Shown: positions 1 through 23,373 of the stretch, one piece after another
Layout of the letters: each line of letters opens with the position of its first letter
How positions within the stretch are numbered: position 1 is the stretch's first letter
Virus record (IMG/VR): IMGVR_UViG_2663763232_000005
Origin: a virus
Lineage: Duplodnaviria; Heunggongvirae; Uroviricota; Caudoviricetes
Length of the DNA: 23,373 bases
Strand: one strand, 5' to 3'
Program-made: the position numbers and the translations under genes
The notes under the pieces: model-generated
Databases searched by the model: none
Told to the model about the DNA's origin: nothing
Seen by the model: the letters and a program-made list of their open reading frames with translations, nothing else

Positions 1-377
1 TTGCATTTCAACCAGCCTGTCGGTGGTGTAGCTGAAGGCCACGGAACAGGCACACCAACAGGTAATGCAGAGCCTTCTCCCAAACCAAGGTTTTCGAGAG
101 CCGTTGGTACCGTGCCGTCCGATTTGATATCACCAAACGGATTATTGCGGCTTAACAGCAGTGCGCGAAGTGCGGTAAGCAACTGGTCATGCCGCCCCTT
201 CTCCAGGCTGGCACCGGATGCCTCCACAACGCTGCAAAGCTCCTCCTGCAACATGTCAAAGTAGTCATCATCCAGATCGGTGGCAGGCGTACCAGTCTGG
301 GGATTACCACGGGTAAAACCGTTCTTACCCGCGCCGAACTTATCCTTCTGCGCGGTTTTCGTGTCTATACGATGCAT
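1..377 (-). CDS. Tail fibre protein, N-terminal constant region (partial; gene continues beyond the left edge of the window)
   Basis: Manual translation of the minus strand from ATG at 377..375 gives [47 protein letters not shown]...[25 protein letters not shown] with no stop before position 1. Not in the ORF track because it has no stop in the window. Sits immediately after the gp48-like gene, where Mu-like phages encode the tail fibre. Family assignment is from memory. Confidence 0.65.
75..100. other. hix/gix-like site-specific recombination (DNA invertase crossover) site inside the tail-fibre gene
   Basis: 26-bp imperfect palindrome TTCTCCCAAACC-AA-GGTTTTCGAGAG around a central AA dinucleotide. 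It closely resembles hixL (TTCTTGAAAACCAAGGTTTTTGATAA) as I remember it. It lies about 95 codons into the tail-fibre ORF, the expected constant/variable junction. Confidence 0.55.
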
Positions 378-380
378 GGA

Positions 381-965
381 TTACTCCGGATATTTAAAAA
401 TTACGTAGGTATGCGACGGGCAGAGTTTGTTAAGCACACACTCGACAACGGTGTCGCCCCAGATACGCAGTGCGGAATCACAGGGATCGCCACATGTCAT
501 CCAGGTGGTGTTGGTGGCGGCTGGCATGTTGACCTGCCAGTAATACCGCCATTCCGGCGCATTCACCGCGTCAGTACAGGCCGATGAGCAGGTGAACGTG
601 CTTTTGTCGTATCGCGTGATGGTGGCGTCTGGTCTGCCCAGGGCAGCAAGCTGTGCAAGGTAAAAATCCTCATTGATGCCGCCCGCCAGGTTAACCTTCG
701 CATCCAGTCGTTGCTGACGCTGGCGAAGGGTCTGTGTCCCTGCGGGAATACATTCATCCGGCAGGCCGCACAGACGCTCCCAGCGATTTATCAGTTCGGT
801 GGTGGTGCGCGGATCCAGCTCCCGCATCAGGGCATCCGCACGCTGATGAACGCGGGTTAATGACGGTGCCGCACCGGCAATCGCCGGATCGCTGGCTGAC
901 CACGCCGGACCGGGGGGCAACAGTGCCGACAACAGACGGATGTAATCATCGTTTGTCACGTCCAT
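381..965 (-). CDS. Tail/baseplate protein, Mu gp48-like (YmfQ-like)
   Basis: 194-aa ORF immediately downstream of the baseplate J-like gene with a 10-nt overlap. Position and size match Mu gp48 family; assignment by synteny and remembered similarity. Confidence 0.65.
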
Positions 966-2014
966 GAAATCGTCCCCAGTACCGCCAGTTCATTTTTTGC
1001 AATGGAGATATTGTCTGCCGGTGCAAACAACTGATGGCTGTATTCCCCGTTCGCACCGGAAATCGCTTCACTGATACGTGACACCTTCAGTTCTCCCTGC
1101 GGATAACCATCACGCAGCAGGAACGAACGCAACTCGGCGGTGATGGCAGCCCGTATTTCCGGTGTGTCCGGCGTCACGCGGATATGAAAATCCACCGTAT
1201 GCGCCACCGGCCTGAACACATACAAATCAGAGCCTGCCACCGGGGCCAGTGGCTCAATGTGTTGTCTTGCCGCCGTTTCCGTTGATTCTTCCGGAATGGG
1301 ATTAATCAGGTCACTGCCGGCAATCATCACACCGACAGTTCCCGTTCCCATCCAGTGACGGTATGTCCATGCGCGGGTAATGCCGGGCACTTCTTTAGCC
1401 CAGACGACATAGTCCCCGTCAGCCCCGCCCTGCGGCGTCCAGTAATACCGCTCAATGACGCGGGCGCGCCACGTTTCCAGATCTTCTGTATCAAATCCGC
1501 CTGTCAGGGTGTCAGTCACACCGGAAGACGGCAGACCATTCACCGGCGTGACCAGGATTAATGCCGTACCATCGTCAGCGTTACCGACCGCGCCTGCAGT
1601 TGAGCAGGCGATCGGCACGCGCAGGACACCACCGGAGCTGGTTGCATCGGCAGTTGCCGTGTACTGAACCAGGTCATCGCGCTGAATAACACTCCCGGCA
1701 GTCACCTTCAGGCCATCGCTGACACCTTCCCAGCGCATATACCCGCTGGCAGCCGTGGCCCCCTTGCGCGGACACCGTTTCATCGCAGCATGTCGCGCCA
1801 GCCAGGACTCATCGCACAGGTCAGGCAGCATGTTCATTGCCAGATAATCGATGTAACCGTAAACCGTATGCAGCGCCGCCGCATACACCTTTGCCCGCAC
1901 GTCTTCATCCATGCGCCGGAGCGTGTCGCTGACGTCCAGCCTGGCGAATAAATCGTTACGGAGCATACTGATATTTTCTGCCAGCGTCGGGCGCTGAAAT
2001 TCACTGTCCGCCAT
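956..2014 (-). CDS. Baseplate J-like protein (Mu gp47-like)
   Basis: 352-aa ORF in the baseplate gene string, overlapping its neighbours by 10-14 nt, which suggests translational coupling. Confidence 0.7.
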
Positions 2015-2429
2015 GCGTTATCGCACTCCACAGATCATCAAAAGAAATCATTACCGGTCCGTCACGACGCCAGAGAGTGATACTGTTACCCAGCTCATTA
2101 ATCCCGGTGCGGCGGATATCCAGATCAATACGGGACACCACGCCGTCATCAATCATCCATTGCAGGCATTCGCGGATATACCCCCTTACCGTCTGCACCA
2201 GCTGATTGGTCAGTTTGCTGCGCTGAAGCAGCCACAGTCGGGAGCCGTAACGGTCATTCTGTACCGCAGGCCAGGTATCCCCCCACCATCCCATCGGGAC
2301 GTCGGCGTTGTCATCAGGCTCCGCCCGCCGCCAGGTAAACAGGGAAATCACCACGGCGCGGGTCAGCGGATCCAGTTGTGCGCTGGCGCAGGTGCGTTTA
2401 CCGTTCACCGTCAGCCACAGTTCCATCAT
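2001..2429 (-). CDS. Baseplate protein (Mu gp46-like)
   Basis: 142-aa ORF; its start overlaps the stop of the upstream gene by 4 nt (ATGA-type). Assignment by synteny. Confidence 0.6.
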   Translation of the reverse strand: MMELWLTVNGKRTCASAQLDPLTRAVVISLFTWRRAEPDDNADVPMGWWGDTWPAVQNDRYGSRLWLLQRSKLTNQLVQTVRGYIRECLQWMIDDGVVSRIDLDIRRTGINELGNSITLWRRDGPVMISFDDLWSAITHGGQ

Positions 2430-2974
2430 GCCTCCATCGCTTTATCAGGTTTGTCGGTGTTACTGCCCTGACCGTTCTCTCTGTGACGATGCCCGTTATA
2501 GGCAAGCCGCATCGCTGACATGGTGGTACCGCCGGAGTCGCACAGGTCTTTCACCTGTCCGGTCACTTCCAGGTCCATTTCAAAACGTGCTCTGGGCGCA
2601 TTGCGAAACGTGATCGTTTTACCTGCACCGTCCACCACGATCCCCTCCCGGGTCAGCGTCACAGACTGCCCCTGATCGTCATAGACAGCCACCTCACCCG
2701 TCTGCAGCCCTTTCAGGCGGTAGCGCCGGTCCGACACCGTAACAACCACCGCATGAGAACGGTCGCCATCCGGAAACAACACCACCGCTTCCGCACCGCT
2801 GTTTGCCCTTGCGGTAAAACCGTAGGGTTCAAGATGTTCAACCCCGGCTTTGGGTTCACCGGCAATCAGGGACACATCCACGGTCTGACATTTCGTGGCG
2901 GCACTGATGCTTTTCACCACTGCCCGCCCAATCAGGCCGAGGAGTTGTCGCTGCATGGCTTCAATCGTCCTCAT
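2426..2974 (-). CDS. Baseplate assembly protein V / central spike (Mu gp45-like)
   Basis: 182-aa ORF, size and position typical of gpV-type spike proteins; 1-nt overlap with the upstream gene. Confidence 0.6.
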   Translation of the reverse strand: MRTIEAMQRQLLGLIGRAVVKSISAATKCQTVDVSLIAGEPKAGVEHLEPYGFTARANSGAEAVVLFPDGDRSHAVVVTVSDRRYRLKGLQTGEVAVYDDQGQSVTLTREGIVVDGAGKTITFRNAPRARFEMDLEVTGQVKDLCDSGGTTMSAMRLAYNGHRHRENGQGSNTDKPDKAMEA

Positions 2975-4053
2975 CAGAACGGGTCCTCCTGTACTCTGGC
3001 TTTTTTCTTTTTCCGCGCGCCGGGGGCTTCGGGTTCAGGCAGATAAGCATCAGGTGGGCCGACACGGATTTCCGTCAGGGTGCCGTTCTGGTCCTGAGTA
3101 AACGTGACTTCCGAGACAAGCAGTTCGGTATTGTCGAAACCACAGACCGGATCGAAGACAATCACCCGCTGGTTGGGCTGCCACAGCGTACCGTTACCCT
3201 GTCGCCAGCCCTGCACCACATAGGTGGTTTCATCCGTCCGCGCCGCCCGTTGTCGGGCTTCAAAGTCAGCACGCGCAATACAGCCTGCCCCCGTGGCCTG
3301 CCCTGTCTGCCTGATATACATCGGACGGTAACGAGCAATAAATGCGTCCTCTGTGCGGGCCCGCAGCGCGGTGGTGGTGGCCTCACCGAAATCATCGTCG
3401 TTTCCGGCACGCTGCCCCGCCACCTGGTAAACTGAAAACCGCTCCCGGATACTCTTCTCCGTATCACAGGAAAGGATGTTTTCCCCAAGTACCAGCGCGG
3501 TATGTGCCCGCGTTGAGCCAATACCGCCAATCACCAGCCTGCCGTGCGGGTCGTCATAAGCCAGCGCCTGCTGCTGACCGAGTATTTTGTTGATTACCTC
3601 AATCACCGTTTCACCGTGATCAGGCTGGACATCAGGAATAACACCCGACGGCGCACCGCTGTTCACCACCTCAATGCCGAAAGGCGCAGCAAGCGCCTGC
3701 GCAATCTGTACCAGCGATCGTCCGTTAAACTGTGTCGGTTCGGCTGCACAGTCAATCAGGTCAGCGGTCAGACTGCGTCCGGCAATACCGGTGCTGACCG
3801 AACGGGCATCGTAACGAACGGGCGTCGCCTCCACCCAGCCGGTGATCACCAGCTCATCACCAATCAGCACCTCCACTTTTGAACCGTTTTTAATGCGCGG
3901 CTGAAGCGTGGTGATACCCTCATCTCCCGGCCACTGGCGGGTGATCTCCACACTGAAATCCCGCGCCAGTCGTTCAACACCGGCACCGATGCGCACCGAT
4001 GTCCAGCCATTCCACTCCCGGCCATTTACCCGTAGCGTGACGTTATCGTTCAT
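2974..4053 (-). CDS. Baseplate hub protein (Mu gp44 / P2 gpD-like)
   Basis: 359-aa ORF between the gp43-like and gp45-like genes, with 4-nt overlap with gp43-like. Confidence 0.6.
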   Translation of the reverse strand: MNDNVTLRVNGREWNGWTSVRIGAGVERLARDFSVEITRQWPGDEGITTLQPRIKNGSKVEVLIGDELVITGWVEATPVRYDARSVSTGIAGRSLTADLIDCAAEPTQFNGRSLVQIAQALAAPFGIEVVNSGAPSGVIPDVQPDHGETVIEVINKILGQQQALAYDDPHGRLVIGGIGSTRAHTALVLGENILSCDTEKSIRERFSVYQVAGQRAGNDDDFGEATTTALRARTEDAFIARYRPMYIRQTGQATGAGCIARADFEARQRAARTDETTYVVQGWRQGNGTLWQPNQRVIVFDPVCGFDNTELLVSEVTFTQDQNGTLTEIRVGPPDAYLPEPEAPGARKKKKARVQEDPF

Positions 4054-5378
4054 TGCACTGGCACCTTCAGAGGGATCACCGGCACAAAGCCGGGATGCGT
4101 AATGGCATTACGCCGGATAATGTCCGCGTCACGCGCCGCGTTATCAAACCAGGTCGCCGCCAGCACCAGCGCGGGTAAAACCTCATCCGGCGTGCGCTGA
4201 ATGATCCGTGCAGACTGTTCAAGGCGCGTGTTGATATCCGCATTCAGATCTGCTTTCACCCGGCGCAGCGCCAGAAACAGCGCATCACTGGTTGTACGGG
4301 ACAACTCCTTATCAATTGCCGTATTCAGTGTGTCGCGAATGTCAGTCAGTTCTTCCCACGTCGGCAGATCAACCGTGTTTTTCACCGCCGGTGCATTGTT
4401 CAGTGCCGGATGCGTGACGGAAGGCCAGCCGGTGCTCTGCGCAGCTGTTGTTGCCTGCCCCACTGCGGCATCCTGCACCACCGCGGAAGTTGTTGGCGCA
4501 GGCAATCGGGTGACGGCATACGCCGCTTCGCTGATTGCGGTCGTACGAAGGGTGCTGGCAACCACGTTACGCTGCTGCGTCGCCGTAGCGGTGGTTTTAC
4601 TGTCCGTTTTCCAGACGCCGCGCGGTTGCAGATCGCTGCCGAGGCTGACACCGGAAAGCGTTTTGATCATGGTGACCAGGTCGCTGGCGTTACCATAAAG
4701 GCGTTTCCCGGTACGCCACATTTTCTGCACCTGCTCAACGAAATTTTTGCCTGACGATGGCGGCGGCAGAAGTACCGAGATATCCCCCTGCAACAGCCTG
4801 GCGGCATCCGATACGGCAGAATCCACCACTTTCATCGCATCAGAAATATACCCAAGCATTGTGCCGGCATTACCGACGACGTCGTTCTGCACAAAATCTG
4901 CCACGCCATCGATACTGAAACCACTGAAACTGTCACTGATGCAGTCATCCAGTGCAGAACAGGATGACATCAGCGTCTGCGCCGTCGCCGCACCTGATGT
5001 GGGGTAAGAGAGTTCTCCCGCTTCGACAAACTTCAGGTCAAAGCGGACAATACGCCCTTCACTTTTCGATGTGCTGACCCGAACTTCCCCATCAACACAG
5101 ACTTTCAGCTCACCATATGTCGGGTGGACAAGCGTGCCGGGACCGGGTTTATTCAGCGCTTCAATCAGGCGATCGCGCTGGTCAAAGCAGTCATCTCCCA
5201 CCACATAAGCTGTGATGGACGGGCGGAAAGTGACTTTTCCCAGATCTTCGGTATAGGGTTTGTCGCGGTTCGGATATTCGTGTGTTTCCACACGACGGCC
5301 GGTTCCCGCACTTTCTTCTTCAACCTTAAACGGCACACCTCGAAATGACGCATCCTGAAGCCTGTCTTTCCACGTCAT
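4050..5378 (-). CDS. Tail protein, DNA circulation protein family (Mu gp43/N-like)
   Basis: Track ORF starts at GTG 5384; the ATG at 5378 (MTWKDRLQDASFRGVPFKVEEE...) is preceded by GGAG 5 nt upstream and is the likelier start. About 442 aa, first gene after the tape measure/moron as in Mu-like tails. Confidence 0.7.
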   Translation of the reverse strand: MTWKDRLQDASFRGVPFKVEEESAGTGRRVETHEYPNRDKPYTEDLGKVTFRPSITAYVVGDDCFDQRDRLIEALNKPGPGTLVHPTYGELKVCVDGEVRVSTSKSEGRIVRFDLKFVEAGELSYPTSGAATAQTLMSSCSALDDCISDSFSGFSIDGVADFVQNDVVGNAGTMLGYISDAMKVVDSAVSDAARLLQGDISVLLPPPSSGKNFVEQVQKMWRTGKRLYGNASDLVTMIKTLSGVSLGSDLQPRGVWKTDSKTTATATQQRNVVASTLRTTAISEAAYAVTRLPAPTTSAVVQDAAVGQATTAAQSTGWPSVTHPALNNAPAVKNTVDLPTWEELTDIRDTLNTAIDKELSRTTSDALFLALRRVKADLNADINTRLEQSARIIQRTPDEVLPALVLAATWFDNAARDADIIRRNAITHPGFVPVIPLKVPVQ

Positions 5379-5385
5379 ATACACT

Positions 5386-5419
5386 CCGAAAATAAAAAAG
5401 CCACCTATTAGAAGGTGGC
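5386..5419 (-). terminator. Intrinsic terminator downstream of the moron ORF
   Basis: On the minus strand GCCACCT-TCTAAT-AGGTGGC (7-bp stem, 6-nt loop) is followed directly by TTTTTTATTTT. The U-tract runs into the RBS of the gp43-like gene. Confidence 0.75.
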
Positions 5420-5439
5420 CTTGTAATGAATTTTATTAA

Positions 5440-5970
5440 TTAGCGAGTCAGAAACAACGAATCTTTATACTTTTGCTGTTGTTCATTTAAATACTTAGCT
5501 GTTTCATCGCTGGCAAATGGAAATATTACCGTATTTTTAGGCATGGTAATTTCTTTTTTGTCCAGCGTCAGAGTAAACATAGGAACATACTGAGCAGAGT
5601 AACGCACCGCAGAAACGAGCTCTAGTTTAGACTCTTCAATAACACTTAAATTATCCAGGCTAACTTTCTCTTCATCTTTTTTCTTTGACGCATTTAAAGT
5701 TTTTATTACTTTATTTAATTTCTCCTGAAAATCCTCCTTAAAGTTTTCAGGATTGCCGTCGACAACAAGAATCTGTTCACCCTGATTATCTGGAAAAATA
5801 ATCTTTGCACTTATCAATTTATTTTCTTTATAAACATCACCAAGTTTTATGGCTCCTCCAGATAACTGAATAATATGTTCATCTTTAAAGGAGATGTTGC
5901 CAGAGATTATGAGAGATGAAAAAATAGCCGCTGCTCCAAGAATTACACTTGCTGTGATATAGCCTTTCAT
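5440..5970 (-). CDS. Moron-encoded secreted or membrane-anchored protein of unknown function
   Basis: 176-aa ORF, markedly AT- and Lys-rich compared with the flanking GC-rich tail genes. N-terminus MKGYITASVILGAAAIFSSLIISG looks like a signal peptide or signal anchor with no lipobox Cys. Bracketed by a promoter-like element upstream and a strong terminator downstream. Confidence 0.6.
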   Translation of the reverse strand: MKGYITASVILGAAAIFSSLIISGNISFKDEHIIQLSGGAIKLGDVYKENKLISAKIIFPDNQGEQILVVDGNPENFKEDFQEKLNKVIKTLNASKKKDEEKVSLDNLSVIEESKLELVSAVRYSAQYVPMFTLTLDKKEITMPKNTVIFPFASDETAKYLNEQQQKYKDSLFLTR

Positions 5971-6005
5971 TTTTCGCCTATTAACATTTTTCTAAATGTG
6001 CATTA

Positions 6006-6033
6006 ATTCTATCACTCTATTTATGACTTACAA
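6006..6033 (-). promoter_or_regulatory. Sigma70-like promoter candidate for the moron ORF
   Basis: Minus strand reads TTGTAA - 16 nt - TGaTAGAAT (extended -10), about 35 nt upstream of the ATG at 5970, in the AT-rich gap after the tape-measure stop. Hexamer match judged by eye only. Confidence 0.45.
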
Positions 6034-6061
6034 CCAGCAATACATGTGAGGGGAATTCTGG

Positions 6062-7894
6062 CTACCAAAATCGGGTATAGCCAACATCGTGATTTATATC
6101 AATGCCACTGGAGCGTGTTTCCGTAACCCGCATACCTGGTGGCATATTTATAAATGATACCTTGATCTCACCATCAACTTTTGGCGCGGTAGCTTTATTA
6201 ATCATGAAGGGATTCGGGCCTGTGGCATCGGAGGCGTTGTTTGCCTGAGCCGGATCCACCGCCGGATAAGGAGTGTATCCCCGTGCCGGTATCCCCGTCC
6301 CATAAGCATCATAAGCACCCGCGCCCCACTGCGCCGAGTTAATGGTATCGACCGTGTCACCGGAACTGTCGGTAAACCATTCAATAATCGGCTTCAGCTT
6401 ATCCCACATATCCTGAAACCACTTAACAACCGGTCCCCAGTTATTGATCACCATCCCCAGCGGCGACCAGGCAAAAACCTTCTTCAGAAGTTCCCGGCCA
6501 GCCTCAAAATAAGGACCAATGGTTTCCCAGAGCTTCTTGAAATAAGGTCCGACAACATCCCAGTTAGTGATAATTAATCCCGCAGCCAGAGCAATCGCCG
6601 TCGCAATCATGCCAATCGGCGTCATCGACATGATCCTGCTGACAATACTGATGGCACTGCCCACGCCCATCAATCCCAGTTTCAGAATCGCAAGACCGGC
6701 AGCAAGCCCGACGACGCCGCGAATAACCCGGGGATTTTCATCCGCAAACTTCGTGAATTTTTCCCCCAACTCCCCCAGCCATTGCGTGATATTTTTAGCG
6801 TCACCAGAAAATGCGCCGCCAATAGCTGCAAGACCGTTAGTTGCGGTCCCCGTCATTGCCTCCCACAGGTTGGACAGCGTACCAAGCTGTGCCTGAACAC
6901 GTTTATTCAGGCTGGCCTGTTTATTCATCTTCTGCTGGATCTGATCGTAACCATCCTTTCCTTTATCGATCAGAGCATTGACCACCTGAAGGGTTTCGGC
7001 ATCATCACCAAATATTGCCTTAAGTACACCTGTTCGCTTAACGTCGGTCAGTTTTCGCAGCTTTGCCAGTTGCTTAAACATGTTATCAAGACCGCCAAAA
7101 CTCCCTTTGCCATCAGTAAAATCGAGCTGTACCCCGAGTTTCTGGCGGGCCATGATTTTATTGACGTCCCTGATTTTCTTAACGCTTAATCCGGACTGGA
7201 TAACTTTTCGCAGGGCATTACCTGCCGACTCCCCGTTCATCCCCATCTGATCCATCATGACACTGATGGGGGCAAGACTCTGTGCAGCCTGAAGACCGTC
7301 CTTATTCACCATCTTCAGAACAGAGCTGGTTTTAGTGAAGAATGACAGCATGTTGGTGTCGTCAACGCCCAGATAAAACGCCTTCTGAATTGTGTCGAAC
7401 AGCCCCATCATGTCTTCTGAGGCCGTTCCGGTAGCATCCTGCATCTTTGCTGCAAACTCGGCAGCCGCTTCCGGTGTTTTTTTCAGTTGTACCGCAAGAT
7501 AAGCTGTCGCTTTACCCACACCACCCAGAATGTTTTCTGCCGGGATCCCCTGACGCACCAGCATCTGCATCATGTTCTGGAAATCAGCCGTTGTACCGGG
7601 TAGCTGGTTACCCAGGCCAATAGCCAGTTTATTGATGTCCTGAAAGCTCTTTCCAACCTCGCCGTTCGCATCCATCATGGCGACTTTCAGCCCGGTAGCG
7701 GCGTTTTCCTGATTGGCATAAGATTTCAGGGAAAGCGTCAGCCCCGCTGCCAGTCCGCCACCAAGCGCCAGCCCACCCTGTGACGCTTCTTCCGCCTGGC
7801 GTTTAAATCCCCGGATTTTCTTTTGCATTTTCGACAGCGCGGGAGAAAGCCTGTCGACACCGGTGATCAACGCCTTAAGCTCAAATTCAGCCAT
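6062..7894 (-). CDS. Tail tape measure protein
   Basis: 610-aa ORF directly downstream of the frameshifted chaperone pair; Gly/Ala-rich hydrophobic central stretch and helical-looking N-terminal part, typical of tape measure proteins. Confidence 0.8.
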   Translation of the reverse strand: MAEFELKALITGVDRLSPALSKMQKKIRGFKRQAEEASQGGLALGGGLAAGLTLSLKSYANQENAATGLKVAMMDANGEVGKSFQDINKLAIGLGNQLPGTTADFQNMMQMLVRQGIPAENILGGVGKATAYLAVQLKKTPEAAAEFAAKMQDATGTASEDMMGLFDTIQKAFYLGVDDTNMLSFFTKTSSVLKMVNKDGLQAAQSLAPISVMMDQMGMNGESAGNALRKVIQSGLSVKKIRDVNKIMARQKLGVQLDFTDGKGSFGGLDNMFKQLAKLRKLTDVKRTGVLKAIFGDDAETLQVVNALIDKGKDGYDQIQQKMNKQASLNKRVQAQLGTLSNLWEAMTGTATNGLAAIGGAFSGDAKNITQWLGELGEKFTKFADENPRVIRGVVGLAAGLAILKLGLMGVGSAISIVSRIMSMTPIGMIATAIALAAGLIITNWDVVGPYFKKLWETIGPYFEAGRELLKKVFAWSPLGMVINNWGPVVKWFQDMWDKLKPIIEWFTDSSGDTVDTINSAQWGAGAYDAYGTGIPARGYTPYPAVDPAQANNASDATGPNPFMINKATAPKVDGEIKVSFINMPPGMRVTETRSSGIDINHDVGYTRFW

Positions 7895-8069
7895 GTGTGC
7901 GTTTCTCCTGCTCTATCCTGTTTGCCTGACTGACCAGCAAGGGAATTTCACTGATCGGCATATTCAGCAATTCGAAGGGATTAATGCGCCAGTAGCTGGC
8001 GCAGTCAAAGAAGCGATCAGTGAGGTATTCAGCCGTCAGGCCTGGAGGAAAAAACCAGCCACAAGCCAC
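7887..8069 (-). CDS. Tail assembly chaperone, -1 frameshift extension ORF
   Basis: 60-aa ORF in the -1 frame relative to 8036..8305, overlapping it by 34 nt. The overlap contains the slippery heptamer T TTT TTC, and a -1 slip reproduces this ORF's sequence (PPGLTAEYLTDRFFDC...). Confidence 0.55.
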   Translation of the reverse strand: MACGWFFPPGLTAEYLTDRFFDCASYWRINPFELLNMPISEIPLLVSQANRIEQEKRTHG

Positions 8070-8305
8070 GCCGCTGCATTCAGGTCTGCCGGAGACATCT
8101 GGTCGACAGAGCTTTGCGGCACTTTCGCCAGCCGCACAATGTATTTCGACACCACATGCGCCAGAAGTCTGACGGACTCATCCTGATTCATCTGGTAGGG
8201 ATACCCCAGCTCGCGGACATCCTTCCCGGTGGGTTCATCAAACTCCAGTACGGAGAGTGTCTCACCATGAGCGATAATCGGTTTCTTTAACTCAAGCTCT
8301 TTCAT
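8036..8305 (-). CDS. Tail assembly chaperone (short, zero-frame product)
   Basis: 89-aa ORF between the tail tube and tape measure genes, the conserved position of the G/GT-type chaperone pair. Confidence 0.6.
   Translation of the reverse strand: MKELELKKPIIAHGETLSVLEFDEPTGKDVRELGYPYQMNQDESVRLLAHVVSKYIVRLAKVPQSSVDQMSPADLNAAAWLVAGFFLQA
8048..8054 (-). other. Programmed -1 ribosomal frameshift site (slippery heptamer T TTT TTC)
   Basis: Zero-frame codons GGT TTT TTC near the end of the 8036..8305 ORF; plus strand reads gaaaaaa at 8048..8054. Confidence 0.55.
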
Positions 8306-8661
8306 TACTGGTAATCCCCTTCTTCACCGTGGAACTCAAGATCAACCGTGCCTTCTTCGGCATTATGGTTCGCTTCTCCGTGCAGCCAGGCGGACGACAA
8401 TACATAGACCTGACCGTTCGCCAGCTCGGCAGTGATGGTCATCTCATCAGACGAGGTGATTTTACTCACCGGAAAATTCTTCGGCACCTTGAAGGTCCCT
8501 TTGACATAAGGCGCACGGTGAGTTTCCTTGCGGTCCACTGAACCGTCCAGGCCGATGATGTCATCATTGACCGTCCTGTTCATGGGCACCTCAATGCCGC
8601 CGGTCAGCGATAGCTGCTGACCGTCAATTTTGAAATAACAGGTTCCCCCGATACGGGCCAT
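8305..8661 (-). CDS. Tail tube protein (Mu gpM-like)
   Basis: 118-aa ORF immediately downstream of the sheath gene with 1-nt overlap; canonical sheath-tube order. Confidence 0.65.
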   Translation of the reverse strand: MARIGGTCYFKIDGQQLSLTGGIEVPMNRTVNDDIIGLDGSVDRKETHRAPYVKGTFKVPKNFPVSKITSSDEMTITAELANGQVYVLSSAWLHGEANHNAEEGTVDLEFHGEEGDYQ

Positions 8662-10157
8662 TATGCAGACTCCTCTGAATACTGAAGACGGAACTGGTTA
8701 ACCACGGCAAAAACACGCAACTGGTTAACATAGTCAGGCGGGAACAGCGTGTTCAGGCGGTTCGGAGCGCTGGCATCACGCTCCACAACCAGGTACTGCT
8801 TAAACAGTTCGTAGTTTTCCACGATCCCCGCACGCTCAAGCTGACGGTAGGTTGCCAGCAGTTCCCCTTTGATTACCGCCGGGGTGACAATCGCCTGACC
8901 GGGACCAAAGCGGGTACCGTCGCTGGCAAGCTTGTGACGCCCGTACTTACTGGTAATGACGGATTTCAGTTTGCGCAGTACATACGCACTGGTATGCAGC
9001 GTCTCGCTGTCGAGGTAGCTGTTATCCGCAACCCCGTAAGAATTTTTCCTGTACGTGGTGACATCACGCTGAATGCGCAGCACCCCGCTTTCGACATACG
9101 CCGTTGCCACGCCATGAGACAGCAGGGTCTGCTGCTCGGTCATCGTGAACCGTTTCCCCTTCGGCGCAGGCAGCATACCCACCAGCTCACCGGTCTGCGT
9201 GGGACGTGCCGGATCGTTGCGGATAAACACCGCTGCGCGGGCGGTACGGCTTGCCGCCAGCTCGTCGGCAGGCGTCTGGGTCTCTTTTTCGTACCCCGCC
9301 AGGGTGATGTGCTGCTGGTTAAACTGGTCACCTGCGTTCACCAGTTCTGACAGTGTGCCGGTCTTTGCCGTATACACATGACCATACAGCTGACGCGCAT
9401 AGCTCCAGCGACCGCTGGTATCGTTCATCTCGGTCACCAGCGTGTTAACGGAGGCCGTGTCGTTGAACGGCAGACCGATATAATCAAACGGCTCATCCGC
9501 CATTGCAGCCACCGCGCCGGTGAGAACCGGAGCGCCCGTTCCGGCGGTCCCCGTCGCCACGGCAATCTGTACGCCCGCTGGCAGCACTTCGCCCCCACCG
9601 AAGCCGTAGTAATTGAGGCTGACAGGAATTTCATTCCCGCAAAGCCCCTTATGACGCGCGGTCAGCGTGACAACACCAGCCGAAGATGAAGCTGTAAACG
9701 GCAGAGTCGGAACGGCATTGATGGCATCTTTGATACTGCTGGCAATCGTCGTGACGTTATCGCCGTTGGTCACCGGAGCCTGCACGCGGGTACGTCCCAC
9801 ATAGACATTCACCGTGCCGCTTTCGGTTGCTTCCCCGGTCACCGTCAGCGTAACCGTTGCCGCCGCGCCTGTGGCTTCCGGAACGGCAATCACATACAGC
9901 TCACCAAACGGGTCGGTCTGGCGATAAGCCTCGACCATACGCGCCAGCTGACTTCCCGCACCACAAATCTGGCGTGCATAGTCTGCCGACGGCATCAGCA
10001 CCAGACTGTTGGCAACAATCTCTGCACCGTTATTGGCATGACCAATCAGCAGCGATGCTCCGCTGTCCTGTGCAGTATTCGCAGCCTGGTTATCCATTTC
10101 CGCATAAAACAGCGGAACCAGCGTATTCGACGGAATGGTGTTAAAGCTTATCGTCAT
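8661..10157 (-). CDS. Contractile tail sheath protein (Mu gpL-like)
   Basis: 498-aa ORF, size and position typical of myovirus sheath proteins, followed by tube, chaperones and tape measure. Confidence 0.8.
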   Translation of the reverse strand: MTISFNTIPSNTLVPLFYAEMDNQAANTAQDSGASLLIGHANNGAEIVANSLVLMPSADYARQICGAGSQLARMVEAYRQTDPFGELYVIAVPEATGAAATVTLTVTGEATESGTVNVYVGRTRVQAPVTNGDNVTTIASSIKDAINAVPTLPFTASSSAGVVTLTARHKGLCGNEIPVSLNYYGFGGGEVLPAGVQIAVATGTAGTGAPVLTGAVAAMADEPFDYIGLPFNDTASVNTLVTEMNDTSGRWSYARQLYGHVYTAKTGTLSELVNAGDQFNQQHITLAGYEKETQTPADELAASRTARAAVFIRNDPARPTQTGELVGMLPAPKGKRFTMTEQQTLLSHGVATAYVESGVLRIQRDVTTYRKNSYGVADNSYLDSETLHTSAYVLRKLKSVITSKYGRHKLASDGTRFGPGQAIVTPAVIKGELLATYRQLERAGIVENYELFKQYLVVERDASAPNRLNTLFPPDYVNQLRVFAVVNQFRLQYSEESA

Positions 10158-10311
10158 CGGTGTTCACCTTTTTATTCACGCGCCGGATATCACCCGCTGC
10201 TTCACGGCGCAGCCAGTAGTTGTTCTCATCAACATTTCGCCCTTCGGCGGGCAAAAGGTCGCCGCGGGCAGGGTCAGGAACTGACCGCCCTTTAACAGGT
10301 TTGACAAACAT
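10141..10311 (-). CDS. Small hypothetical protein upstream of the sheath gene
   Basis: Manual translation gives a 56-aa ORF (MFVKPVKGRSVPDPARGDLLPAEGRNVDENNYWLRREAAGDIRRVNKKVNTDDDKL), below the track's length cutoff. GAGGA lies 5 nt before the ATG and overlaps the stop of the upstream gene; the ORF's stop overlaps the sheath start. Confidence 0.45.
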   Translation of the reverse strand: MFVKPVKGRSVPDPARGDLLPAEGRNVDENNYWLRREAAGDIRRVNKKVNTDDDKL

Positions 10312-10319
10312 GAGGATCC

Positions 10320-10880
10320 TCAGGAAGGAAGGGTTATTTCGGTGTGATGTTCTATATCGCCGTCAGGCCCGTTACCGGGCTCGAGATAATCAACATCAAT
10401 CGCCAGCGTTTGCAGTTCATCCAGACTGTTCAGATCATCCTGCTGGCGGGTATCGTCTTCAGTCAGCTCGCTAATGACCGAAAAATCGAACTGATAAATC
10501 AGCTCATGACGATTCAGATCCAGCAGCGTGCCGCCGTCATAGGTAATCGGGTTACCGCACGCCTCCGGGTTCCAGCCCAGCAGAGCCTTAAAGAGCATCT
10601 GCCGAACATCGTCCACCACATCATACGAGGCAAACTGACCGCGCTCATCACGCCCGTTACTCAGTATGACAACCACGGAGAAACCCTCTTTCAGCACCTG
10701 CCAGTAGTCGGTCTGGCTTTTGTTTTCTCCCGGAGAATCATCACCCGGTACAACATATGCCGCCGGGAGTTTCAGCTTTCCGACCTCCGGCAGATTTTTG
10801 AACTGGGCCGCGCCTGCAACCCGGTTTTCAAAATACGGACAGCGGGCACGCAGTGCAGCAATAACAGGCGTCAGTTTCAT
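10320..10880 (-). CDS. Hypothetical virion/tail protein (Mu-like gp37 position)
   Basis: 186-aa acidic ORF in the co-directional structural gene string between the head-completion genes and sheath; 4-nt overlap with the upstream gene. Function by synteny only. Confidence 0.5.
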   Translation of the reverse strand: MKLTPVIAALRARCPYFENRVAGAAQFKNLPEVGKLKLPAAYVVPGDDSPGENKSQTDYWQVLKEGFSVVVILSNGRDERGQFASYDVVDDVRQMLFKALLGWNPEACGNPITYDGGTLLDLNRHELIYQFDFSVISELTEDDTRQQDDLNSLDELQTLAIDVDYLEPGNGPDGDIEHHTEITLPS

Positions 10881-11383
10881 CTGTGTCGTCGCTCCGGCTT
10901 CAGTGATTTACGCAATTCCCGCGCCAGAAAATAGCGTGTCCAGCTGCGGTTCTTTTCAAGAGTTTCCACCATGAAGTTATTACGTGGAGCCAGTCGCCAG
11001 CCGCTGCCACCGGATGCACCACGATGATGACTACGACGACGTTTTGCTCCTCCCCGGACACCAAAAAACAGAAACGCCGGATAGAAGTCACCAGAGATCA
11101 TCCGGTTCCCCTTCCCGTTGTGCTGGTTAGGGGCAATGCGTGTCATAAAACCGGCTCGCTTTTTACTGGCTCTCGGCACCATGTAACCAATCGAACGAGC
11201 CAGGCGTCCGGTCTGATAACCGGGGTTTTCACCCGGTGCCGACCGCGCACGGCGCATCACCAGCCGACGGGCATCACGCATATGACGCTGCCCAATCGTG
11301 ATAAACGCCCGCCGGACACGGGCGCGGTTAAAGCGCATCTCCGCGGGCTGCTGAACATCAACGTGAAAAAAGGGAGTCGCCAT
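10877..11383 (-). CDS. Virion morphogenesis / tail-component protein (possibly HK97 gp10 family)
   Basis: 168-aa Arg-rich ORF containing TGRLARSI, which resembles the motif I recall for HK97 gp10-family proteins. Position is between head-tail joining genes and tail genes. Confidence 0.45.
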   Translation of the reverse strand: MATPFFHVDVQQPAEMRFNRARVRRAFITIGQRHMRDARRLVMRRARSAPGENPGYQTGRLARSIGYMVPRASKKRAGFMTRIAPNQHNGKGNRMISGDFYPAFLFFGVRGGAKRRRSHHRGASGGSGWRLAPRNNFMVETLEKNRSWTRYFLARELRKSLKPERRHR

Positions 11384-11768
11384 TGCTGCCTCCGTGACTC
11401 TGCGTAAATTCGCCCAGCTCCGTACACTCCAGCAGCAGAAAGCGCCGCGCCCCGTTCAGATCGCGCTGACGTTTCACCCGGTACACACTGTCACCGCAGA
11501 CCACCTCATAATCAGCGGTGATCCCCCTGCGGTAACGAATGGTGATGTAATGGGTGATGGCGTCCCCGGTCTGCGCGGTTTCCTGCCAGGTGGTGGCACT
11601 GGTCTGGATAACCTTCGCCCATGTCCGGAACGTAACCGGATATTGAGGCTCCACGCCAAAGTTATCCGCGGGCATATCCACCCGCTGGCGGATCAGGACG
11701 CGTTTATTCAGTTCGCCGGGGTCCGGCAGAATGTAGGTTGCGCTGGTCTGCGCCTGACGAATTTTCAT
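11358..11768 (-). CDS. Head-tail joining / head closure protein (putative)
   Basis: 136-aa ORF directly after the gp6-like connector gene with 4-nt overlap; assignment by synteny with HK97-type head modules. Confidence 0.45.
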   Translation of the reverse strand: MKIRQAQTSATYILPDPGELNKRVLIRQRVDMPADNFGVEPQYPVTFRTWAKVIQTSATTWQETAQTGDAITHYITIRYRRGITADYEVVCGDSVYRVKRQRDLNGARRFLLLECTELGEFTQSHGGSNGDSLFSR

Positions 11769-12088
11769 TGCGGAAAGTACCTGTACGGGCCAACAAGCCA
11801 GCCAAAACTCTGCGGCATGTCGAGTTTCTCCACTTCCGTAACCGACGAGCGGTTTTCGTAAAAATGGCTGATAAGCATCAGCATCCCCAGACGAATATCA
11901 TCCGGCAGGTGTAGCCCGTCCGGGTCGCTGTCCGGAATGGTTTCATCCGGTGCATAGAGCTTCCGGTTCAGATACGTTTCCGTCCGCTTTTGCGCCGCAC
12001 AGGCCAGCAGTTGCAGATGGCGGTCATCAACATCGAAATCCTCATCCAGCCGGAGTTGGGCTTTAATCTCTTCCATTGTCAGAAGCAT
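11765..12088 (-). CDS. gp6-like head-tail connector protein
   Basis: 107-aa ORF; N-terminus MLLTMEEIKAQLRLDEDFDVDDRHLQLL fits the conserved pattern of this family as I recall it. Lies downstream of the major capsid gene. Confidence 0.6.
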   Translation of the reverse strand: MLLTMEEIKAQLRLDEDFDVDDRHLQLLACAAQKRTETYLNRKLYAPDETIPDSDPDGLHLPDDIRLGMLMLISHFYENRSSVTEVEKLDMPQSFGWLVGPYRYFPQ

Positions 12089-12090
12089 AC

Positions 12091-12291
12091 TCAGCCCTCT
12101 TTACTGGTCGTGGCTTTTTTCTCTTTTGCCGCTTTACTGCTTTTTGCACTGATTCCGCGCTCTGCTAACCCGGCCTGAAGTGCAATCTCCTGCACCCGGG
12201 CAGGAAGCGCCCCGTCGTCATACTCACCGGCCCGAATGACCTCAACACGCATACCGTCCGGTGACCATTTCAGATCTTGTTTCAGGATCAT
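12091..12291 (-). CDS. Small hypothetical head-module protein
   Basis: 66-aa ORF with a Lys/Ala-rich tail, between the major capsid and connector genes, ending 3 nt before the next start. Confidence 0.4.
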   Translation of the reverse strand: MILKQDLKWSPDGMRVEVIRAGEYDDGALPARVQEIALQAGLAERGISAKSSKAAKEKKATTSKEG

Positions 12292-12313
12292 GATTCTTCA
12301 CCCGTCAGAACAG

Positions 12314-12333
12314 GGGGCGCGGTTCCGCGCCCC
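12314..12333 (-). promoter_or_regulatory. GC-rich hairpin immediately 3' of the major capsid gene (no U-tract)
   Basis: GGGGCGCGG-TT-CCGCGCCCC, a near-perfect 9-bp GC inverted repeat 8 nt after the capsid stop, with no T-run on either strand. Confidence 0.45.
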
Positions 12334-12340
12334 TGAATGA

Positions 12341-13546
12341 TTACGCCGCTGCAATCTTCAGCAGTTTGATGGCCTGCGAATCGACCAGCATCCCGCCGGT
12401 GCGCTTGGTGGTATAAAAACCGACAAACGGTTTATTGGTGTACGGATCGCGCAGAATGCGGGTGCCGATACGGTCAACGATGGTGTAACCCCGTTTGAAG
12501 TTACCAAATGCAATGGCTTTCGCATCAGCGGCGATATCCGGCATCTGTTCGTTTTCAGCGATACCGTAACCCGCCAGAGAGGACGGCTGCCCCAGTTCCA
12601 GCCCCGGACGCCACAGATAGTTACCCTCGGTGTCTTTCAGCAGACGGATGGCAAACAGGCTGTTGTTGTTCATCATGAACTTCGCGCCAGTGCGGTGTGC
12701 CTTTCGCAGCGTGTAAATCAGTTTGATAATGGCGTCTGCGGTCACCGCAGTCGCGTCGCCGGATACAATATGCTGAAGTTTGCCGAACGCCCGGACCTTG
12801 TCGGTTTCATCCGTGGATTCATACGCCAGGAACCCTTTCGGCTTCTTGGTACCATCGCCGGTGGTAAAGGCAATTTCTTCCTGTTCGGCAAATTCGGTTG
12901 CCAGCTCGCTGTTGATCCAGGCCTCCACGTTGAAAAAGGCATCATCCAGCATTTTCTGGGTGGCCTGCGGGTTACCGTAGATTTCCCCCATGAAAGGTTC
13001 AATCAGCCCCAGTTTTGAGGTGGCAGTCTGGGAACGCGCGTCAGTCTCGCCAACCCATCCGGAAGCCGTGCCGCCCAGATTCACCAGTTTTTTGTAGTCG
13101 GAACCGCCAACGGTGATCACCGTGGCTTCCTGGCGCATCACCACTTCATCTTTCAGCAGGGTCAGAATGTTGCGATCCAGCGCTTCCGGCACGGCGTAGC
13201 CACCGTCTTCATCGGTGCCCACCTGTAATGCCTTGCGCTCCAGATCGCGCAGACCATCTTCACGGCCTTTACGCAGGAAGCCCACAAACGCTTCTTTATG
13301 CTCGGTGGCCAGTTTATTTTGCGCACCACCTGCCGGACGTTTCAGCTCAAGCAGCTCTTTTTCAAGATCGCTTTTGAGGTTTTCCAGCTCGCTGAGTTTC
13401 CCGTTCAGGGTTTCCACCTGCCCGGCAAGTTTGCCTTTTTCCTGCTCAATCGCATCCACGCGCTTGTCGTTCTTTGCTTTGAAGTCGTCAAACTTCTGCT
13501 GCAGCTCCTGCGCGACCTGTTCGACATCTTTAATATCTACCGCCAT
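12341..13546 (-). CDS. Major capsid protein, HK97 family
   Basis: 401-aa ORF whose N-terminal region (DIKDVEQVAQELQQKFDDFKAKNDK...LSELENLKSDLEKELLELK) looks like a coiled-coil delta domain; follows the prohead protease and portal genes. Confidence 0.85.
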   Translation of the reverse strand: MAVDIKDVEQVAQELQQKFDDFKAKNDKRVDAIEQEKGKLAGQVETLNGKLSELENLKSDLEKELLELKRPAGGAQNKLATEHKEAFVGFLRKGREDGLRDLERKALQVGTDEDGGYAVPEALDRNILTLLKDEVVMRQEATVITVGGSDYKKLVNLGGTASGWVGETDARSQTATSKLGLIEPFMGEIYGNPQATQKMLDDAFFNVEAWINSELATEFAEQEEIAFTTGDGTKKPKGFLAYESTDETDKVRAFGKLQHIVSGDATAVTADAIIKLIYTLRKAHRTGAKFMMNNNSLFAIRLLKDTEGNYLWRPGLELGQPSSLAGYGIAENEQMPDIAADAKAIAFGNFKRGYTIVDRIGTRILRDPYTNKPFVGFYTTKRTGGMLVDSQAIKLLKIAAA

Positions 13547-13560
13547 CGTATTTCTCCTGA

Positions 13561-14247
13561 TTAGAAGTTCAGATTTTTCAGTGCATTCAGTGCAGAGCCC
13601 ACATCCTCAGCGTCGCGCAGGGACAGTGCGCCATAGCCCCCGGCCATGAATGCTTTGGCCTGGGTACGGGAGAGTCCGACATCACGCAGGACTCTTTCGA
13701 TTTTTTTCTGTTCGGGGATTTCCCCGCGGGCCAGTGCGTTCTTGACGTCGCTGATCCGCGCCTCGTCGTTAGACGGGAACGTCACCAGGCTGACTTCCCA
13801 GAGGTCGATTTCTTTCAGCAGAAAGGCTTCTTTCGTCCGGTCGTATTCCCAGTCCTTCAGGACGTACCCAATAGAAAGGCCGGTTAACGAACCGGCCTTC
13901 ATGTGTGCATGTGCGCGTTTTGCCAGGGGATCATCATCAATGAGCAACCGCCCCCTGACGTAAAGCCCGACATCGTCTTCCTTCATTTCGGTGTAAACAC
14001 CGATGGGTTCATCCATGCGGTGCTGCCAGAGCAGCGCAGGTAACGCTTTTCGGTCACTCCACGCCCGCAGGGAAGCAGCAAATGCCCCGGACATCACCAC
14101 ATCATCGTGGCTGTCCTTTACACCAAAGACGGAGCCATACCCTTCAAACTCACCGGAGTCACTGACAGATTTCAGACTCAGCGGTACATCAAGACGTTGT
14201 TTCGTCTGCATTGGCGTTATCCTTCTGCTTACCGGCTTTACTGCCAT
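13561..14247 (-). CDS. Prohead protease, HK97 family
   Basis: 228-aa ORF between portal and major capsid; N-terminal region (GYGSVFGVKDSHDDVVMSGAF) matches what I recall of this protease family. The true start may be an internal Met, because the track ORF overlaps the portal end by 59 nt. Confidence 0.8.
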   Translation of the reverse strand: MAVKPVSRRITPMQTKQRLDVPLSLKSVSDSGEFEGYGSVFGVKDSHDDVVMSGAFAASLRAWSDRKALPALLWQHRMDEPIGVYTEMKEDDVGLYVRGRLLIDDDPLAKRAHAHMKAGSLTGLSIGYVLKDWEYDRTKEAFLLKEIDLWEVSLVTFPSNDEARISDVKNALARGEIPEQKKIERVLRDVGLSRTQAKAFMAGGYGALSLRDAEDVGSALNALKNLNF

Positions 14248-15430
14248 CGGAGGGTTTCGTGGTCATGTTCATCGGTGTGAGATAGACATTCCCACCGGGA
14301 CGCGGATTCATATCTTCCAGGTCGCGGCAGTCATTGGGAGAGTAAATTCCCCAGTTAATCCCGGTGGCGTAGGCTTCAAAATGGGACTTCATATCCCCGC
14401 GCAGTAACGCCCCGGCGTTAAATTTGGCGTAATAAACGCCCTGCTTACTTTTTCGTACCAGTCCGGTGTTGATCCGCTGTTCGATGCGGGTCAGATACGG
14501 CACCAGTGAATAGTTGATAAATCCGAGCCCCAGTTCTTCGATATTGTTGAAGGTGGCGCGATCGGTGTTCTGCACCATGTGCAATGGCACCCGGAACAGA
14601 CGACAGATTTCTTCAAGCTGAAACTTGCGGGTTTCCAGGAACTGGCTGTCCTCTGCGTTCAACGCCATCGACTTCCAGTCCAGCCCCATCTCAAGGATCA
14701 TCGGGCGGTGAGCATTGCCAAGCCCGGTGTGACGCTCCTCAAAATCTTTCTTCAGGCGCTCATAAGCCTGATCCGACAGCGTCTGCTCTGTACGCAACAC
14801 ACCCGACGTCACCGCGCCATTGCTGAACAGTCTGGCCCCGTGCTCTTCGGTCGCTGCCGCCAGCGATATTGCCTCGCGGGCATAGGCGATGGGATTCAGT
14901 CCCACCAGACCGTCCAGCGTCAGCGTGCGCACATGCCAGATATCTTCCTGGCTCAGTACATCCGTGGAGCCGTCCGGAAATGTGACCTGGTAAACCGGTT
15001 CCCAGCTACTGTTAAGCTTCGGTACCACACAACCGGGATCGACGGGCAGCAGTTCAGCCACTTCGCCAAATGCTTTCACTTTGTAGGCGTAAAAATTTCC
15101 CCTCAGACACAGACAGGTGACCACCAGCTCCCAGAACTCCTGCGGCGTCATATAGCTATTGGGATGCGTGGAGATCAGTTTATGCAGACGTTCGCCGGTG
15201 GCTCTCTGCTTCAGGCTGCCGTTCAGGTGATACAGATTGCAGGGCAACATCCCGACCGACTCTGCCAGCACTCTGACGCAGGAAAAAACCGCCGTCAGTC
15301 GCATGGCTCGCTGACTGCTGATCTGCTTTCCGGTATAGGTGTCGTAGGACAACCCGATGGCATCCGCCAGCTCTGCTGGCGTGGTCACCGGTGCGTCACT
15401 TTTTCGTTGAAATAATCCCGAAAAGAACAC
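14189..15430 (-). CDS. Portal protein, HK97 family
   Basis: 413-aa ORF downstream of terL, size and position typical of the portal. The annotated start is a GTG overlapping the stop of the small upstream ORF. Confidence 0.85.
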   Translation of the reverse strand: MFFSGLFQRKSDAPVTTPAELADAIGLSYDTYTGKQISSQRAMRLTAVFSCVRVLAESVGMLPCNLYHLNGSLKQRATGERLHKLISTHPNSYMTPQEFWELVVTCLCLRGNFYAYKVKAFGEVAELLPVDPGCVVPKLNSSWEPVYQVTFPDGSTDVLSQEDIWHVRTLTLDGLVGLNPIAYAREAISLAAATEEHGARLFSNGAVTSGVLRTEQTLSDQAYERLKKDFEERHTGLGNAHRPMILEMGLDWKSMALNAEDSQFLETRKFQLEEICRLFRVPLHMVQNTDRATFNNIEELGLGFINYSLVPYLTRIEQRINTGLVRKSKQGVYYAKFNAGALLRGDMKSHFEAYATGINWGIYSPNDCRDLEDMNPRPGGNVYLTPMNMTTKPSDGSKAGKQKDNANADETTS

Positions 15431-15612
15431 TATTTACCTCCACCAACAGACAGCTGTGTACGGTCGAGATATCGCGCCACCAGCCACGACCAGAACAGGC
15501 ACAACGCCCCGGCAACAACAAACCCCGCCGGGGGATAAATCAGCCAGGCACCATACGCCAGCAAAAGCGCCCCCAGCACGCCCACCAGAGGCGCGAGAAT
15601 CAGCATGATCAT
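15430..15612 (-). CDS. Small two-helix membrane protein between terL and portal
   Basis: 60-aa [63 protein letters not shown] with two hydrophobic helices. GAGGT lies 5 nt before the ATG, and its stop overlaps the portal GTG (TAGTG). Confidence 0.45.
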
Positions 15613-15623
15613 AATTACCTCAG

Positions 15624-17357
15624 TTAAAGCGAGCGGATCCCATAGGACTCAATGTGGTCAGACAGCGTGTCTTCTTTCTCGTACAGCATGGCTCTGCCAA
15701 CCGCCATAATCAGCGCAACTGCACCATCGATTTTGTTTTCCGCCTGCTCCTTGACAGGCTTCACCACATCATCGTTACCCGGAATGGTTTTGCCGACCAC
15801 GTTGCCGATACACCAGGTCATGATGGGATTGCCGTCATGATGAAAGCGCCCCGATTCAATCGCCGCTTCCAGCTCTTTCATCGGATCGGACATGTTGGTG
15901 TAATTCTGAATGATGGTGATGGGGTTCAGGTCTTCATCAGCAAGGTCATGCGACAGCCCGGTCGCCCCGAAGGGGTCGATGGGTGACTCACTGACCGGGC
16001 TGATTTTGTTCGCCGCTTTGGCCTCCTCGAGGATGTAGCGATAATCCACCTCCGCACCAGCGGTAACAGTCAGAACGCCCATTTCCACCCATTTCTGAAA
16101 GCGTTCGGCTGTCCGGCGATCTTCATTTTTCTCGACGCTGTACACCGTGTCATACGGTACCCAGAAACGCGGGGCTACACTGTAGTAATGCGTTTTACCG
16201 TCAATCTCGCGGGTATAAAGTCGCGCCATGCTGTTCATATCCAGCTTACGCGCCAGGTCAAAGGCCAGAATGCACGGCTGCCCCTCGAACTGCTCAAGGG
16301 TCAGTGATTTATCCTCGCAGCTCTGCCAGCTCACCAGGTTGAAATACGCCGAACGTGCCGACACCCAGATATTGAGGTGTTTTGTTTTAAAGACGTTTGC
16401 CAGACGGGCGTTATTTTTCGCACGCTGCTGCTGACTTAACAAAAATTCGCGATAAACCGACACGCCAATATTTGGATTGGCTTTTTCCAGCACCTGCGGG
16501 TCGGTCCAGTCGTCACCTTCATCAACGGTATAGATGATCCCGAACAGTTCATCGTTAGGCACCAAGCCGTTGAGCATCTCGATGACTTCCCGCCGCTTGT
16601 CGTAGCACGGCCCCTCAATGTTGTACCCGGCGGTGGTGATGGCCCACATCAGTGGCTGACGTCGCGCGCCCATCCCGGTAAGCATCGTGGTGTAAAGTGC
16701 ATCTGTGGCATGCTCGTGATATTCATCCACCACAGCACAGTGGGGTGATGAACCATCACCGGGGTTACCGATCAGCGGTTCAAACCGCGCGCCATCCTCC
16801 GGACGGTTCATGTTTGAGGCGTTAACCTCAATCCCGAACGCTTCCGTCAGCATGGGTGTGCGTTTACACATCAGTCGCGCCGGGCGAAAGACTTCCCACG
16901 CCTGTTTCTCTGTCGTGGCACCGGAATACACTTCCGCGCCAAACTCGTTATCACAGGCAAAACAATACAGGGCAACACCGGCAGAGATTGCCGATTTGCC
17001 GTTCTTACGGGGGATTTCGGTATACACCTCCCGGAAGCGGCGCAGCCGGGTACCTTTATTGACCCAGCCAAACGCACAGCAGATCACAAAGAGCTGCCAC
17101 GGCTCCAGCGTGATGGGCATCCGTTTGAATGCCCACTCACCCTTGGTATGCGGCAACAGCTGAATAAATTTGGCGGCCCGTTCAGCCAGGTCCTTGTCGA
17201 AGCGGTAACGAAACGACTTACTTTTTTCCGCCATCAGGTCATCAAGATGGCGCTGGCAGGCCTGAATCACAAACTGGCAGGCCACAATCTTTCCGCGAAC
17301 GACATCCCGGGCATACTGATTGGCAGCATTTACGTTGGGGTAAGATTTCCGGCTCAT
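15624..17357 (-). CDS. Terminase large subunit
   Basis: 577-aa ORF, size typical of terL, with ATGA overlap with the small subunit gene upstream and the portal gene downstream. Confidence 0.9.
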
Positions 17358-17857
17358 GATTCGATAATTTTCAGAAACGGGTTAGTGGCTTTCTTCTGCC
17401 CCGCCAGGCCAATCAGACGCTGGCGGCTGCTGGGGTCGAGTCCGAGCATTGCCCCCGTGCTGCTCATCTCGGACTCCTGTTCTTTTTTGGCGGTCAGCTC
17501 CGGGTTTTTGACCATACCGCCCATTGCACCGGTGATGGTGTTGCCCTGGCTGGCAATATTTTTCACGGCACGTCGCCAGAACTCATAGGCCACGCACCAC
17601 CGCTCAAGTACCGCCAGGTCAGTCACGCACAACAGGCCCTGACCGCAGAGTTCTTTGGTTGTCAGTTGCCACATGATCGTGGCGAGAGGGAGATCTTCTT
17701 CAGCGAACCACTCCGGTGGCTCAACACCTTTGATGGGCGTAAAAACAGGTTCATCTTTGTTCAGGGCTCGCTTGCCGGGGTTTCCGGCCAGCGCCTTGCG
17801 CGCCGTTGGCTTGGGGCGACGCCCGGAACGCCCCGCCGTTCCAGCCATATGCGGCAC
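17354..17857 (-). CDS. Terminase small subunit (P27 family-like)
   Basis: 167-aa ORF with a basic N-terminus ([22 protein letters not shown]), immediately upstream of terL and downstream of HNH. Confidence 0.8.
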
Positions 17858-17973
17858 TCCTGGTTAAATTTCATTTTTCGCGGGTATAAAAAAACGATGG
17901 GGCGGGCAGTCCGGAAGACGTCAGGTCACAGAGATTTGACCCGCCCCTCCCCTCAGACAGTTGAGAGTTATTA
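17858..17973. other. Putative cos/packaging-initiation region
   Basis: 116-bp non-coding gap between the HNH and terS genes, containing the inverted repeat GGGGCGGG (about 17900) and CCCGCCCC (about 17941). The position matches where HK97-type phages carry cos. Confidence 0.3.
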
Positions 17974-18324
17974 TCACTTAAGCCGTTCACGGGCCGTCTT
18001 CGCCTTATGACACGGCCAGCACAGACTCTGCAGATTACTGTCGGCATCAGTGCCGCCATGTACTTTAGGGATGATGTGGTCAACGGTTTTCGCTTCACGC
18101 GCCACACCAGCACGCAGACATAACTGACACAGGCCTTTGTCACGTTGCAGCACACGCACACGGATAACATCCCACTTAGAACCATAACCGCGCTGATGAC
18201 GGGATCGTCCTGACTTGTATTGCTTCCAGCCTTCGCTTTTGTGGCTTTCGCAGTAGCCTGACGGGTCTGTCGTGGTATTACGGCAGCCGCGAACGCGGCA
18301 GGCTTTTGGAGTTCGAGGGGGCAT
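17974..18324 (-). CDS. HNH endonuclease
   Basis: 116-aa ORF with Cys-rich motifs (CRVRGC...CESH, HIIPKVHGG, CWPCH). AGGAA sits about 9 nt before the ATG. Adjacent to terS, as in HK97. Confidence 0.85.
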   Translation of the reverse strand: MPPRTPKACRVRGCRNTTTDPSGYCESHKSEGWKQYKSGRSRHQRGYGSKWDVIRVRVLQRDKGLCQLCLRAGVAREAKTVDHIIPKVHGGTDADSNLQSLCWPCHKAKTARERLK

Positions 18325-18350
18325 AAATATATTCCTGTTCTTTGTCCGGA

Positions 18351-18623
18351 CTATTTGCCTGCTGCCAGCAAAGCGTTACGGCGCATCTCGATACTTCGAA
18401 TCCCCGCTTTGTCAATATTGCATTGTCCCAACGCCGAAAGCAGGCTCACATTCAGATCCAGACTGGCCCCATAGGTCAGCGGCTCGGGAATGACTGGCTG
18501 GGGAGTTTCAGTAGTCAGGCTTGCTGGCAACGGTACCGCCGGAATCGGTACGTAAACTGTTCGCGTACTTCCGCAACCGGTCAGCAGCGGCAGCAGGCAC
18601 ATGACGTGAAGCACAATCATCAT
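18351..18623 (-). CDS. Rz1-like o-spanin (outer-membrane lipoprotein)
   Basis: +1-frame ORF starting inside Rz, with lipobox LLTGC and a Pro-rich mature region (VYVPIPAVPLPASLTTETPQPVIPEP). It extends 157 nt past the Rz stop. Start is ambiguous between ATG 18623 and ATG 18689. Confidence 0.6.
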   Translation of the reverse strand: MMIVLHVMCLLPLLTGCGSTRTVYVPIPAVPLPASLTTETPQPVIPEPLTYGASLDLNVSLLSALGQCNIDKAGIRSIEMRRNALLAAGK

Positions 18624-18900
18624 CCGCAACAGCCACTTTGATATCTTCCTGGGTTCTCTGTGACTCCAGTGCGATCTGCTGTTTTGCATGCTGGTTAGCC
18701 TCTATAACTGTATTGATGATTTGCAGTGATTGCAGAACGTTACGGGTAATGGCAGTTGCTGATTCAGCATTTCGTACAGCCTCATCAGCACGCTCCTTTT
18801 CGTGCTGATATTTGCTGTAGTAATGTCCAGCAGACCAGATGAAGGAACCAATGACGCTAACAACGAAGGCAACAATAACCAGCTTATATCTCAGCTTCAT
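18508..18900 (-). CDS. Rz-like i-spanin
   Basis: 130-aa ORF with an N-terminal transmembrane helix (LVIVAFVVSVIGSFIW) and a charged helical periplasmic domain, directly after the endolysin gene. Confidence 0.7.
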   Translation of the reverse strand: MKLRYKLVIVAFVVSVIGSFIWSAGHYYSKYQHEKERADEAVRNAESATAITRNVLQSLQIINTVIEANQHAKQQIALESQRTQEDIKVAVADDDCASRHVPAAAADRLRKYANSLRTDSGGTVASKPDY

Positions 18901-19360
18901 TTACTACCCCACCAGCTTTTTTAAATCGGGCAATCAGGTCACCGATTTTATGTTCATACTGACCGTAACCTGCACCAGGTAACGACGCCCAGATATTGCT
19001 GCAACGGTCGATTGCCTGACGAATACTGCCGCGGTCAATCATCGGTAAAGCACCACGCTCTTTAATCTGCTGCAGAGCTACAGCGTCCTGGCTTTCTGGA
19101 GAAAAATCTTTCAGGCCAAGCTGTTTACGGTAAGCATCCCACCAGCGTGAAAGAAGCTGGTAACGTCCGGCAGCTGTTGATTTGAGTTTGGGGTTTAGCG
19201 TGACAAGTTTGCGAGGGTGATCGGAGTAATCAGTGAACAGTTCGCCACCAACAATAACATCATAACCGTGGTTACGTGTCGGTTGTCGCCCGTTATCCGT
19301 TCCTTCTGACCATGCCACCATATCCAGGAAAGCTTTACGCTGGGAATTTAGTGCCTGCAT
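18884..19360 (-). CDS. Endolysin, lambda R-type lytic transglycosylase
   Basis: 158-aa ORF (NSQRKAFLDMVAWSEGTDNGRQPTRNHGYDVIVGGELFTDYSDHPRKLVTLNPKLKSTAAGRYQLLSRWWDAYRKQLGLKDF...) that is near-identical over most of its length to the lambda R sequence as I remember it. Confidence 0.85.
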   Translation of the reverse strand: MQALNSQRKAFLDMVAWSEGTDNGRQPTRNHGYDVIVGGELFTDYSDHPRKLVTLNPKLKSTAAGRYQLLSRWWDAYRKQLGLKDFSPESQDAVALQQIKERGALPMIDRGSIRQAIDRCSNIWASLPGAGYGQYEHKIGDLIARFKKAGGVVNEAEI

Positions 19361-19363
19361 AAA

Positions 19364-19699
19364 TTACTCCTTCGAGCTACCAAATTTGTTACCGATTACT
19401 CGCATTGCAGCCCCACGAATAGCATCGACACCGATCAGCCCCACGCCACCACCAATGGCAACAGAAAGCGATTTAGGCCATCCGACATATTCAAGAGCGG
19501 ATGCAAAGGTCAGCGTCAGAGCGCCACATAGCAAAATCTCGAGCGTTTTTCGCTTCCAGCCACCACCACCGCCAAAATAGGCGATGCGCAAACCAGCCAT
19601 AACGATCGACATAATCACTGCACCCAGCGGTGTGTCTCCACGCCACCAGCTCTGAAACAACTCCAGCCAGTCCGGCCAGGTATTTGGGTTATGAGGCAT
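19364..19699 (-). CDS. Holin (class I-like, three predicted TM helices)
   Basis: Start proposed at ATG 19699 with GAGGTG about 15 nt upstream, rather than the track start at 19795, which would overlap the methyltransferase. About 111 aa with three hydrophobic segments, immediately upstream of the endolysin. Confidence 0.6.
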   Translation of the reverse strand: MPHNPNTWPDWLELFQSWWRGDTPLGAVIMSIVMAGLRIAYFGGGGGWKRKTLEILLCGALTLTFASALEYVGWPKSLSVAIGGGVGLIGVDAIRGAAMRVIGNKFGSSKE

Positions 19700-19742
19700 T
19701 TCGTCATCTCTCACCTCGCGATATTTGCGGGTGCTGTGTTGG

Positions 19743-19768
19743 AAATAAAAAGGCCACGCAACGTGGCC
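19743..19768 (-). terminator. Intrinsic terminator between the methyltransferase and holin genes
   Basis: On the minus strand GGCCACG-TTG-CGTGGCC (7-bp stem) is followed by TTTTTATTTCC, starting 8 nt after the methyltransferase stop. Confidence 0.6.
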
Positions 19769-19775
19769 ACCAGAA

Positions 19776-20828
19776 TTATTTCCCCACCAGTTCACTTACC
19801 TCTTTCACCGTCTGATTAAACCGCTCTGACTCAAGTTCAACACCTAACGCCCGACGCCCCAGCGCCATTGCTGCTTTTATTGTGGAACCGGATCCCATAA
19901 AGAAATCAGCAACCAGATCACCAGGTCGACTACTGGCATTGATTATTTGCCGGAGCATATCCGCCGGTTTCTCGCACGGATGTTTACCCGGGTAGAACTG
20001 AACGGGCTTATGCGTCCAGACATCGGTATAAGGCACGGAGACTGATACGGAGAAATAGCGCCGGAGAGATTTAAACTCATCCAGCAATTCAGAATATTTG
20101 CGATTCAGTGAATCATAAGATGCCACCAGCTGGTGGTGTGGTTGTTCCAGTTGTTGTTCCTGAAACTTCTCTGCCGCTATACGGGAAAACAGTGCCTGTA
20201 ACTTCCGATAGTCAGCCTCATTCGGCAACTGCCACTGACTGGCACCAAACCAGTGGGAAACCATATTTTTCTTACCTGTGGCTTCGGCAATTTGTTTTGC
20301 CGTTATACCCAGTTCGGCACGAGCATCCCTGAAATACGATATCAGCGGTGCCATTATGTGCTGTTTGAGTTCCCTTTCTTTTGCCGCATAGCCGTCACTT
20401 TTGCCGCGATATGGCCCCTGGTAATGTTCAGCAAACAGAACGCGCTCTGTAGCGGGGAAATATGCCCGCAGGCTTTCTTTATTACACCCGTTCCATCGTC
20501 CGGACGGCTTCGCCCAGATGATATGGTTAAGCACGTTGAAACGTTCACGCATCATGATCTCGATATCAGATGCGAGGCGATGTCCACAGAACAGGTAAAG
20601 GCTTCCGGCTGGTTTCAGTACCCGCCAGAACTGGGCCAGACAGTAGTCCAGCCACTTCAGGTAATCTTCGTCCCCTTTCCACTGATTGTCCCAGCCGTTG
20701 GGCTTCACTTTGAAGTACGGCGGATCGGTAACAATCAGATCAATGGAATCATCAGGCAAGGACTGAATAAAATGCAGGCAATCAGCGTTGATTAAATCAA
20801 CACTGTTTATTTTTACAGTATTTTTCAT
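19776..20828 (-). CDS. DNA methyltransferase, beta-class N6-adenine/N4-cytosine (orphan, no endonuclease partner in window)
   Basis: 350-aa ORF with motif IV DPPY near the N-terminus (IDLIVTDPPYF) and motif I FxGxG near the C-terminus (VADFFMGSGST), the order diagnostic of beta-class amino-methyltransferases. No Shine-Dalgarno is visible before the ATG. Confidence 0.85.
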   Translation of the reverse strand: MKNTVKINSVDLINADCLHFIQSLPDDSIDLIVTDPPYFKVKPNGWDNQWKGDEDYLKWLDYCLAQFWRVLKPAGSLYLFCGHRLASDIEIMMRERFNVLNHIIWAKPSGRWNGCNKESLRAYFPATERVLFAEHYQGPYRGKSDGYAAKERELKQHIMAPLISYFRDARAELGITAKQIAEATGKKNMVSHWFGASQWQLPNEADYRKLQALFSRIAAEKFQEQQLEQPHHQLVASYDSLNRKYSELLDEFKSLRRYFSVSVSVPYTDVWTHKPVQFYPGKHPCEKPADMLRQIINASSRPGDLVADFFMGSGSTIKAAMALGRRALGVELESERFNQTVKEVSELVGK

Positions 20829-20978
20829 GGATCAGTAAGCGTAACTCTGGTAGGCTCACTCTGCTTTTGCGCTAAAGCAGTGGGCCGTGGTTCGCTTGTG
20901 ACCAGTAAGCATGAGCGAATGGCTGGCAGGTGCTACCAACACCCACCAGCCGCCCATTTTCACAGCAGGAAACCGCCA

Positions 20979-21206
20979 TTACTGGCAGCGTCTGAATTTA
21001 TTCCCGTACCCGCCGTTATCCTTCGCCAGACCCGCCAGAACTAACTGAGTCAGTATTAACTGGCACCGGGCTTCGCTTACTCCGGTAGTTCTCGTCATCA
21101 TGCGTGGCGTTACCCACTTGTCAGCAGGTAAGAAATGAAGGACTGCGGCGGCGGTTTCTGTCATATCTTGCTGTTTTAGCATGTCTTTTTCCCTTCTGGT
21201 TAACAT
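20979..21206 (-). CDS. Small hypothetical protein, possibly winged-helix DNA-binding
   Basis: 75-aa ORF; an internal start at 21182 (M9) is preceded by GAAGGGA. The segment VTPRMMTRTTGVSEARCQLILTQLVLAGLA looks like a helix-turn-helix. Lies between the tR'-like terminator and the methyltransferase. Confidence 0.4.
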   Translation of the reverse strand: MLTRREKDMLKQQDMTETAAAVLHFLPADKWVTPRMMTRTTGVSEARCQLILTQLVLAGLAKDNGGYGNKFRRCQ

Positions 21207-21300
21207 GACATACCAATAACTCTTGTCTAAAAAGCCAGCAAGATAAAAAGTCAGTATTCACGACCACCAGCGTGTTTACTGTACTGCACCAGGTTTACAG

Positions 21301-21330
21301 GTACAAAAAAACCGCTCGACGGCGGGTTTA
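21301..21330 (-). terminator. Candidate late-operon terminator (tR'-like), weak
   Basis: On the minus strand a short GC stem (CCGC-CGTCGA-GCGG) is followed by seven T. The stem is only 4 bp, so strength is uncertain. Confidence 0.3.
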
Positions 21331-21482
21331 AGCTGTGTGGCGAAGTAACCACTCTTAACACAGTAAACGAGAAAATGCGGACCGCGTAAGTTTTTTTTGA
21401 TAGATTATGCATATGCAACGAACCCAGGATCATTAACAAATCACAACCCATTGATTCAAAAGGATAATAAAGGGTAATTTTA

Positions 21483-22415
21483 ATGACTACTACAGCCACT
21501 TCCGCGCCACTAACTAAACAAAAAAAAATGCGTATCGGTTTCTTCCAAAGCTCCTCAGGAACGAAGTCAACTACATCAAATGCACAACTTGCATTTGACA
21601 ACATGTATACAACCATTGTTACACCTTCGCAAAATTCTTATACCGCTGAGTTTGATAAGAAAAAATTAAAGATTGTATTCTTAGAAAAAGACGCACAGGC
21701 GGAGTTCTATTTTGGTTATCTATCATGCTCTCGTGATGGTTTCCACTTACCTTATATTGGTGATGAAAATTGGGATGAGCACAATATTCCGTTAGATGAT
21801 AAAAAATATATAGTCGAACGCACTTATTTTATTTACTACTATAAGAAAGACATTCTTGTTTTATCTCAAAATCATTTAGGACCTAAAGTTTCCGATTTAG
21901 CATTTCTTTTATTCAATTTTTCTGAAGAAAACAAACCTGTAGCGTTTGAGGCAATTTGGAAAAAAGAAAGTGTAAAAGAACTACTTGAAACAGGAAGCAC
22001 TTTACGTAGCTGTGAAATTACACTCGCCGCTCCACGTAATTTTAGCGCAACGGATTATGACCTTTCGAATTCATTTTCCAAAAGTATGATTGAAATGATG
22101 GCTGGGATGGGCGGTTCGCATTTAAAACTATCACTTAGAGGTAGAGCATCGCAACGTAAATTAATCCGTGGTTATCTCAGTGATGAAGTAAAAAGTGGAA
22201 TAAAGGAATTAATAGAAAAAGTTCCTCACTTATTACGTAAAGCTAATGTCACTGAACCTAAAAATACTCATTCAAGGAGTCTTCTCAATCAAGTTCTGAT
22301 CAGTGAAAAAAACATTAACACAAAAGATGGCTACGCAAAAGAAACAGATGTGCGTACTGCCTTGATCAGTGCTAAAATTGAACATGGTCAGTATTTAAAG
22401 CAATATGAAATCTGA
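21483..22415 (+). CDS. Hypothetical soluble protein, first gene of an AT-rich two-gene cargo cassette (candidate defence/exclusion sensor)
   Basis: 310-aa ORF on the strand opposite to all phage late genes; AT-rich and Lys/Asn/Ile-rich. AAGGG lies 8 nt before the ATG. No motif I recognise; SSSGTKST is not a canonical Walker A. Confidence 0.6.
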   Translation: MTTTATSAPLTKQKKMRIGFFQSSSGTKSTTSNAQLAFDNMYTTIVTPSQNSYTAEFDKKKLKIVFLEKDAQAEFYFGYLSCSRDGFHLPYIGDENWDEHNIPLDDKKYIVERTYFIYYYKKDILVLSQNHLGPKVSDLAFLLFNFSEENKPVAFEAIWKKESVKELLETGSTLRSCEITLAAPRNFSATDYDLSNSFSKSMIEMMAGMGGSHLKLSLRGRASQRKLIRGYLSDEVKSGIKELIEKVPHLLRKANVTEPKNTHSRSLLNQVLISEKNINTKDGYAKETDVRTALISAKIEHGQYLKQYEI

Positions 22416-22429
22416 TCTTATTTTTAAGG

Positions 22430-22882
22430 ATGATGATTATGCTTATTAAAGTTTTAATTAACATAGTTATCAGTGGGCTGTTAGCTTGGGTGCTTGGGAA
22501 ATACCTAGCGCCTATGGCTCACTCTGATATCTTAAGTACAGCCGGAGTGTTATCTACGGTGGCAGGCATTTTGTTTGGTTTTGTATTGGCCGCTATTTCC
22601 ATCTTCAGTTCTGCAAGTTCAAGTACTGATGGAATTATTTTTGCTTTAAAACAAAACAAGATTTTACCTAAAATTATTCATAACCTGTTATCTACGGGAG
22701 TTACCTTAATATTAGCATGTATTTTCCCGCTGATAGCAATGTTTATAAATGAAAAAATCACCATTACCTCTGTAAGACTTGATTTCGCCCTAACCTTATA
22801 TGGTTTCTCGACCCTGATCGTATCAATAGTTTCATTTGCAAGTACCTGGAGAAAAATAAACTGGATATTACCCCACATATAA
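22430..22882 (+). CDS. Hypothetical integral membrane protein with four predicted TM helices, second gene of the cassette (candidate effector)
   Basis: 150-aa ORF starting 14 nt after the upstream stop. AAGGA precedes the start; the ATG at 22439 has the best spacing. Four hydrophobic segments at roughly residues 5-27, 38-62, 78-106 and 118-140. Confidence 0.6.
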   Translation: MMIMLIKVLINIVISGLLAWVLGKYLAPMAHSDILSTAGVLSTVAGILFGFVLAAISIFSSASSSTDGIIFALKQNKILPKIIHNLLSTGVTLILACIFPLIAMFINEKITITSVRLDFALTLYGFSTLIVSIVSFASTWRKINWILPHI

Positions 22883-22886
22883 TATT

Positions 22887-22910
22887 AAGCAGGTGCAAGC
22901 ACACCTGCTT
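22887..22910. promoter_or_regulatory. Hairpin between the convergent Q gene and cassette ends (possible bidirectional terminator)
   Basis: AAGCAGGTG-CAAGCA-CACCTGCTT, a perfect 9-bp stem between the cassette stop (22882) and the Q stop (22926). Flanks are A/U-rich on the minus-strand side (UUAAUAUUAUAU) but there is no clean U-tract. Confidence 0.4.
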
Positions 22911-22925
22911 ATCCAAACCAAGATA

Positions 22926-23288
22926 TTAATCCATATCTAAGCTAACATTTAGAATAGCTAGACAACCTTCTATAAATCCCTCAGCCATCTGTATCTCAAT
23001 GCGTATTATTTTCTCATCCTTTTTGCGAGCTTTAGCGAGCTTTCTTTTAGAGATACCGTATAGGTAATGGGCAACAAGAAGCGAGTGTTCTTCAGGTCTT
23101 TTTTGCTTTAGACGAGCAAGACAACCTTCAATAATTAATGCATCACTATCTGAACAAGCCTGACGTGTTTTGCTTGTATAGGGAAGAAGCCCTTTAAACC
23201 CAGCAGCTATAGGCGAATAGTCTACCCCAGAACTATCACTCGCCGCCCATGCACCCCAACGATCCAGAACCATCTGAATATCACGCAT
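22926..23288 (-). CDS. Late-gene antiterminator Q (phage 82 / QuuD-like family)
   Basis: Track ORF runs to 23366, but the ATG at 23288 is preceded by GGAG 7 nt upstream and gives MRDIQMVLDRWGAWAASDSSGVDYSPIAAGFKGLLP..., which resembles the QuuD-type Q N-terminus as I recall it. Confidence 0.65.
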   Translation of the reverse strand: MRDIQMVLDRWGAWAASDSSGVDYSPIAAGFKGLLPYTSKTRQACSDSDALIIEGCLARLKQKRPEEHSLLVAHYLYGISKRKLAKARKKDEKIIRIEIQMAEGFIEGCLAILNVSLDMD

Positions 23289-23373
23289 CAACTTTCTCCA
23301 CAAAATCAGGCCAGCATGACCTGCTCCCCGTTGATTAGTACACCCCGATGTTAGTAATGTCTTCATAAGCCAC

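Follow-up and report, generated by a model that had tools for sequence, protein, structure and literature searches.

A Pin-type crossover site, pixL, in the tail-fibre gene at the contig end of an SfV-like prophage

Does the short palindrome-like element in the truncated tail-fibre gene at the left edge of this caudoviral contig mark an invertible host-range module, the remnant of one, or just a conserved stretch of fibre coding sequence? The stretch analyzed here (hereafter, the window) comprises draft contig LLYM01000104.1 in full (GCA_001484485.1; 23,373 bp), which terminates 74 bp past the element. Its left edge is hence an assembly end rather than a biological boundary, and any module lying beyond it is invisible in this genome. 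An exact 40-mer from the left end has no match in the species-representative genomes, and the best full-length match among complete E. coli genomes is 97–98% identical. An initial annotation had predicted, from the element, an invertible segment with an inverted partner site and an invertase beyond the edge.

The long ORFs of the late region all lie on the minus strand and are those of a myovirus prophage in which a Mu-type tail is combined with an HK97-type head. Read from the right end of the window, they encode the Q antiterminator, a methylase, the lysis proteins, terminase, portal, protease, capsid, sheath, tube and tape measure, followed leftward by a DNA-circulation gene, baseplate genes of the Mu gp44–48 types and finally the fibre gene. 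This backbone is ~97% identical to that of the Shigella phages SfI, SfII, SfIV and SfV and of many E. coli prophages. Directly upstream of the fibre gene is a YmfQ/Mu gp48-type baseplate wedge gene (381..965, minus strand), named ymfQ in the relatives; the Pfam domain Phage_Mu_Gp48 was recovered on the identical YmfQ-type protein in ten loci. The fibre gene itself (1..377, minus strand) is represented by its 5' part of 125 codons, which starts with the ATG at 375–377, is still open at base 3 in translation and runs off the contig end. Its positions 89..377 show 93–100% nucleotide identity to genes annotated as 'phage tail protein' or stfP, which again lie downstream of ymfQ in the relatives, identifying it as the orthologue of e14 stfP/ycfK in an SfV-like prophage with a Mu-type tail.

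The element at 75..100, to which no strand is assigned, reads TTCTCCCAAACCAAGGTTTTCGAGAG in the window. Its inner half-site TTCTCCCAAACC (75–86) and outer half-site GGTTTTCGAGAG (89–100) match at 9/12 positions as an inverted repeat around a central AA dinucleotide (87..88), the same degree of symmetry as in hixL (9/12) and more than in gix (7/12). The initial description of a 26-bp imperfect palindrome around AA is hence accurate. The likeness to the hix, gix and cix sites that it proposed also holds, with 20/26 positions identical to hixL, 18/26 to gix and 20/26 to cix, and with the core AAACC-NN-GGTTT identical in the window site and all three. Here, the gix sequences were read from the Mu genome and cix from the annotated P1 record, and hix, gix and cix agree with the table of Din-family recombination sites in PMC3241671. 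That likeness was, if anything, understated, since the element is identical at 26/26 positions to the published pixL listed in the same table, and at 26/26 positions to the site inside stfP (ycfK) of K-12 e14. The resemblance is, thus, not a superficial one.

We then scanned both strands of the window with the Din-type degenerate pattern TTNTCNNAAACCNNGGTTTNNGANAA, allowing up to three mismatches and using shuffled sequences for the expectation. The element is the single match, with one mismatch where the shuffles lead one to expect 0.01; no second crossover site was found by this degenerate-pattern scan on either strand of the 23,373 bp. Within the gene, the site spans fibre codons 93–101, close to the approximately 95 codons first estimated, and its central dinucleotide falls in codon 97 (Leu). 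The inversion repeat used in the K-12 experiment, CCTTCTCCCAAACCAA, corresponds to window 73..88 and overlaps pixL, while the P1 record annotates the cix crossover at the position equivalent to window 87..88. Strand exchange at Din-family sites takes place at two core bases (PMC12529663, PMC3241671, PMC4272514), and we place the putative point of staggered cleavage and strand exchange of the window site at its central AA (87..88). All the site-level features that define the Din-family Pin/pix class and that can be read in the window are present in it. On this sequence identity, we take 75..100 to be pixL, the fibre-proximal crossover site of a P-type invertible segment such as is found in e14/SfV-like prophages.

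The fibre gene changes character at this site. Codons 1–92 (101..377, minus strand) constitute the constant, promoter-proximal part, which is 93–100% conserved in all relatives and is kept whatever follows the site, including in SfV, e14 and the best overall relative (L016). Positions 1..74 (minus strand) hold the first 24–25 codons of the variable part, which we assign to an StfE-type C-terminus with a Collar domain. Pfam detects no family on the 125-aa fibre stub, and the assignment follows from a full-length homologue in the locus closest over 1..400 (L005), which is identical to the stub at 71/72 positions and whose complete fibre of 251 aa carries the Collar domain at residues 108–155. 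The same stub is 85–94% identical to the promoter-less stfE-type end that lies inverted beside pin in e14, L007, L011, L015 and L016.

Megablast alignments with SfI, SfII, SfIV, SfV and most full-length E. coli relatives start at window 73/74 and extend rightwards. Conversely, fibres of unrelated phages (P2-like phages, HK97, HK106 and Klebsiella phages) align only over window 1..~99. The proposal that the site lies at the junction of the constant and variable fibre parts is borne out by these breaks. The comparison with L016 resolves the junction base by base. Against its near end, identity is 27/30 on the constant side and 27/28 over 73–100, and drops to a random-level 19/72 beyond the site; against the reverse complement of its far, invertase-proximal end, the variable side matches at 61/72, the inner half-site is identical and the outer side matches at only 5/30. 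Such a switch in identity between the two ends is what a flip of the segment, with exchange at the midpoint of the site, would produce. Judged by these alignments, the window represents the state in which the Collar/StfE-type end is joined to the constant part and expressed, in the orientation opposite to that of e14 in the MG1655 reference (the 'StfP2' state of PMC12529663).

Citrobacter phage Omnitron (L004), from Citrobacter braakii, carries a stub 100% identical to window 1..86. In this phage, the stub adjoins a different outer half-site, and an inverted partner is found at a distance of ~1.85 kb (sites at 4199–4224 and 6075–6100). Different genera, therefore, have this variable fibre end in common exactly up to the crossover site.

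In the relatives, the region that the window lacks can be followed directly. The K-12 e14 order is ymfQ, stfP, tfaP, tfaE (opposite strand), stfE (opposite strand, promoter-less), pinE and mcrA, with an inverted partner, TTCTCCCAAACC-AA-CGTTTATGAAAA, located 1,797 bp from the first site and corresponding to the published pixR with its core AA. An e14-like plan is also seen in L016, L007, L011 and L015, although no invertase gene was called in L007. Within the segments, an alternative C-terminus of the fibre is accompanied by a pair of opposed tail-fibre assembly genes; the fibre ends match the Pfam families Collar and Gp53-like_C, and the opposed assembly genes match Caudo_TAP. Segment length ranges from 1,585 to 1,958 bp (median 1,842), and in 34 loci the invertase ATG is positioned 55 bp past the partner. 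The encoded invertase is a protein of 184 aa with a Resolvase domain (1.5e-51) and an HTH_7 domain, and the version from L016 shares 98% identity with PinE and 79% with Gin. In the window, no invertase is encoded (tblastn best E = 5.6).

At the far end of the segment, beside pin, the inner 14 bp of the site recur in inverted orientation, and there the outer half of the partner site falls outside any fibre reading frame. The stub seen in the window (1..86) is likewise joined to the constant part in L001, L002 and L005, and in e14, L007, L011, L015 and L016 it is inverted at the pin-proximal end, indicating that both orientations of the same module exist among close relatives. This is, as far as the alignments go, the pattern that inversion at the central AA predicts. 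The predicted module of segment, partner site and invertase is thus supported, in relatives that share the flanks of the window site, by comparative genomics.

The partial genome record of phage vB_EcoM-689R6 (L002, 1–2309) shows a different arrangement. Its fibre, at only 171 aa, has just a short StfE-type stub behind the constant part. The locus yielded no partner site, and pin and an mcrA-like gene are opposite in orientation to those of e14. This might reflect either a larger rearrangement or an artefact of where the record was opened.

These observations bear on the simplest alternative, namely, that the sequence is conserved as a fibre coding motif and has no role in recombination. The site is indeed coding, its motif is widely conserved in fibres, and Mu gixL, too, encodes a related NLGL motif. 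However, coding constraint does not account for nucleotide identity at 26/26 positions to a site that has been shown to recombine, nor for the inverted recurrence of the inner 14 bp beside pin with an outer half that lies outside the fibre frame; further, homology breaks at the site and not at a protein-domain boundary. We accord this alternative a negligible probability, and in its strict form, with coding constraint as the only cause, it is effectively refuted by the 26/26 identity, the inversion observed in K-12 and the per-base switch in identity.

The K-12 inversion is documented experimentally. The 1,797-bp e14 P segment inverts at the CCTTCTCCCAAACCAA / TTGGTTTGGGAGAAGG repeats under the action of PinE, PinQ or PinR (PMC12529663, 2025), and both segment orientations coexist in K-12 cultures, as established by sequencing and PCR (PMC4272514, 2014). 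In the e14 remnant, inversion of the P segment is reported to give rise to fibre chimeras that block superinfecting phages (PMC12529663, 2025).

Drawing these lines together, we consider it very probable that the pixL of the window is part of a Pin-driven P-segment switch that sets the fibre C-terminus, and with it the receptor specificity, in the source prophage. A serine invertase of the Pin family (Din subfamily) would bind pixL and an inverted pixR located ~1.8 kb downstream, cut both sites at the central AA, swap the strands and flip the intervening segment, with synapsis presumably depending on Fis and an enhancer. The flip would join the 96-codon constant N-terminus to either a Collar (StfE-type) or a gp53-like (StfP-type) C-terminus, with a separate assembly chaperone for each end, and would thereby change receptor specificity. 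For this genome, an active invertase, together with pixR and the remainder of the segment, would be expected on a neighbouring contig, where TTCTCCCAAACCAACGTTTATGAAAA should lie between the gp53-like end and a 184-aa resolvase-family gene. The enhancer step draws on the relatives, where nucleotides 19–90 of pinE match the annotated enhancer of P1 cin at 79% identity; as this barely exceeds the 73% over the whole gene, it is weak evidence for dependence on Fis and an enhancer.

How commonly the site, its partner and the invertase go together was scored in loci encoding this fibre N-terminus, 80 from IMG/VR and 78 from species-representative genomes. Twenty-eight of the IMG/VR loci have a window-type stub and enough sequence to be informative. 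Among these, 17/28 have the partner with a full-length invertase, 8/28 the partner with a truncated invertase, 2/28 a full-length invertase with no partner at up to one mismatch, and 1/28 neither; thus, the partner (pixR, core AA) is present in 25/28 and a full-length invertase in 19/28. These frequencies are rough, as the IMG/VR sample may hold many near-clonal E. coli prophages. Extrapolating from such relatives, the source genome is highly likely to carry the partner pixR, and retention of an intact invertase in cis is favoured with somewhat less assurance. The degraded versions seen among relatives, namely the lone site of SfV, truncated pin genes and segments disrupted by insertion sequences, make an intact switch in this genome probable rather than certain.

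One such degraded version offers an alternative of some weight: the window might hold a true pixL whose cis invertase has been truncated or lost, or whose segment has been disrupted by insertion sequences, leaving the fibre locked in the Collar/StfE-type state unless an invertase acts in trans. Besides the truncated invertases in 8/28 window-type loci, the relatives that best match the left end of the contig point in this direction. The best match over 1..2500 (L001) retains the e14-like plan with a truncated pinE and a fibre pseudogene, and L005 retains the segment but has IS5 and IS26 in or beside it and no pin. Moreover, since PinQ and PinR invert the e14 segment in trans (PMC12529663), Pin-family invertases of other prophages could replace one that was lost. 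On the other hand, the full-length invertase in 19/28 window-type loci speaks against a relic, as does the remainder of the window, whose head, tail and lysis genes are uninterrupted and give it the appearance of an intact prophage. We regard such a locked relic as unlikely, though a realistic contender, and retain the Pin-driven switch as the preferred reading.

Truncation of pin is itself recurrent, being found in 13/80 IMG/VR loci. In L032, L033, L044, L048, L050, L068, L082 and similar loci, the gene is reduced to its first 44 codons with pixL and pixR intact, which suggests one common deletion lineage in which the switch depends on trans-acting invertases.

A more extreme decay is exemplified by SfV, in which the identical 26-bp site lacks both partner and invertase; a single tfa gene comes next, then the gtr genes and int. 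By analogy, the window could hold a lone fossil site with no partner and no segment beyond it, just one assembly gene and then the prophage end. Loci with neither partner nor invertase amount to 12/80 in IMG/VR, and L102, L103, L110 and L111 are of the same kind. However, the lone sites are almost all followed by a gp53-like stub, with the Collar-type stub of the window occurring in only 1/12, and it is this window type that goes with a partner in 25/28 loci. Beyond the site, identity between the window and SfV is only 18/72; with a Collar/StfE-type stub matching L005 at 71/72, the window falls outside the SfV-type fixed-fibre class. We, therefore, consider an SfV-like fossil very improbable here.

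The place at which the contig ends also deserves comment. Like the window, 7/80 of the IMG/VR contigs end within 150 bp beyond the site, which suggests a recurrent breakpoint of short-read assembly. Mixed orientations of the segment in the culture may have caused the break; yet, a break with this as its only cause would be expected at about position 74, and the contig runs 74 bp further. No less likely is that the source genome has a second fibre gene sharing a repeat with this one, given that the fibres of other prophages are homologous over window 1..99. The bolder reading, that active flipping of the switch, in an SfV-like prophage that seems intact, left the culture mixed in orientation, or that the site is a hotspot of module exchange, has, in our estimation, a rather slim chance of being correct. 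The latter part of this reading, that unrelated phages may preferentially exchange fibre modules at the site, derives from the fact that P2-like, HK97-like and Klebsiella phage fibres become homologous within its outer half. If active flipping were true, inversion of the P segment could serve a full-length phage in two ways, setting its host range and forming superinfection-blocking chimeras.

It has been clear since the 1980s that Pin/Gin/Cin-type invertases switch fibres; the e14 P segment with PinE was reportedly first described by Plasterk and van de Putte in 1985. The pixL in the window is, accordingly, an ordinary and already described feature of the known Din-family Pin/pix fibre switch, and there is little new biology in it; the practical value lies in annotation. 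The fibre gene at the contig end is best annotated as belonging to an invertible host-range module, of which it holds the constant part and pixL, with the fibre specificity read from the window (Collar/StfE type) as one of two states, and breaks at this fibre site are to be expected in short-read assemblies.

Among the characterized systems, the e14 P segment with PinE is closest. It has the same 26/26 site, the flanking ymfQ and a fibre constant part that is 95% identical over 289 nt, and it agrees with the relatives of the window in the partner, segment size and gene content, with the best relative having a 98% identical invertase. The difference lies in what surrounds it: e14 is a 15-kb remnant without most structural genes, whereas the window holds a full SfV-like late region with head, Mu-type tail and lysis genes. 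The comparison also shows the K-12 e14 P segment to be what remains of a module that complete SfV-like prophages still commonly carry.

The tail module of SfV, SfI, SfII and SfIV (orf20–orf22), in turn, shares with the window a backbone that is 97% identical from position 74 up to 2500 or beyond, as well as an identical 26-bp fibre site, but lacks a partner, a second fibre end and an invertase, and instead has a fixed gp53-like end, one assembly gene, gtr and int. The relationship between e14 and SfV is argued here from our own alignments. In SfV (L178), the perfect 26-bp pixL lies at 4502–4527 inside orf21, unaccompanied by partner or invertase; Pin-family invertases encoded by co-resident prophages could still act on it, for instance in module exchange or deletion.

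The Mu G segment with Gin (gixL/gixR; S-U / S'-U') follows the same logic and occupies the same place downstream of the gp47–gp48 baseplate genes. Gin is 79% identical to the invertase of the relatives, and its 26-bp site has the AAACC-NN-GGTTT core found in the window. However, gix matches the window site at just 18/26 positions with GA in place of AA as its core, the G segment measures 3 kb, its junction is at codon 169 of S against codon 97 here, and the variable parts are unrelated. The P1 C segment with Cin (cixL/cixR) has the core AA, a 20/26 match, inversion that swaps the fibre C-terminus and an enhancer inside the invertase gene, and differs in its 4.2-kb segment, a constant part of about 450 codons and a P1-type virion. 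Salmonella Hin/hix shares the recombinase subfamily and site architecture (hixL 20/26), but Hin flips a promoter outside fibre genes rather than alternative coding ends.

A second lineage of invertases, 187 aa in length and 56% identical to PinE, 53% to Cin and 51% to Gin, is found in L006, L008, L010, L015, L043, L057 and L058. It adjoins a partner with a different outer half-site, AA-CCTTTCAAATAT, whose counterpart is a pixL-type site within the same constant part of the fibre. The partners in L006–L013 were missed at up to seven mismatches over 26 bp and were found by a scan with the inner 14 bases. In L006, L008 and L010, the sites are at 10866–10891 and 14090–14115, with the invertase at 14175–14738, a segment of ~3.2 kb and a fibre of 510 aa. 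In L009, L012 and L013, the sites are at 10866–10891 and 13444–13469, and the second fibre end and chaperone are replaced by sopE (12282–13004), coding for a type III effector with the SopE_GEF domain, inside the invertible segment. This sopE segment likewise adjoins the 187-aa invertase, in an SfV-like prophage.

Away from the fibre gene, the window has two further variable regions. Just downstream of the Q antiterminator gene (22926–23366, minus strand) is a two-gene cassette (21483–22415 and 22430–22882, both plus strand) on the strand opposite to the phage late genes, coding for a 310-aa DUF6731 protein and a 150-aa protein without a Pfam family. PADLOC returned no match for either of these proteins. 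Homology to the best relative stops at 21328, marking this region as a variable slot for accessory genes, and the genes at 21483–22882 possibly constitute an uncharacterised accessory or defence cassette. The second region is a 176-aa ORF without a Pfam family (5440–5970, minus strand), located between the tape-measure and DNA-circulation genes; as the relatives have a PH-domain protein or ORFs of 164/170 aa at this position, it represents a second variable slot, in this case within the tail module.

Follow-up and report, generated by a model that had tools for sequence, protein, structure and literature searches.

It is chiefly through morons that temperate phages change the phenotype and the phage susceptibility of their hosts, and to our knowledge few morons have a known function. 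Bor and Lom of lambda are models for prophage envelope conversion. Llp of T5, Cor of phi80 and N15, Ltp of Streptococcus TP-J34 and SieA of P22 are small exported envelope proteins that block phage entry, their targets being receptors or else the tail or tape measure protein of the infecting phage. Defence hot spots in P2 and P4 prophages were reportedly described by Rousset et al. in 2022, and the gp15 moron of HK97 is said to have been described by Juhala et al. in 2000 and Cumby et al. in 2012. The product of gp15, whose gene neighbours that of the tape measure protein, resides in the inner membrane and exerts a tail-dependent block of DNA entry; it has chromosomal YebO relatives outside prophages (PMC3594210). 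Tab of phage JBD26 is a late-operon moron that is expressed from the prophage (PMC10884400).

The stretch of DNA analysed here (the window; IMGVR_UViG_2663763232_000005, 23,373 nt) comes from an SfV-like E. coli prophage. The phage is temperate and combines a head of the HK97 type with a contractile tail of the Mu type, whose module is complete in the window (sheath, tube, chaperone, tape measure, gp43, gp44, gp45, gp46 and gp47). The Q antiterminator gene stands at the head of the late operon, which also holds a gene for a 176-aa protein, hereafter the cargo, located between the tape measure and gp43-like genes. The two flanking proteins are 97.5% (tape measure, SfV orf14) and 98.2% (gp43-like, SfV orf15) identical to their SfV counterparts. 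Rfam and tRNA scans across the window were empty. The features of the locus are as follows.

22926–23366, minus strand: Q antiterminator gene (PF06530, E = 6e-52)
6062–7894, minus strand: tail tape measure protein, 610 aa, the upstream flank (PF10145, E = 1.5e-26)
5971–6061, minus strand: AT-rich leader of 91 bp, from the tape measure stop codon (TAG, 6064–6062) to the cargo ATG
6006–6033, minus strand: sigma-70 promoter-like site, TTGTAA (6033–6028), a 16-nt spacer and the extended -10 TGaTAGAAT (6014–6006)
5440–5970, minus strand: cargo gene, ATG start, 176-aa protein (WP_000679479.1; PHROG 5485, function unknown)
5899–5964, minus strand: predicted hydrophobic signal or anchor segment, codons 3–24, GYITASVILGAAAIFSSLIISG (Kyte-Doolittle, alignment and AlphaFold)
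5389–5422, minus strand: predicted intrinsic terminator, a 10-bp stem with a 6-nt loop (5422–5397) followed by TTTTTTATTTT
5376–5387, minus strand: RBS (GGAG, 5387–5384) and ATG (5378–5376) of the gp43-like gene, directly after the T-run
4050–5378, minus strand: DNA-circulation protein (Mu gp43/N-like), the downstream flank (PF07157, E = 3.6e-34)

The cargo locus departs sharply from its surroundings in base composition. A 300-bp GC profile drops from 0.53–0.60 to 0.32–0.34 over the cargo ORF, and no other 500-bp stretch of the window is as poor in GC as the one found here (0.326; the mean is 0.527). The cargo itself has a GC content of 0.34, compared with 0.51–0.56 for the flanks. Its product begins MKGYITASVILGAAAIFSSLIISGNISFK and contains 21 lysines (11.9%) and no cysteine; a weak RBS (AGG, 5979–5977) is located inside the leader. 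A preliminary description of this DNA had noted an AT- and Lys-rich ORF of 176 aa interrupting a GC-rich tail operon, and the composition (34% GC against about 53% around it) bears this out. An island this AT-rich (34% GC) is typical of H-NS targets in E. coli; the cargo may thus be silenced, which would speak against its expression in the lysogen.

The N-terminus of the cargo protein consists of Lys2 followed by 22 uncharged residues, with a mean Kyte-Doolittle value of 2.1 over 19 residues. A basic residue (Lys or Arg) followed by a hydrophobic segment of 17–22 residues is kept in 61 of the 63 family members. This conservation, together with an AlphaFold model in which residues 3–23 form a helix, agrees with the signal peptide or anchor proposed earlier. 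We therefore treat the cargo as a predicted Sec-exported or membrane-anchored protein, whether cleaved or anchored. The family, as collected by an exhaustive profile search, comprises 77 clusters at 50% identity, mostly of 170–200 aa. Its best-conserved motif, NII.TT.G.V.LG.VY.E, directly follows the hydrophobic segment and reads GGAIKLGDVYKE in the window protein; Tyr124 and Leu134 are conserved as well, and the conserved motifs of the full-length homologues include GG.VKLG.VYKE.

The AlphaFold model of the cargo protein was built with the 63-sequence alignment and has a pLDDT of 91.5 and a pTM of 0.76. It consists of the N-terminal helix, four strands, a long helix (residues 74–93), two long strands and another long helix (residues 149–171). 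The predicted domain following the transmembrane helix is thus an alpha/beta unit of roughly 150 aa with the order beta-beta-beta-beta-alpha-beta-beta-alpha. Comparison of the model with BFVD gave a single significant neighbour, a 144-aa "Lipoprotein" of Pseudomonas phage ventosus (E = 1e-6, TM-score 0.66), a strictly lytic phage of 97 kb. This lipoprotein (MG018930, 51995–52429) has the lipobox LLTGC and matches the cargo-family profile, including the signature motif (DTIIHTRSAVVNVGEV). Since the family carries a membrane helix in one branch and a lipid anchor in another, the domain is predicted to be extracytoplasmic; the lipoprotein homologue also favours a role on the side of the phage. 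The window protein has no cysteine to lipidate, and 9 of the 63 family members match a loose lipobox-like pattern.

No known family was recognised in the cargo protein by Pfam (E <= 0.01), NCBIfam or PADLOC, and PHROGs returned families of unknown function only. Pfam searches with the 63 family members gave scattered, single weak matches, none of them to a relevant family. PDB sequence searches with both family profiles found nothing significant, and the fold model has no PDB match. Distant members of the family are ordinary chromosomal genes of bacteria, which adjoin gluconate 2-dehydrogenase/cytochrome c, Band_7/BOF, thioredoxin and HigA-like genes. A search of viral contigs with three distant members returned no matches.

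Seventy-two full-length IMG/VR copies of the 676-bp unit that holds the cargo were compared. They represent 35 alleles, with 14 synonymous and 9 nonsynonymous variable sites, and none of the 72 copies has a stop or frameshift in the cargo ORF. This pattern of variation indicates that the gene is under purifying selection. The intact copies, the full-length homologues at 30–59% identity (see below) and the high pLDDT of the model together argue that the cargo ORF is a real gene.

The closest relatives of the window show the locus in its empty state. Shigella phage SfV and Escherichia phage vB_EcoM-689R6 have tail proteins that are 97–100% identical to those of the window, and their tape measure and gp43-like genes are adjacent, separated by 45–60 bp compared with about 680 bp in the window. 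The cargo is thus an insert between these two genes, as had been surmised. Homology with SfV ends in the last 2–3 codons of the tape measure gene and restarts at the block formed by the T-run, the RBS and the ATG of the gp43-like gene. In phage SKA5, an unrelated gene takes the place of the cargo. Because phages with 97–99% identical tail proteins lack it, the genome comparison shows the cargo to be extra DNA and not a required virion component. A tail structural gene was considered and rejected on the same ground, SfV and 689R6 being without it. Conservation as a structural virion component in related phages, the outcome that the preliminary description had named as contradicting its reading, is therefore not what these two genomes display.

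The junction between the tape measure and gp43-like genes is present in about 1,090 of 5,426 complete E. coli genomes. The 676-bp unit occurs at 99% identity or more in 179 of the 5,426, and unrelated cargos of four kinds are found in 241 junction genomes together. The cargos and the number of genomes carrying each are as follows.

176-aa protein of the window: 173 of about 1,090 junction genomes
164-aa signal-peptide protein (SKA5-type, PHROG 8976), found also in phage SKA5: 84 genomes
OB-fold protein (tRNA_anti-like, N-terminal membrane helix), encoded on the opposite strand: 75 genomes
225-aa lipoprotein with the lipobox LLGGC: 54 genomes
cytoplasmic bPH_1 protein: 28 genomes

Empty junctions account for 26–27 of the 60 in an evenly spaced sample of E. 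coli junction matches. All of the cargos are AT-rich (31–42% GC), and four of the five are predicted envelope proteins. Profile comparison with hhalign found the five mutually unrelated; the idea that they are diverged alleles of one gene was rejected on this basis. In PADLOC-DB 2.0, the window and SKA5-type cargos had no match at E <= 1, and the other three had none at E <= 0.01. The junction is a multi-cargo hot spot with at least five alternative cargos. We found no published description of this junction of SfV-like phages as a hot spot, and it would represent a site at which these phages collect genes mainly for envelope proteins.

Flanking DNA is 97.4–99.3% identical among the listed carriers of the window cargo, compared with 92–96% between carriers and the other junction states. 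Therefore, the cargo state is linked to lineage and is not constantly reshuffled. The exact protein sequence is found on at least 1,000 public contigs, and RefSeq annotates WP_000679479.1 as a hypothetical protein. The cargo is thus common, being carried by about 3% of complete E. coli genomes and always annotated "hypothetical", and its carriers include ETEC H10407 (ETEC_RS01640, NC_017633.1, 325809–326339). A literature search with the accession and the H10407 locus tag found nothing specific, and tblastn of the protein against deposited phage genomes gave no match. Copies labelled as plasmid were considered as excised phage circles; this idea was dropped, as the single copy examined proved to be part of a prophage and carries IS26 as well as chromosomal genes. 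One genome (H165) has an IS5 element in the region.

Diverged homologues of the cargo occupy the same junction in other phages and allow the age of the insert to be judged.

Leclercia L005 and L010, IMG/VR contig L096 and Edwardsiella L017: cargo 41–59% identical to that of the window; tail proteins 36–93% identical, most 61–86%
Contig L098: cargo 30% identical; tail proteins 22–82% identical
Contig L112: cargo 34% identical; tail proteins 26–45% identical

A further homologue, 54% identical, is known from a sequence match to a Lelliottia prophage gene. At the junction, the homologues have a GC content of 31–39% compared with 47–57% for their flanks, and each has its own hairpin terminator. 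Cargo divergence runs roughly in step with that of the tail module, and AT-richness is, on this evidence, a maintained trait. The AT bias is kept down to 30% identity, so that there is no sign of recent transfer. Since homologues lie at the same junction in tail modules as little as 26–45% identical, and all of them are AT-rich, the cargo is judged to be an ancient resident of the junction and not a recent insertion.

The terminator downstream of the cargo has a predicted RNAfold energy of -15.3 kcal/mol. Over 20 kb of the late operon, the minus strand has just one other strong terminator, which lies before the holin gene (19768–19752). Across the 72 IMG/VR copies, the sole polymorphism in the stem (5414 C>T) retains a G-U pair. 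The hairpin, its T-run and the abutting RBS of the gp43-like gene are as the preliminary description gave them; what does not stand is that this terminator belongs to the insert alone. A GC-rich hairpin and T-run precede the gp43 RBS in every junction variant, empty sites included, and the block TTTTTTAT..GGAGTxTATATG is common to all of them. The hairpins of the empty SfV and 689R6 sites have energies of -12.6 and -13.6 kcal/mol, and those of the other folded variants range from -11.8 to -21.2 kcal/mol, the L017 hairpin being unscored. The hairpin of the bPH_1 cargo closely resembles that of SfV. The terminator is thus a property of the junction as well as of the cargo. Because the empty sites carry one, it is no stand-alone mark of an autonomous unit, and we rejected it as proof of autonomous transcription.

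The evidence for a promoter of the cargo's own is more equivocal. The promoter-like element was located as first described, with the -10 hexamer TAGAAT at 6011–6006 and the TG of the extended -10 at 6014–6013. It is unchanged across the 72 full-length copies, in which merely 6 upstream sites vary. Diverged homologues also have promoter-like sites upstream (TTGTCA-16-TATAAT in L096, TGtTATAAT in L017), which recur without conservation of sequence. However, when the 91-bp leader is shuffled, 14% of the sequences give a promoter match by the scan criteria, or 0.8% if the TG of the extended -10 is required. Promoter-like matches are also not enriched: the scan found 3 in 1.8 kb, where 3.5 were expected, and 8 in 20 kb, where 13 were expected. 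Taken alone, the motif is only moderately improbable by chance, and a promoter is plausible, although sequence alone is no proof of one.

Of the features by which morons are recognised in the Juhala/Hendrix definition (PMC3594210), the locus shows extra DNA between genes that adjoin in related phages, a deviant base composition and its own terminator, the last of these shared with the junction; of the others, a promoter has a candidate here, and expression from the repressed prophage would be expected. The classic moron layout proposed for it thus stands in part: the extra DNA of deviant composition has a promoter-like site and a terminator, but the terminator belongs to the junction and the gene is not recent. 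For annotation, the case is a warning that low GC and a flanking terminator alone do not prove a recent, autonomous insertion.

We interpret the cassette as a moron-type accessory gene for a predicted exported protein. By analogy with known systems, we infer, tentatively, that it most likely serves to exclude superinfecting phages at the envelope. In the lysogen, the cargo's own extended -10 promoter would drive a transcript that ends at the hairpin before the gp43-like gene. In lytic growth, Q-modified RNA polymerase from the late promoter would continue past the terminator, having transcribed the tape measure gene and the cargo. The anchored periplasmic domain could obstruct an infecting phage at its tail tip or tape measure protein, or alternatively hinder a periplasmic or inner-membrane entry factor, such that the DNA would be kept from crossing the inner membrane, as with HK97 gp15. 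With the exclusion gene closely linked to the tape measure and hub genes, its product would stay matched to the phage's own type of tail. Of the carrier genomes, 6 of 60 have a second SfV-like tape measure/gp43 junction, as do 5 of 50 sampled non-carriers; there is thus no signal that second SfV-like prophages are depleted in carriers, and this weak, indirect comparison, which leaves acquisition order, immunity group and prophage decay uncontrolled, lends exclusion no support.

Other roles have to be weighed against exclusion. The moron layout and the exported product fit equally well a lysogenic-conversion factor that raises host fitness by changing an envelope property, such as stress, serum or bile resistance, adhesion or colonisation. 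The chromosomal family members suggest a housekeeping envelope role that could have been borrowed, a related lysogen of the same prophage type carries gtr O-antigen-modification genes, and related prophages are not depleted in carrier genomes. Such a factor would, however, have no evident cause to stay at one tail junction while the tails diverge to 26–45% identity, across genera of different lifestyles, and lysogenic conversion is impossible for the strictly lytic Pseudomonas phage that has the remote homologue. We consider host fitness an unlikely explanation, if a credible one. The cargo may alternatively be an accessory of the late lytic cycle, made by read-through only, with a fortuitous promoter-like motif. 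Such an accessory might act as T5 Llp does and guard progeny from ejecting their DNA into debris or lysing cells, or it might take part in handling the tail tip or tape measure protein at the inner membrane. Co-divergence with the tail module at the same position would fit a role in the phage's own lytic cycle, and a homologous lipoprotein in a lytic phage, a junction terminator that is present without the cargo too, and the chance expectation for the promoter motif point the same way. Between the tape measure gene and the cargo, the minus-strand scan detected no terminator, and late transcripts must consequently include the cargo.

Against this late role, SfV, 689R6 and nearly half of the sampled junctions do without any cargo, and other junctions hold unrelated genes, one of them on the opposite strand and so beyond the reach of late transcription. 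The recurrence of promoter-like sites upstream of diverged homologues and the persistent AT-richness, which is typical of independently regulated morons, also speak for expression independent of the late promoter. An exclusively late function consequently seems to us rather improbable. A selfish or neutral hitch-hiker, that is, a decaying or functionless insert kept by its linkage to the prophage, could be imagined from the failure to find a known function or domain and from the IS5 element in genome H165. Decay is hard to reconcile with an ORF that is intact in 72 of 72 copies, with synonymous outnumbering nonsynonymous variable sites despite about three times as many nonsynonymous sites, and with full-length homologues down to 30% identity that share conserved motifs and a confidently predicted fold. 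We regard this explanation as very improbable. Superinfection exclusion at the envelope remains the reading that we prefer.

A more specific form of the exclusion reading can be proposed. The cargo could belong to a family, hitherto undescribed, of periplasmic proteins that are anchored in the membrane and have a new fold. The family would have co-evolved with the tape measure and baseplate-hub genes of Mu-type tails from a time before these tails diverged to about 30–45% identity, and at the inner membrane it would act directly on the tape measure protein or tail tip as a tail-type-specific blocker or gatekeeper of genome delivery. We offer this as a doubtful conjecture. If true, temperate phages of the myovirus type would have a class of injection-level exclusion that is new, sited in a tail-operon hot spot for envelope cargos. 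With a predicted fold that has no PDB match, a position locked to the tape measure and hub genes and a hot-spot junction, the cargo is a tractable candidate for injection-level exclusion of contractile-tailed phages.

Among the closest described counterparts of the cargo is HK97 gp15. Both are single-gene, AT-biased inserts in a tail operon beside the tape measure gene and are absent from close relatives, and both have an N-terminal membrane segment (predicted in the cargo) and chromosomal bacterial relatives outside prophages. The two proteins, however, have no sequence relationship, the cargo being without a Pfam match, YebO included. The cargo is also larger, with a predicted extracytoplasmic folded domain of roughly 150 aa, and it lies downstream of the tape measure gene, whereas gp15 lies upstream. 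Furthermore, gp15 belongs to a siphovirus tail and the cargo to a contractile Mu-type tail, and exclusion has been demonstrated for gp15, whereas for the cargo it is inferred.

The exported entry blockers Llp, Cor, Ltp and SieA offer a second comparison, in that a remote homologue of the cargo family is a genuine phage lipoprotein. Unlike Llp, Cor and Ltp, the window protein has neither a lipobox nor a cysteine, and it lacks detectable similarity to the entry blockers in Pfam, PADLOC and PDB searches. A likeness to these proteins would accordingly be one of function, suggested by analogy. At the level of the junction, the locus is comparable to the P2 and P4 hot spots and to Tab-like late-operon morons: a fixed junction holds alternative, unrelated AT-rich cargos in near-identical phages. 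It differs from the P2 and P4 hot spots in that its cargos are mostly single envelope proteins, without PADLOC matches, instead of multi-gene systems.

The junction between the tape measure and gp43-like genes is a cargo hot spot in SfV-like prophages. Its variants are represented by the window (5376–6064), by phages SfV (L002) and 689R6 (L003), whose junctions are empty, and by the compared loci L004/L013, L014, L015, L016 and L109. Cargo is absent from ∼45% of the junctions sampled. PADLOC returned no match for any of the five cargos listed here.

Cargos of the tape measure/gp43 junction
176-aa gene of the window: 173 genomes
164-aa signal-peptide protein: 84 genomes
Opposite-strand OB-fold membrane protein: 75 genomes
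225-aa lipoprotein: 54 genomes
bPH_1 protein: 28 genomes

Empty junctions retain a GC-rich hairpin followed by a T-run, GTCCCACTCCGGTGGGATTTTTT, directly 5′ of the gp43 ribosome-binding site, with a folding energy of −12.6 kcal/mol in SfV (L002 3553–3599) and −13.6 kcal/mol in 689R6 (L003 3538–3599). As these elements are also present where there is no cargo, an intrinsic terminator in the middle of the tail operon is a constant of the SfV-like phage group. This terminator might serve as an attenuator that fixes the ratio of tube and sheath proteins to baseplate proteins; alternatively, it might be a scar left by the loss of cargo.

Within the cargo ORF of the window, an antisense promoter-like site (TTGCCA-17-AAAAAT with a TG element, 5897–5925, plus strand) is probably a by-product of AT-richness, and the region 5386–6061 holds no plus-strand ORF of at least 60 aa. 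The motif AGGCGAA lies immediately 5′ of the cargo start codon both in the window (5971–5980) and in L098 (∼5990–6000), a contig whose cargo homologue is only 30% identical in protein sequence; the remainder of the leader is not conserved between the two.

An IS5 family transposase is annotated inside the cargo-bearing junction of E. coli EC21Z-014 (NZ_CP101274.1 871215–873537, H165), and the match there falls into two pieces, which suggests that IS5 inserted into the AT-rich cargo unit. The cargo-bearing tail module is also present in five PLSDB records that are classed as non-mobilizable plasmids, CP088862.1 (L106) among them; their lengths are 19–64 kb, except for one record of 1.31 Mb. Inspection of one record showed a fragment of a prophage accompanied by chromosomal genes and IS26. 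This record probably reflects an artefact of assembly or labelling and not a phage-plasmid.

A second AT-rich island (window ∼21.1–23.3 kb, GC 0.38) separates the Q antiterminator from the lysis genes; together with the adjoining features, the region spans 19752–23366.

Features of the Q-to-lysis region
21483–22415, plus strand: DUF6731 ORF, 310 aa, in the island, opposing the late operon
22430–22882, plus strand: 150-aa ORF without a family, in the island, opposing the late operon
19776–20828, minus strand: type II-like DNA methyltransferase, adjoining the island, just outside it
19768–19752: strong terminator after the methyltransferase, just before the holin gene

Neither plus-strand ORF had a match in PADLOC, and no mention of DUF6731 was found in the literature. 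The classic Q-to-lysis hot spot could thus hold, in this island, a defence or accessory cassette that is still uncharacterised. The gp43–gp44 interval is a further variable site, in the baseplate operon: Leclercia-type prophages (L005–L009, ∼8013–9808) carry two extra ORFs there, of 503–507 aa and 94 aa, with no Pfam family on record, and both are absent from the window and SfV.

Structure and sequence together identify a remote homologue of the cargo family in Pseudomonas phage ventosus, a lytic phage of 97 kb: a 144-aa lipoprotein with the lipobox LLTGC (MG018930 51995–52429, minus strand). Thus, the family comprises both transmembrane-anchored and lipid-anchored forms and spans lytic and temperate phages.

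What the first reader, a model, noticed from the sequence alone, without database searches (positions are those of the whole stretch)
7887..8305. Programmed -1 translational frameshift in the tail assembly chaperone pair (slippery T TTT TTC)
Two overlapping ORFs lie between the tube and tape measure genes, the downstream one in the -1 frame. The overlap contains the heptamer T TTT TTC positioned so that a -1 slip at TTT TTC continues directly into the downstream ORF (PPGLTAEY...). This is the G/GT-type recoding arrangement and means the 60-aa ORF is an extension of the chaperone, not an independent gene.
Basis: seen in the sequence. Interest (0 to 1): 0.4.

Follow-up and report, generated by a model that had tools for sequence, protein, structure and literature searches.

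The report
Tail chaperone -1 frameshift site
This is an ordinary but unannotated example of a well-known phage trick: a run of six T's near the end of the tail-assembly chaperone gene most likely lets a fraction of ribosomes slip back one base, producing a longer version of the chaperone that is probably needed to build the tail.

Summary
On the minus strand, an 89-aa ORF (8305..8036) lies between the tail tube gene (8661..8305) and the tape measure gene (7894..6062). It is a Pfam PF10109 tail assembly chaperone, the family of P2 gpE. It ends ...GCT GGT TTT TTC CTC CAG GCC TGA. The heptamer T_TTT_TTC (8054..8048) is in the phase that tandem -1 slippage requires. The -1 frame then stays open for 53 codons (PPGLTAEY...THG) and stops at 7889..7887, overlapping the tape measure ATG.

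All 38 related loci I dissected, other than phage Mu, have an in-frame slippery heptamer at the equivalent place. In 37 it is NNT_TTT_TTN; one Mannheimia phage has G_GGA_AAG. In every case a 50-63-aa -1 extension runs towards the tape measure gene. These loci include phage P2, where the literature reports E+E' frameshifting. The extension evolves as coding sequence. In many lineages it has no start codon upstream of its conserved motif, so it is not an independent gene.

No classical stimulator is present. A conserved 8-bp hairpin lies 44 nt downstream and its role is unknown. This is a new member of a known kind, unannotated in the public records I checked, and of low interest. Ribosomal slippage was not separated experimentally from transcriptional slippage.

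The parts
8036..8305 (-). Tail assembly chaperone ORF, 89 aa, gpE-like. This is the 0-frame product. Its ATG at 8305..8303 overlaps the tube gene stop as TAATG.
   Evidence: ORF list and translation. Pfam PF10109 Phage_TAC_7, E=2.4e-15, 56.7 bits against a cutoff of 25, residues 4-86 on profile positions 2-78 of 79. PHROG 166 'tail protein', E=4e-23.
8048..8054 (-). Slippery heptamer T_TTT_TTC in X_XXY_YYZ phase, at codons 85-86 (Phe-Phe). After a -1 slip both tRNA-Phe molecules re-pair with cognate UUU codons.
   Evidence: Sequence. Phase check. Conserved as NNT_TTT_TTN in 37 of the 38 non-Mu related loci dissected. Identical in 80 of 80 IMG/VR copies.
7887..8048 (-). The -1 frame extension, 53 codons plus TGA (PPGLTAEYLTDRFFDCASYWRINPFELLNMPISEIPLLVSQANRIEQEKRTHG*). 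The predicted fusion CDS is join(8305..8048, 8048..7887) on the minus strand, 139 aa.
   Evidence: Translation. Third-position substitution bias against EPP-1 (9/7/27) and stop codons in the other two frames. Conserved motif [FY][WF][WRK]x[ND]P in all SfV- and SfIV-type lineages. PHROG 32181, E=4e-40.
8036..8038 (-). 0-frame stop codon TGA (context UGA-C), 9 nt after the heptamer.
   Evidence: Sequence. The distance from the first base of the heptamer to the 0-frame stop varies from 12 to 69 nt among relatives and is not conserved.
8067..8069 (-). GTG that makes the list of ORFs show a '60-aa ORF'. It is not a credible start.
   Evidence: Pairing of the upstream sequence with the 16S rRNA anti-Shine-Dalgarno sequence gives +0.4 kcal/mol, against -7.9 for the chaperone start. 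The NTG arises from the conserved 0-frame Trp codon, and N is G, A, T or C in relatives. W to R change in the -1 frame (8057 T>C) in 18 of 80 close copies.
7985..8003 (-). Perfect 8-bp hairpin UGCGCCAG-CUA-CUGGCGCA (-12.9 kcal/mol), 44 nt 3' of the heptamer, inside the extension (it codes CASYWR). It is a candidate RNA or DNA element of unknown role and may not belong to the frameshift signal.
   Evidence: Consensus fold (RNAalifold) of 10 Enterobacterales sequences. Stem wobble bases are invariant (0 of 44 minor codons) against 31% elsewhere, and the loop wobble base varies. Energy.
7887..7894 (-). ATGGCTGA overlap. The tape measure start codon (7894..7892) overlaps the stop of the -1 extension (7889..7887). 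The tape measure Shine-Dalgarno sequence AGGAGA at 7909..7904 lies inside the extension.
   Evidence: Sequence. The same ATGGCTGA (GTGGCTGA in the two Edwardsiella loci) junction is present in most relatives.
8305..8661 (-). Tail tube gene, 118 aa (upstream context).
   Evidence: PF10618 Tail_tube, E=2.4e-33. PHROG 185.
6062..7894 (-). Tail tape measure gene, 610 aa (downstream context).
   Evidence: PF10145, E=1.5e-26. PHROG 28/17727 tape measure.

Best explanation
This is a programmed -1 ribosomal frameshift of the P2 gpE/E+E' type, sitting in an SfV/SfII-like prophage.

Most ribosomes translate the chaperone gene to its TGA and make the 89-aa chaperone. A minority pause with tRNA-Phe on UUU in the P site and tRNA-Phe on UUC in the A site. 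Both tRNAs slip back one base onto U_UU and UUU, which are both cognate Phe codons. Translation then continues in the -1 frame for 53 more codons and yields a 139-aa fusion (...AGFF-PPGLTAEY...).

By analogy with lambda gpG/gpGT and P2 gpE/E+E', both proteins would bind the tape measure protein through the shared N-terminal domain. The rare fusion would use its extra C-terminal domain to recruit tube subunits. Tail assembly would then depend on a fixed low fusion:chaperone ratio, and neither protein would remain in the virion.

Shown here: the anatomy, the phase, family membership of the N-terminal part, conservation of the site, coding selection on the extension, and the absence of an independent start.

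Inferred: that slippage is ribosomal, its efficiency, and the assembly role.
For: - **Anatomy and phase:**
- **Family:** ORF1 is PF10109, the family of P2 gpE. P2 gpE hits the same profile over positions 2-78 of 79, so the profile ends at the slip site in both proteins.
- **P2 reference:** the P2 record annotates E+E' as a joined CDS with a -1 frameshift site. The sizes match: P2 gives 91 and 142 aa, this locus 89 and 139 aa.
- **Conservation:** NNT_TTT_TTN, in phase, at chaperone codon 78-104, with a -1 extension of 50-63 aa ending at or near the tape measure start. This holds in 11 phage loci, 18 genome loci from Shigella, Edwardsiella, Buttiauxella, Citrobacter, Scandinavium, Kluyvera, Erwinia, Pantoea, Kosakonia, Burkholderia and Pseudogulbenkiania, and 7 further P2-like phages (one checked only for the T run and its context). 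An eighth P2-like phage, from Mannheimia, has G_GGA_AAG instead.
- **Two-frame matches:** tblastn with the fusion protein gives two-frame matches in 23 phage records. The P2 fusion does so in 401 records.
- **Coding selection:** third-position substitution bias in the extension.
- **No own start:** no usable start codon or Shine-Dalgarno sequence for the extension.
- **Motif efficiency:** U_UUU_UUY is among the efficient -1 motifs in E. coli, H_HH.U_UU.Y (PMC4066793).
- **Stimulators:** the recoding review states that tailed-phage shifts often act without a stimulatory signal (PMC5009743).
Against: - No product was observed.
- No stimulatory structure lies 5-9 nt downstream.
- No SD-like element lies upstream: -2.7 kcal/mol, weaker than the window's mean of -3.5.
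- In a reporter, U6C alone gave only 0.12% frameshifting without a stimulator (PMC4066793 supplement). The efficiency here is unknown and could be very low.
- The C-terminal extension does not hit Pfam PF06528, the P2 E' domain. A profile-profile comparison gives only P=0.0019.
- The same protein would result from insertion of one U by RNA polymerase.
Confidence: 0.85

Rival explanations
1. The mechanism is transcriptional slippage. RNA polymerase adds one extra U while copying the T6 run, and ordinary translation of that mRNA gives the identical GFF-PPGL fusion.
For: - The site is a homopolymer, T6 here and T7 in the SfIV, ST64B and P27 alleles.
- The protein product cannot tell the two mechanisms apart.
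- U7 and A7 runs are under-represented in E. coli genes in all frames, possibly because of transcriptional slippage (PMC4066793).
- Shigella uses transcriptional slippage in spa13 (PMC5009743).
Against: - Productive slippage in bacteria is described for runs of about 9 A or T (PMC5009743). Most lineages keep exactly T6 followed by C or G rather than lengthening the run.
- A P2-like Mannheimia phage has G_GGA_AAG at the same place. That is a classical ribosomal motif and not a homopolymer.
- The run is always in X_XXY_YYZ phase.
Confidence: 0.07
2. ORF2 (8069..7887) is an independent small gene. It would be translated from its own GTG, or by reinitiation after the chaperone stop codon.
For: - A GTG exists at 8069.
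- One phage record and 11 protein clusters annotate it as a separate hypothetical protein.
- PHROG 32181 collects such calls.
Against: - There is no Shine-Dalgarno sequence: +0.4 kcal/mol against -7.9 for the chaperone start.
- The NTG is a by-product of the conserved 0-frame Trp codon and is CTG or absent in relatives.
- Ten of the 18 lineages scored have no ATG, GTG or TTG upstream of the conserved motif, and locus L107 has none in the whole extension.
- The -1 frame upstream of the heptamer is not conserved as protein.
- Only 11 clusters call it among billions of predicted proteins, although the locus occurs in 1102 of 5426 complete E. coli genomes.
Confidence: 0.02
3. The overlap is a chance arrangement. 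The -1 frame is open by accident, the T run merely encodes Phe-Phe, and the 141 nt between the chaperone and the tape measure gene are non-coding.
For: For the single sequence alone, an in-frame heptamer somewhere in the overlap has p of about 0.05-0.15.
Against: - The site is conserved in phase across lineages with 35-50% protein identity, and the preceding amino acid differs between them.
- Substitutions in the extension are biased to the third codon position, and the other two frames contain stop codons.
- The extension has a conserved protein motif.
- The extension ends precisely at the tape measure start in most loci.
Confidence: 0.03

Closest known systems
Phage P2 gpE / gpE+E' (-1 frameshift at T_TTT_TTG; Christie et al. 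2002, as cited in PMC3091744)
   Same: - The N-terminal domain belongs to the same Pfam family, PF10109, and the profile ends at the slip site in both proteins.
- The position is the same, between the tube and tape measure genes of a contractile tail.
- Both have a T6 slippery run in the same phase at codon 84-86.
- The product sizes match: 91 and 142 aa in P2, 89 and 139 aa here.
- In both, the extension stop overlaps the tape measure ATG.
- Neither has an obvious stimulatory structure.
   Different: - The last base is C, so the A-site codon is UUC (Phe) rather than UUG (Leu). Both slipping tRNAs are therefore tRNA-Phe and both land on cognate codons.
- The extension is not recognised by Pfam PF06528, the P2 E' domain. 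It aligns to P2-type extensions only weakly (hhalign P=0.0019, 31 columns).
- The surrounding sheath, tube and baseplate genes are Mu-like, not P2-like.
- There is no experimental evidence for this phage group.
Phage lambda gpG / gpGT (-1 frameshift at G_GGA_AAG)
   Same: - The gene order is the same: major tail gene, then chaperone with overlapping -1 ORF, then tape measure gene.
- The logic is the same: two proteins with a common N terminus made at a fixed ratio, about 30:1 in lambda. The shared part binds the tape measure protein and the extension binds the tube protein. Neither is in the virion (PMC5009743).
   Different: - No sequence similarity was detected.
- The slippery motif is different.
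- Lambda has a non-contractile tail.
- Membership is by analogy of arrangement and mechanism only.
Phage Mu gp41 (reported -2 frameshift)
   Same: The sheath and tube neighbours in this window are Mu-like: a close relative's record labels them Mup39 and Mup40. The chaperone sits in the same slot before the tape measure gene.
   Different: - Mu gp41 is 144 aa and belongs to PF23746, with only a marginal PF10109 hit.
- It has no in-frame X_XXY_YYZ heptamer.
- Its downstream ORF is in the +1 frame, consistent with the -2 shift reported in the literature (PMC5009743).
- The window's chaperone does not hit PF23746.

Membership tests
G/GT-type tail assembly chaperone frameshift (Xu, Hendrix & Duda 2004 arrangement) | Two overlapping ORFs located between the major tail (tube) gene and the tape measure gene | tested here: met
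   Tube gene 8661..8305, ORF1 8305..8036, -1 ORF running to 7887, tape measure gene 7894..6062.
G/GT-type tail assembly chaperone frameshift (Xu, Hendrix & Duda 2004 arrangement) | Slippery sequence inside the overlap, in the phase that lets both tRNAs re-pair in the new frame | tested here: met
   T_TTT_TTC at 8054..8048, codons 85-86. The -1 reading continues without a stop for 53 codons.
G/GT-type tail assembly chaperone frameshift (Xu, Hendrix & Duda 2004 arrangement) | Downstream ORF lacks its own translation start | tested here: met
   The only upstream candidate is GTG 8069, with Shine-Dalgarno pairing of +0.4 kcal/mol. Ten of the 18 lineages scored have no start codon before the conserved motif.
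G/GT-type tail assembly chaperone frameshift (Xu, Hendrix & Duda 2004 arrangement) | Arrangement conserved among relatives despite sequence divergence | tested here: met
   All 38 non-Mu related loci dissected keep an in-phase slippery heptamer and a -1 extension of 50-63 aa. In 37 the heptamer is NNT_TTT_TTN.
G/GT-type tail assembly chaperone frameshift (Xu, Hendrix & Duda 2004 arrangement) | Fusion protein is made at a low fixed ratio and is required for tail assembly | not testable with these tools
   This needs protein detection and genetics. Reporter data for the bare motif give 0.12% without a stimulator and 7.6% with a pseudoknot (PMC4066793 supplement).
Pfam PF10109 Phage_TAC_7 (P2 gpE / Mu gp41 / gp14 chaperones) | Score above the curated gathering threshold over the full profile | tested here: met
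   56.7 bits against a cutoff of 25, E=2.4e-15, profile positions 2-78 of 79. P2 gpE scores 47.8 bits over the same span.
Pfam PF06528 Phage_P2_GpE (the E' extension domain of P2-like phages) | HMM match of the -1 extension | tested here: not met
   No hit even at E<=10 for the window, SfIV or DVM-2008 extensions. P2 E' scores 78.7 bits. Bordetella phage PBb002 scores 15.8 bits, below the cutoff.
Pfam PF06528 Phage_P2_GpE (the E' extension domain of P2-like phages) | Remote homology of the extension by profile-profile comparison | tested here: inconclusive
   hhalign of 15 SfV/SfIV-type extensions against 9 P2-type extensions: 31 aligned columns, P=0.0019, probability 14.6%. The shared pattern is aromatic-W-x-x-P...E-L.
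Mu gp41-type chaperone (PF23746, -2 frameshift) | PF23746 match, with the downstream ORF in the +1 frame | tested here: not met
   The window protein has no PF23746 hit, and its downstream ORF is in the -1 frame. Mu itself hits PF23746 at 9e-35 and has its +1 frame open.

The most novel reading that the evidence does not exclude
The perfectly conserved 8-bp hairpin at 8003..7985, 44 nt downstream of the heptamer, might be a distal frameshift stimulator. One speculative route is that it pauses a leading ribosome, so that a trailing ribosome queues with its P and A sites on the T6 run. Its stem wobble positions show no synonymous variation, while the loop wobble position varies. If true, this would explain how apparently 'stimulator-less' U6N sites in P2- and SfV-type chaperone genes could exceed the roughly 0.1% seen for the bare motif. 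My evidence shows only reduced synonymous variation. It does not link the hairpin to frameshifting. A palindromic protein-binding DNA site or some other RNA function fits the data equally well.
Probability: 0.12. Interest if true: 0.5.

Novelty: new member of a known kind. Interest (0 to 1): 0.18.

Why it matters
The value is mainly in annotation. The locus occurs in about 20% of complete E. coli genomes (1102 of 5426). It is also present in the serotype-converting Shigella phages SfV, SfII, SfI and SfIV, in Salmonella ST64B and in the Stx phage phiP27.

In none of the records I inspected for these phage groups, nor in the one RefSeq E. coli genome checked, is a joined frameshift CDS annotated. 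The 141-nt 'gap' before the tape measure gene is either left empty or called a hypothetical protein. Annotating join(8305..8048, 8048..7887) would restore what is probably an essential tail assembly protein.

The biology follows the conserved tailed-phage rule and would not surprise a specialist. Two small points may be useful. First, the chaperone is of the P2 type with a -1 shift, while the rest of the tail module is Mu-like and Mu itself is reported to shift -2. Second, the conserved hairpin offers a testable candidate in the old question of how these phage sites reach useful efficiency without a nearby stimulator.

Tried and rejected
**Searches that gave nothing useful**
- IMG/VR scans with the chaperone and with P2 E+E' returned only near-identical copies. 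They were useless for covariation, although they showed the T6 run is fixed in 80 of 80 copies.
- A 9-sequence alignment was too diverse for the genome scan. A 4-sequence alignment worked. One of its two search patterns contained ...AGFF, which biases the hits at the amino-acid level but not at the codon level.
- A search of 5.8 billion proteins with the extension found only 11 short 'hypothetical' clusters and no natural in-frame fusion.
- NCBIfam gave no hit.
- The PDB sequence search gave only spurious light-harvesting protein hits.
- Rfam gave nothing at gathering thresholds across the window, and nothing credible in 7850..8350.
- The AlphaFold2 model of the fusion, built from a shallow alignment, had mean pLDDT 48.8 and was unusable, so I ran no fold search.
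- Xu et al. 2004 and Christie et al. 2002 are not in the held library. I could not check whether SfV, ST64B or P27 were already listed there.

**Stimulators considered and rejected for this lineage**
- A downstream structure at 5-9 nt is not supported. Over 95 nt the z-score is -1.7, there is only a weak 4-bp hairpin, and the consensus fold does not keep it.
- An upstream SD-like sequence is not supported.
- A nearby 0-frame stop codon is not conserved. The stop lies 12-69 nt from the start of the heptamer in relatives.

**Other readings considered and rejected**
- The extension is not an N-terminal extension of the tape measure protein, because it is in a different frame.
- Reinitiation after the TGA is unlikely, because the next start codon in the -1 frame is 26 codons beyond the slip site.
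Full report
**1. What is in the sequence**

All genes around the finding are on the minus strand. ORF1 runs 8305..8036 and encodes 89 aa, MKELELKK...WLVAGFFLQA*. The mechanically listed ORF2 runs 8069..7887 and starts VACGWFFPPGLTAEY.... Because 8305-8069 = 236 = 2 mod 3, ORF2 is in the -1 frame relative to ORF1.

The end of ORF1 reads GCT GGT TTT TTC CTC CAG GCC TGA. The heptamer T_TTT_TTC therefore lies at 8054..8048 in X_XXY_YYZ phase. A -1 slip gives ...AGFF|PPGLTAEY...RTHG*, a 139-aa fusion.

The stop of the -1 frame (TGA, 7889..7887) overlaps the ATG of the next gene (7894..7892) as ATGGCTGA. That gene's AGGAGA Shine-Dalgarno sequence (7909..7904) lies inside the extension. ORF1's own ATG overlaps the stop of the upstream gene as TAATG.

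**2. Identity of the genes**

Pfam identifies the neighbours:
- 10157..8661 is a tail sheath gene.
- 8661..8305 is a tail tube gene (PF10618, E=2.4e-33).
- 7894..6062 is a tape measure gene (PF10145).
- 5384..4050 is a Mu-type DNA-circulation tail protein gene.

ORF1 is PF10109, 'Phage tail assembly chaperone proteins, E, or 41 or 14', with E=2.4e-15 and 56.7 bits against a cutoff of 25. PHROGs agrees and places the extension in phrog_32181, of unknown function.

The window is 99.4% identical to Shigella phage SfII and 98.8% identical to SfV across this region. The region occurs in 1102 of 5426 complete E. coli genomes.

None of the records I inspected for this phage group annotates a joined CDS. 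SfV, SfII and the RefSeq E. coli genome leave the 141 nt empty. One phage record calls it a hypothetical protein.

**3. Is it more than chance?**

In this window's genes, in-frame X_XXY_YYZ heptamers occur at 20 per 6447 codons. A single occurrence in the overlap is therefore only mildly unlikely, with p of about 0.05-0.15. The weight of the argument comes from comparison with relatives.

A tblastn search with the fusion protein found two-frame matches in phages from Shigella, Escherichia, Edwardsiella, Pantoea, Salmonella and Burkholderia. I dissected three sets of loci:
- 11 phage loci plus P2 and Mu;
- 18 loci from one-genome-per-species bacterial contigs;
- 8 further P2-like phages.

Every locus except Mu has an in-phase slippery heptamer at the equivalent place, followed by a -1 extension of 50-63 aa. 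It is NNT_TTT_TTN at chaperone codon 78-104 in all but one. The exception is a Mannheimia phage, which carries G_GGA_AAG, the lambda motif, at that position. In most loci the extension ends in the ATGGCTGA overlap with the tape measure gene.

The residue before the run varies (G, S, R, N, P, D), but its third base is always T, and the first Phe codon is always TTT. With P(T at third position)=0.24 and P(TTT given Phe)=0.66 in this window, the rough chance is 1e-4 for five independent lineages and 1e-8 for ten. This treats the lineages as independent, which is an approximation.

The divergent SfIV, ST64B and P27 allele shares about 40-45% identity. It has replaced the chaperone and tape measure genes from the start of the chaperone gene onward. 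It carries T_TTT_TTT at the same codon and has the same extension architecture.

**4. The extension is coding, and is not an independent gene**

Against Edwardsiella phage EPP-1, the 159 nt of the extension differ at 9, 7 and 27 sites in codon positions 1, 2 and 3 of the -1 frame. The other two frames carry 2-5 stop codons. A motif [FY][WF][WRK]x[ND]P...RI is conserved across all SfV- and SfIV-type lineages.

By contrast, the -1 frame upstream of the heptamer is not conserved. It opens anywhere from 5 to 76 codons upstream. It also takes non-synonymous changes freely among close copies. For example, 8057 T>C changes Trp to Arg in 18 of 80 copies.

The GTG at 8069 has no Shine-Dalgarno pairing, +0.4 kcal/mol against -7.9 for the chaperone start. 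It is a by-product of the conserved 0-frame Trp codon (NTG, where N is G, A, T or C in relatives). Ten of the 18 lineages scored have no ATG, GTG or TTG upstream of the conserved motif. Locus L107 has none in the entire extension. The next start codon after the slip site in this window is 26 codons downstream, which rules out reinitiation after the TGA.

A search of 5.8 billion predicted proteins found the extension called as a protein in only 11 small clusters, and never as a natural in-frame fusion.

**5. Relation to known systems**

P2 gpE hits PF10109 over profile positions 2-78 of 79, ending at residue 85. The window protein matches the same positions, ending at residue 86. The slip site is therefore at the same place in the family profile.

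The P2 record annotates E+E' as a joined CDS with a '-1 translational frameshift' at T_TTT_TTG. The literature gives 91 and 142 aa for the two products (PMC3091744), against 89 and 139 aa here.

The extension does not match Pfam PF06528, the P2 E' domain. A profile-profile comparison of 15 SfV/SfIV-type extensions against 9 P2-type extensions aligns 31 columns at P=0.0019, with probability 14.6%. This is suggestive and not conclusive.

Mu is different. Its sheath and tube genes resemble this window's, but its gp41 is 144 aa and belongs to PF23746. It has no in-frame heptamer, and its downstream ORF is in the +1 frame. That agrees with the -2 shift reported for Mu (PMC5009743).

The function assigned to the two products is inferred from lambda. 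There, gpG and the G part of gpGT bind the tape measure protein, the T part recruits the tube protein, the ratio is about 30:1, and neither protein is in the virion (PMC5009743).

**6. Mechanism and stimulators**

With UUU in the P site and UUC in the A site, both tRNAs are tRNA-Phe. After a -1 shift both face UUU, a cognate codon. This follows from the sequence and from established decoding rules.

In E. coli, H_HH.U_UU.Y motifs are among the most efficient heptamers (PMC4066793). The bare U6C motif gave 0.12% frameshifting, rising to 0.89% with the IS911 stimulator and 7.6% with the IS3 pseudoknot (supplement).

I found no stimulator in the usual places.
- Folding 95 nt from the heptamer gives z=-1.7 and only a weak 4-bp hairpin 5 nt downstream. 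The consensus fold of ten relatives does not keep it.
- Upstream pairing to the anti-Shine-Dalgarno sequence is -2.7 kcal/mol, below the window average.
- Rfam has nothing.
- Burkholderia-lineage loci do have a strong stem-loop starting about 8 nt downstream, with z of -3.4 to -3.8.

The review notes that tailed-phage shifts often lack stimulators, and that P2-type efficiency is 2-3 fold above lambda's. The efficiency here remains unknown.

**7. Rival explanations**

- **Transcriptional insertion of one U.** This would give the same protein and cannot be excluded by sequence alone. It is less likely. Productive slippage in bacteria is described for runs of about nine bases. The run is held at six in most lineages. 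The Mannheimia homologue uses a non-homopolymeric ribosomal motif at the same place.
- **Independent initiation of ORF2.** Rejected on the evidence in section 4.
- **Chance overlap.** Rejected on the evidence in sections 3 and 4.

**8. An unplanned observation**

Inside the extension, 44 nt after the heptamer, lies a perfect 8-bp hairpin, UGCGCCAG-CUA-CUGGCGCA (8003..7985, -12.9 kcal/mol). I compared 11 distinct Enterobacterales sequences.
- The four degenerate codons whose wobble base is in the stem (TGC, GCC, TAC, CGC) never vary: 0 of 44 are minor codons.
- The one codon whose wobble base is in the loop does vary (AGC or AGT). It also varies among the 80 close copies.
- Other codons with a conserved amino acid show 31% minor codons.

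At the level of individual codon-by-sequence counts ('cells'), Fisher's exact test gives p=3.5e-7, but the cells are not phylogenetically independent. At the codon level the comparison is 4 of 4 against 2 of 20, p=0.0014.

The spacing is far beyond the 5-9 nt of classical stimulators. The SfIV-type allele has a different hairpin at +32 to +49, with one AU-to-GC compensatory pair. Whether this is a distal frameshift element, another RNA signal or a palindromic DNA site is open.

**9. Verdict**

This is a P2 E/E+E'-type -1 programmed frameshift site in an SfV/SfII-like prophage. It is a new, unannotated member of a well-known kind. I could not check whether the 2004 survey by Xu et al. already lists this phage group, because the paper is not held. 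Interest is low. The practical outcome is a corrected annotation, join(8305..8048, 8048..7887), and a small testable question about the hairpin.

Noticed in passing
window 7985..8003 (minus strand): A perfect 8-bp hairpin or palindrome, TGCGCCAG-CTA-CTGGCGCA, lies inside the -1 extension, 44 nt 3' of the slippery site. Its stem wobble bases are invariant in 11 distinct Enterobacterales relatives (0 of 44 minor codons, against 31% elsewhere), while the loop wobble base varies. Its function is unknown.
   Followed up: partly
window 21483..22882 (+ strand), A9 run at 21520..21528: Two plus-strand ORFs sit between the DNA methylase gene (20828..19776) and the antiterminator Q gene (23366..22926), in the opposite orientation to both. 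They encode a 310-aa DUF6731 protein and a 150-aa protein with no Pfam hit. They look like cargo (a 'moron'). The first carries a run of nine A's at codons 13-16, long enough for transcriptional slippage or phase variation. Neither protein has a PADLOC hit.
   Followed up: partly
window about 8268..8305; L004 (SfIV) 2893..3301: There is a mosaic boundary. Similarity to SfIV, phage 720R4 and many E. coli prophages stops about 35 nt into the chaperone gene. From there the chaperone and tape measure genes are replaced by an allele of about 40-45% identity (the SfIV/ST64B/P27 type). That allele keeps the slip site as T_TTT_TTT and has a longer 0-frame tail.
   Followed up: partly
window 8036..10157 compared with L092 (phage Mu) 2553..3132: The sheath, tube and baseplate genes are Mu-like, but the chaperone is of the P2 gpE type (PF10109, -1 shift). 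Mu itself has gp41 (PF23746) with its downstream ORF in the +1 frame, and is reported to shift -2. Chaperone type and frameshift direction have therefore changed within otherwise related tail modules.
   Followed up: partly
L102, L106, L111-L114, L091 (Citrobacter, Kluyvera, Burkholderia, Pantoea loci): Several lineages carry two overlapping in-phase heptamers, G_GGT_TTT followed by T_TTT_TTY, which could give two adjacent slip opportunities. Burkholderia loci also have a strong stem-loop from about 8 nt downstream, with z about -3.5.
   Followed up: no
L202 (Mannheimia phage 587AP1) 142..456: This P2-like chaperone gene uses G_GGA_AAG, the lambda motif, instead of the T6 run at the equivalent position. 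The slippery motif has been exchanged within one protein family.
   Followed up: no
protein P0011; window 8079..8029 region: One database protein joins the +1-frame start MQRRGLW... to the conserved extension sequence. This suggests a genome with an indel near the T run, or a miscalled gene.
   Followed up: no
literature, PMC5581363: A Burkholderia gladioli protein with the same Pfam domain (Phage_TAC_7), Bg_9562, has been reported as a secreted antifungal effector. That is an unexpected claim for a tail assembly chaperone homologue. B. gladioli phage BgVeeders33 carries a homologue of the window's chaperone, with the same slip site.
   Followed up: no
window 8303..8307 and 7887..7894: Tight translational coupling runs through the tail operon. 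The tube stop and chaperone start overlap as TAATG. The extension stop and tape measure start overlap as ATGGCTGA. The tape measure Shine-Dalgarno sequence (7909..7904) is embedded in the extension's coding sequence.
   Followed up: yes

What the first reader, a model, noticed from the sequence alone, without database searches (positions are those of the whole stretch)
15430..15612. Small two-helix membrane protein gene between terminase and portal
HK97-type head modules normally run terL straight into portal. Here a 60-aa ORF with two hydrophobic helices, a good Shine-Dalgarno (GAGGT) and a stop overlapping the portal GTG is inserted. Unlike the AT-rich cargo it has backbone-like GC content, so it may be a conserved but unannotated small membrane protein.
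Basis: partly seen in the sequence, partly recalled or inferred. Interest (0 to 1): 0.35.

Follow-up and report, generated by a model that had tools for sequence, protein, structure and literature searches.

The report
ymfR: portal-linked small phage membrane protein
The 60-codon ORF is real, but it is the already annotated prophage gene ymfR, a two-helix membrane protein of unknown function that sits directly upstream of the portal gene in hundreds of HK97-like phage lineages.

Summary
The ORF exists exactly as described: window 15430..15612, minus strand, 60 aa, GAGGT Shine-Dalgarno, stop TAG sharing one base with the portal GTG, backbone-like GC. It is not unannotated. It is ymfR, 59/60 identical to b1150 of the E. 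coli K-12 e14 prophage. PGAP names it in about 1,600 E. coli genomes, and it belongs to PHROG 502 ("membrane protein").

The membrane part is under purifying selection (dN/dS 0.12-0.30). A profile search finds 382 clusters of 45-80 aa proteins sharing the core [17 protein letters not shown]. In nearly every context examined, from Enterobacterales to Alpha- and Betaproteobacteria, Geobacter and Ruminococcaceae, the gene lies directly upstream of an HK97-family portal gene. The junction is usually an overlapping stop/start (TGATG or TAATG). There is no promoter of its own and no deviant GC, so it is a long-standing late-operon gene, not a recent moron.

It is not universal. HK97 itself and three portal lineages 61-65% identical to this one run terL straight into portal.

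No functional study was found. My best guess, with low confidence, is an oligomeric inner-membrane hairpin that gives portal or prohead initiation a membrane site. An autonomous late membrane function is nearly as likely.

The gene is already known, the function is open, and the interest is modest.

The parts
15430..15612 (-). ymfR coding sequence (60 aa plus stop), PHROG 502 family
   Evidence: ORF list. PGAP annotates the identical sequence as ymfR. phrog_502 E=1.5e-27. 59/60 identical to K-12 b1150.
15617..15621 (-). Shine-Dalgarno GAGGT of ymfR, 4 nt before the ATG
   Evidence: Sequence. A GAGG at the same distance is conserved in enterobacterial relatives.
15541..15609 (-). Transmembrane helix 1 (residues 2-24), with conserved G11, G14 and G21 on one face
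   Evidence: Hydropathy and column conservation. AF2 helix 2-25.
15523..15540 (-). Conserved turn I-Y-P-P-A-G (residues 25-30), predicted on the periplasmic side
   Evidence: In the family the 6-residue loop carries 0.13 K/R on average, against 1.75 (N tail) and 2.29 (C tail). The core motif [17 protein letters not shown] is the best conserved part.
15475..15522 (-). Transmembrane helix 2 (residues 31-46), G35 invariant
15433..15474 (-). Variable cytoplasmic tail (residues 47-60). Its last codons carry the portal ribosome-binding site.
   Evidence: dN/dS is roughly neutral in the tail. The tail varies in A1 except for the terminal GG[EDK].
15437..15441 (-). GGAGG inside the 3' end of ymfR, 6 nt before the portal GTG: Shine-Dalgarno for portal
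   Evidence: Sequence. Purine-rich SD-like codons occur at the same place in relatives.
15428..15430 (-). Portal start codon GTG, sharing base 15430 with the ymfR stop TAG (translational coupling)
   Evidence: PGAP uses the same portal start. An overlapping TGATG/TAATG junction is conserved in distant loci.
14189..15430 (-). HK97-family portal gene, downstream partner
   Evidence: TIGR01537 2.2e-76 and PF04860 1.2e-107.
15624..17357 (-). Terminase large subunit gene, upstream neighbour. Its TAA stop is 11 nt before the ymfR ATG.
   Evidence: PF03354 and PF20441; sequence.

Best explanation
Shown: this is ymfR, a genuine late-operon phage gene. It encodes a 60-aa helical hairpin predicted to sit in the inner membrane with both ends in the cytoplasm and the conserved YPPAG turn at the outer face. 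It belongs to a large family (PHROG 502) that has stayed directly upstream of HK97-family portal genes across distant bacterial phyla. Ribosomes finishing ymfR terminate on top of the portal start codon, and the portal Shine-Dalgarno is built from the last ymfR codons, so the two are very probably translated as a coupled pair.

Inferred (the mechanism I commit to, with low confidence): the hairpin is inserted co-translationally and self-associates in the membrane through its glycine-lined helix faces. It then provides a membrane site at which the portal protein, made from the same mRNA, oligomerises and starts prohead assembly. This would be an accessory role comparable to the membrane-bound gp40/gp20 initiation step of phage T4. 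The role is helpful rather than indispensable, because some related head modules lack the gene.
For: Identity: ymfR annotation, 59/60 identity to K-12 b1150; phrog_502; all 95 diverse members match it.

Real gene under selection: dN/dS is 0.12-0.30 over codons 1-46. There are 382 clusters at E<=1e-3. All 120 motif matches in viral contigs are in-frame small hydrophobic ORFs.

Topology and fold: the K/R distribution is N tail 1.75, loop 0.13, C tail 2.29. AF2 gives a hairpin with pLDDT 86.

Not a moron: there is no promoter-like site next to it, and its GC and GC3 match the head genes.

Portal linkage: nearly all of the 38 genome loci show terL, then the small ORF, then portal, even where portal is 28-39% and terL about 21% identical to the window's. 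The stop/start gap is -1 or -4 nt in most divergent loci. In an independent sample not seeded on DNA motifs, 7 of 7 contexts have a portal immediately downstream. In Serratia, terL has been exchanged (38-39% identity) while the small gene (73-77%) and portal (85-90%) stayed together.

Positional analogue: Sfi21 orf59c (Pfam DUF1056, 59 aa, two hydrophobic helices) lies between terL and portal in a Gram-positive phage.

Self-association: G14, G21, G30 and G35 are invariant or nearly so. Four independent natural fusions of two hairpins exist, one of them directly upstream of a portal.

The T4 gp20/gp40 precedent is from established knowledge and was not tested here.
Against: - The gene is dispensable in related head modules. 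HK97 and L319, L325 and L327/328 (portal 61-65% and terL about 60-65% identical) couple terL directly to portal.
- The conserved residues are inside the membrane and in the outer-face turn. The cytoplasmic tails, the only parts that could reach a cytoplasmic portal, are variable and nearly neutral.
- Across 105 locus pairs the small protein's identity does not track portal better than terL (partial rank correlation 0.07 against 0.38).
- A crude test for an amphipathic membrane-binding N-terminus on the portals was negative.
- A few family members have no portal next to them (L032, L330/L331).
- No experimental paper on YmfR, PHROG 502 or DUF1056 function was found.
- Translation of the protein has not been demonstrated here. 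Only e14 transcript induction has been reported (PMC10012262).
Confidence: 0.35

Rival explanations
1. An autonomous late membrane effector. The hairpin acts on the cell membrane or on a conserved host membrane protein, for example in late superinfection exclusion, tuning of lysis timing, or a small oligomeric pore. Its place upstream of portal persists only because the overlapping stop/start and the embedded portal SD make it hard to remove.
For: - The conserved part is intramembrane plus the outer-face turn, and the cytoplasmic tails are free to vary.
- The gene is absent from related functional head modules.
- PHROGs files the family under 'moron, auxiliary metabolic gene and host takeover'.
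- The ORF is intact in the decayed e14 element of K-12, where terL and portal are truncated.
- Glycine-rich helix faces and natural tandem fusions fit an oligomeric membrane assembly.
Against: - Host-directed accessory genes usually turn over quickly. This one keeps the same motif and the same position from E. coli to Ruminococcaceae.
- It has no promoter or terminator of its own and no deviant GC.
- There is no match to holin families above noise (3 of 95 members at E about 0.09) and no match to PADLOC models.
- The phage already has a complete lysis cassette: holin PF05106, Rz-like, and Rz1/LysC.
- This model does not explain why an unrelated two-helix protein of the same size sits at the same place in Sfi21.
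Confidence: 0.3
2. Mainly a translational device. The short ORF recruits ribosomes at its own SD and hands them to the portal start, setting the portal:terminase ratio. On this view the peptide itself matters little.
For: - The stop/start overlap and the SD inside the last codons are conserved.
- The terminal GG[EDK] residues are conserved although the rest of the tail is not. This looks like nucleotide-level rather than protein-level constraint.
- In relatives lacking the gene, portal is coupled directly to terL.
Against: A spacer ORF would not keep a two-helix membrane fold, invariant glycines and the [17 protein letters not shown] core across phyla, nor show dN/dS of 0.12-0.30 while synonymous sites are near saturation.
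Confidence: 0.1
3. A virion or ejection component. Copies of the hairpin are carried with the portal in the head and leave first on infection, helping DNA cross the inner membrane.
For: Coupled synthesis with portal would give comparable copy numbers. The family occurs with both contractile-tailed phages (this window, SfV-like) and siphoviral phages (PY54), which points to a head-linked rather than tail-linked role.
Against: Two strongly hydrophobic helices with positive-inside flanks predict co-translational membrane insertion in the producing cell, not a soluble capsid cargo. No virion proteomics listing this protein was found. The gene is dispensable in relatives.
Confidence: 0.07
4. A lambda gpW-like head-tail joining protein, as some GenBank records label the homologues.
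For: It has the same position as lambda W (between terL and portal) and a similar size. Records vB_EcoM-720R4, 689R6, 606R7 and Salmonella phage As1 carry that label. DUF1056 proteins also get 'putative head-tail joining protein' labels.
Against: There is no Pfam hit to any gpW or head-tail family. The protein is two hydrophobic membrane helices. gpW is a soluble protein (established knowledge). The window has separate head-tail connector and head-closure genes, annotated as such in the near-identical locus. The labels appear to rest on position only.
Confidence: 0.02

Closest known systems
YmfR (b1150) of the E. coli K-12 cryptic prophage e14; RefSeq WP_000605604.1 'protein YmfR'
   Same: It is the same gene. 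It is 59/60 identical to K-12 YmfR and 100% identical to WP_000605604.1. It has the same length and the same position between the terL remnant (aaaE/ymfN) and the portal remnant (beeE).
   Different: Here it lies in an apparently complete SfV/e14-type prophage with full terL and portal. In K-12 both neighbours are truncated. No function is recorded for either copy.
PHROG 502 ('membrane protein', category moron/auxiliary/host takeover)
   Same: The window protein matches at E=1.5e-27 over the full length. All 95 diverse relatives match the same PHROG.
   Different: The moron category is not borne out. There is no promoter of its own, GC is backbone-like, and synteny and translational coupling with portal are deep.
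Pfam DUF1056 (PF06341), e.g. Streptococcus phage Sfi21 orf59c
   Same: It has the same size (59 aa), two hydrophobic helices and the same place between terL and an HK97-type portal. It is also functionally uncharacterised.
   Different: No detectable sequence relationship. hhalign probability is 0.15%, equal to reversed-sequence controls, and there are no DUF1056 hits among the 95 members. In Sfi21 there is a 17-nt gap with a separate SD rather than an overlap.
Phage T4 gp40 / portal gp20 membrane-bound prohead initiation (functional analogy, from established knowledge)
   Same: A small membrane-associated helper for the portal at the start of head assembly. It is helpful but conditionally dispensable.
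   Different: No sequence or structural comparison was made. T4 gene 40 is not adjacent to gene 20. HK97 proheads are known to assemble with portal from cloned genes without such a factor.
Class II holins / pinholins (e.g. phage 21 S68)
   Same: Small, two transmembrane helices, glycine-rich helix faces, late expression.
   Different: It is not in the lysis cassette, and the phage has its own S-type holin at 19364..19795. There is no holin-family match above noise. Helix 1 is strongly hydrophobic. The Met1/Met3 pair is not conserved in relatives.
Lambda gpW (head-tail joining protein)
   Same: Position between terL and portal, and about 60-70 aa.
   Different: gpW is soluble, whereas this protein is a membrane hairpin with no family match. 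The 'protein W' labels on homologues are positional.
Membrane superinfection-exclusion proteins in structural modules (HK97 gp15, T4 Imm; from established knowledge)
   Same: Small inner-membrane phage proteins encoded among or near virion genes.
   Different: Those proteins are lineage-restricted, and in HK97 the gene is moron-like and expressed from the prophage. This family is ancient, coupled to portal and without a promoter of its own.

Membership tests
YmfR / PHROG 502 | Significant full-length match to the family profile | tested here: met
   phrog_502 E=1.5e-27, residues 1-55 on profile positions 3-57 of 58. 59/60 identity to K-12 YmfR.
YmfR / PHROG 502 | 45-80 aa, two hydrophobic helices joined by a 6-residue turn with the core [SA][YF]G[AV]W[LM]IYPPAG[FY]I | tested here: met
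   Sequence [14 protein letters not shown]. Family conservation. AF2 hairpin.
YmfR / PHROG 502 | Located directly upstream of an HK97-family portal gene, usually with stop/start overlap | tested here: met
   TAGTG junction in the window. The same arrangement occurs in distant loci.
Pfam DUF1056 (PF06341) | Match to the Pfam HMM above the gathering score (22.2 bits) | tested here: not met
   No hit for the window protein at E<=0.1. DUF1056 is absent from the families most often matched, even weakly, by the 95 relatives. Sfi21 orf59c scores 39.5 bits as a positive control.
Pfam DUF1056 (PF06341) | Profile-profile similarity to DUF1056 members | tested here: not met
   hhalign probability 0.15% and E 0.39. 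Reversed controls give 0.19-0.21%.
Lambda gpW head-tail joining family | Sequence-family match and a soluble fold | tested here: not met
   No Pfam match. Predicted as two membrane helices.
Holins (class II / pinholin) | Match to a holin family, or adjacency to the endolysin in the lysis cassette | tested here: not met
   Only 3 of 95 members give a weak Phage_holin_3_6 hit (best E 0.093). The gene lies about 3.7 kb from the holin/endolysin/Rz cluster at 18351..19795.
Holins (class II / pinholin) | Lethal hole formation and triggering of lysis | not testable with these tools
   Needs expression and membrane-potential assays.
Moron (independently expressed accessory insert) | Own promoter and/or terminator, and base composition different from the flanking module | tested here: not met
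   No promoter-like site near the gene. GC 0.596 and GC3 0.67 against 0.54-0.59 and 0.65-0.66 for neighbours. Translationally coupled at its 3' end.
T4 gp40-type portal assembly helper | Physical or genetic requirement for portal ring assembly at the membrane | not testable with these tools
   Analogy only. It needs mutant phenotypes, localisation and interaction assays.

The most novel reading that the evidence does not exclude
YmfR-family hairpins are the membrane component of a portal initiation site. If so, prohead assembly in a large share of HK97-like phages starts on the cytoplasmic membrane, as in T4, and is organised by a 60-aa protein translated in tandem with portal. The unrelated DUF1056 proteins of Gram-positive phages would then be a convergent solution to the same problem.
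Probability: 0.2. Interest if true: 0.65.

Novelty: already known. Interest (0 to 1): 0.3.

Why it matters
The HK97-type head module is one of the best studied assembly systems in virology. Yet a gene embedded in it, in hundreds of lineages and even in E. coli K-12, has no known function and is filed as a generic 'membrane protein' or mislabelled 'protein W'.

The data here show that it is ancient, under selection and tied to the portal gene by translational coupling, but can be lost. That makes a simple, testable question: what does a membrane hairpin do for a cytoplasmic capsid-assembly module?

The practical value today is mostly in correcting annotation. The gene is not unannotated, not a moron and not gpW.

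Tried and rejected
- **Pfam, NCBIfam and PADLOC scans** of the protein and of 95 relatives gave only sub-threshold hits to unrelated membrane families.
- **PDB sequence search** with the family profile found nothing below E=0.1.
- **Foldseek** of the AF2 model against viral structures returned only uncharacterised small hairpins, none at E<=0.001.
- **Homology to DUF1056** was rejected.
- **A portal N-terminal amphipathic membrane-binding helix.** The idea was that the portals carry such a helix, MinD-like, compensating where ymfR is absent. Hydrophobic moments (0.28-0.61) are no higher than those of other N-termini in the window (0.48 +/- 0.15), so this is not supported.
- **The small gene tracking portal more closely than terL.** Global pairwise-identity correlations do not show this. 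Only one clear terL-swap case does.
- **AF2 of a natural two-hairpin fusion (P0181)** to see how the helices pack gave a low-confidence model (pLDDT 69.5, pTM 0.31), so it is uninformative.
- **A frameshift fusion of YmfR to portal** is ruled out, because the portal frame has a TAA just upstream of its GTG (sequence).
- **A dual-start motif (Met1/Met3)** like lambda S is not conserved in relatives.
- **The terminator-like hairpin inside the ORF** was treated as a chance consensus match in G+C-rich glycine/leucine codons.
- **Literature searches** on ymfR, b1150, IPR020297, DUF1056 and small membrane proteins between terminase and portal found no functional study. The SfV and ST64B genome papers are not held.

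Full report
**Observation.**
The window is a prophage late region read on the minus strand. The order is antiterminator Q, AT-rich cargo, DNA methylase, holin, endolysin, Rz/Rz1, HNH, terS, terL, the small ORF, portal, protease, major capsid protein, and then a Mu-like contractile tail.

The ORF lies at 15430..15612 on the minus strand and encodes 60 aa. It fills the whole gap between terL (15624..17357) and portal (14189..15430). The terL stop TAA is followed by ctGAGGTaatt and then ATG. The ORF ends ...GGT GGA GGT AAA TAG, with the G of TAG serving as the first base of the portal GTG. A GGAGG lies 6 nt before that GTG. GC is 0.596 and GC3 is 0.67, like the head genes. No promoter-like site lies next to it.

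**Identity.**
A megablast of the 451 bases around the ORF hits 1,588 of 5,426 complete E. coli genomes. The feature under the match is annotated 'ymfR: protein YmfR'. In a 100%-identical locus PGAP gives it the same coordinates and the accession WP_000605604.1.

E. coli K-12 carries it as b1150 in the cryptic prophage e14, between the terminase remnant aaaE/ymfN and the portal remnant beeE. That copy is 59/60 identical. It matches PHROG 502, 'membrane protein', at E=1.5e-27. Phages SfI, SfII, SfIV, ST64B (sb3), phiP27, 118970_sal3 and phi467 have copies more than 90% identical. These are labelled membrane protein, hypothetical protein or, in a few records, 'head-tail joining protein W'.

So the gene is neither new nor unannotated. 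There is no Pfam, NCBIfam or PADLOC model for it, no PDB relative, and no paper on its function in the library. The only expression datum found is that ymfR mRNA rises with the other e14 genes under an SOS-inducing treatment (PMC10012262).

**The protein.**
Enterobacterial orthologues down to 58% identity keep the first 46 residues and let the tail vary, except for a terminal GG[EDK]. Nei-Gojobori dN/dS is 0.12-0.30 over codons 1-46 and roughly neutral over codons 47-60.

A profile search of 1.8 billion representative proteins finds 382 clusters at E<=1e-3, almost all 45-80 aa. All 95 members of a diverse subset hit PHROG 502. The consensus is ...(R)D..G..GA.L(I/V)SYGAWL(I/V)YPPAGFIVGG.LLL...AR. 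G21 and G35 are invariant, G14 is at 97% and G30 at 92%.

Basic residues sit in the N tail (mean 1.75) and the C tail (mean 2.29) but not in the 6-residue turn (mean 0.13). This predicts both ends in the cytoplasm and the conserved turn at the outer face of the inner membrane. AlphaFold2 with this alignment gives a helical hairpin, helices 2-25 and 27-56, with pLDDT 86.

Four unrelated lineages have natural in-frame fusions of two hairpins. Together with the glycine-lined helices, this suggests the protein works as an oligomer. This is an inference. An AF2 model of one fusion was too uncertain to use.

**Genomic context.**
A scan of one genome per species with the family alignment returned 38 loci. 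In nearly all of them the small ORF lies between a terL and an HK97-family portal. These include Mangrovibacter, Serratia, Martelella, Reyranella, Shinella, Rhodoferax, Lysobacterales, Geobacter and Ruminococcaceae, where portal is only 28-39% and terL about 21-37% identical to the window's proteins.

That scan was seeded on the motif, so motif conservation there is partly by construction. The neighbourhood is not. In divergent loci the small ORF's stop overlaps or abuts the start of a 409-429 aa portal, with a gap of -1 or -4 nt in most, typically as TGATG or TAATG.

Seven contexts of representative proteins, looked up by exact protein sequence and hence independent of any DNA motif, all have a portal immediately downstream (gaps -26 to +25 nt). 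Several of these go with an S49-type rather than an S78-type protease.

In Serratia, L016 differs from L012, L013 and L017 in terL (38-39% identity) while the small gene (73-77%) and portal (85-90%) stay together. Over all pairs, however, the small protein's identity does not follow portal better than terL. I therefore do not claim a general co-inheritance with portal beyond the physical overlap.

**Limits.**
HK97 itself has terL overlapping portal with nothing between them. In a portal-seeded scan of viral contigs, 73 of 77 loci with enough upstream sequence carry the family, including every portal at least 70% identical to this one. L319, L325 and L327/L328 do not. Their portals are 61-65% identical and their terL of similar relatedness, and terL runs straight into portal. 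A few members (L032, L330/L331) have no recognisable portal beside them. The gene is thus ancient and usually retained, but dispensable.

**A positional analogue.**
Streptococcus phage Sfi21 has orf59c between terL and portal. It is 59 aa with two hydrophobic helices and belongs to Pfam DUF1056. Sources label such proteins 'putative head-tail joining protein' or 'scaffold protein', apparently by position. Profile-profile comparison with the YmfR family gives 0.15% probability, the same as reversed controls. The resemblance is therefore architectural and positional, not demonstrable homology.

**How it most likely works.**
*Shown:* this is a selected, membrane-type hairpin encoded in the late operon. 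Its termination codon sits on the portal start codon, and the portal SD lies in its last codons.

*Inferred:* portal translation is at least partly coupled to it, and the hairpin inserts co-translationally and oligomerises.

*Function:* I favour a portal-linked role, a membrane site for portal oligomerisation or prohead initiation analogous to T4 gp40/gp20, with confidence about 0.35. The reason is that the family's motif and position persist across hosts as different as E. coli and Ruminococcaceae. This points to a phage-intrinsic partner, and an unrelated hairpin occupies the same slot in Gram-positive phages.

Three observations count against this view. The gene can be lost. The conserved residues are in the membrane and the outer turn rather than in the cytoplasmic tails. 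A simple test for a membrane-binding portal N-terminus was negative.

The main rival, at about 0.30, is an autonomous late membrane effector (exclusion, lysis timing or a pore) held in place by the overlapping junction. A pure translational-spacer role (about 0.10) does not explain the protein-level conservation. A virion or ejection role (about 0.07) conflicts with the strongly membrane-type sequence. The gpW label (about 0.02) fails the family and fold tests.

**Verdict.**
As an object it is already known. What this analysis adds is its depth of conservation, its conserved translational coupling to portal, its dispensability in some lineages, and the correction of the 'moron' and 'protein W' labels. 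Interest is modest at 0.3. It would rise if the portal-site hypothesis were confirmed.

Noticed in passing
window 21200-22900: An AT-rich block (GC 0.32-0.40) on the strand opposite to the late operon, between antiterminator Q (22926..23366, minus) and an N6/N4 DNA methylase (19776..20828, minus). It holds a DUF6731 protein (21483..22415, PF20505 2.6e-11) and a 150-aa ORF (22430..22882) with no family hit. Neither is in PADLOC. It looks like cargo, possibly a defence or moron pair.
   Followed up: partly
window 5440-5970 (minus): An AT-rich (GC 0.33-0.42) 176-aa ORF inside the tail module, next to the 610-aa ORF (6062..7894) that appears to be the tape-measure gene. It has no Pfam or PADLOC hit and is a likely moron.
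   Followed up: partly
window 15567-15594 (minus): A terminator-like stem-loop (12 pairs, loop 4, followed by TTTTGCTGGC) inside ymfR codons 7-20. It is probably a chance consensus match in G+C-rich codons. Conservation of the structure was not examined.
   Followed up: no
NC_005069 (Yersinia phage PY54) 2328-2396; also GenBank ON470603, ON470584, ON470580, PQ793804: PY54 has a family member that is not annotated at all. Several E. coli and Salmonella phage records label the ymfR homologue 'head-tail joining protein W', which appears to be a position-based mislabel.
   Followed up: partly
P0152, P0169, P0181, P0257; L248 64-399: Natural in-frame fusions of two YmfR-type hairpins (102-122 aa) occur in four different lineages. 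One is directly upstream of a portal. This suggests the hairpin functions as a dimer or higher oligomer.
   Followed up: partly
L319, L325, L327/L328 (IMG/VR contigs), portal start regions: Related head modules lack the small gene. Their portals have N-termini extended by basic residues (MKFLSKLFSRKS, MGMINKLRGLFGVKG, MNLKSKIGELLGFKS) where ymfR-linked portals start MFFSGLF, MSGLFG or MAGLFG. The meaning is unknown, and a hydrophobic-moment test showed nothing special.
   Followed up: partly
L032 534-749; L330 1500-1808: Family members with no portal next to them. Downstream are small unknown ORFs and then a probable prohead protease (annotated Peptidase_S78 in L330, judged from sequence resemblance in L032). 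These are possibly rearranged or satellite-like elements.
   Followed up: partly
L002 (Edwardsiella hoshinae record), L004 ('Bacillota bacterium' MAG), H31 (OR844959 'Enterococcus phage Efm 3-10', 1764 bp): These records carry DNA whose encoded proteins are 94-100% identical to those of this E. coli-type prophage head region. Contamination or mis-binning is more likely than true host range.
   Followed up: no
window 17974-18324 (minus): An HNH endonuclease gene lies immediately upstream of a P27-family terS. This is the usual HNH-terminase pairing of HK97-like cos phages and is ordinary.
   Followed up: no

Follow-up and report, generated by a model that had tools for sequence, protein, structure and literature searches.

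The non-coding gap between an HNH endonuclease gene and the terminase gene terS in the window (the whole 23,373-nt stretch of viral DNA analyzed here, IMGVR_UViG_2663763232_000005) is very probably the cos site of an SfV/SfI-type prophage. We hold this explanation with high confidence as an account of the locus as a whole, comprising 10-nt cohesive ends, a GC-rich inverted repeat that has not been selected as such, and the steps of the packaging mechanism proposed below. The presence of a cos site in this gap is already known, as it was mapped experimentally in near-identical phages in the literature of 2002-2013. What may be new is the conservation of the elements upstream of the cut across phyla, together with the coincidence between the nick site of the HNH enzyme and the boundary of the cohesive end.

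We describe the locus in phage orientation, which is the reverse complement of the window. From the Q antiterminator gene (22926-23366, minus strand) through terL and the tail genes, all genes of the window lie on the minus strand, with the exception of two cargo genes on the + strand (21483-22882), a pair for which PADLOC returned no match. In phage orientation, the Q gene and the cargo pair are followed by a type II DNA methyltransferase gene (19776-20828, minus strand), the lysis genes (holin, endolysin, and Rz/Rz1; 18351-19795, minus strand), the HNH endonuclease gene (17974-18324, minus strand), the gap, terS (17354-17848, minus strand), and an HK97-type terL (15624-17357, minus strand) whose start overlaps the terS stop codon. 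After terL, Pfam matches identify the portal protein (PF04860), an S78 prohead protease (PF04586), and an HK97-fold capsid protein (PF05065), and beyond the capsid gene come head-tail connectors and then a Mu-like contractile tail. This gene layout is that of the SfV group of temperate phages, whose heads are HK97-like and whose contractile tails are Mu-like. In a megablast comparison with phage genomes, terS and the gap show 97.7-98.2% DNA identity to the Shigella phages SfV, SfI, SfII, and SfIV, and several E. coli phages are also 97-98% identical. The same segment is present in 1,141 of 5,426 complete E. coli genomes (~21%), and the linear records of SfV-type relatives start within the HNH-terS gap. 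In all features that can be tested at the sequence level, the locus agrees with the SfV/SfI cos module.

The rightmost gene of the phage genome encodes an HNH endonuclease of 116 aa (Pfam HNH, 6.6e-16; PHROG 144, 7.7e-45), which is composed of an N-terminal zinc ribbon and a beta-beta-alpha-Me HNH domain. Its catalytic residues H83, N97, and H106 are all intact, as are the zinc ligands of the N-terminal ribbon (CxxxxC at 9-14 and CxxH at 25-28) and the CxxC pairs at 66-69 and 102-105. The entire protein can be aligned with the GVE2 HNH structure (5h0m, 7e-13), and it is 78% identical to the phiP27 HNH protein, 38% identical to HK97 gp74, and 36% identical to N.phiGamma of phage Gamma. Its motifs and the adjacency to terS and terL fit the zinc-ribbon Group 1 of Xu and Gupta. 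Members of this kind that lie next to terminase genes in phage Gamma and GVE2 are strand-specific nickases, cutting CG^GT (AC^CG) and tolerating ACTG as a variant (PMC3592412).

TerS belongs to the P27 family (Pfam Terminase_4, PF05119/TIGR01558, 4.4e-21, 75.6 bits against a gathering cutoff of 24.7; PHROG 83, 7.5e-60) and is 99% identical to SfV orf1 and 48% identical to phiP27 L35. Its length is 164 aa if translation begins at the ATG at 17848, which is also the annotated SfV start and is preceded by the ribosome-binding site AGGAG at 17857-17861. TerL contains an ATPase and an RNase-H-like nuclease domain (Pfam PF03354 and PF20441, TerL_ATPase and TerL_nuclease) and is homologous to HK97 TerL (PDB 6z6d, 4.3e-25). 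These Pfam and PHROG matches, all on the minus strand, bear out the proposal of an earlier, sequence-only reading of this DNA that an HNH gene lies directly upstream of terS and terL. That reading had also described a non-coding gap of 116 bp; the gap is real, and the figure holds only for a mechanically assigned GTG start at 17857, the ATG giving 125 bp (17849-17973). Its further claim of an HK97-like arrangement needs to be narrowed in a similar way. The gene order is shared and both TerL and HNH are homologous to their HK97 counterparts, but TerS is of the P27 family and not gp1-like: BLASTP detected no similarity between the window TerS and HK97 gp1, and gp1 has no Terminase_4 match in Pfam. 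A sequence search of the PDB with the window TerS gave no match.

Evidence for the position of the genome ends comes from the closest relatives. Run-off sequencing of SfI virion DNA showed that 10 nt, 5'-TGCCCGCCCC-3', are missing with respect to the prophage (PMC3636060), from which Sun et al. (2013) concluded that packaging is of the cos type, as in SfV (PMC3636060), and according to the SfIV paper, SfI, SfII, SfIV, and SfV share one identical cos site (PMC3851460). Exactly this 10-mer occurs in the window at 17908..17899 on the minus strand (GGGGCGGGCA on the + strand), where it is unique, and the first base of the SfI record is colinear with position 17898. The 10-nt cos-site annotated in phiP27, CGCCCGCCCC, is colinear with this cosN, as is the physical end of HK97, which reads GAC, then CGCCGCCAAA, then GTTTG. 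The earlier proposal of a cos region in the HNH-terS gap, for which an alignment with known cos sites of HK97-like phages had been suggested as a check, thus holds up against a mapped SfI 10-mer that is identical and against colinear phiP27 and HK97 ends. The record ends of Burkholderia phi644-2, Edwardsiella EPP-1, and Bacillus Gamma are colinear with the window cosN as well; outside SfI, phiP27, and HK97, the limits of the overhang are taken from record ends or alignment rather than from cited experiments. In GenBank, the first base of the SfV record is colinear with 17915 and so lies 7 nt upstream of the overhang mapped for SfI, indicating that the two laboratories placed the end differently. 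When the cos 10-mers were looked up in full-text literature, the only matches were unrelated primers and promoters. By near-identity to SfI and SfV, the ends of the window prophage are putatively assigned to the same positions, and we infer that the phage top strand is cut between 17899 and 17898 and the + strand of the window between 17908 and 17909.

The overhang is probably a 3' extension, as in HK97, whose overhangs are 10-nt and 3' (PMC9410871, PMC11331095). This polarity is deduced from the gap between the SfI run-offs, the SfI paper itself being silent on polarity: both run-offs miss the 10-mer, which is expected only with recessed 5' ends. In an HK97-type virion contig from IMG/VR (L133), a 454 adaptor was ligated directly after ...AAATGAC, suggesting that the overhang had been polished off, as it would be for a 3' extension. 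How the 3' overhang originates is treated as an open question in the HK97 work (PMC11331095).

Upstream of the cut, the gap contains a series of short elements in a fixed arrangement. A variable linker (17955-17973, minus strand) lies 3' of the HNH stop codon; among 70 distinct close relatives, 15 of its 19 columns vary, and the window carries the SfV version, not the SfI version. It is followed by a G-rich block, GGGGAGGGGCGGG in phage orientation (17940-17952, minus strand), by the motif TCAAATC (17933-17939, minus strand), and by a 24-nt spacer with GGAC at its end (17909-17932, minus strand), which leads directly to cosN (17899-17908, minus strand). The first 9 nt of the spacer are variable, while its terminal (G/T)AC is conserved. 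The G-rich block is near-invariant in the 70 close relatives, in which the non-coding DNA at 17846-17954 is conserved at least as well as the flanking coding DNA, and it is also found in phiP27, HK97, Klebsiella phages, phi467, Gamma, phi644-2, and EPP-1. The initial T of TCAAATC lies 31 nt from the first cohesive-end base in the window, SfV, SfI, ST64B, phiP27, Klebsiella phages, phi467, HK97, and Gamma, and the same spacing is kept in 74 of 80 HK97-type loci. The layout as such is common to phiP27, HK97, and Klebsiella, Edwardsiella, and Burkholderia phages, with the spacing within 1-2 nt, and to Gamma. The combined G-block/TCAAATC pattern occurs once in the window, against 0.00 occurrences expected by chance.

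In an alignment of 40 distinct loci from many genera, anchored at the left cut, the columns of the G-block and of AAATC reach 1.3-2.0 bits in fixed register, and the left boundary reads (G/T)AC before the cut and YGCC after it, with the caveat that left-boundary columns partly served as the anchor, so that their conservation is inflated. The right cut boundary is nearly uninformative in the same alignment. Two further candidate elements did not hold. A hairpin in the spacer (GGTCA...TGACC) is broken without compensation by the common variants CCTGCGGCC and CCTGCAGCC, and an IHF-type site at TCAAATC, judged by inspection, does not fit WATCAANNNNTTR.

On the other side of the cut, just inside the left genome end, lie a tract of seven T residues (T7; +5 to +11; 17888-17894, minus strand) and a candidate recognition site for the small terminase, CCCGCGAAAAATGAAATTTAA (+15 to +35; 17864-17884, minus strand). 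A T-rich run is kept at the position of the T7 tract in SfV, phiP27, Klebsiella, EPP-1, and phi644-2-type sites. The 21-mer CCCGCGAAAAATGAAATTTAA is non-coding and is nevertheless identical in Burkholderia phi644-2, though the two TerS proteins are only 52% identical. When one genome per species was scanned with the 20-mer core CCGCGAAAAATGAAATTTAA, 44 of 47 matches fell in the same cos architecture, spanning ~20 genera from Enterobacterales, Vibrio, Burkholderiales, and others. The other three (two in Flavobacterium, one in an uncultured contig) lack a cos context and were taken as chance. The 21-mer resembles the minimal HK97 TerS site, CTAACCCGATTTTTT at +15 to +29 (PMC11331095), in position and content. 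We regard CCCGCGAAAAATGAAATTTAA as a candidate TerS-binding site; since the window TerS is unlike HK97 gp1, the analogy draws on position and cross-genus conservation alone.

The two halves of the cos region also appear in different combinations. In phage phi467 and Klebsiella phage 1 LV-2017, the left part is SfV-like, whereas TerS and the downstream DNA are different, and a further locus (L144) joins an HK97-type left part to a P27-type TerS, with the switch lying inside CGCCGC followed by TCGT. This pattern suggests that an HNH-side module (HNH, G-block, and TCAAATC) and a TerS-side module are exchanged by recombination independently of each other, the junctions falling at the overhang or within it.

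The sequence-only reading had singled out a GC-rich inverted repeat in the gap as a candidate cos or terminase-binding element. The repeat itself is exact: GGGGCGGG at 17899-17906 and CCCGCCCC at 17940-17947 are complementary in all 8 positions, with 33 nt between the arms and 41 nt from start to start, and neither 8-mer recurs elsewhere in the window. Taken alone, it stands out only slightly. Of 5,000 dinucleotide-preserving shuffles of the gap, 6.2% contained a perfect inverted repeat with arms of 8 nt or more and a loop of 3-60, which corresponds to a chance probability of ~0.06, and the whole window contains 38 such repeats, or ~0.2 per 125 nt. As for its proposed role, one part stands: with the mapped cohesive end at 17908..17899, the proximal arm GGGGCGGG makes up 8 of the 10 cohesive-end bases. 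What does not stand is the repeat as the element, since complementarity between the arms is not conserved among relatives. The distal arm CCCGCCCC (+ strand) lies inside the separate, conserved G-rich block, and among 40 distinct loci, the longest complement between block and overhang is 8 nt in only five and 3-6 nt in the rest. The repeat therefore marks cos without being a functional unit itself; it exists because a G-rich upstream block and a C-rich cohesive end share one strand, and it is best seen as a by-product, a chance perfect match in the SfV/phiP27 lineages that was not selected as a palindrome or hairpin.

Two readings would give the repeat a function of its own. If it acted as a cruciform or hairpin, or as a two-fold site for a dimeric terminase or HNH complex, one might expect just the perfect, window-unique arms described above, and both arms are indeed nearly invariant in the SfV-like lineage, with the same 8-bp complement in phiP27 and Mangrovibacter. 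However, the complement shrinks to 3-6 nt in HK97 (3 nt), Klebsiella, phi467, Xenorhabdus, Citrobacter, and Burkholderia, with GGGGGAGG naturally replacing GGGGCGGG in Citrobacter, and these relatives still retain the G-block, the spacing, and the cut site. Nor is there covariation at the sole informative pair (C/G in the block, G/C in the overhang), where 15 of the 40 loci have complementary bases and independence of the two positions would predict 19.7. One arm is, moreover, functionally bisected because it becomes the single-stranded cohesive end, and arms 41 nt apart from start to start are too distant for a simple dimer site. Together with the chance probability of the match, these points make a functional repeat very unlikely. 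The second reading, in which the repeat and the adjoining ATCG-TTTTTTT form an intrinsic terminator or another RNA structure in the late HNH-terS transcript, takes its appeal from an 8-bp GC stem that is predicted in phage-sense RNA, with U7 starting 4 nt after it. Against this, the loop measures 33 nt, a promoter and terminator scan of the gap finds none, the fold is no better than that of shuffled sequences (z = -0.82), and the cross-family RNAalifold consensus is weak (-4.8 kcal/mol; covariation term, -0.34). Rfam gives no match at E<=1, the T-tract is retained in relatives that lack the stem, and transcripts that begin at the late promoter downstream of Q have to extend past this very position to include terS and terL. 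A terminator is, in our view, extremely improbable.

A third alternative concerns the nuclease, which might be a free-standing homing endonuclease that came to lie beside the terminase genes by chance and has no part in packaging. HNH domains are common in homing endonucleases, and several GenBank records label the orthologue a "homing endonuclease." The genomic context speaks otherwise: the order HNH-cos-terS-terL is found in every relative that we examined, among them 80 SfV-type and 80 HK97-type loci and the phages of Klebsiella, Burkholderia, Edwardsiella, and Bacillus, and the HNH gene is not inside another gene or an intron. In addition, HK97 gp74 stimulates terminase cos cleavage in vitro (PMC9410871). 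We therefore consider a chance neighbor highly improbable and return to the reading of the locus as an SfV/SfI-type cos site at which HNH would take part in cleavage.

A packaging cycle based on this reading would run as follows. Concatemeric DNA would be cut inside the HNH-terS gap, yielding unit genomes with 10-nt ends, TGCCCGCCCC and its complement. The P27-family TerS would bind CCCGCGAAAAATGAAATTTAA beside the T7 tract and recruit or arrest TerL, as in HK97, where TerS binds +15 to +29 inside the left end and stalls the motor. HNH would then introduce a sequence-specific nick into the + strand of the window at GCA^GTC, between 17908 and 17909, and TerL would cleave the opposite strand at a distance of 10 nt, where the boundary shows no sequence conservation. 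The G-block and TCAAATC, which the motor would meet just before cosN as packaging ends, would serve as a positioning or termination sub-site, loosely comparable to cosQ; such a cosQ-like positioning role for the G-block is plausible by analogy.

The strand assignment in this scheme follows from the polarity, since with a 3' overhang, the strand cut at the conserved left boundary is the + strand of the window. Across loci, this complementary strand reads GCR^GT(C/A) at the left boundary, and here it reads GGGGCGGGCA^GTCC; the window site GCA^GT between 17908 and 17909 matches the published CG^GT nick specificity of the HNH enzymes. From this sequence match, HNH may nick the + strand at precisely this position. 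In the HK97 literature, a model of split nicking by HNH and TerL is mentioned only as one possibility, and the nick specificity of HNH is not tied to the cos boundary in the Xu and Gupta paper (PMC3592412). It is tempting to extend the scheme to the wider group of phages, from Gamma to HK97, phiP27, SfV, and the Burkholderia phages. These might share a three-part cos signal across phyla, consisting of the G-block and (T)CAAATC ~31 nt before the cut, a cut site reading (G/T)AC before and YGCC after the boundary, and a TerS site at +15 to +35. HNH might act in all of them as a one-strand CR^GT nickase, with TerL cutting 9-10 nt away, and the G-block might be a cosQ-like element that travels with the HNH gene in mosaics. 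We put this joint reading forward tentatively, as a serious possibility with the odds somewhat against it.

By itself, the site in the window is of little importance, being the packaging site of a very common E. coli/Shigella prophage type. Its practical use lies in the right assignment of genome ends and in spotting mobile elements that could be packaged by this terminase. Of wider interest is that the same non-coding architecture, with 31-nt spacing and a near-identical G-block, recurs in phages of Gram-negative and Gram-positive hosts. This architecture, combined with the coincidence of nick site and cos boundary, offers a concrete, testable answer to the question, in HK97-type packaging, of how the two strands are divided between the nucleases and what determines the 3' overhang.

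Among known systems, the SfV group is the closest. SfV, SfI, SfII, and SfIV have the identical TGCCCGCCCC, G-block, spacer, post-cos sequence, and gene order, and the differences from SfV and SfI are point changes only, the first base after the overhang being A in the window and SfV and G in SfI; the window copy is a prophage. The Stx2e phage phiP27, the namesake of the P27 TerS family, shares the Pfam TerS family, the G-block, the 31-nt spacing, the 8-bp complement, and ACCCGCGAAA downstream of cos, but its first overhang base is C instead of T, and the spacer and the distal TerS-side sequence differ. HK97 resembles the window in having HNH as the last gene before cos and terS-terL as the first genes after it, in the G-run and TCAAATC located exactly 31 nt ahead of the overhang and GAC just before it, in an ACCCG/CCGCG motif and A/T tract at ~+15 to +30 that TerS binds in HK97, in the families of TerL, HNH, portal, protease, and capsid, and in the 10-nt length of the cohesive end. 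It differs in that gp74, described as non-specific, lacks the N-terminal zinc ribbon of the window HNH, in its overhang (CGCCGCCAAA versus TGCCCGCCCC), in having no inverted repeat, and in the distance from gp74 to cos (~320 bp versus 65 bp from HNH to cos here).

With lambda, the window shares a three-part logic, in which an upstream element that is met last, a nick site, and a downstream TerS-binding region follow one another. The terminase proteins are unrelated, however, lambda has no HNH, the overhang probably has the opposite polarity, and no IHF-type site is evident in the window, so that the comparison of the G-block with lambda cosQ is speculation by analogy. The lambda overhang is 12 nt long; in one paper, the lengths for lambda and HK97 seem to have been exchanged (10 nt and 12 nt, respectively; PMC9410871). 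Bacillus phage Gamma infects a Gram-positive bacterium, has a 9-nt terminal repeat in its record, and differs in its TerS-side sequence. Yet Gamma combines a P27-family TerS with a PF03354 TerL, its G-block GGGTAGGGGCGGGTC agrees in 14 of 15 bases, and its end reads GGGTAGGGGCGGGTCGAAAA...GTAC followed, after the boundary, by CGCCGCCCC, with the 31-nt spacing. At the left boundary of cos, the conserved sequence corresponds to the published nick specificity of Gamma's own HNH enzyme N.phiGamma, CG^GT (AC^CG).

The cohesive end itself (cosN) may serve as a boundary between modules of two phage types, as is seen in the contig L144 (IMGVR_UViG_2840160255_000002; locus about 1800-1990). On its left, this contig carries an HNH endonuclease gene, a G-run and a TCAAATC motif that are all of the HK97 type, while its right part consists of a P27-type small-terminase gene (terS) followed by its own downstream DNA. 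L144 is a natural recombinant of an HK97-type left and a P27-type right part. The two parts meet within the cohesive end (CGCCGC|TCGT), an indication that modules are exchanged preferentially at cosN (a hotspot) or that a junction is at least permitted there.

A physical end is recorded in L133 (IMGVR_UViG_2595698462_000001; locus 1866-1916), a contig of an HK97-like phage that is terminated by a 454 adaptor (...CTCAAGGCACACAGGGGATAGG) fused directly to ...AAATGAC. This junction is the end of the genome minus its 10-nt overhang, and the public assembly has unintentionally kept a trace of what is probably a 3′ overhang. For HK97 itself, a figure legend of PMC9410871 puts the overhang at 10 nt, whereas the discussion of the same paper gives a "12-nt 3′" overhang for HK97 and a "10-nt 5′" overhang for lambda; the two figures in the discussion have apparently been swapped, and we took 10 nt for HK97, in agreement with the record ends. 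In the GenBank records of SfV and SfIV, the first base precedes the overhang that was mapped in SfI by 7 nt (TCCGGAC|TGCCCGCCCC), with position 1 of the SfV record (U82619.2) being colinear with position 17915 of the window. A T-versus-A difference between the SfI and SfV cos sites is mentioned in the SfI paper (PMC3636060), but the SfV sequence as deposited does not show it.

Elsewhere in the window, the only genes on the plus strand are a pair at 21483-22882, encoding a 310-aa DUF6731 protein (Pfam, 2.6e-11; PHROG 7651) and a 150-aa protein of PHROG 8552. The pair has the Q antiterminator gene on one side and the methyltransferase and lysis genes on the other, a placement typical for moron or defence cargo, and PADLOC returned no match for it. 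The methyltransferase (19776-20828, minus strand; 350 aa) is a type II-like DNA methyltransferase (PADLOC MTase_II, 3.6e-152; PHROG 67) and is directly followed downstream by a holin gene; no cognate nuclease was seen in its neighbourhood. Among the tail genes, a 176-aa ORF (5440-5970, minus strand; PHROG 5485, no Pfam match) forms an insertion that separates the tape-measure gene from the Mu-like DNA-circularisation/baseplate-hub gene.

The pre-cos G-block also extends to Bacillus phage Gamma (NC_007458), both ends of which (L178 and L179) carry CGCCGCCCC as a 9-nt terminal repeat. Despite the AT-rich, Gram-positive host of Gamma, 14 of the 15 bases of its G-block match those of the E. coli/Shigella phages, a conservation that is unusually deep for a non-coding phage signal.

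What the first reader, a model, noticed from the sequence alone, without database searches (positions are those of the whole stretch)
19743..21206. Orphan DNA methyltransferase, terminator-bracketed, with no Shine-Dalgarno and preceded by a small HTH-like ORF
A beta-class amino-methyltransferase sits between the candidate tR' and the holin, followed 8 nt later by an intrinsic terminator, with no restriction endonuclease partner in the window. Its ATG has no recognisable Shine-Dalgarno, while the small HTH-like ORF upstream has a good one. This suggests a regulated anti-restriction or epigenetic module that could be expressed independently of, or only read through during, late transcription.
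Basis: partly seen in the sequence, partly recalled or inferred. Interest (0 to 1): 0.45.

Follow-up and report, generated by a model that had tools for sequence, protein, structure and literature searches.

The report
Promiscuous prophage adenine methylase with structured leader
This is a well-known kind of prophage gene, a close relative of M.EcoGII (an enzyme that methylates any adenine and is thought to shield phage DNA from restriction), and its missing ribosome-binding site turns out to lie behind a conserved folded RNA leader that has apparently not been described.

Summary
A 350-aa beta-class N6/N4 DNA methyltransferase (19776-20828, minus strand) lies in the late region of an SfV-like lambdoid prophage. 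Upstream are a terminator and a small winged-helix ORF; an intrinsic terminator follows, then the holin. No restriction enzyme is present. The start codon has no Shine-Dalgarno sequence.

The enzyme is not mysterious. It is about 81% identical over its full length to M.EcoGII, the characterised non-specific adenine methyltransferase, which is silent in lysogens and toxic when expressed constitutively. The same module occurs in SfV, cdtI, mEp460, phiP27 and Stx2c phages, and in 3167 of 5426 complete E. coli genomes.

The likely mechanism is inferred, not shown. The gene is silent in the lysogen, is read through by Q-antiterminated late transcription, and methylates progeny DNA broadly against restriction.

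One thing appears new. The 140 nt before the ATG form a conserved structured RNA: a three-way junction plus two hairpins. Compensatory changes support it across Enterobacterales. It is always attached to this gene and is absent from Rfam 15. Its role, probably control of translation of a toxic enzyme, is untested. The small ORF is a frequent but dispensable partner of unknown function.

The parts
19776..20828 (-). M.EcoGII-family beta-class N6-adenine DNA methyltransferase gene (350 aa, stop codon included)
   Evidence: PF01555 at E=3.2e-42. 283/349 residues (81%) identical to the M.EcoGII sequence printed in the PMC11551740 supplement. 99% identical to SfV orf48. PADLOC MTase_II at 3.6e-152.
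19742..19768 (-). Intrinsic terminator t3 after the methyltransferase (7-bp GC-rich stem, UUG loop, U5AU3 tract)
   Evidence: -12.5 kcal/mol. Annotated as a terminator in the SfV and Ayreon records. A terminator within about 10 nt of the stop, with differing sequences, is present in 36 of 81 homologous loci.
20829..20968 (-). Conserved structured leader RNA. P1 20952-20956/20881-20885; H1 20940-20951/20921-20932; H2 20910-20919/20891-20900; H3 20874-20880/20861-20867; H4 20854-20860/20834-20840. An unpaired, AU-rich, SD-less start region follows.
   Evidence: Structure counted on a MAFFT alignment of 39 sequences: 87% of cells paired against 31-43% when slid, 18 of 40 pairs changed on both sides, 0 of 500 shuffles as high. 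Covariance model R1 finds exactly one hit per locus, always abutting the methyltransferase ATG, at E 1e-24 to 1e-50 in 55 loci. Model-fitted alignment: 89.5% paired, 21 of 40 pairs compensatory. Folding z=-4.4. No Rfam 15 match. From the leader side, 111 of 116 matches to the leader core in viral contigs are followed by the methyltransferase ORF 129-132 nt downstream.
20972..20989 (-). Hairpin t2 overlapping the small ORF's stop codon. It has a GUAA loop and a weak U-tract in this copy; many relatives have a full terminator with a T-run here.
   Evidence: -11.9 kcal/mol. Searches show a hairpin followed by a T-run immediately 5' of the leader in SfV, phiP27, P840, L017, L021, L026 and L033.
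20979..21182 (-). Small winged-helix ORF (67 aa; homologue of SfV orf47; phrog_331; NCBI names a diverged clade 'TrmB family transcriptional regulator'). SD AGAAGGGA at about 21191-21198.
   Evidence: AlphaFold2 pLDDT 87 with H-H-H-E-E topology. Foldseek best whole-length matches are Zalpha (TM 0.82), the SelB mRNA-binding domain, TrmBL2 and IclR winged helices, all at E about 0.01. Sub-threshold Pfam hits to TrmB, DprA_WH and MarR_2.
21305..21326 (-). The hairpin is weak in this copy and is followed by a U7 tract.
   Evidence: Annotated as a terminator at the same place in SfV and Ayreon. A 60-nt homologous segment is present in 359 phage records.
21352..21392 (-). Putative late promoter PR' and initial transcribed region. 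Placed by positional homology only.
   Evidence: In alignment A4 this segment matches the DNA directly 3' of the Q gene in PhiR5_1 and the Stx1 phage. In Stx phages PR' lies immediately downstream of Q (PMC7547250). Not mapped here.
19364..19699 (-). Lambda-family holin, first gene of the lysis cassette downstream of the module
   Evidence: PF05106 at E=2.8e-27. PGAP annotation of near-identical prophages.
22926..23366 (-). Antiterminator Q gene (the PGAP start gives 22926-23291)
   Evidence: PF06530 at E=6.2e-52.

Best explanation
The gene encodes an M.EcoGII-type sequence-non-specific N6-adenine methyltransferase. It is carried as a portable cassette in the Q-dependent late operon of an SfV-like lambdoid prophage.

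The cassette, in order, is: terminator t1, winged-helix ORF, hairpin t2, structured leader, methyltransferase, terminator t3.

In the lysogen the enzyme is not made. I found no promoter of its own. Late-promoter transcripts stop at the promoter-proximal terminators, t2 adds a further block, and the ORF has no Shine-Dalgarno sequence.

After induction, Q-modified RNA polymerase reads through t1, t2 and t3 into the lysis and structural genes. The enzyme is therefore made late, when phage DNA is being replicated and packaged. It methylates adenines in many contexts, so progeny DNA is protected from adenine-sensitive restriction systems in the next host.

The conserved 140-nt leader most likely sets or limits translation of this toxic enzyme, by binding a protein (possibly the methyltransferase itself) or a ligand.

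What is shown: family membership, the anatomy, the conservation and linkage of the parts, and the RNA structure by covariation. What is inferred: the timing of expression, the anti-restriction role, and the function of the leader.
For: Identity:
- 81% full-length identity to M.EcoGII, with beta-class motifs.
- M.EcoGII is prophage-borne, silent in the lysogen, toxic when expressed constitutively, and methylates A in any context (PMC5778455).
- Homologues are listed as 'nonspecific' and give no motif in STEC lysogen methylomes (PMC6602927).

Position in the late operon:
- Q lies upstream; holin, endolysin and spanin genes and the head and tail genes lie downstream on the same strand.
- Only about 50 nt separate t3 from the holin ATG, which leaves no room for a late promoter there.

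Portability: the module occurs with different Q genes and different holins in SfV, Ayreon, cdtI, LLS and P840, and in 3167 of 5426 E. coli genomes.

Terminators.

No Shine-Dalgarno sequence across the family.

No promoter-like signal above chance: 9 sites found against 8.9 expected.

Leader structure and exclusive linkage to the methyltransferase.
Against: - No expression or methylation data exist for this prophage or for any close relative during lytic growth. The anti-restriction role is the published hypothesis, not a demonstrated fact.
- t1 is weak in this copy, and PR' was placed by homology only.
- An AT-rich cassette on the opposite strand lies between Q and the putative PR', so the exact transcript architecture is unverified.
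- 19% sequence divergence from M.EcoGII could in principle alter specificity.
- The leader leaves the AUG unpaired in predicted folds, so simple sequestration of the start codon is not supported and the leader's mode of action is open.
- t3 is absent from more than half of the homologous loci.
Confidence: 0.75

Rival explanations
1. The module is an epigenetic or lysogenic-conversion unit. The small ORF and the methyltransferase are expressed in the lysogen from a promoter between t1 and the small ORF, and the enzyme writes a specific methylation motif on the host chromosome.
For: The terminator-bracketed layout resembles a 'moron', a gene inserted in a phage operon with its own promoter and terminator. 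The small ORF has a usable SD. The 130-nt region upstream of it is conserved and holds a short direct repeat.
Against: M.EcoGII and M.EcoGI are silent in lysogens and have no motif (PMC5778455). Homologues give no extra motif in other lysogens (PMC6602927). Constitutive expression is deleterious. Promoter-like sites do not exceed chance. A hairpin or terminator and a 140-nt SD-less leader separate the small ORF from the methyltransferase.
Confidence: 0.05
2. The small winged-helix protein is a dedicated controller of the methyltransferase, analogous to C proteins of restriction-modification systems. It would bind DNA, or the leader RNA, to switch methyltransferase expression.
For: It lies immediately upstream of the methyltransferase in roughly three quarters of 80 genome loci, from Escherichia to Xenorhabdus and Proteus, at 38-100% identity. 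It does so in 99 of 107 viral-contig loci. It has a winged-helix fold, and structural neighbours include the RNA-binding SelB domain and Zalpha.
Against: The methyltransferase with its leader occurs without the ORF in LLS, P840 and about 19 genome loci. The ORF occurs without the methyltransferase in the Stx2k phage and PhiR5_1. The fold is not the Xre-type HTH of C proteins. The invariant third helix, RCQLILTQLVxAGL, is hydrophobic and so an unusual recognition helix. I found no conserved operator. Fold matches are generic, at E about 0.01.
Confidence: 0.15
3. The conserved leader is not a regulator. It is a passive stabilising or processing structure, for example protecting the 5' end after cleavage of the long late transcript. 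Low translation then follows simply from the missing SD.
For: The AUG and the AU-rich start region are unpaired in predicted folds. Relatives that lack the leader or have a reduced one (Photorhabdus, Xenorhabdus, L036, L089) also lack an SD. A test for a covarying alternative long-range helix was weak: cognate -5.6 against non-cognate -5.0 kcal/mol.
Against: A five-helix architecture with near-invariant loops and junctions is maintained by compensatory changes across genera. That is more than simple 5' protection normally needs. The leader is kept even where the upstream gene is replaced.
Confidence: 0.3
4. The physiological substrate is RNA rather than phage DNA, since M.EcoGII methylates RNA in vitro. 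The enzyme would modify host or phage RNAs late in infection.
For: M.EcoGII methylates rA in RNA and in DNA:RNA hybrids (PMC5778455; PMC11551740).
Against: There is no in vivo evidence. Late expression alongside DNA packaging fits DNA protection. This analysis gives nothing that favours RNA.
Confidence: 0.05

Closest known systems
M.EcoGII and M.EcoGI of E. coli O104:H4 C227-11 (non-specific beta-class N6-adenine methyltransferases; Murray et al. 2018, PMC5778455)
   Same: About 81% identical over the full length. Same beta-class DPPY-TRD-FxGxG architecture, same length (350 against 349 aa), prophage-borne and orphan. An allele with the MLNT N-terminus of M.EcoGII (L019, E. albertii) carries the same leader.
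   Different: 19% sequence divergence, and activity was not tested for this allele. The published work does not describe the genomic anatomy reported here: terminators, the winged-helix ORF, the SD-less start and the structured leader.
Phage SfV orf47-orf48 region (U82619; terminators annotated by the depositors)
   Same: The methyltransferase is 99% identical. The same leader, t3, holin and endolysin are present, and a terminator is annotated upstream of orf47 and downstream of orf48.
   Different: SfV has a different Q gene directly adjacent, a different allele of the small ORF (the 'TrmB-like' clade), and no opposite-strand cassette.
Moron cassettes at the late-promoter (PR') insertion site of lambdoid phages (stx in Stx phages, lc porin in PA-2; Juhala et al. 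2000 as cited in PMC4104026)
   Same: It is an accessory cassette between the Q/PR' region and the lysis genes, bounded by terminators. It is exchanged among phages with different flanking genes.
   Different: Classic morons have their own promoter and are expressed in the lysogen. Here I found no promoter above chance, and the homologous enzyme is silent in lysogens.
ErmC methylase translational autoregulation through its own mRNA leader (from my own knowledge; not checked in the library)
   Same: An adenine-N6 methyltransferase able to act on RNA, encoded behind a structured leader. It is offered only as a precedent for a methyltransferase that binds its own leader.
   Different: Unrelated protein family and leader. 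No evidence here that the enzyme binds its leader.
C (controller) proteins of type II restriction-modification systems
   Same: A small DNA-binding-fold protein encoded just upstream of a modification gene.
   Different: C proteins are Xre-type HTH proteins that act on C-box operators and time expression of the restriction enzyme. This protein is a winged helix, there is no restriction enzyme, no operator was found, and the linkage is dispensable.

Membership tests
Beta-class N6/N4 amino-methyltransferases (PF01555) | Catalytic motif IV (DPPY) is N-terminal and the AdoMet motif I (FxGxG) is C-terminal, with the target recognition domain between them | tested here: met
   TDPPYF at aa 34-39 and FFMGSGST at aa 309-316. 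PF01555 matches residues 29-341 over profile positions 1-220 of 221 at E=3.2e-42. PDB relatives include M.RsrI, M1.MboII and CcrM.
M.EcoGII family (non-specific adenine methyltransferases of enterobacterial prophages) | Close full-length sequence similarity to M.EcoGII or M.EcoGI | tested here: met
   283 of 349 residues identical (81%), 91% positives, 2 gaps. The comparison used a machine-read copy of the sequence from the PMC11551740 supplement, which contains a few reading errors.
M.EcoGII family (non-specific adenine methyltransferases of enterobacterial prophages) | Methylates adenine in any sequence context | not testable with these tools
   Biochemical property shown for M.EcoGII only (PMC5778455). 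REBASE-based tables-93% similar homologues 'nonspecific' (PMC6602927).
M.EcoGII family (non-specific adenine methyltransferases of enterobacterial prophages) | Prophage-encoded and not expressed in the lysogen | tested here: inconclusive
   The prophage location is confirmed. Silence is inferred from the terminators, the absence of a promoter above chance and the absence of an SD. No expression data.
Type II restriction-modification system | A cognate restriction endonuclease gene adjacent to the methyltransferase | tested here: not met
   The neighbours are a winged-helix ORF, a holin, a DUF6731 protein and a membrane protein. The only nuclease in the 23-kb window is a terminase-associated HNH. 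PADLOC matches only the methyltransferase.
C-protein-controlled modification gene | An Xre-type HTH controller with C-box operators upstream | tested here: not met
   The fold is a winged helix. The only repeat is a short two-copy direct repeat that is not conserved in PhiR5_1. The two genes separate in nature.
Lambdoid 'moron' cassette | Inserted between operon genes, with its own terminator | tested here: met
   t3 lies 7 nt after the stop codon. The cassette occurs with different Q genes and holins.
Lambdoid 'moron' cassette | Its own promoter, active in the lysogen | tested here: inconclusive
   The consensus scan found 9 sites against 8.9 expected, none suitably placed and conserved. Expression was not measured.
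Any described RNA family (Rfam 15) | The leader matches a curated covariance model | tested here: not met
   No hit over 20829-20968 at E<=1 in a 4-kb scan. Only two chance-level hits on the opposite strand, at E 3-10, in a 211-nt scan. Five 16-17-nt strings from the leader appear in no paper of the library.
Riboswitch or protein-binding cis-regulatory leader | A conserved structure supported by covariation in the 5' UTR of one gene family | tested here: met
Riboswitch or protein-binding cis-regulatory leader | A ligand or protein binds and changes expression | not testable with these tools
   Needs in-line probing or SHAPE, gel-shift assays and reporter fusions.

The most novel reading that the evidence does not exclude
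The 140-nt leader (20829-20968) is a previously undescribed class of cis-regulatory RNA. It would gate translation of a toxic, sequence-non-specific methyltransferase, either through feedback binding by the enzyme (which is known to act on RNA), through the neighbouring winged-helix protein, or through a small-molecule ligand. If so, more than half of sequenced E. coli genomes carry an unannotated regulatory RNA.
Probability: 0.4. Interest if true: 0.65.

Novelty: new member of a known kind. Interest (0 to 1): 0.42.

Why it matters
The methyltransferase itself adds little. It is one more allele of a characterised and commercially used enzyme family that is very common in E. coli prophages.

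The anatomy around it is more useful. The discoverers of M.EcoGII left open how a toxic, indiscriminate enzyme is kept silent and then used. The layered arrangement found here gives a concrete, testable model: three terminators, no Shine-Dalgarno sequence, and a covariation-supported leader RNA.

The leader is also a candidate new RNA family. It is widespread, in Escherichia, Salmonella, Enterobacter, Citrobacter, Proteus, Morganella and Yersinia phage.

It may also matter in practice. Anyone expressing M.EcoGII-type genes from native DNA, or interpreting methylomes and phage host range in STEC and Shigella, should know that the enzyme is late-operon controlled and leaves no motif in the lysogen.

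Tried and rejected
- Known RNA family for the leader: two Rfam 15 scans found nothing. A literature search for leader sequence strings found nothing.
- Leader as coding sequence. The ATG inside it opens reading frames that are not conserved (MGGWWVLV... here, a stop after three codons in L043, a different peptide in P840 and Proteus). One-nucleotide indels in the H1 and H2 loops among close relatives rule out coding on either strand. Conserved G-U pairs place the structure on the methyltransferase sense strand.
- Riboswitch-like alternative conformer. The single-sequence minimum-energy fold pairs AUGGGCG with CGCUCAU, and the 3' arm of H2 with the 3' arm of H4 and the pre-AUG GAUC. A cognate against non-cognate duplex test gave only -5.6 against -5.0 kcal/mol, with support in Morganella but not in P840. 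Left as an open idea, not claimed.
- Kissing interaction between the H1 loop (GUAG) and the H4 loop (CUAY). It was seen by eye, is not kept in L078 or P840, and was not pursued.
- A hidden Shine-Dalgarno sequence brought close by H4 (as in T4 gene 38): no SD-like sequence flanks H4.
- The published prophage sRNAs at this site, AgvB/AsxR, StxS and the Pas sRNAs (PMC4104026, PMC7547250 and the 2026 bioRxiv preprint 10.64898/2026.05.13.724894). They lie downstream of morons or between PR' and tR', and none of these papers mentions the methyltransferase or its leader.
- Exact mapping of PR'. Only a positional homology argument was possible. The homologous terminator in the Stx1 phage lies in the promoter-proximal transcribed region, while the mapped tR' there is further downstream, so calling t1 'the' tR' is provisional.
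- PADLOC and Pfam on the neighbouring opposite-strand genes gave no defence-system assignment.
- The supplement of the M.EcoGII paper, which lists homologues, is not held.
Full report
**1. What is there**

The window is the late region of an SfV-like prophage of E. coli, with an HK97-type head and a Mu-like contractile tail. All late genes are on the minus strand.

Reading along the minus strand, the region holds:
- an antiterminator Q gene, 22926-23366 (PF06530, E=6e-52);
- an AT-rich two-gene cassette on the opposite strand, 21483-22882 (31-37% GC against about 50% nearby);
- a segment homologous to the promoter-proximal late region of related phages, about 21300-21400;
- a T-tract hairpin t1, 21305-21326;
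- a small ORF;
- a hairpin t2 overlapping the small ORF's stop codon, 20972-20989;
- 140 nt of non-coding sequence;
- the methyltransferase ORF, 19776-20828;
- a canonical intrinsic terminator t3, stem 19752-19768 at -12.5 kcal/mol with a U5AU3 tract;
- about 50 nt later, the lambda-type holin, then the endolysin and the Rz/Rz1 genes.

- The terminator starts 7 nt after the stop codon, not 8.
- The small ORF starts at ATG 21182, giving 67 aa. This is the start that carries the SD AGAAGGGA (-5.3 kcal/mol) and that PGAP and the family alignment support. The start at 21206 has no SD.
- The upstream terminator is weak in this copy, at -7.9 kcal/mol and not better than shuffled sequence. Relatives have one more G-C pair.

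No restriction endonuclease is present. A near-identical annotated prophage has only structural and lysis genes and a terminase-associated HNH.

**2. What the methyltransferase is**

The protein matches PF01555 end to end (E=3e-42). DPPY is N-terminal and FxGxG is C-terminal, which is the beta-class order.

It is 283/349 (81%) identical, with two gaps, to M.EcoGII. The M.EcoGII sequence was taken from the supplement of PMC11551740. That copy is machine-read and contains a few errors, so the true identity may be slightly higher.

M.EcoGII is the characterised non-specific adenine methyltransferase of E. coli O104:H4. Four properties are published (PMC5778455):
- It is encoded on a prophage.
- It is not expressed in the lysogen.
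- It slows growth when expressed constitutively.
- It methylates A in any context in DNA, in RNA and in hybrids.

Its discoverers noted 'a very large family' in E. coli prophages and known enterobacterial phages. They proposed that the enzyme is switched on at induction to overcome restriction.

Independent SMRT work on O111 STEC listed M.EcoGI/GII homologues as 'nonspecific' and saw no corresponding motif in lysogens (PMC6602927).

The DNA module is 96-98% identical to phages mEp460, SfV, cdtI and Ayreon. It is 74-89% identical to phiP27 and the Stx2a and Stx2c phages. It is present in 3167 of 5426 complete E. coli genomes, with up to 8 copies per genome.

In protein terms this is a new allele of a known, common family. 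It is 'orphan' by nature, since a non-specific enzyme cannot have a cognate restriction enzyme.

**3. The cassette and its boundaries**

The same unit (t1, small ORF, leader, methyltransferase, t3) is found next to different genes:
- different Q genes: a 250-aa Q in SfV, Ayreon and the Stx2k phage, against PF06530-type Q proteins here and in cdtI and phiP27;
- different downstream genes: a lambda S-type holin here and in SfV, a small class II holin or pinholin in Ayreon, cdtI and LLS, and tRNA genes followed by stx2e in phiP27.

The depositors of SfV and Ayreon already annotated terminators on both sides.

Among 81 homologous loci, 36 have a terminator-like hairpin with a T-tract within about 10 nt of the stop. 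These have several unrelated sequences, which suggests selection for the function rather than inheritance of one sequence. More than half of the loci lack it.

The 60 nt around t1 recur in 359 phage records. In PhiR5_1 and the Stx1 phage the homologous segment directly follows the Q gene. In Stx phages that is where the constitutive late promoter PR' and its early-terminated transcript lie (PMC7547250).

I therefore place PR' at about 21352-21392 by positional homology only. I regard t1 as a promoter-proximal late terminator. Whether it is 'the' tR' is provisional.

Only about 50 nt separate t3 from the holin ATG, so the late promoter cannot lie downstream of the methyltransferase. The gene is inside the late transcription unit.

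A consensus scan found no excess of promoter-like sites: 9 against 8.9 expected.

**4. The small ORF**

It belongs to a family of 61-67-aa proteins confined mostly to Enterobacterales. The family has an invariant N-terminus, MLKQQDMTETA, and an invariant third helix, RCQLILTQLVxAGL.

AlphaFold2 gives a confident model (pLDDT 87) of a minimal winged helix. Foldseek finds only generic winged-helix neighbours at E about 0.01. The best whole-length superposition is Zalpha (TM 0.82, 1.7 A). Others are the SelB mRNA-binding domain, TrmBL2 and IclR-type domains.

Pfam hits are below threshold: TrmB in 19 of 24 members, and DprA_WH and MarR_2 in fewer. NCBI names one clade 'TrmB family transcriptional regulator'.

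Linkage to the methyltransferase:
- It lies immediately upstream in about three quarters of 80 genome loci, from Escherichia to Xenorhabdus and Proteus.
- It does so in 99 of 107 viral-contig loci.
- The methyltransferase with its leader exists without it in LLS, Yersinia phage P840 and about 19 genome loci.
- It exists without the methyltransferase in the Stx2k phage and PhiR5_1.

'HTH-like' is therefore right. 'Regulator of the methyltransferase' is possible but unsupported. The hairpin or terminator at its stop codon suggests that it can be expressed without the methyltransferase.

**5. The missing Shine-Dalgarno sequence and the structured leader**

The absence of an SD is real, at -2.4 kcal/mol. 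It is also a family trait. The median is -2.6 kcal/mol over 77 loci, and only six Xenorhabdus loci reach -4.4 kcal/mol or lower, where my start-codon calls are uncertain.

Comparing upstream regions showed that the roughly 140 nt before the ATG travel with the methyltransferase even where the upstream gene is replaced.

A MAFFT alignment of 39 non-identical leaders, with no structure used in the alignment, supports the following fold:
- a three-way junction made of P1 (5 bp), H1 (12 bp) and H2 (10 bp with an internal mismatch);
- then H3 (6-7 bp) and H4 (7 bp);
- then an unpaired AU-rich start region.

The counts on that alignment are:

| Measure | Observed | Control |
|---|---|---|
| Cells forming a standard pair | 87% | 31-43% when partners are slid by 1-3 columns |
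| Pairs changed on both sides (of 40) | 18 | 7-10 slid; 8.4 shuffled |
| Shuffles reaching the observed values | 0 of 500 | n/a |

Examples of compensatory changes:
- H2: UUCGCU/AGCGAA becomes UUAGCU/AGCUAA, UUUGCU/AGCAAA or CCCGU/ACGG.
- H1: GGCUGGUGGGUG/CACC..CCAGCC becomes GACUGUAAAAGUG/CACCUUUACAGUC in Proteus, and GCUGCGACCACG/CGUGGUCACAGC in P840.
- P1: GGGC/GCCC becomes GAGC/GCUC in L030.

A covariance model built from this alignment (R1) was run over 527 kb of fetched loci:
- It found exactly one hit per locus, always ending at the methyltransferase start. The 55 strong hits had E from 1e-24 to 1e-50.
- Photorhabdus gave weak hits to a reduced form.
- The Stx2k phage gave a weak hit to a truncated remnant.

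On the model-fitted alignment, which leans towards the structure, 89.5% of cells pair and 21 of 40 pairs show compensatory change.

Conserved G-U pairs place the structure on the mRNA sense strand. The window's own sequence folds better than every one of 200 shuffles (z=-4.4).

The reverse test gave the same answer. Of 116 viral-contig matches to a 20-nt leader core, 111 are followed by the methyltransferase ORF 129-132 nt downstream.

Rfam 15 has no match, and five 16-17-nt strings from the leader occur in no paper of the library.

The region does not code for protein. Its reading frames are not conserved, and close relatives differ by one-nucleotide indels in the loops.

In nearly all loci a hairpin sits directly 5' of the leader, and many of these are full terminators with a T-run.

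**6. How it most likely works**

*Shown:*
- family membership;
- position inside the late operon;
- the terminators;
- the absence of an SD;
- the conserved leader structure;
- the linkage statistics.

*Inferred:*
- In the lysogen, late-promoter transcripts stop at t1. Any read-through, or any transcript of the small ORF, stops at t2. What passes is poorly translated.
- After induction, Q-modified polymerase ignores t1, t2 and t3, so the enzyme appears together with the lysis and morphogenesis proteins.
- The enzyme then methylates replicating phage DNA at many adenines, protecting the progeny against adenine-sensitive restriction systems.
- t3 insulates the lysis genes from any Q-independent transcription that enters the cassette.
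- The leader probably tunes translation of a toxic enzyme. Predicted folds leave the AUG free, so simple occlusion is not the mechanism. Binding of a protein or of a ligand are the candidates. The protein could be the methyltransferase itself, which acts on RNA, or the winged-helix protein. A passive stabilising role remains a serious rival.
- A possible alternative conformer was seen in single-sequence folds but has only weak comparative support.

**7. Comparison with what is known, and verdict**

The gene is a member of the M.EcoGII family. Sequence and architecture were tested and met; activity could not be tested.

It is not part of a restriction-modification system, and the small ORF is not a C protein.

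The layout resembles a moron at the classic insertion site after PR' but lacks evidence of its own promoter.

The finding as stated is real but ordinary: a common, already characterised kind of prophage gene in an arrangement annotated since SfV.

The part that appears new is the leader RNA, which explains the odd start-codon context. It is a good candidate for a new cis-regulatory RNA family.

Overall interest is moderate (0.42). If the leader is a true regulator, that reading would deserve about 0.65.

Noticed in passing
window 21483-22882 (+ strand): An AT-rich (31-37% GC) two-gene cassette on the opposite strand lies between the Q gene and the putative late promoter. It encodes a 310-aa DUF6731 protein (phrog_7651) and a 150-aa protein that looks like a multi-pass membrane protein from its sequence (phrog_8552; no topology prediction run). 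It has no PADLOC match. Variant cassettes occupy the same place in phages cdtI and mEp460_4F5. It may be an unrecognised exclusion or defence moron.
   Followed up: partly
window 21352-21392 (- strand): The segment CTTACG-CGGTCCGCA...TTACTG..TAAGAGTGGTTAC aligns with the DNA directly after the Q gene in PhiR5_1, cdtI and the Stx1 phage. The palindrome GCGGTCCGC is conserved among phages with this Q type. It could be the Q-binding element of the late promoter, here separated from Q by 1.4 kb.
   Followed up: partly
window 21375-21397 (+ strand): A terminator-like hairpin with a run of eight T reads on the plus strand, antisense to the late promoter region and upstream of the DUF6731 gene. It recalls the convergent small RNAs reported at this insertion site in EHEC prophages (PMC4104026). 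Not tested.
   Followed up: no
window 21228-21254: A two-copy direct repeat, CTGRCTTTTTA, spaced 16 nt and lying 45-70 nt upstream of the small ORF's start. The first copy is diverged in PhiR5_1, so it may be a chance match.
   Followed up: no
L006 2520-2560 (phage phiSTEC1575-Stx2k): Only the first 50 nt or so of the leader (P1, H1 and the start of H2) remain. They are fused to an unrelated AT-rich gene for a 237-aa 'HTH domain' protein. This marks a recombination junction inside the leader. Four of 116 viral-contig leader cores likewise lack the methyltransferase.
   Followed up: partly
L060, L063, L064, L066-L068, L074, L076, L086, L087 (Xenorhabdus); L010, L052, L084: Several Xenorhabdus homologues read ATG GAA TAG at the usual methyltransferase start, with a GTG a few codons later. 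This is either an alternative start or decay. Three other loci have clearly truncated methyltransferase ORFs.
   Followed up: no
L055-L059, L062 (Photorhabdus) and Xenorhabdus loci: These genera keep the small winged-helix ORF but have a shorter leader of about 100 nt. It retains GUGAAAUGG and an H1-like hairpin and lacks most of H2-H4. The leader and the small ORF therefore evolve independently.
   Followed up: partly
window 20831-20834: A GATC (Dam site) 3-6 nt upstream of the methyltransferase ATG is nearly invariant across the family, and some relatives have a second GATC in the H2 loop. I cannot tell whether this matters at the DNA level or only reflects RNA pairing.
   Followed up: no

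What the first reader, a model, noticed from the sequence alone, without database searches (positions are those of the whole stretch)
20829..22925. Q is separated from the late genes by about 2 kb carrying a convergent cassette; the late promoter cannot be pinned down
In lambda-type phages pR', qut and tR' usually lie directly 3' of Q. Here Q's stop (22926) faces a convergent cassette. The only terminator-like elements on the late strand are a weak hairpin plus T7 at 21301..21330 and a better one at 19743..19768. I could not find a convincing sigma70 promoter by eye in 21330..21500 or just 3' of Q. Either pR' lies inside or antisense to the cassette, so late transcription would collide with cassette transcription, or it has been displaced downstream.
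Basis: inference. Interest (0 to 1): 0.45.

Follow-up and report, generated by a model that had tools for sequence, protein, structure and literature searches.

The report
Defence-like cassette splits Q from promoter
A two-gene cassette resembling lambda's RexAB phage-exclusion system sits between this prophage's late-gene activator Q and the late promoter Q acts on; the promoter can be placed by comparison with a mapped Shiga-toxin-phage promoter, and related prophages often carry different, frequently defence-like, cargo at this junction.

Summary
Q (22926..23288, minus strand) is followed by a low-GC, convergent two-gene cassette (21483..22882, plus strand). The first annotated late gene, a methylase, starts about 2.1 kb away.

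The late promoter can be placed. Window 21398..21305 (minus strand) aligns column for column with the annotated pR'/qut/terminator of phage 933W, whose start site was mapped by dRNA-seq in the Sakai prophage Sp5. This gives:
- -35-like TTACGC at 21389..21384
- -10 TACTGT at 21365..21360
- predicted +1 at about 21353
- a weak hairpin plus T7 at 21326..21305

The cassette therefore lies between Q and pR', so late and cassette transcription diverge and should not collide.

In 109 related loci the gap between Q and pR' ranges from 5 bp to 3 kb. Cargo is present in 71% of them, in 30 sequence types that include Kiwa and other known or candidate defence systems. A palindrome at a fixed promoter position (GCGGTCCGC here) tracks the Q subtype without exception and is the likely Q-binding site.

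The parts
22926..23288 (-). Antiterminator Q gene, 933W-type member of Pfam PF06530, 120 aa from the MRDIQ start. The open frame extends to 23366.
   Evidence: Pfam E 6e-52. It is 47.5% identical to 933W Q and 87.5% to phage cdtI Q. The match to phage 21 Q structures is distant (E 4e-4).
22886..22911 (.). 11-bp hairpin between the Q stop and the cassette stop. It is a likely two-way transcription barrier but has no clean U-tract on either strand.
   Evidence: Folding gives -17.4 kcal/mol (minus strand, z -3.6) and -15.5 kcal/mol (plus strand, z -5.3). About 22 of 30 other cargo types also begin with a stable hairpin right after Q.
22430..22882 (+). Second cassette gene: 150-aa membrane protein with four predicted TM segments, the same size and topology as RexB.
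   Evidence: Hydropathy scan. The gene is conserved as a partner of DUF6731 in E. coli, Yersinia and Klebsiella. Sequence similarity to lambda RexB is not significant.
21483..22415 (+). First cassette gene: 310-aa DUF6731 protein with a predicted RexA/RdgC-like fold.
21440..21468 (+). Candidate promoter of the cassette (ATCACA-17-GATAAT), divergent from pR'.
   Evidence: Consensus scan only, 9/12 matches. Not verified, and it lies very close to the start codon.
21391..21398 (-). A8 tract just upstream of the -35 region; could act as an UP element.
   Evidence: Read from the sequence. A-rich columns are conserved at this position in relatives regardless of cargo.
21384..21389 (-). -35-like hexamer TTACGC of pR', separated from the -10 by an 18-bp spacer.
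   Evidence: Aligns with the annotated TTTACG -35 of 933W pR', offset by 2 nt. The match to consensus is weak (3/6).
21377..21385 (.). Palindrome GCGGTCCGC, the candidate Q-binding element (QBE). It overlaps the -35 and the upstream part of the spacer.
   Evidence: It is the only exact copy in the window. The palindrome type at this fixed position tracks the Q subtype in 109 of 109 loci and in new Q variants from other genera. It also tracks the class-specific helix-turn-helix of Q.
21360..21365 (-). -10 hexamer TACTGT of pR'.
   Evidence: Aligns with the 933W -10 TATCAT. A at position 2 and T at position 6 are invariant in all 52 distinct promoter variants, while positions 3-5 vary.
21337..21353 (-). 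Predicted +1 (A21353) and the conserved initial transcribed region AGTGGTTACTTCGCCAC. It contains a small RNA hairpin (GUGGU/GCCAC) and a -10-like TACTTC at +7..+12, which is a candidate sigma-dependent pause element.
   Evidence: The motif occurs once in the window. In Sp5/933W the dRNA-seq start lies 258 nt upstream of the Term-seq 3' end (PMC7547250), which falls within TAAGA of the same motif. Fold.
21305..21326 (-). First terminator-like element after pR': a 4-bp GC stem plus T7, weak in this allele.
   Evidence: whole leader -13.1 kcal/mol, z -1.3. Divergent relatives keep a hairpin plus U-tract here with unrelated stem sequences. Phages with other Q types lose homology to the window at 21328 or 21360.
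20979..21206 (-). First late ORF, 75 aa, function unknown.
   Evidence: Annotated as hypothetical in cdtI, 1720a-02, Ayreon and Stx2_EH1846. No Pfam hit.
19776..20828 (-). N6/N4 DNA methyltransferase, the second late ORF.
   Evidence: Pfam PF01555 E 3e-42. PADLOC MTase_II E 4e-152.
19752..19768 (-). Strong intrinsic terminator between the methylase and the holin; probably the main barrier that Q-modified polymerase must pass.
   Evidence: 7-bp stem with 6 GC pairs, then TTTTTATTT. Folding gives -12.5 kcal/mol, z -2.8. The equivalent site is annotated as a terminator in phage Ayreon.

Best explanation
The 2.1-kb gap holds two separate things.

(1) A foreign two-gene cassette (21483..22882, plus strand, GC about 0.35). 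It has a candidate promoter and an end hairpin of its own and sits between the Q stop codon and the upstream edge of the late promoter. It encodes a soluble 310-aa protein with a predicted RexA-like fold, followed by a 150-aa four-TM protein. This is the same gene-pair layout as lambda RexA/RexB. I infer that it is expressed in the lysogen and acts as a phage-exclusion (abortive-infection) pair.

(2) The late regulatory region itself, intact on the far side of the cassette:
- A-tract 21398..21391
- -35-like TTACGC 21389..21384
- palindrome GCGGTCCGC 21385..21377, the inferred Q-binding element
- -10 TACTGT 21365..21360
- start near A21353
- a conserved initial transcribed region with a -10-like element
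- a weak hairpin plus T7 at 21326..21305

Proposed mechanism. Q is made from the early transcript and acts in trans, about 1.5 kb from its gene. It binds its matched palindrome, loads onto RNA polymerase paused just downstream of pR', and carries it through the weak first terminator. The polymerase then transcribes the 75-aa ORF and the methylase, passes the strong terminator at 19768..19752, and enters the lysis and structural genes. The cassette promoter and pR' are back to back and fire away from each other, so late transcription and cassette transcription should not collide.

Shown here: the homology, the conservation pattern, the linkage between Q subtype and palindrome, and the fold match. 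Inferred: promoter activity in this allele, Q binding to the palindrome, pausing, and the exclusion function.
For: Promoter position.
- 933W carries an annotated pR' (TTTACG-16-TATCAT), qut and terminator directly after its Q. That sequence aligns with window 21392..21305, sharing TAAGAGTGGTTAC.T.GCCAC and the following hairpin plus T-run.
- In Sakai Sp5 the pR' start mapped by dRNA-seq lies 258 nt upstream of the Term-seq 3' end (PMC7547250). On the Sp5 and 933W sequences this puts +1 within TAAGA, 7 nt after the -10.
- Phages 1720a-02 and Stx2_EH1846 have the window's Q class (about 74% identical) but no cassette. There the Q stop lies 40 bp from the motif.
- Phage cdtI has a diverged copy of the same cassette at the same place.
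- In 52 distinct promoter variants, A-11 and T-7 of the -10 are invariant and 47 read TAnnnT.

Q and site stay matched.
- In 109 loci the palindrome type at -28..-19 relative to the motif is fixed by the Q cluster: GCGGTCCGC, GCGTACGC, TTTACGATCGTAAA, TGTTATAACA or TGGAATTCCA. This holds across Q-to-promoter distances of 5 to 3013 bp.
- The 6 nt after the terminator T-run, by contrast, are shared between Q clusters.
- New Q variants in Yersinia and in other genome-scan loci carry new palindromes at the same position.
- The Q helix-turn-helix (residues about 80-105) is class-specific and tracks the palindrome, while the N-terminal 60 residues are conserved across classes.

The junction is a cargo site.
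- 77 of 109 loci carry cargo, in 30 sequence clusters. Nearly all cargo ORFs are antiparallel to the late strand, with GC 0.31-0.42.
- PADLOC hits among the cargo include KwaB (2e-150, with a TM partner), PDC-S20, PDC-M53A, NsnA/PD-T4-2, an OLD-like ATPase with a C5 methylase, PDC-S42 and PDC-M68A.

Cassette identity.
- The partner has 4 predicted TM segments. RexA is a 31-kDa soluble protein and RexB a 16-kDa four-TM protein (PMC11077077).
- The pair is conserved and mobile between prophage sites.
Against: - No transcript data exist for this element.
- The promoter is a poor consensus match (3/6 and 3/6, 18-bp spacer) and fails the scan.
- The -10-like element in the transcribed region (TACTTC) lacks the usual final T.
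- The first hairpin is weak here. In Sp5 its homologue is not the mapped 3' end; the mapped tR' is a second terminator at +258 that this window lacks. How much termination occurs before the methylase is therefore unknown.
- Linkage between Q and the palindrome could partly reflect co-inheritance rather than recognition.
- The conserved motif was the search key, so its own conservation comes from how the loci were chosen.
- The RexAB-like assignment rests on a predicted model and on gene-pair layout. Profile comparisons with RexA and RexB sequences are not significant (E 0.13 and 0.51), and PADLOC, which holds defence-system models, gave no hit.
Confidence: 0.75

Rival explanations
1. pR' lies immediately 3' of Q or inside the cassette on the antisense strand. 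Q-dependent late transcription would then run head-on into cassette transcription.
For: This is the textbook position of pR', and it holds in 933W, where pR' overlaps the end of Q. Three weak minus-strand promoter-like matches fall inside the cassette at 22288, 22081 and 22068.
Against: - Only 43 bp separate the Q stop from the cassette stop, and a hairpin fills them.
- The conserved transcribed motif and the Q-class palindrome each occur once in the window, both beyond the cassette.
- The number of promoter-like matches in the region is no higher than in shuffled sequence (9 found, 7.4 expected).
- In 77 related loci with 30 different cargos the conserved promoter is always on the far side of the cargo.
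Confidence: 0.03
2. Q is decoupled or defunct. The insertion separated it from its site, and late genes in this prophage are silent or expressed by another route, such as read-through from early promoters.
For: Lambda Q is reported to act preferentially in cis (my recollection of the older genetic literature, not checked here). If so, a 1.5-kb spacer with a hairpin could weaken coupling. The window's first terminator is weak, so Q might matter less for the first two late genes.
Against: - The Q ORF is intact and 100% identical in other loci.
- All 57 loci of the two largest Q classes (28 in the window's class, 29 in the GCGTACGC class) carry cargo and still keep the matching palindrome. That pattern points to continued selection on the pair.
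- The arrangement occurs in isolated phages (cdtI, vB_EcoS-569R4, mEp460_4F5).
- A strong terminator still guards the lysis genes.
Confidence: 0.07
3. The palindrome is not the Q-binding element. It could be an operator for another regulator, for example of the divergent cargo promoter, or a recombination or hairpin signal. Q specificity would then lie elsewhere.
For: - Phage 21 Q binds direct repeats, not a palindrome (PMC6606751).
- On the plus strand the window's palindrome plus the A-run scores as a terminator-like site (21375..21387).
- Physical linkage alone could produce the association.
Against: - The palindrome is present at the same position in cargo-free phages (933W, 1720a-02), where there is no divergent gene.
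- In 933W it is AT-rich (TTTACGATCGTAAA) and so is not a terminator stem.
- It lies between the -35 and -10, where the lambda and phage 21 QBEs lie.
- It tracks the Q helix-turn-helix class across up to 3 kb of unrelated cargo, while DNA just downstream of the terminator reassorts freely.
Confidence: 0.2
4. The cassette is not an anti-phage system. It could be a membrane toxin with a regulator, a lysogenic-conversion function, or a modulator of the prophage's own lytic switch.
For: - No PADLOC hit and no papers on DUF6731.
- Lambda RexA also acts independently of RexB on the lysis-lysogeny switch (PMC11077077).
- Some cargos at this junction are lipoproteins or unknowns with no defence signature.
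Against: - RexA-like fold plus a 4-TM partner.
- The same slot holds Kiwa and several PADLOC candidate systems in other prophages.
- The pair moves as a unit between prophage variable regions; in Klebsiella it lies next to a superinfection-immunity gene.
Confidence: 0.25

Closest known systems
Late regulatory region of Stx phage 933W / Sakai Sp5: Q, pR', qut and tR', with StxS as the short pR' transcript
   Same: - Same Q family (47.5% identity).
- Same promoter architecture, column for column: A-rich tract, palindrome over the -35 and spacer, -10 of form TAnnnT, TAAGAGTGGTTAC.T.GCCAC transcribed region, then a hairpin plus T-run.
- The start site is mapped experimentally in Sp5 (PMC7547250).
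   Different: - In 933W, pR' overlaps the 3' end of Q, with 17 bp from the Q stop to the motif. Here 1568 bp of foreign DNA intervene.
- The palindrome differs: TTTACGATCGTAAA in 933W against GCGGTCCGC here.
- 933W has a second terminator at +258 (the mapped tR'), followed by tRNA and stx genes. This window instead goes to a 75-aa ORF and a methylase, with the next strong terminator 1.6 kb downstream.
Phage 21 Q with its QBE (PDB 6P18, 6JNX)
   Same: Same Pfam family (PF06530). A helix-turn-helix reads a site between the -35 and -10, and loading occurs at a sigma-dependent promoter-proximal pause (PMC6606751).
   Different: Only a distant sequence match (E 4e-4). This Q is 120 aa against 162 aa. 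The phage 21 QBE is a direct repeat of TGAGCA, whereas the element here and in all sister classes is an inverted repeat.
Lambda RexA/RexB exclusion system
   Different: - No significant sequence similarity to RexA or RexB and no PADLOC or Pfam Rex hit.
- It lies between Q and pR' rather than next to cI under pRM.
- Function is untested.
Morons and prophage defence hotspots (for example the P2/P4 hotspots of Rousset et al. 2022, PMC9122126)
   Same: A compositionally foreign, self-contained transcription unit sits between two conserved phage features, and many alternative cargos, including known defence systems, occupy the same slot in relatives.
   Different: The slot is between a regulator gene and its own DNA target, in lambdoid prophages with 933W-type Q. 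My searches found no paper describing this junction as a hotspot, but they were limited to the held library.

Membership tests
Q antiterminator, Pfam PF06530 (phage 21 / 933W type) | Full-length match to the family profile above the curated cut-off | tested here: met
   175 bits against a cut-off of 26, residues 27-144 on profile positions 1-118 of 118.
Q antiterminator, Pfam PF06530 (phage 21 / 933W type) | Antitermination activity at its own late promoter | not testable with these tools
   Needs Q supplied in trans with a pR'-terminator-reporter fusion.
Lambdoid pR'/qut late regulatory region | Sigma-70 promoter whose start is followed by a terminator upstream of the late genes | tested here: met
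   Placed by homology to 933W/Sp5, which has a mapped start. The -10 A and T are invariant in 52 variants. A hairpin plus T7 follows at +28..+49. Activity in this allele is not shown.
Lambdoid pR'/qut late regulatory region | Q-binding element between the -35 and -10, specific to the cognate Q | tested here: inconclusive
   A palindrome at a fixed position tracks the Q class in 109 of 109 loci and tracks the Q helix-turn-helix. Binding has not been shown.
Lambdoid pR'/qut late regulatory region | -10-like sigma-dependent pause element in the initial transcribed region | tested here: inconclusive
   The only candidate is TACTTC at +7..+12. It reads TACATT in 933W and TACTTT in some relatives. 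The window's copy lacks the final T.
Lambdoid pR'/qut late regulatory region | Immediate adjacency of pR' to the Q gene | tested here: not met
   1537 bp lie between the Q stop and the -35. Adjacency is also absent in 77 of 109 related loci, so it is typical of the textbook phages rather than defining.
RexAB exclusion system | RexA fold: split globular domain plus dimerisation domain, RdgC-like | tested here: met
RexAB exclusion system | Adjacent downstream gene for a four-TM inner-membrane protein of about 16 kDa | tested here: met
   The 150-aa partner has four hydrophobic segments and is conserved as a partner.
RexAB exclusion system | Sequence membership in the RexA and RexB families | tested here: not met
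   No Pfam or PADLOC Rex hit. hhalign gives E 0.13 against RexA and 0.51 against RexB.
RexAB exclusion system | Exclusion of superinfecting phage that requires both proteins | not testable with these tools
   Needs phage challenge assays.
Moron | Independent unit with its own promoter and terminator between two phage functions, compositionally distinct, and absent from close relatives | tested here: met
   GC 0.35 against about 0.5 in the flanks. Absent in 1720a-02 and Stx2_EH1846. An end hairpin is present. The promoter is only a consensus match.
Kiwa (KwaA/KwaB) | KwaB (DUF4868) homology | tested here: not met
   No PADLOC hit for the window's proteins. hhalign of the DUF6731 family against a KwaB found at the same junction in other loci gives probability 0.2%. 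Gene order is also reversed.

The most novel reading that the evidence does not exclude
The Q|pR' junction of prophages with 933W-type Q is a dedicated and so far undescribed hotspot for exchange of anti-phage cargo. Cargo would be swapped by recombination in the flanking Q gene and pR'. This is tolerated because these Q proteins act efficiently in trans on a class-specific palindromic binding site, a recognition mode different from the direct repeats read by phage 21 Q. The DUF6731 plus 4-TM pair found there would be a new, sequence-divergent branch of RexAB-like abortive-infection systems.
Probability: 0.4. Interest if true: 0.6.

Novelty: new member of a known kind. Interest (0 to 1): 0.4.

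Why it matters
- **Annotation.** It settles where late transcription starts in a widespread group of E. coli, Shigella and Yersinia prophages. In particular, pR' should be looked for beyond the cargo, not next to Q.
- **Q specificity.** It gives a concrete, testable set of Q-binding sites: five or more Q classes, each with its own palindrome. This Q family controls Shiga-toxin expression, and its binding site is so far annotated only as putative.
- **Defence discovery.** It marks a slot that can be mined for new defence systems, because about two thirds of the cargo types there have no known function.
- **DUF6731.** It gives this family of unknown function a first structural and functional hypothesis, as a RexA-like sensor with a RexB-like membrane partner.

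Tried and rejected
- The consensus promoter scan of 19300..23373 found nothing on the late strand near 21330..21500. The promoter is too weak a match to find this way.
- Rfam at E up to 1 on 20800..23000 gave no match, so the leader is not a curated RNA family.
- PADLOC on both cassette proteins and on the 75-aa ORF gave no hit.
Ayreon and mEp460, which carry a different 250-aa Q, share homology only up to 21328, and PhiR40_1/PhiR55_1 only up to 21360; none reaches the -10, the palindrome or the -35, so they do not inform this promoter.
- Sequence-profile comparison of DUF6731 with KwaB, RexA and RexB gave nothing significant. I kept the RexA link only because of the fold match.
- The BFVD Foldseek search returned only uncharacterised phage proteins.
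- The genome-contig scan used a pattern with 14 specified bases. Only 7 of the 120 loci it returned had a PF06530 Q beside the motif; most of the rest came from unrelated phyla and look like chance matches. It gives anecdotes from other genera, not a census.
- Literature searches for DUF6731 returned no papers. Searches for a described hotspot between Q and the late promoter turned up nothing explicit, and the Tai paper concerns other sites.
- I considered whether the hairpin after Q is a classical bidirectional terminator. The stem is strong but neither side has a U-tract, so I call it only a likely barrier.
Full report
**What is in the sequence.** On the minus (late) strand the window carries Q at 22926..23288, a PF06530 protein (E 6e-52). 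The open frame reaches 23366, but relatives annotate the MRDIQ start. Two plus-strand ORFs converge on Q: 21483..22415 (310 aa, DUF6731) and 22430..22882 (150 aa). GC falls to 0.29-0.40 across them, against about 0.5 in the flanks. Only 43 bp separate the two stop codons, and an 11-bp hairpin (22911..22886) fills that gap. Reading on along the late strand come a 75-aa ORF (20979..21206), an N6/N4 methylase (19776..20828), a strong terminator (19768..19752), and then holin, lysozyme and Rz. So is the remark that no consensus-like promoter is visible: the scan finds none on the late strand in 21330..21500.

**Placing the late promoter.**
- The window's Q is 47.5% identical to Q of Stx phage 933W and only distantly related to phage 21 Q (E 4e-4).
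- 933W has an annotated pR' (TTTACG-16-TATCAT), qut and terminator directly after Q. That sequence aligns column for column with window 21392..21305.
- The aligned features are an A-rich tract, a palindrome over the -35 and upstream spacer, a -10 of form TAnnnT, the block TAAGAGTGGTTAC.T.GCCAC, and a hairpin plus T-run.
- In Sakai Sp5, which is identical to 933W over this promoter stretch, dRNA-seq and Term-seq put the pR' start 258 nt upstream of the tR' 3' end (PMC7547250). On the Sp5 and 933W sequences this places +1 within TAAGA, 7 nt after the -10.
- Transferred to the window this gives: A-tract 21398..21391, -35-like TTACGC 21389..21384, -10 TACTGT 21365..21360 (18-bp spacer), +1 near A21353, and hairpin plus T7 at 21326..21305.
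- The motif and the palindrome each occur exactly once in the window.

**Relatives with and without the cassette.** Phages 1720a-02 and Stx2_EH1846 carry a Q of the window's class (about 74% identical) but no cassette. There the Q stop lies 40 bp from the motif. Phage cdtI has a diverged copy of the same two-gene cassette in the same place. Phages with a different Q type (Ayreon, mEp460, the Stx2c phages) share the methylase module with the window only up to 21328, the terminator; two others, PhiR40_1 and PhiR55_1, whose Q I did not inspect, extend to 21360, the 3' edge of the -10. None of these reaches the -10, the palindrome or the -35. The segment upstream of about 21360 therefore belongs with Q, not with the late genes.

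**A wider sample.**
In 109 loci (the scan hits plus the window and the phage loci already fetched) a PF06530 Q lies upstream on the same strand.
- The distance from the Q stop to the motif is 5-40 bp in 32 loci and 527-3013 bp in 77 loci.
- The 77 inserts fall into 30 sequence clusters. Nearly all their ORFs are antiparallel to the late strand, with GC 0.31-0.42. About 22 of the 30 types begin with a stable hairpin right after Q.
- PADLOC recognises several of them: Kiwa (KwaB 2e-150, with a TM partner), PDC-S20, PDC-M53A, NsnA/PD-T4-2 with a methylase, an OLD-like ATPase with a C5 methylase, PDC-S42, and a PDC-M68A-like HNH protein.
- The junction between Q and pR' is thus a cargo slot enriched in known and candidate defence genes. 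The window's arrangement is the common state for its Q class: all 28 loci of that class carry cargo.
- Caveats: the loci are redundant, the scan was truncated, and the motif's own conservation follows from using it as the search key.

**The likely Q-binding element.**
- Among 52 distinct promoter variants, A-11 and T-7 of the -10 never change, while positions 3-5 vary.
- At -28..-19 relative to the motif, every locus has a short palindrome followed by an A (or T) run. Its sequence is fixed by the Q cluster: GCGGTCCGC for the window's class and the 1720a-02 class, GCGTACGC, TTTACGATCGTAAA (933W), TGTTATAACA and TGGAATTCCA. There are no exceptions in 109 loci, whatever the intervening cargo.
- The 6 nt after the terminator T-run, by contrast, are shared among Q clusters.
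- Yersinia prophages with the same DUF6731 cassette have GCGGCCGC. Other genome-scan loci with new Q variants have TGTAATTACA or GCGCTACGC.
- An alignment of Q representatives shows a conserved N-terminal 60 residues and a class-specific helix-turn-helix (about residues 80-105) that tracks the palindrome.
- The position, between the -35 and -10, matches where the lambda and phage 21 QBEs lie. The symmetry differs from the phage 21 direct repeat (PMC6606751).
- I take the palindrome as the probable QBE, but binding has not been shown.

**Weak points of the promoter model.**
- The hexamers are poor (3/6 each).
- The only -10-like element in the transcribed region is TACTTC at +7..+12, which lacks the final T present in 933W (TACATT).
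- The first hairpin is weak in this allele: a 4-bp GC stem, with the whole leader at -13.1 kcal/mol and z -1.3, against -21.9 kcal/mol in Sp5.
- In Sp5 the homologous hairpin is not the mapped 3' end. The mapped tR' is a second terminator at +258 that the window lacks.
- Divergent relatives do keep a hairpin plus U-tract at this place with unrelated stems, which argues that it is functional.
- In this prophage the strong terminator at 19768..19752 may be the main barrier, and the 75-aa ORF and methylase may be partly expressed without Q. That last point is an inference.

**The cassette.**
- DUF6731 homologues occur across Enterobacterales, and wherever the neighbourhood was inspected they have a membrane partner of about 148 aa.
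- In Yersinia the pair sits between Q and pR', as here. In Klebsiella it sits in a different prophage variable region, next to a superinfection-immunity gene.
- The partner has four predicted TM segments. Lambda RexA is a 31-kDa soluble RdgC-like protein, and RexB is a 16-kDa four-TM protein encoded just downstream (PMC11077077).
- Sequence-profile comparisons with RexA, RexB and KwaB are not significant, and there are no PADLOC hits or papers.
- I therefore call it RexAB-like in fold and layout, not a member of the Rex sequence families. Its exclusion function is inferred.

**Conclusion.** The gap is explained by a self-contained, foreign, probably defensive two-gene unit inserted between Q and its target promoter. 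The promoter is intact on the far side, divergent from the cassette, and matched to its Q. Late and cassette transcription run in opposite directions away from each other, so no collision is expected. Early transcripts that pass the hairpin after Q would be antisense to the cassette. The layout is an ordinary moron. Three points are modestly new: the prevalence and diversity of cargo at this junction, the Q-class-specific palindromes, and the RexA-like fold of DUF6731. My literature searches found no description of any of these, but they covered only the held library.

Noticed in passing
window 21337..21357 (minus strand) and loci L004-L126: The initial transcribed region AGAGTGGTTAC.T.GCCAC is nearly identical across Q classes that differ in their palindromes. 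It can form a small RNA hairpin (GUGGU/GCCAC) whose loop holds the -10-like element. The reason for such strong conservation (pause signal, Q loading, or an RNA function like StxS) is open. Part of the conservation follows from using the motif as the search key.
   Followed up: partly
window 21305..21326, compared with L134 670..695: In Sakai Sp5 the homologous hairpin plus T7 at about +27..+50 is not the 3' end reported by Term-seq; the reported tR' is at +258. The window lacks that second terminator and has a one-G-shorter stem. The role of this first hairpin, and whether the methylase is expressed in lysogens, is unclear.
   Followed up: partly
loci L012 and L085 (cargo cluster 10), L017 (cluster 4), L092 and L086 (clusters 9 and 22): Other prophages carry Kiwa (KwaA/KwaB), a KAP-NTPase candidate system (PDC-S20), and methylase-linked NsnA/PD-T4-2-like and OLD-like ATPase systems in the same Q|pR' slot. 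About two thirds of the 30 cargo types have no PADLOC match.
   Followed up: partly
cargo clusters 1, 20, 15/24 and 29 (for example L007, L052, L089, L122): Several unrelated cargos repeat the pattern of a soluble protein of about 270-350 aa plus a membrane protein of about 110-195 aa, as in Kiwa and RexAB. They could be further sensor-plus-membrane-effector pairs. I did not model them.
   Followed up: no
L127-L130 (Klebsiella), 3013..5407: The DUF6731 plus 4-TM pair also occurs outside the Q|pR' slot, between a primase gene and tail genes and next to an Imm_superinfect gene. In two of the four places the partner gene is not called.
   Followed up: no
window 20829..20978 (minus strand): The 150-bp spacer between the 75-aa ORF and the methylase contains a GC-rich imperfect inverted repeat (GGCTGGTG...CACCTGCCAGCC) with no T-run. 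In 1720a-02 the equivalent spacer has a terminator-like hairpin instead.
   Followed up: no
window 23289..23366: The mechanical ORF for Q starts 26 codons upstream (MKTLL...) of the MRDIQ start annotated in cdtI and 1720a-02. The window ends at 23373, so the upstream DUF968 gene seen in relatives is cut off.
   Followed up: no
window 17354..18324: An HNH endonuclease ORF (17974..18324) lies directly upstream of the first of two likely terminase ORFs (17354..17857, then 15624..17357). This is my reading of the translations; no family search was run on them. The rest of the window looks like an SfV/cdtI-type prophage.
   Followed up: no
window 21251..21616 (minus strand): A 121-aa mechanical ORF spans pR' and the start of the cassette. 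It has no family hit, overlaps the promoter region and the DUF6731 start, and is almost certainly not a gene.
   Followed up: partly

Follow-up and report, generated by a model that had tools for sequence, protein, structure and literature searches.

What do two AT-rich genes, lodged on the opposite strand between the Q antiterminator gene and the late genes of a lambdoid prophage, contribute? The window analysed here (23,373 nucleotides; IMG/VR record IMGVR_UViG_2663763232_000005) comes from an Escherichia coli lambdoid prophage; apart from the region discussed below, it is a late operon with genes for terminase, portal, tail tube, tape measure, and related proteins. The first-pass annotation had pointed to a tightly linked pair of AT-rich plus-strand genes in the cargo position between Q and the late genes, encoding a soluble protein of ~310 aa and a four-TM protein of ~150 aa, and these observations were confirmed. 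Gene A (21483-22415, plus strand) encodes a soluble, RexA-like protein of 310 aa (Pfam DUF6731, PHROG 7651), and gene B (22439-22882, plus strand) encodes a RexB-like membrane protein of 147 aa with four helices (PHROG 8552). The two genes form an island of 32-37% GC (0.32-0.37 over 21600-22800), versus about 0.47-0.60 in the remaining window. On the right the island is bounded by the Q gene (22926-23291, minus strand; Pfam Phage_antitermQ, 6e-52), which lies outside the cassette and encodes 121 aa in the PGAP annotation of identical DNA, the mechanical ORF extending to 23366. On the left it is followed by a 75-aa ORF, an N6/N4 DNA methyltransferase gene, and a lambda-type holin gene, all on the minus strand.

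Genes A and B are real and under strong purifying selection. Of 5426 complete E. coli genomes, 18 contain a prophage region that shares 99.4-99.9% identity with the cassette-bearing DNA; there, PGAP names A a 'DUF6731 family protein' and B a 'hypothetical protein'. Relative to the 84%-identical cassette of prophage L038, A has a pN/pS of 0.10/0.77 and B one of 0.14/0.84, the synonymous sites being saturated. A pseudogene reading, which the first-pass annotation had named among the refuting findings, was rejected. Although the open reading frame of B reaches back to 22430 (150 aa), translation likely begins with the ATG at 22439 (147 aa), because an AAGGA Shine-Dalgarno sequence (22426-22430) lies 8 nt upstream and both the PGAP start and the N-termini of the homologues agree with it. 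This start lies 23 nt beyond the stop codon of A. Across Enterobacterales, 64 clusters of A and 97 clusters of B were found at 90% identity.

Subsequently, the flanks were examined for signals that could control the pair. The left edge of the variable slot is a conserved block of ~95 bp (21306-21395, minus strand), in which a terminator scan found two terminator-like hairpins, one on the minus strand with a U-run at 21323-21311 and one on the plus strand at 21375-21387. The block is near-identical in the window, in phage cdtI, and in two prophages of the P0030 clade, despite different cargo and downstream genes, and about 3000 E. coli genomes contain a match to the left flank (21200-21407). 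Its fold stability was not unusual (z -1.2), and an Rfam search of 20800-23373 gave no match. Its probable role is to provide the leader and terminator for late transcription. The late promoter pR' was looked for and was not located; it is absent from the gap after Q, since 43 bp leaves no room for it. Hence pR' probably lies on the far side of the cassette, which would place the cassette between Q and the late promoter and leader.

Between the conserved block and A lies an AT-rich region (21396-21482, plus strand), which is a putative promoter region of the cassette. A sigma-70-like match, ATCACA-17-GATAAT, was observed at 21440-21468, and a purine-rich ribosome-binding stretch precedes the ATG of A. 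Nine promoter-like sites were found in this region against 6.9 expected from shuffling, which is no excess, and the region differs between the cassette clades. The cassette is presumably transcribed from its own promoter within 21396-21482, as the weak consensus match suggests. At the other end, B and Q converge, their stop codons 43 bp apart, and this gap holds a hairpin with an 11-bp stem (22886-22911). The hairpin has no clear U-tract on the minus strand and likely terminates transcription or insulates the cassette from the early operon.

This arrangement raises a more speculative idea, namely that the cassette is wired to switch off upon induction of its own prophage. As the cassette is convergent with Q and only a hairpin lacking a U-tract stands between them, antiterminated early transcripts that read through would be antisense to B and A. 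Such read-through would silence an abortive-infection module able to abort the prophage's own lytic cycle. The Q-convergent geometry is kept in the three E. coli cassette clades, in the L038/L039 prophages, and in Pectobacterium prophages. We consider such wiring unlikely. If it were true, the opposite-strand slot next to Q would be a docking site at which toxic defence cargo is, as a general rule, self-insulated.

The presence or absence of the cassette at the same junction was compared among related prophages. In E. coli the cassette occurs as three alleles, each at least 99% uniform internally and sharing 47-62% amino acid identity with one another, in 18, 72, and 25 of the 5426 complete genomes (about 2% in total). 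All three alleles occupy the same slot, as do the cassettes of phage cdtI (orf54/orf53), of the L038/L039 prophages, and of a Pectobacterium prophage. Among ten prophages sharing the DUF968-Q backbone, eight carried opposite-strand cargo directly after Q, and in the other two the slot was empty or degraded. The cargo of the eight comprised the three Rex-like alleles, a PADLOC TIR-TM match (1.7e-57), an SDH-type Clp-fold protease, a 339-aa unknown protein, a lipocalin, and a three-gene set. The TIR-TM protein is a defence candidate in the same slot of a sister prophage. These results bear out the view that this is a cargo position: the Q-proximal slot is a hotspot for morons, part of whose cargo is recognisably defence-related, and it is not exclusively a defence site. 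The slot just after Q is a variable cargo site worth mining.

We then asked what protein A resembles. A matched Pfam DUF6731 (PF20505) with 44 bits against a 27-bit cut-off, residues 12-273 aligning to positions 2-261 of the 295 in the model, and its profile matched that of a distant DUF6731 clade with an hhalign probability of 99.9%. In contrast, the curated RexA models (Pfam PF15969 and PADLOC PDLC02339) did not match A at E<=1 or any of 30 A homologues at E<=10. Neither A nor B matched any model of PADLOC v2.0.0; a PDB sequence search with the A profile gave no match, and NCBIfam gave only a spurious Lart1 match (16.6 bits against a 500-bit cut-off). Weak TubZ-like_C Pfam matches were also seen in five A homologues (best E 7e-4); they are unexplained and probably spurious.

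The predicted structure of A was more informative. The fold is that of RexA, in which a four-stranded dimerisation domain is inserted into a globular domain and splits it. In the model of A, an N-terminal sheet with helices is followed by a central four-stranded alpha/beta unit and then by a C-terminal strand with helices, a layout that corresponds to the published description of RexA. The identity of A to lambda RexA is about 12%. The best BFVD structural match of A (E 4e-17) came from the same uncultured virus as the best match of B. The protein is basic (pI 9.0), which for DNA binding is suggestive only.

Whether the sequence also recalls RexA depended on the depth of the profiles. With shallow profiles the comparison was not significant: hhalign gave 0.4-0.6% for A and 5.8% for a distant clade of 25 sequences, the shallow alignment pairing the A motif HLGPKVSDLAFLL with VFGPTTSDLTDFL of RexA. 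An exhaustive HMMER search then yielded 187 representatives of the A family at E<=0.001. A wide profile of 161 sequences, comprising the 30 close homologues, 130 of the 187 representatives, and the protein of Pseudomonas phage AUS531phi, was compared with a 24-sequence RexA profile. The hhalign probability was 85.6% (E 5.5e-6, 248 columns), with the alignment spanning A 17-305 and RexA 1-265, and the reversed-sequence control gave E 0.21. The first-pass annotation had seen no similarity to RexAB; for A this holds with curated RexA models and shallow profiles, and no longer with deep ones. Taken together, A is a remote homologue of RexA, with strong structural evidence and moderate sequence evidence that hinges on profile depth. 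By analogy, A is presumed to be a cytoplasmic sensor and a DNA-binding dimer.

The DUF6731-RexA connection is already implicit in current tools, since the DefensePredictor tables label a Halomonas UniRef50 cluster that matches DUF6731 (99.8%) as 'RexAB~RexA'. A full-text literature search found no mention of DUF6731 or of the protein accessions.

Protein B was predicted to have four long helices and a short helix in the central loop (AF2 pLDDT 82), in agreement with four hydropathy segments, and it matched phrog_8552 (7e-60). The positive-inside rule gave two charges against two and favoured neither side for its topology. TM2 and the central loop are highly conserved, and H28, G43-F48, S54, S57, L70, K71, C94, and W137 are invariant. 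The RexB models of Pfam and PADLOC did not match B (lambda RexB as the positive control, 9e-61), and hhalign of the B profile against lambda RexB alone gave nothing. A RexB family set was assembled from lambda and five diverged rexA loci, all ordered cI, rexA, rexB. Against this set, a wide B profile including the Enterobacterales clade gave 33% (E 4.6e-4), and a profile of distant B proteins gave 66% (E 5.6e-5) over 120 colinear columns, with a reversed control of E 0.41. An H-x-D motif before TM2, TM2 itself, and (K/R)-x-x-G-(Y/H) in the central loop are common to B-like proteins and RexB. Transmembrane proteins are prone to compositional matches, and the B-RexB link is moderate (33-66%). 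Homology of B to RexB is likely, short of established.

In the structural search, lambda RexB was not among the top 50 BFVD matches of B, and the second-best match was an uncharacterised 165-aa protein of phage Sbash (E 0.048). A weak Pfam match to MotA_ExbB (E 0.13; 12.5 bits, under the 22.9-bit cut-off) was noted and was not used as evidence. We also considered B as a holin or lysis-control protein; this was rejected, as B matched no holin family and lies on the strand opposite to the holin gene (19364-19795, minus strand), whose product matches Phage_holin_3_1. A transporter subunit and a structural protein, the examples that the first-pass annotation gave of refuting homologies, were likewise rejected.

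By analogy with known systems, B is presumed to be the membrane effector. The roles could conceivably be reversed, as in mycobacteriophage Butters, with A acting as a toxic antiviral effector that B sequesters until infection. The computed evidence fits either partner as effector. However, the membrane protein is the used or proposed effector in four of the five Rex-like systems (PMC12894663) and in Sucellos, the strong conservation of TM2 and the central loop of B is as expected of a channel-forming effector, and A has no enzymatic or toxin domain recognised by Pfam or NCBIfam. Such a reversal in this cassette therefore appears very unlikely, and B remains the preferred effector.

A and B homologues occur on the same contigs throughout Enterobacterales, and in Klebsiella, too, B lies directly 3' of A, where the gene caller had missed it. 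To look further afield, 15 distant A-like loci (~20% identical to A) and phage loci from Vibrio and Pseudomonas were collected. Their sources included Halomonas and relatives, Aeromonas, Neptuniibacter, Amphritea, Parathalassolituus, Brachymonas, Acidiferrobacterales, Mariprofundaceae, Magnetococcales, and an unclassified Pseudomonadota MAG. The RexA models of Pfam and PADLOC were negative for these distant A-like proteins (lambda RexA as the positive control, 9e-110). An HMM built from Enterobacterales B proteins only matched the ORF directly 3' of the A-like gene in 11 distant loci (E 7e-30 to 8e-6), which came from Vibrio, Pseudomonas, Aeromonas, Halomonas and relatives, Mariprofundaceae, and Magnetococcales. 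The other distant loci comprised one with a weak B match, two with a four-TM ORF by hydropathy, one with a 175-aa ORF, and one on an incomplete contig. Thus, nearly every readable locus across Proteobacteria has a B-like four-TM gene after its A-like gene. The matches of the B HMM downstream of distant A-like genes, together with the Klebsiella loci, indicate that the pair is an ancient co-inherited two-gene module. The A-then-B pair persists in lineages as far apart as Enterobacterales, Zetaproteobacteria, and Magnetococcales, and it is carried by prophages and other mobile elements.

The neighbours of the pair were also informative. In Pseudomonas phage AUS531phi the order is cI, A-like, B-like, and a cI-like HTH+S24 repressor gene in locus L015 and an HTH gene in locus L014 lie directly upstream of the pair. 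The loci with a repressor right before the pair thus belong to a Pseudomonas phage, a Vreelandella locus, and a MAG, and their gene order is the same as that around lambda rexAB. In three further loci (L035, L037, and L017) a cI-like or HTH gene is nearby and not adjacent. Elsewhere the pair lies beside integrases, in the head module of Mu-like prophages, and, in a non-tailed Vibrio virus, adjacent to the integrase gene. In the Klebsiella loci it lies next to a phage primase gene and adjoins an Imm_superinfect-family gene.

These settings bear on the idea that the cassette mainly serves the life cycle of its own prophage by tuning induction, late-gene timing, or lysogen physiology. Lambda RexB reportedly protects lambda O and antitoxins from ClpXP degradation. 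According to the literature on RexA, the lambda protein tips the CI/Cro switch in favour of lytic growth, and this switch-modulating role is independent of RexB; the homology of A to RexA and the position of the cassette beside the Q/late-gene control point are in keeping with such a role. However, the elements that carry the pair, and its positions in them, are highly diverse, from the Mu-like head module and integrases to the Vibrio virus and the Klebsiella primase, and prophages that share the backbone have unrelated cargo in the slot or none at all. The varied settings and the unrelated cargo favour a portable accessory function over a role in the regulation of one phage, and the strict co-inheritance of A and B fits a two-component effector system. 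A function confined mainly to the prophage's own cycle is thus distinctly improbable.

Alternatively, the cassette could provide superinfection exclusion or another membrane function, such as a block of DNA entry or lysogenic conversion, in which the cell is not sacrificed and the similarity of A to RexA reflects only a shared DNA-binding fold of the RdgC type. B is indeed a small inner-membrane protein in a moron slot, the Klebsiella pair adjoins the Imm_superinfect-family gene, and RdgC-like proteins share the fold. RdgC itself, a recombination-associated DNA-binding protein, matched A much more weakly than RexA did, it has no membrane partner, and A gave no Pfam RdgC match. This reading, too, is very unlikely.

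It is very probable that the A+B pair is related to RexAB. The RexAB reading of the first-pass annotation is borne out, and the case for it exceeds what was supposed there, since the likeness of A, and probably that of B, reflects homology. RexA and RexB also have non-defence roles, so that homology leaves the function unfixed. Considering the known systems as analogues, the cassette probably acts as a RexAB-type abortive or exclusion defence.

In the mechanism that we favour, the cassette would be a moron with transcription of its own, placed between Q and the late leader, and a lysogen would produce A and B at a low level from the cassette's own promoter. When another phage infects, dimeric DNA-binding A would sense a phage product or an intermediate of replication or recombination and would activate B. 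B would then oligomerise to form a channel or pore, through which the membrane potential and ATP would collapse. The infected cell would stop growing or die, and the incoming phage would fail to propagate. These steps are extrapolated from what is known of lambda RexAB, Sbash gp30/31, P. putida RexABpp, and Sucellos. Which phages are sensed probably varies among the three E. coli alleles.

The trigger of RexA and the opening of RexB are unsolved about 70 years after Benzer's rII work, and lambda is still the only known E. coli example of Rex. The cassette and its two sister alleles would give a tractable, E. coli-native second Rex lineage with natural allelic variation, useful for comparing triggers and A-B coupling. 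Furthermore, the comparison ties Pfam DUF6731 and its unnamed four-TM partner (PHROG 8552) to RexAB across Proteobacteria. The pair is carried, among others, by Mu-like prophages and by a non-tailed Vibrio virus, and the whole group is missed by the current Pfam and PADLOC v2.0.0 models. If the cassette turned out to be without anti-phage activity, that would limit the transfer of function from RexA-fold similarity.

The first-pass annotation suggested that the system may be undescribed. The proteins are indeed missed by the RexA and RexB models of Pfam and PADLOC and are uncharacterised, whereas the kind of system, RexAB-type, is already known; the cassette is an uncharacterised deep sister lineage of RexAB-type systems, and not a new kind of system. 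As in those systems, a gene for a four-TM protein of ~145 aa lies directly downstream of the RexA-like gene. Lambda rexAB (RexA, PDB 8TWQ) belongs to the immunity operon under pRM, whereas the cassette lies on the opposite strand between Q and the late leader and presumably has its own promoter; co-transcription with cI in the immunity region, a feature of RexAB-type systems, was not found in the window. The Rex-like pair of phage Sbash is also away from the repressor gene, which indicates that repressor adjacency is not universal.

In the actinobacteriophage systems Sbash gp30/gp31, CarolAnn gp44/gp43, and Butters gp30/gp31, a cytoplasmic RexA-like DNA-binding dimer is paired with a four-TM protein, the central cytoplasmic loop of which is essential in Sbash gp31; in Butters it is the soluble protein that acts as effector and the membrane protein that sequesters it. 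Their RexA-like partners are larger (337-372 aa, versus 310 aa for A) and come from a different phylum. A 2026 paper counted five Rex-like systems, including RexABpp (PP_5643/PP_5644) of Pseudomonas putida prophage P1, which was found through remote similarity to RexA (PMC12894663). RexABpp lies downstream of a CI-like repressor gene in a different host genus, and it is likened to the cassette by description only.

Sucellos (SclA/SclB), from the chromosomal integron of Vibrio cholerae, has a RexAB-like predicted structure and no Pfam RexA match; it requires both genes, causes abortive lysis, has its own promoter, and outside integrons reportedly occurs preferentially in prophages, often of Salmonella (10.1101/2024.07.02.601686). 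It would add to the five Rex-like systems counted. The A/B family, too, has Vibrio and Salmonella members; no V. cholerae member was found in the cluster look-ups. Sucellos and the cassette, compared by description, are both two-gene systems that are RexAB-like without a Pfam RexA match, and they may be the same family or parallel lineages. Both RexABpp and Sucellos, as pairs of a remote RexA-like protein and a four-TM protein, are validated anti-phage systems that need both genes.

At its left edge, the variable cargo site next to the Q antiterminator gene was bounded by a roughly 95-bp block (21306-21395), whose conservation was found by aligning the window with three other loci (L003, L004, and L008). 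This block contains two back-to-back terminator-like hairpins, one on the minus strand with a U-run (21323-21311) and the other on the plus strand (21375-21387). In the window and the three loci, the block was kept whatever the cargo was and with either a methyltransferase or a holin gene following it. A search of Rfam with the block gave no match, its fold stability was not out of the ordinary, and neither pR' nor the Q-binding site was located. The block is probably a late-transcript leader combined with a terminator.

Sister prophages carry alternative cargo on the opposite strand directly after Q. One locus encoded a TIR-TM protein recognized by PADLOC (L034:2642-3457, 1.7e-57), another an SDH-type serine protease with the Clp fold (L032:2276-3271), a third a 339-aa protein of unknown function (L043:1719-2738), and a fourth a lipocalin (L047:1790-2314). 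The slot directly after Q is a variable cargo site, and it merits systematic mining.

Further features of the window lie outside the slot. On the minus strand, the stretch from the late leader block to the holin gene carries an N6/N4 DNA methyltransferase gene (19776-20828) and a 75-aa winged-helix-like ORF (20979-21206), which is assigned to phrog_331 and has faint MarR/TrmB and Ren-like matches. Because both are missing in some sister prophages, they constitute another optional module. A second AT-rich island (5401-6000, GC 0.34) holds a minus-strand ORF of 176 aa (5440-5970), which is wedged in the tail module between the tape-measure gene and a DNA-circularisation (Mu gp43-like) gene and gave no match in a Pfam search; the island is a possible second moron. 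At the right end of the window, the match to the prophage backbone, in which a DUF968 gene lies upstream of Q, ends at the last 57 bases (23317-23373). These bases match a multi-copy sequence that occurs in about 2600 plasmids as well as at many sites on chromosomes. Judging from this sequence match, they seem to be one end of an insertion sequence, and the prophage is possibly interrupted immediately upstream of Q. The Q ORF itself was 146 aa in the mechanical call (from 23366), whereas PGAP gave 121 aa (22926-23291).

The pair formed by the RexA-like gene A and the four-TM, RexB-like gene B was also found in other viruses and hosts. In a non-tailed virus (Tectiliviricetes, Vinavirales), Vibrio phage 10N.286.54.F4_PE001, the pair (L009:1389-2896) adjoins the integrase gene, with A 39% identical and B matching the B profile at 7e-30; therefore, the A+B module moves between viral realms. 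In Klebsiella pneumoniae (L041/L042:5961-6404), an intact B-like gene (5e-38 with the same profile), missed by the gene caller of the sequence collection, was detected downstream of the A homologue. This pair has a primase gene and a tape-measure gene on either side, and an Imm_superinfect-family gene is adjacent. Loci from Neptuniibacter (L021), Amphritea (L022), and Parathalassolituus (L024) carry an A-like gene and a downstream ORF within the head-morphogenesis module, which is an unusual moron position. In Neptuniibacter, the two have on one side a Mu F-like gene with a fused PBECR2 nuclease domain and, after it, a 155-aa ORF, and on the other side a Mu protease I gene; the other two loci have the same layout, as judged by ORF order only. 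By hydropathy, the downstream ORF of Amphritea and Parathalassolituus encodes a 4-TM protein, and among the three downstream ORFs the B profile matched only that of Parathalassolituus, weakly.

Further Rex-like candidates were observed in E. coli. In E. coli 2003-3014, the same Q-proximal slot holds three plus-strand genes (L046:1082-2544) encoding proteins of 141 aa, 111 aa, and 182 aa, the last with multiple TM segments. The 141-aa and 111-aa proteins matched the DUF6731 profile of the A family weakly (11.5 and 7 bits, respectively), and the N-terminus of the former, MKVRSIGF, resembles the RIGFF motif of A. This set may represent a Rex-like variant that is split or degenerate, with scores too weak for a claim. 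Tables S5/S10 of the DefensePredictor study (PMC13092281) list the 340-aa hypothetical E. coli protein WP_000654526.1 among the new defence genes predicted there. The top remote match of this protein (95.8, 22% identity) is a Halomonas DUF6731 cluster labelled 'RexAB~RexA' (PMC13092281); going by this remote similarity, the protein may belong to an additional lineage of RexA-like proteins in E. coli.
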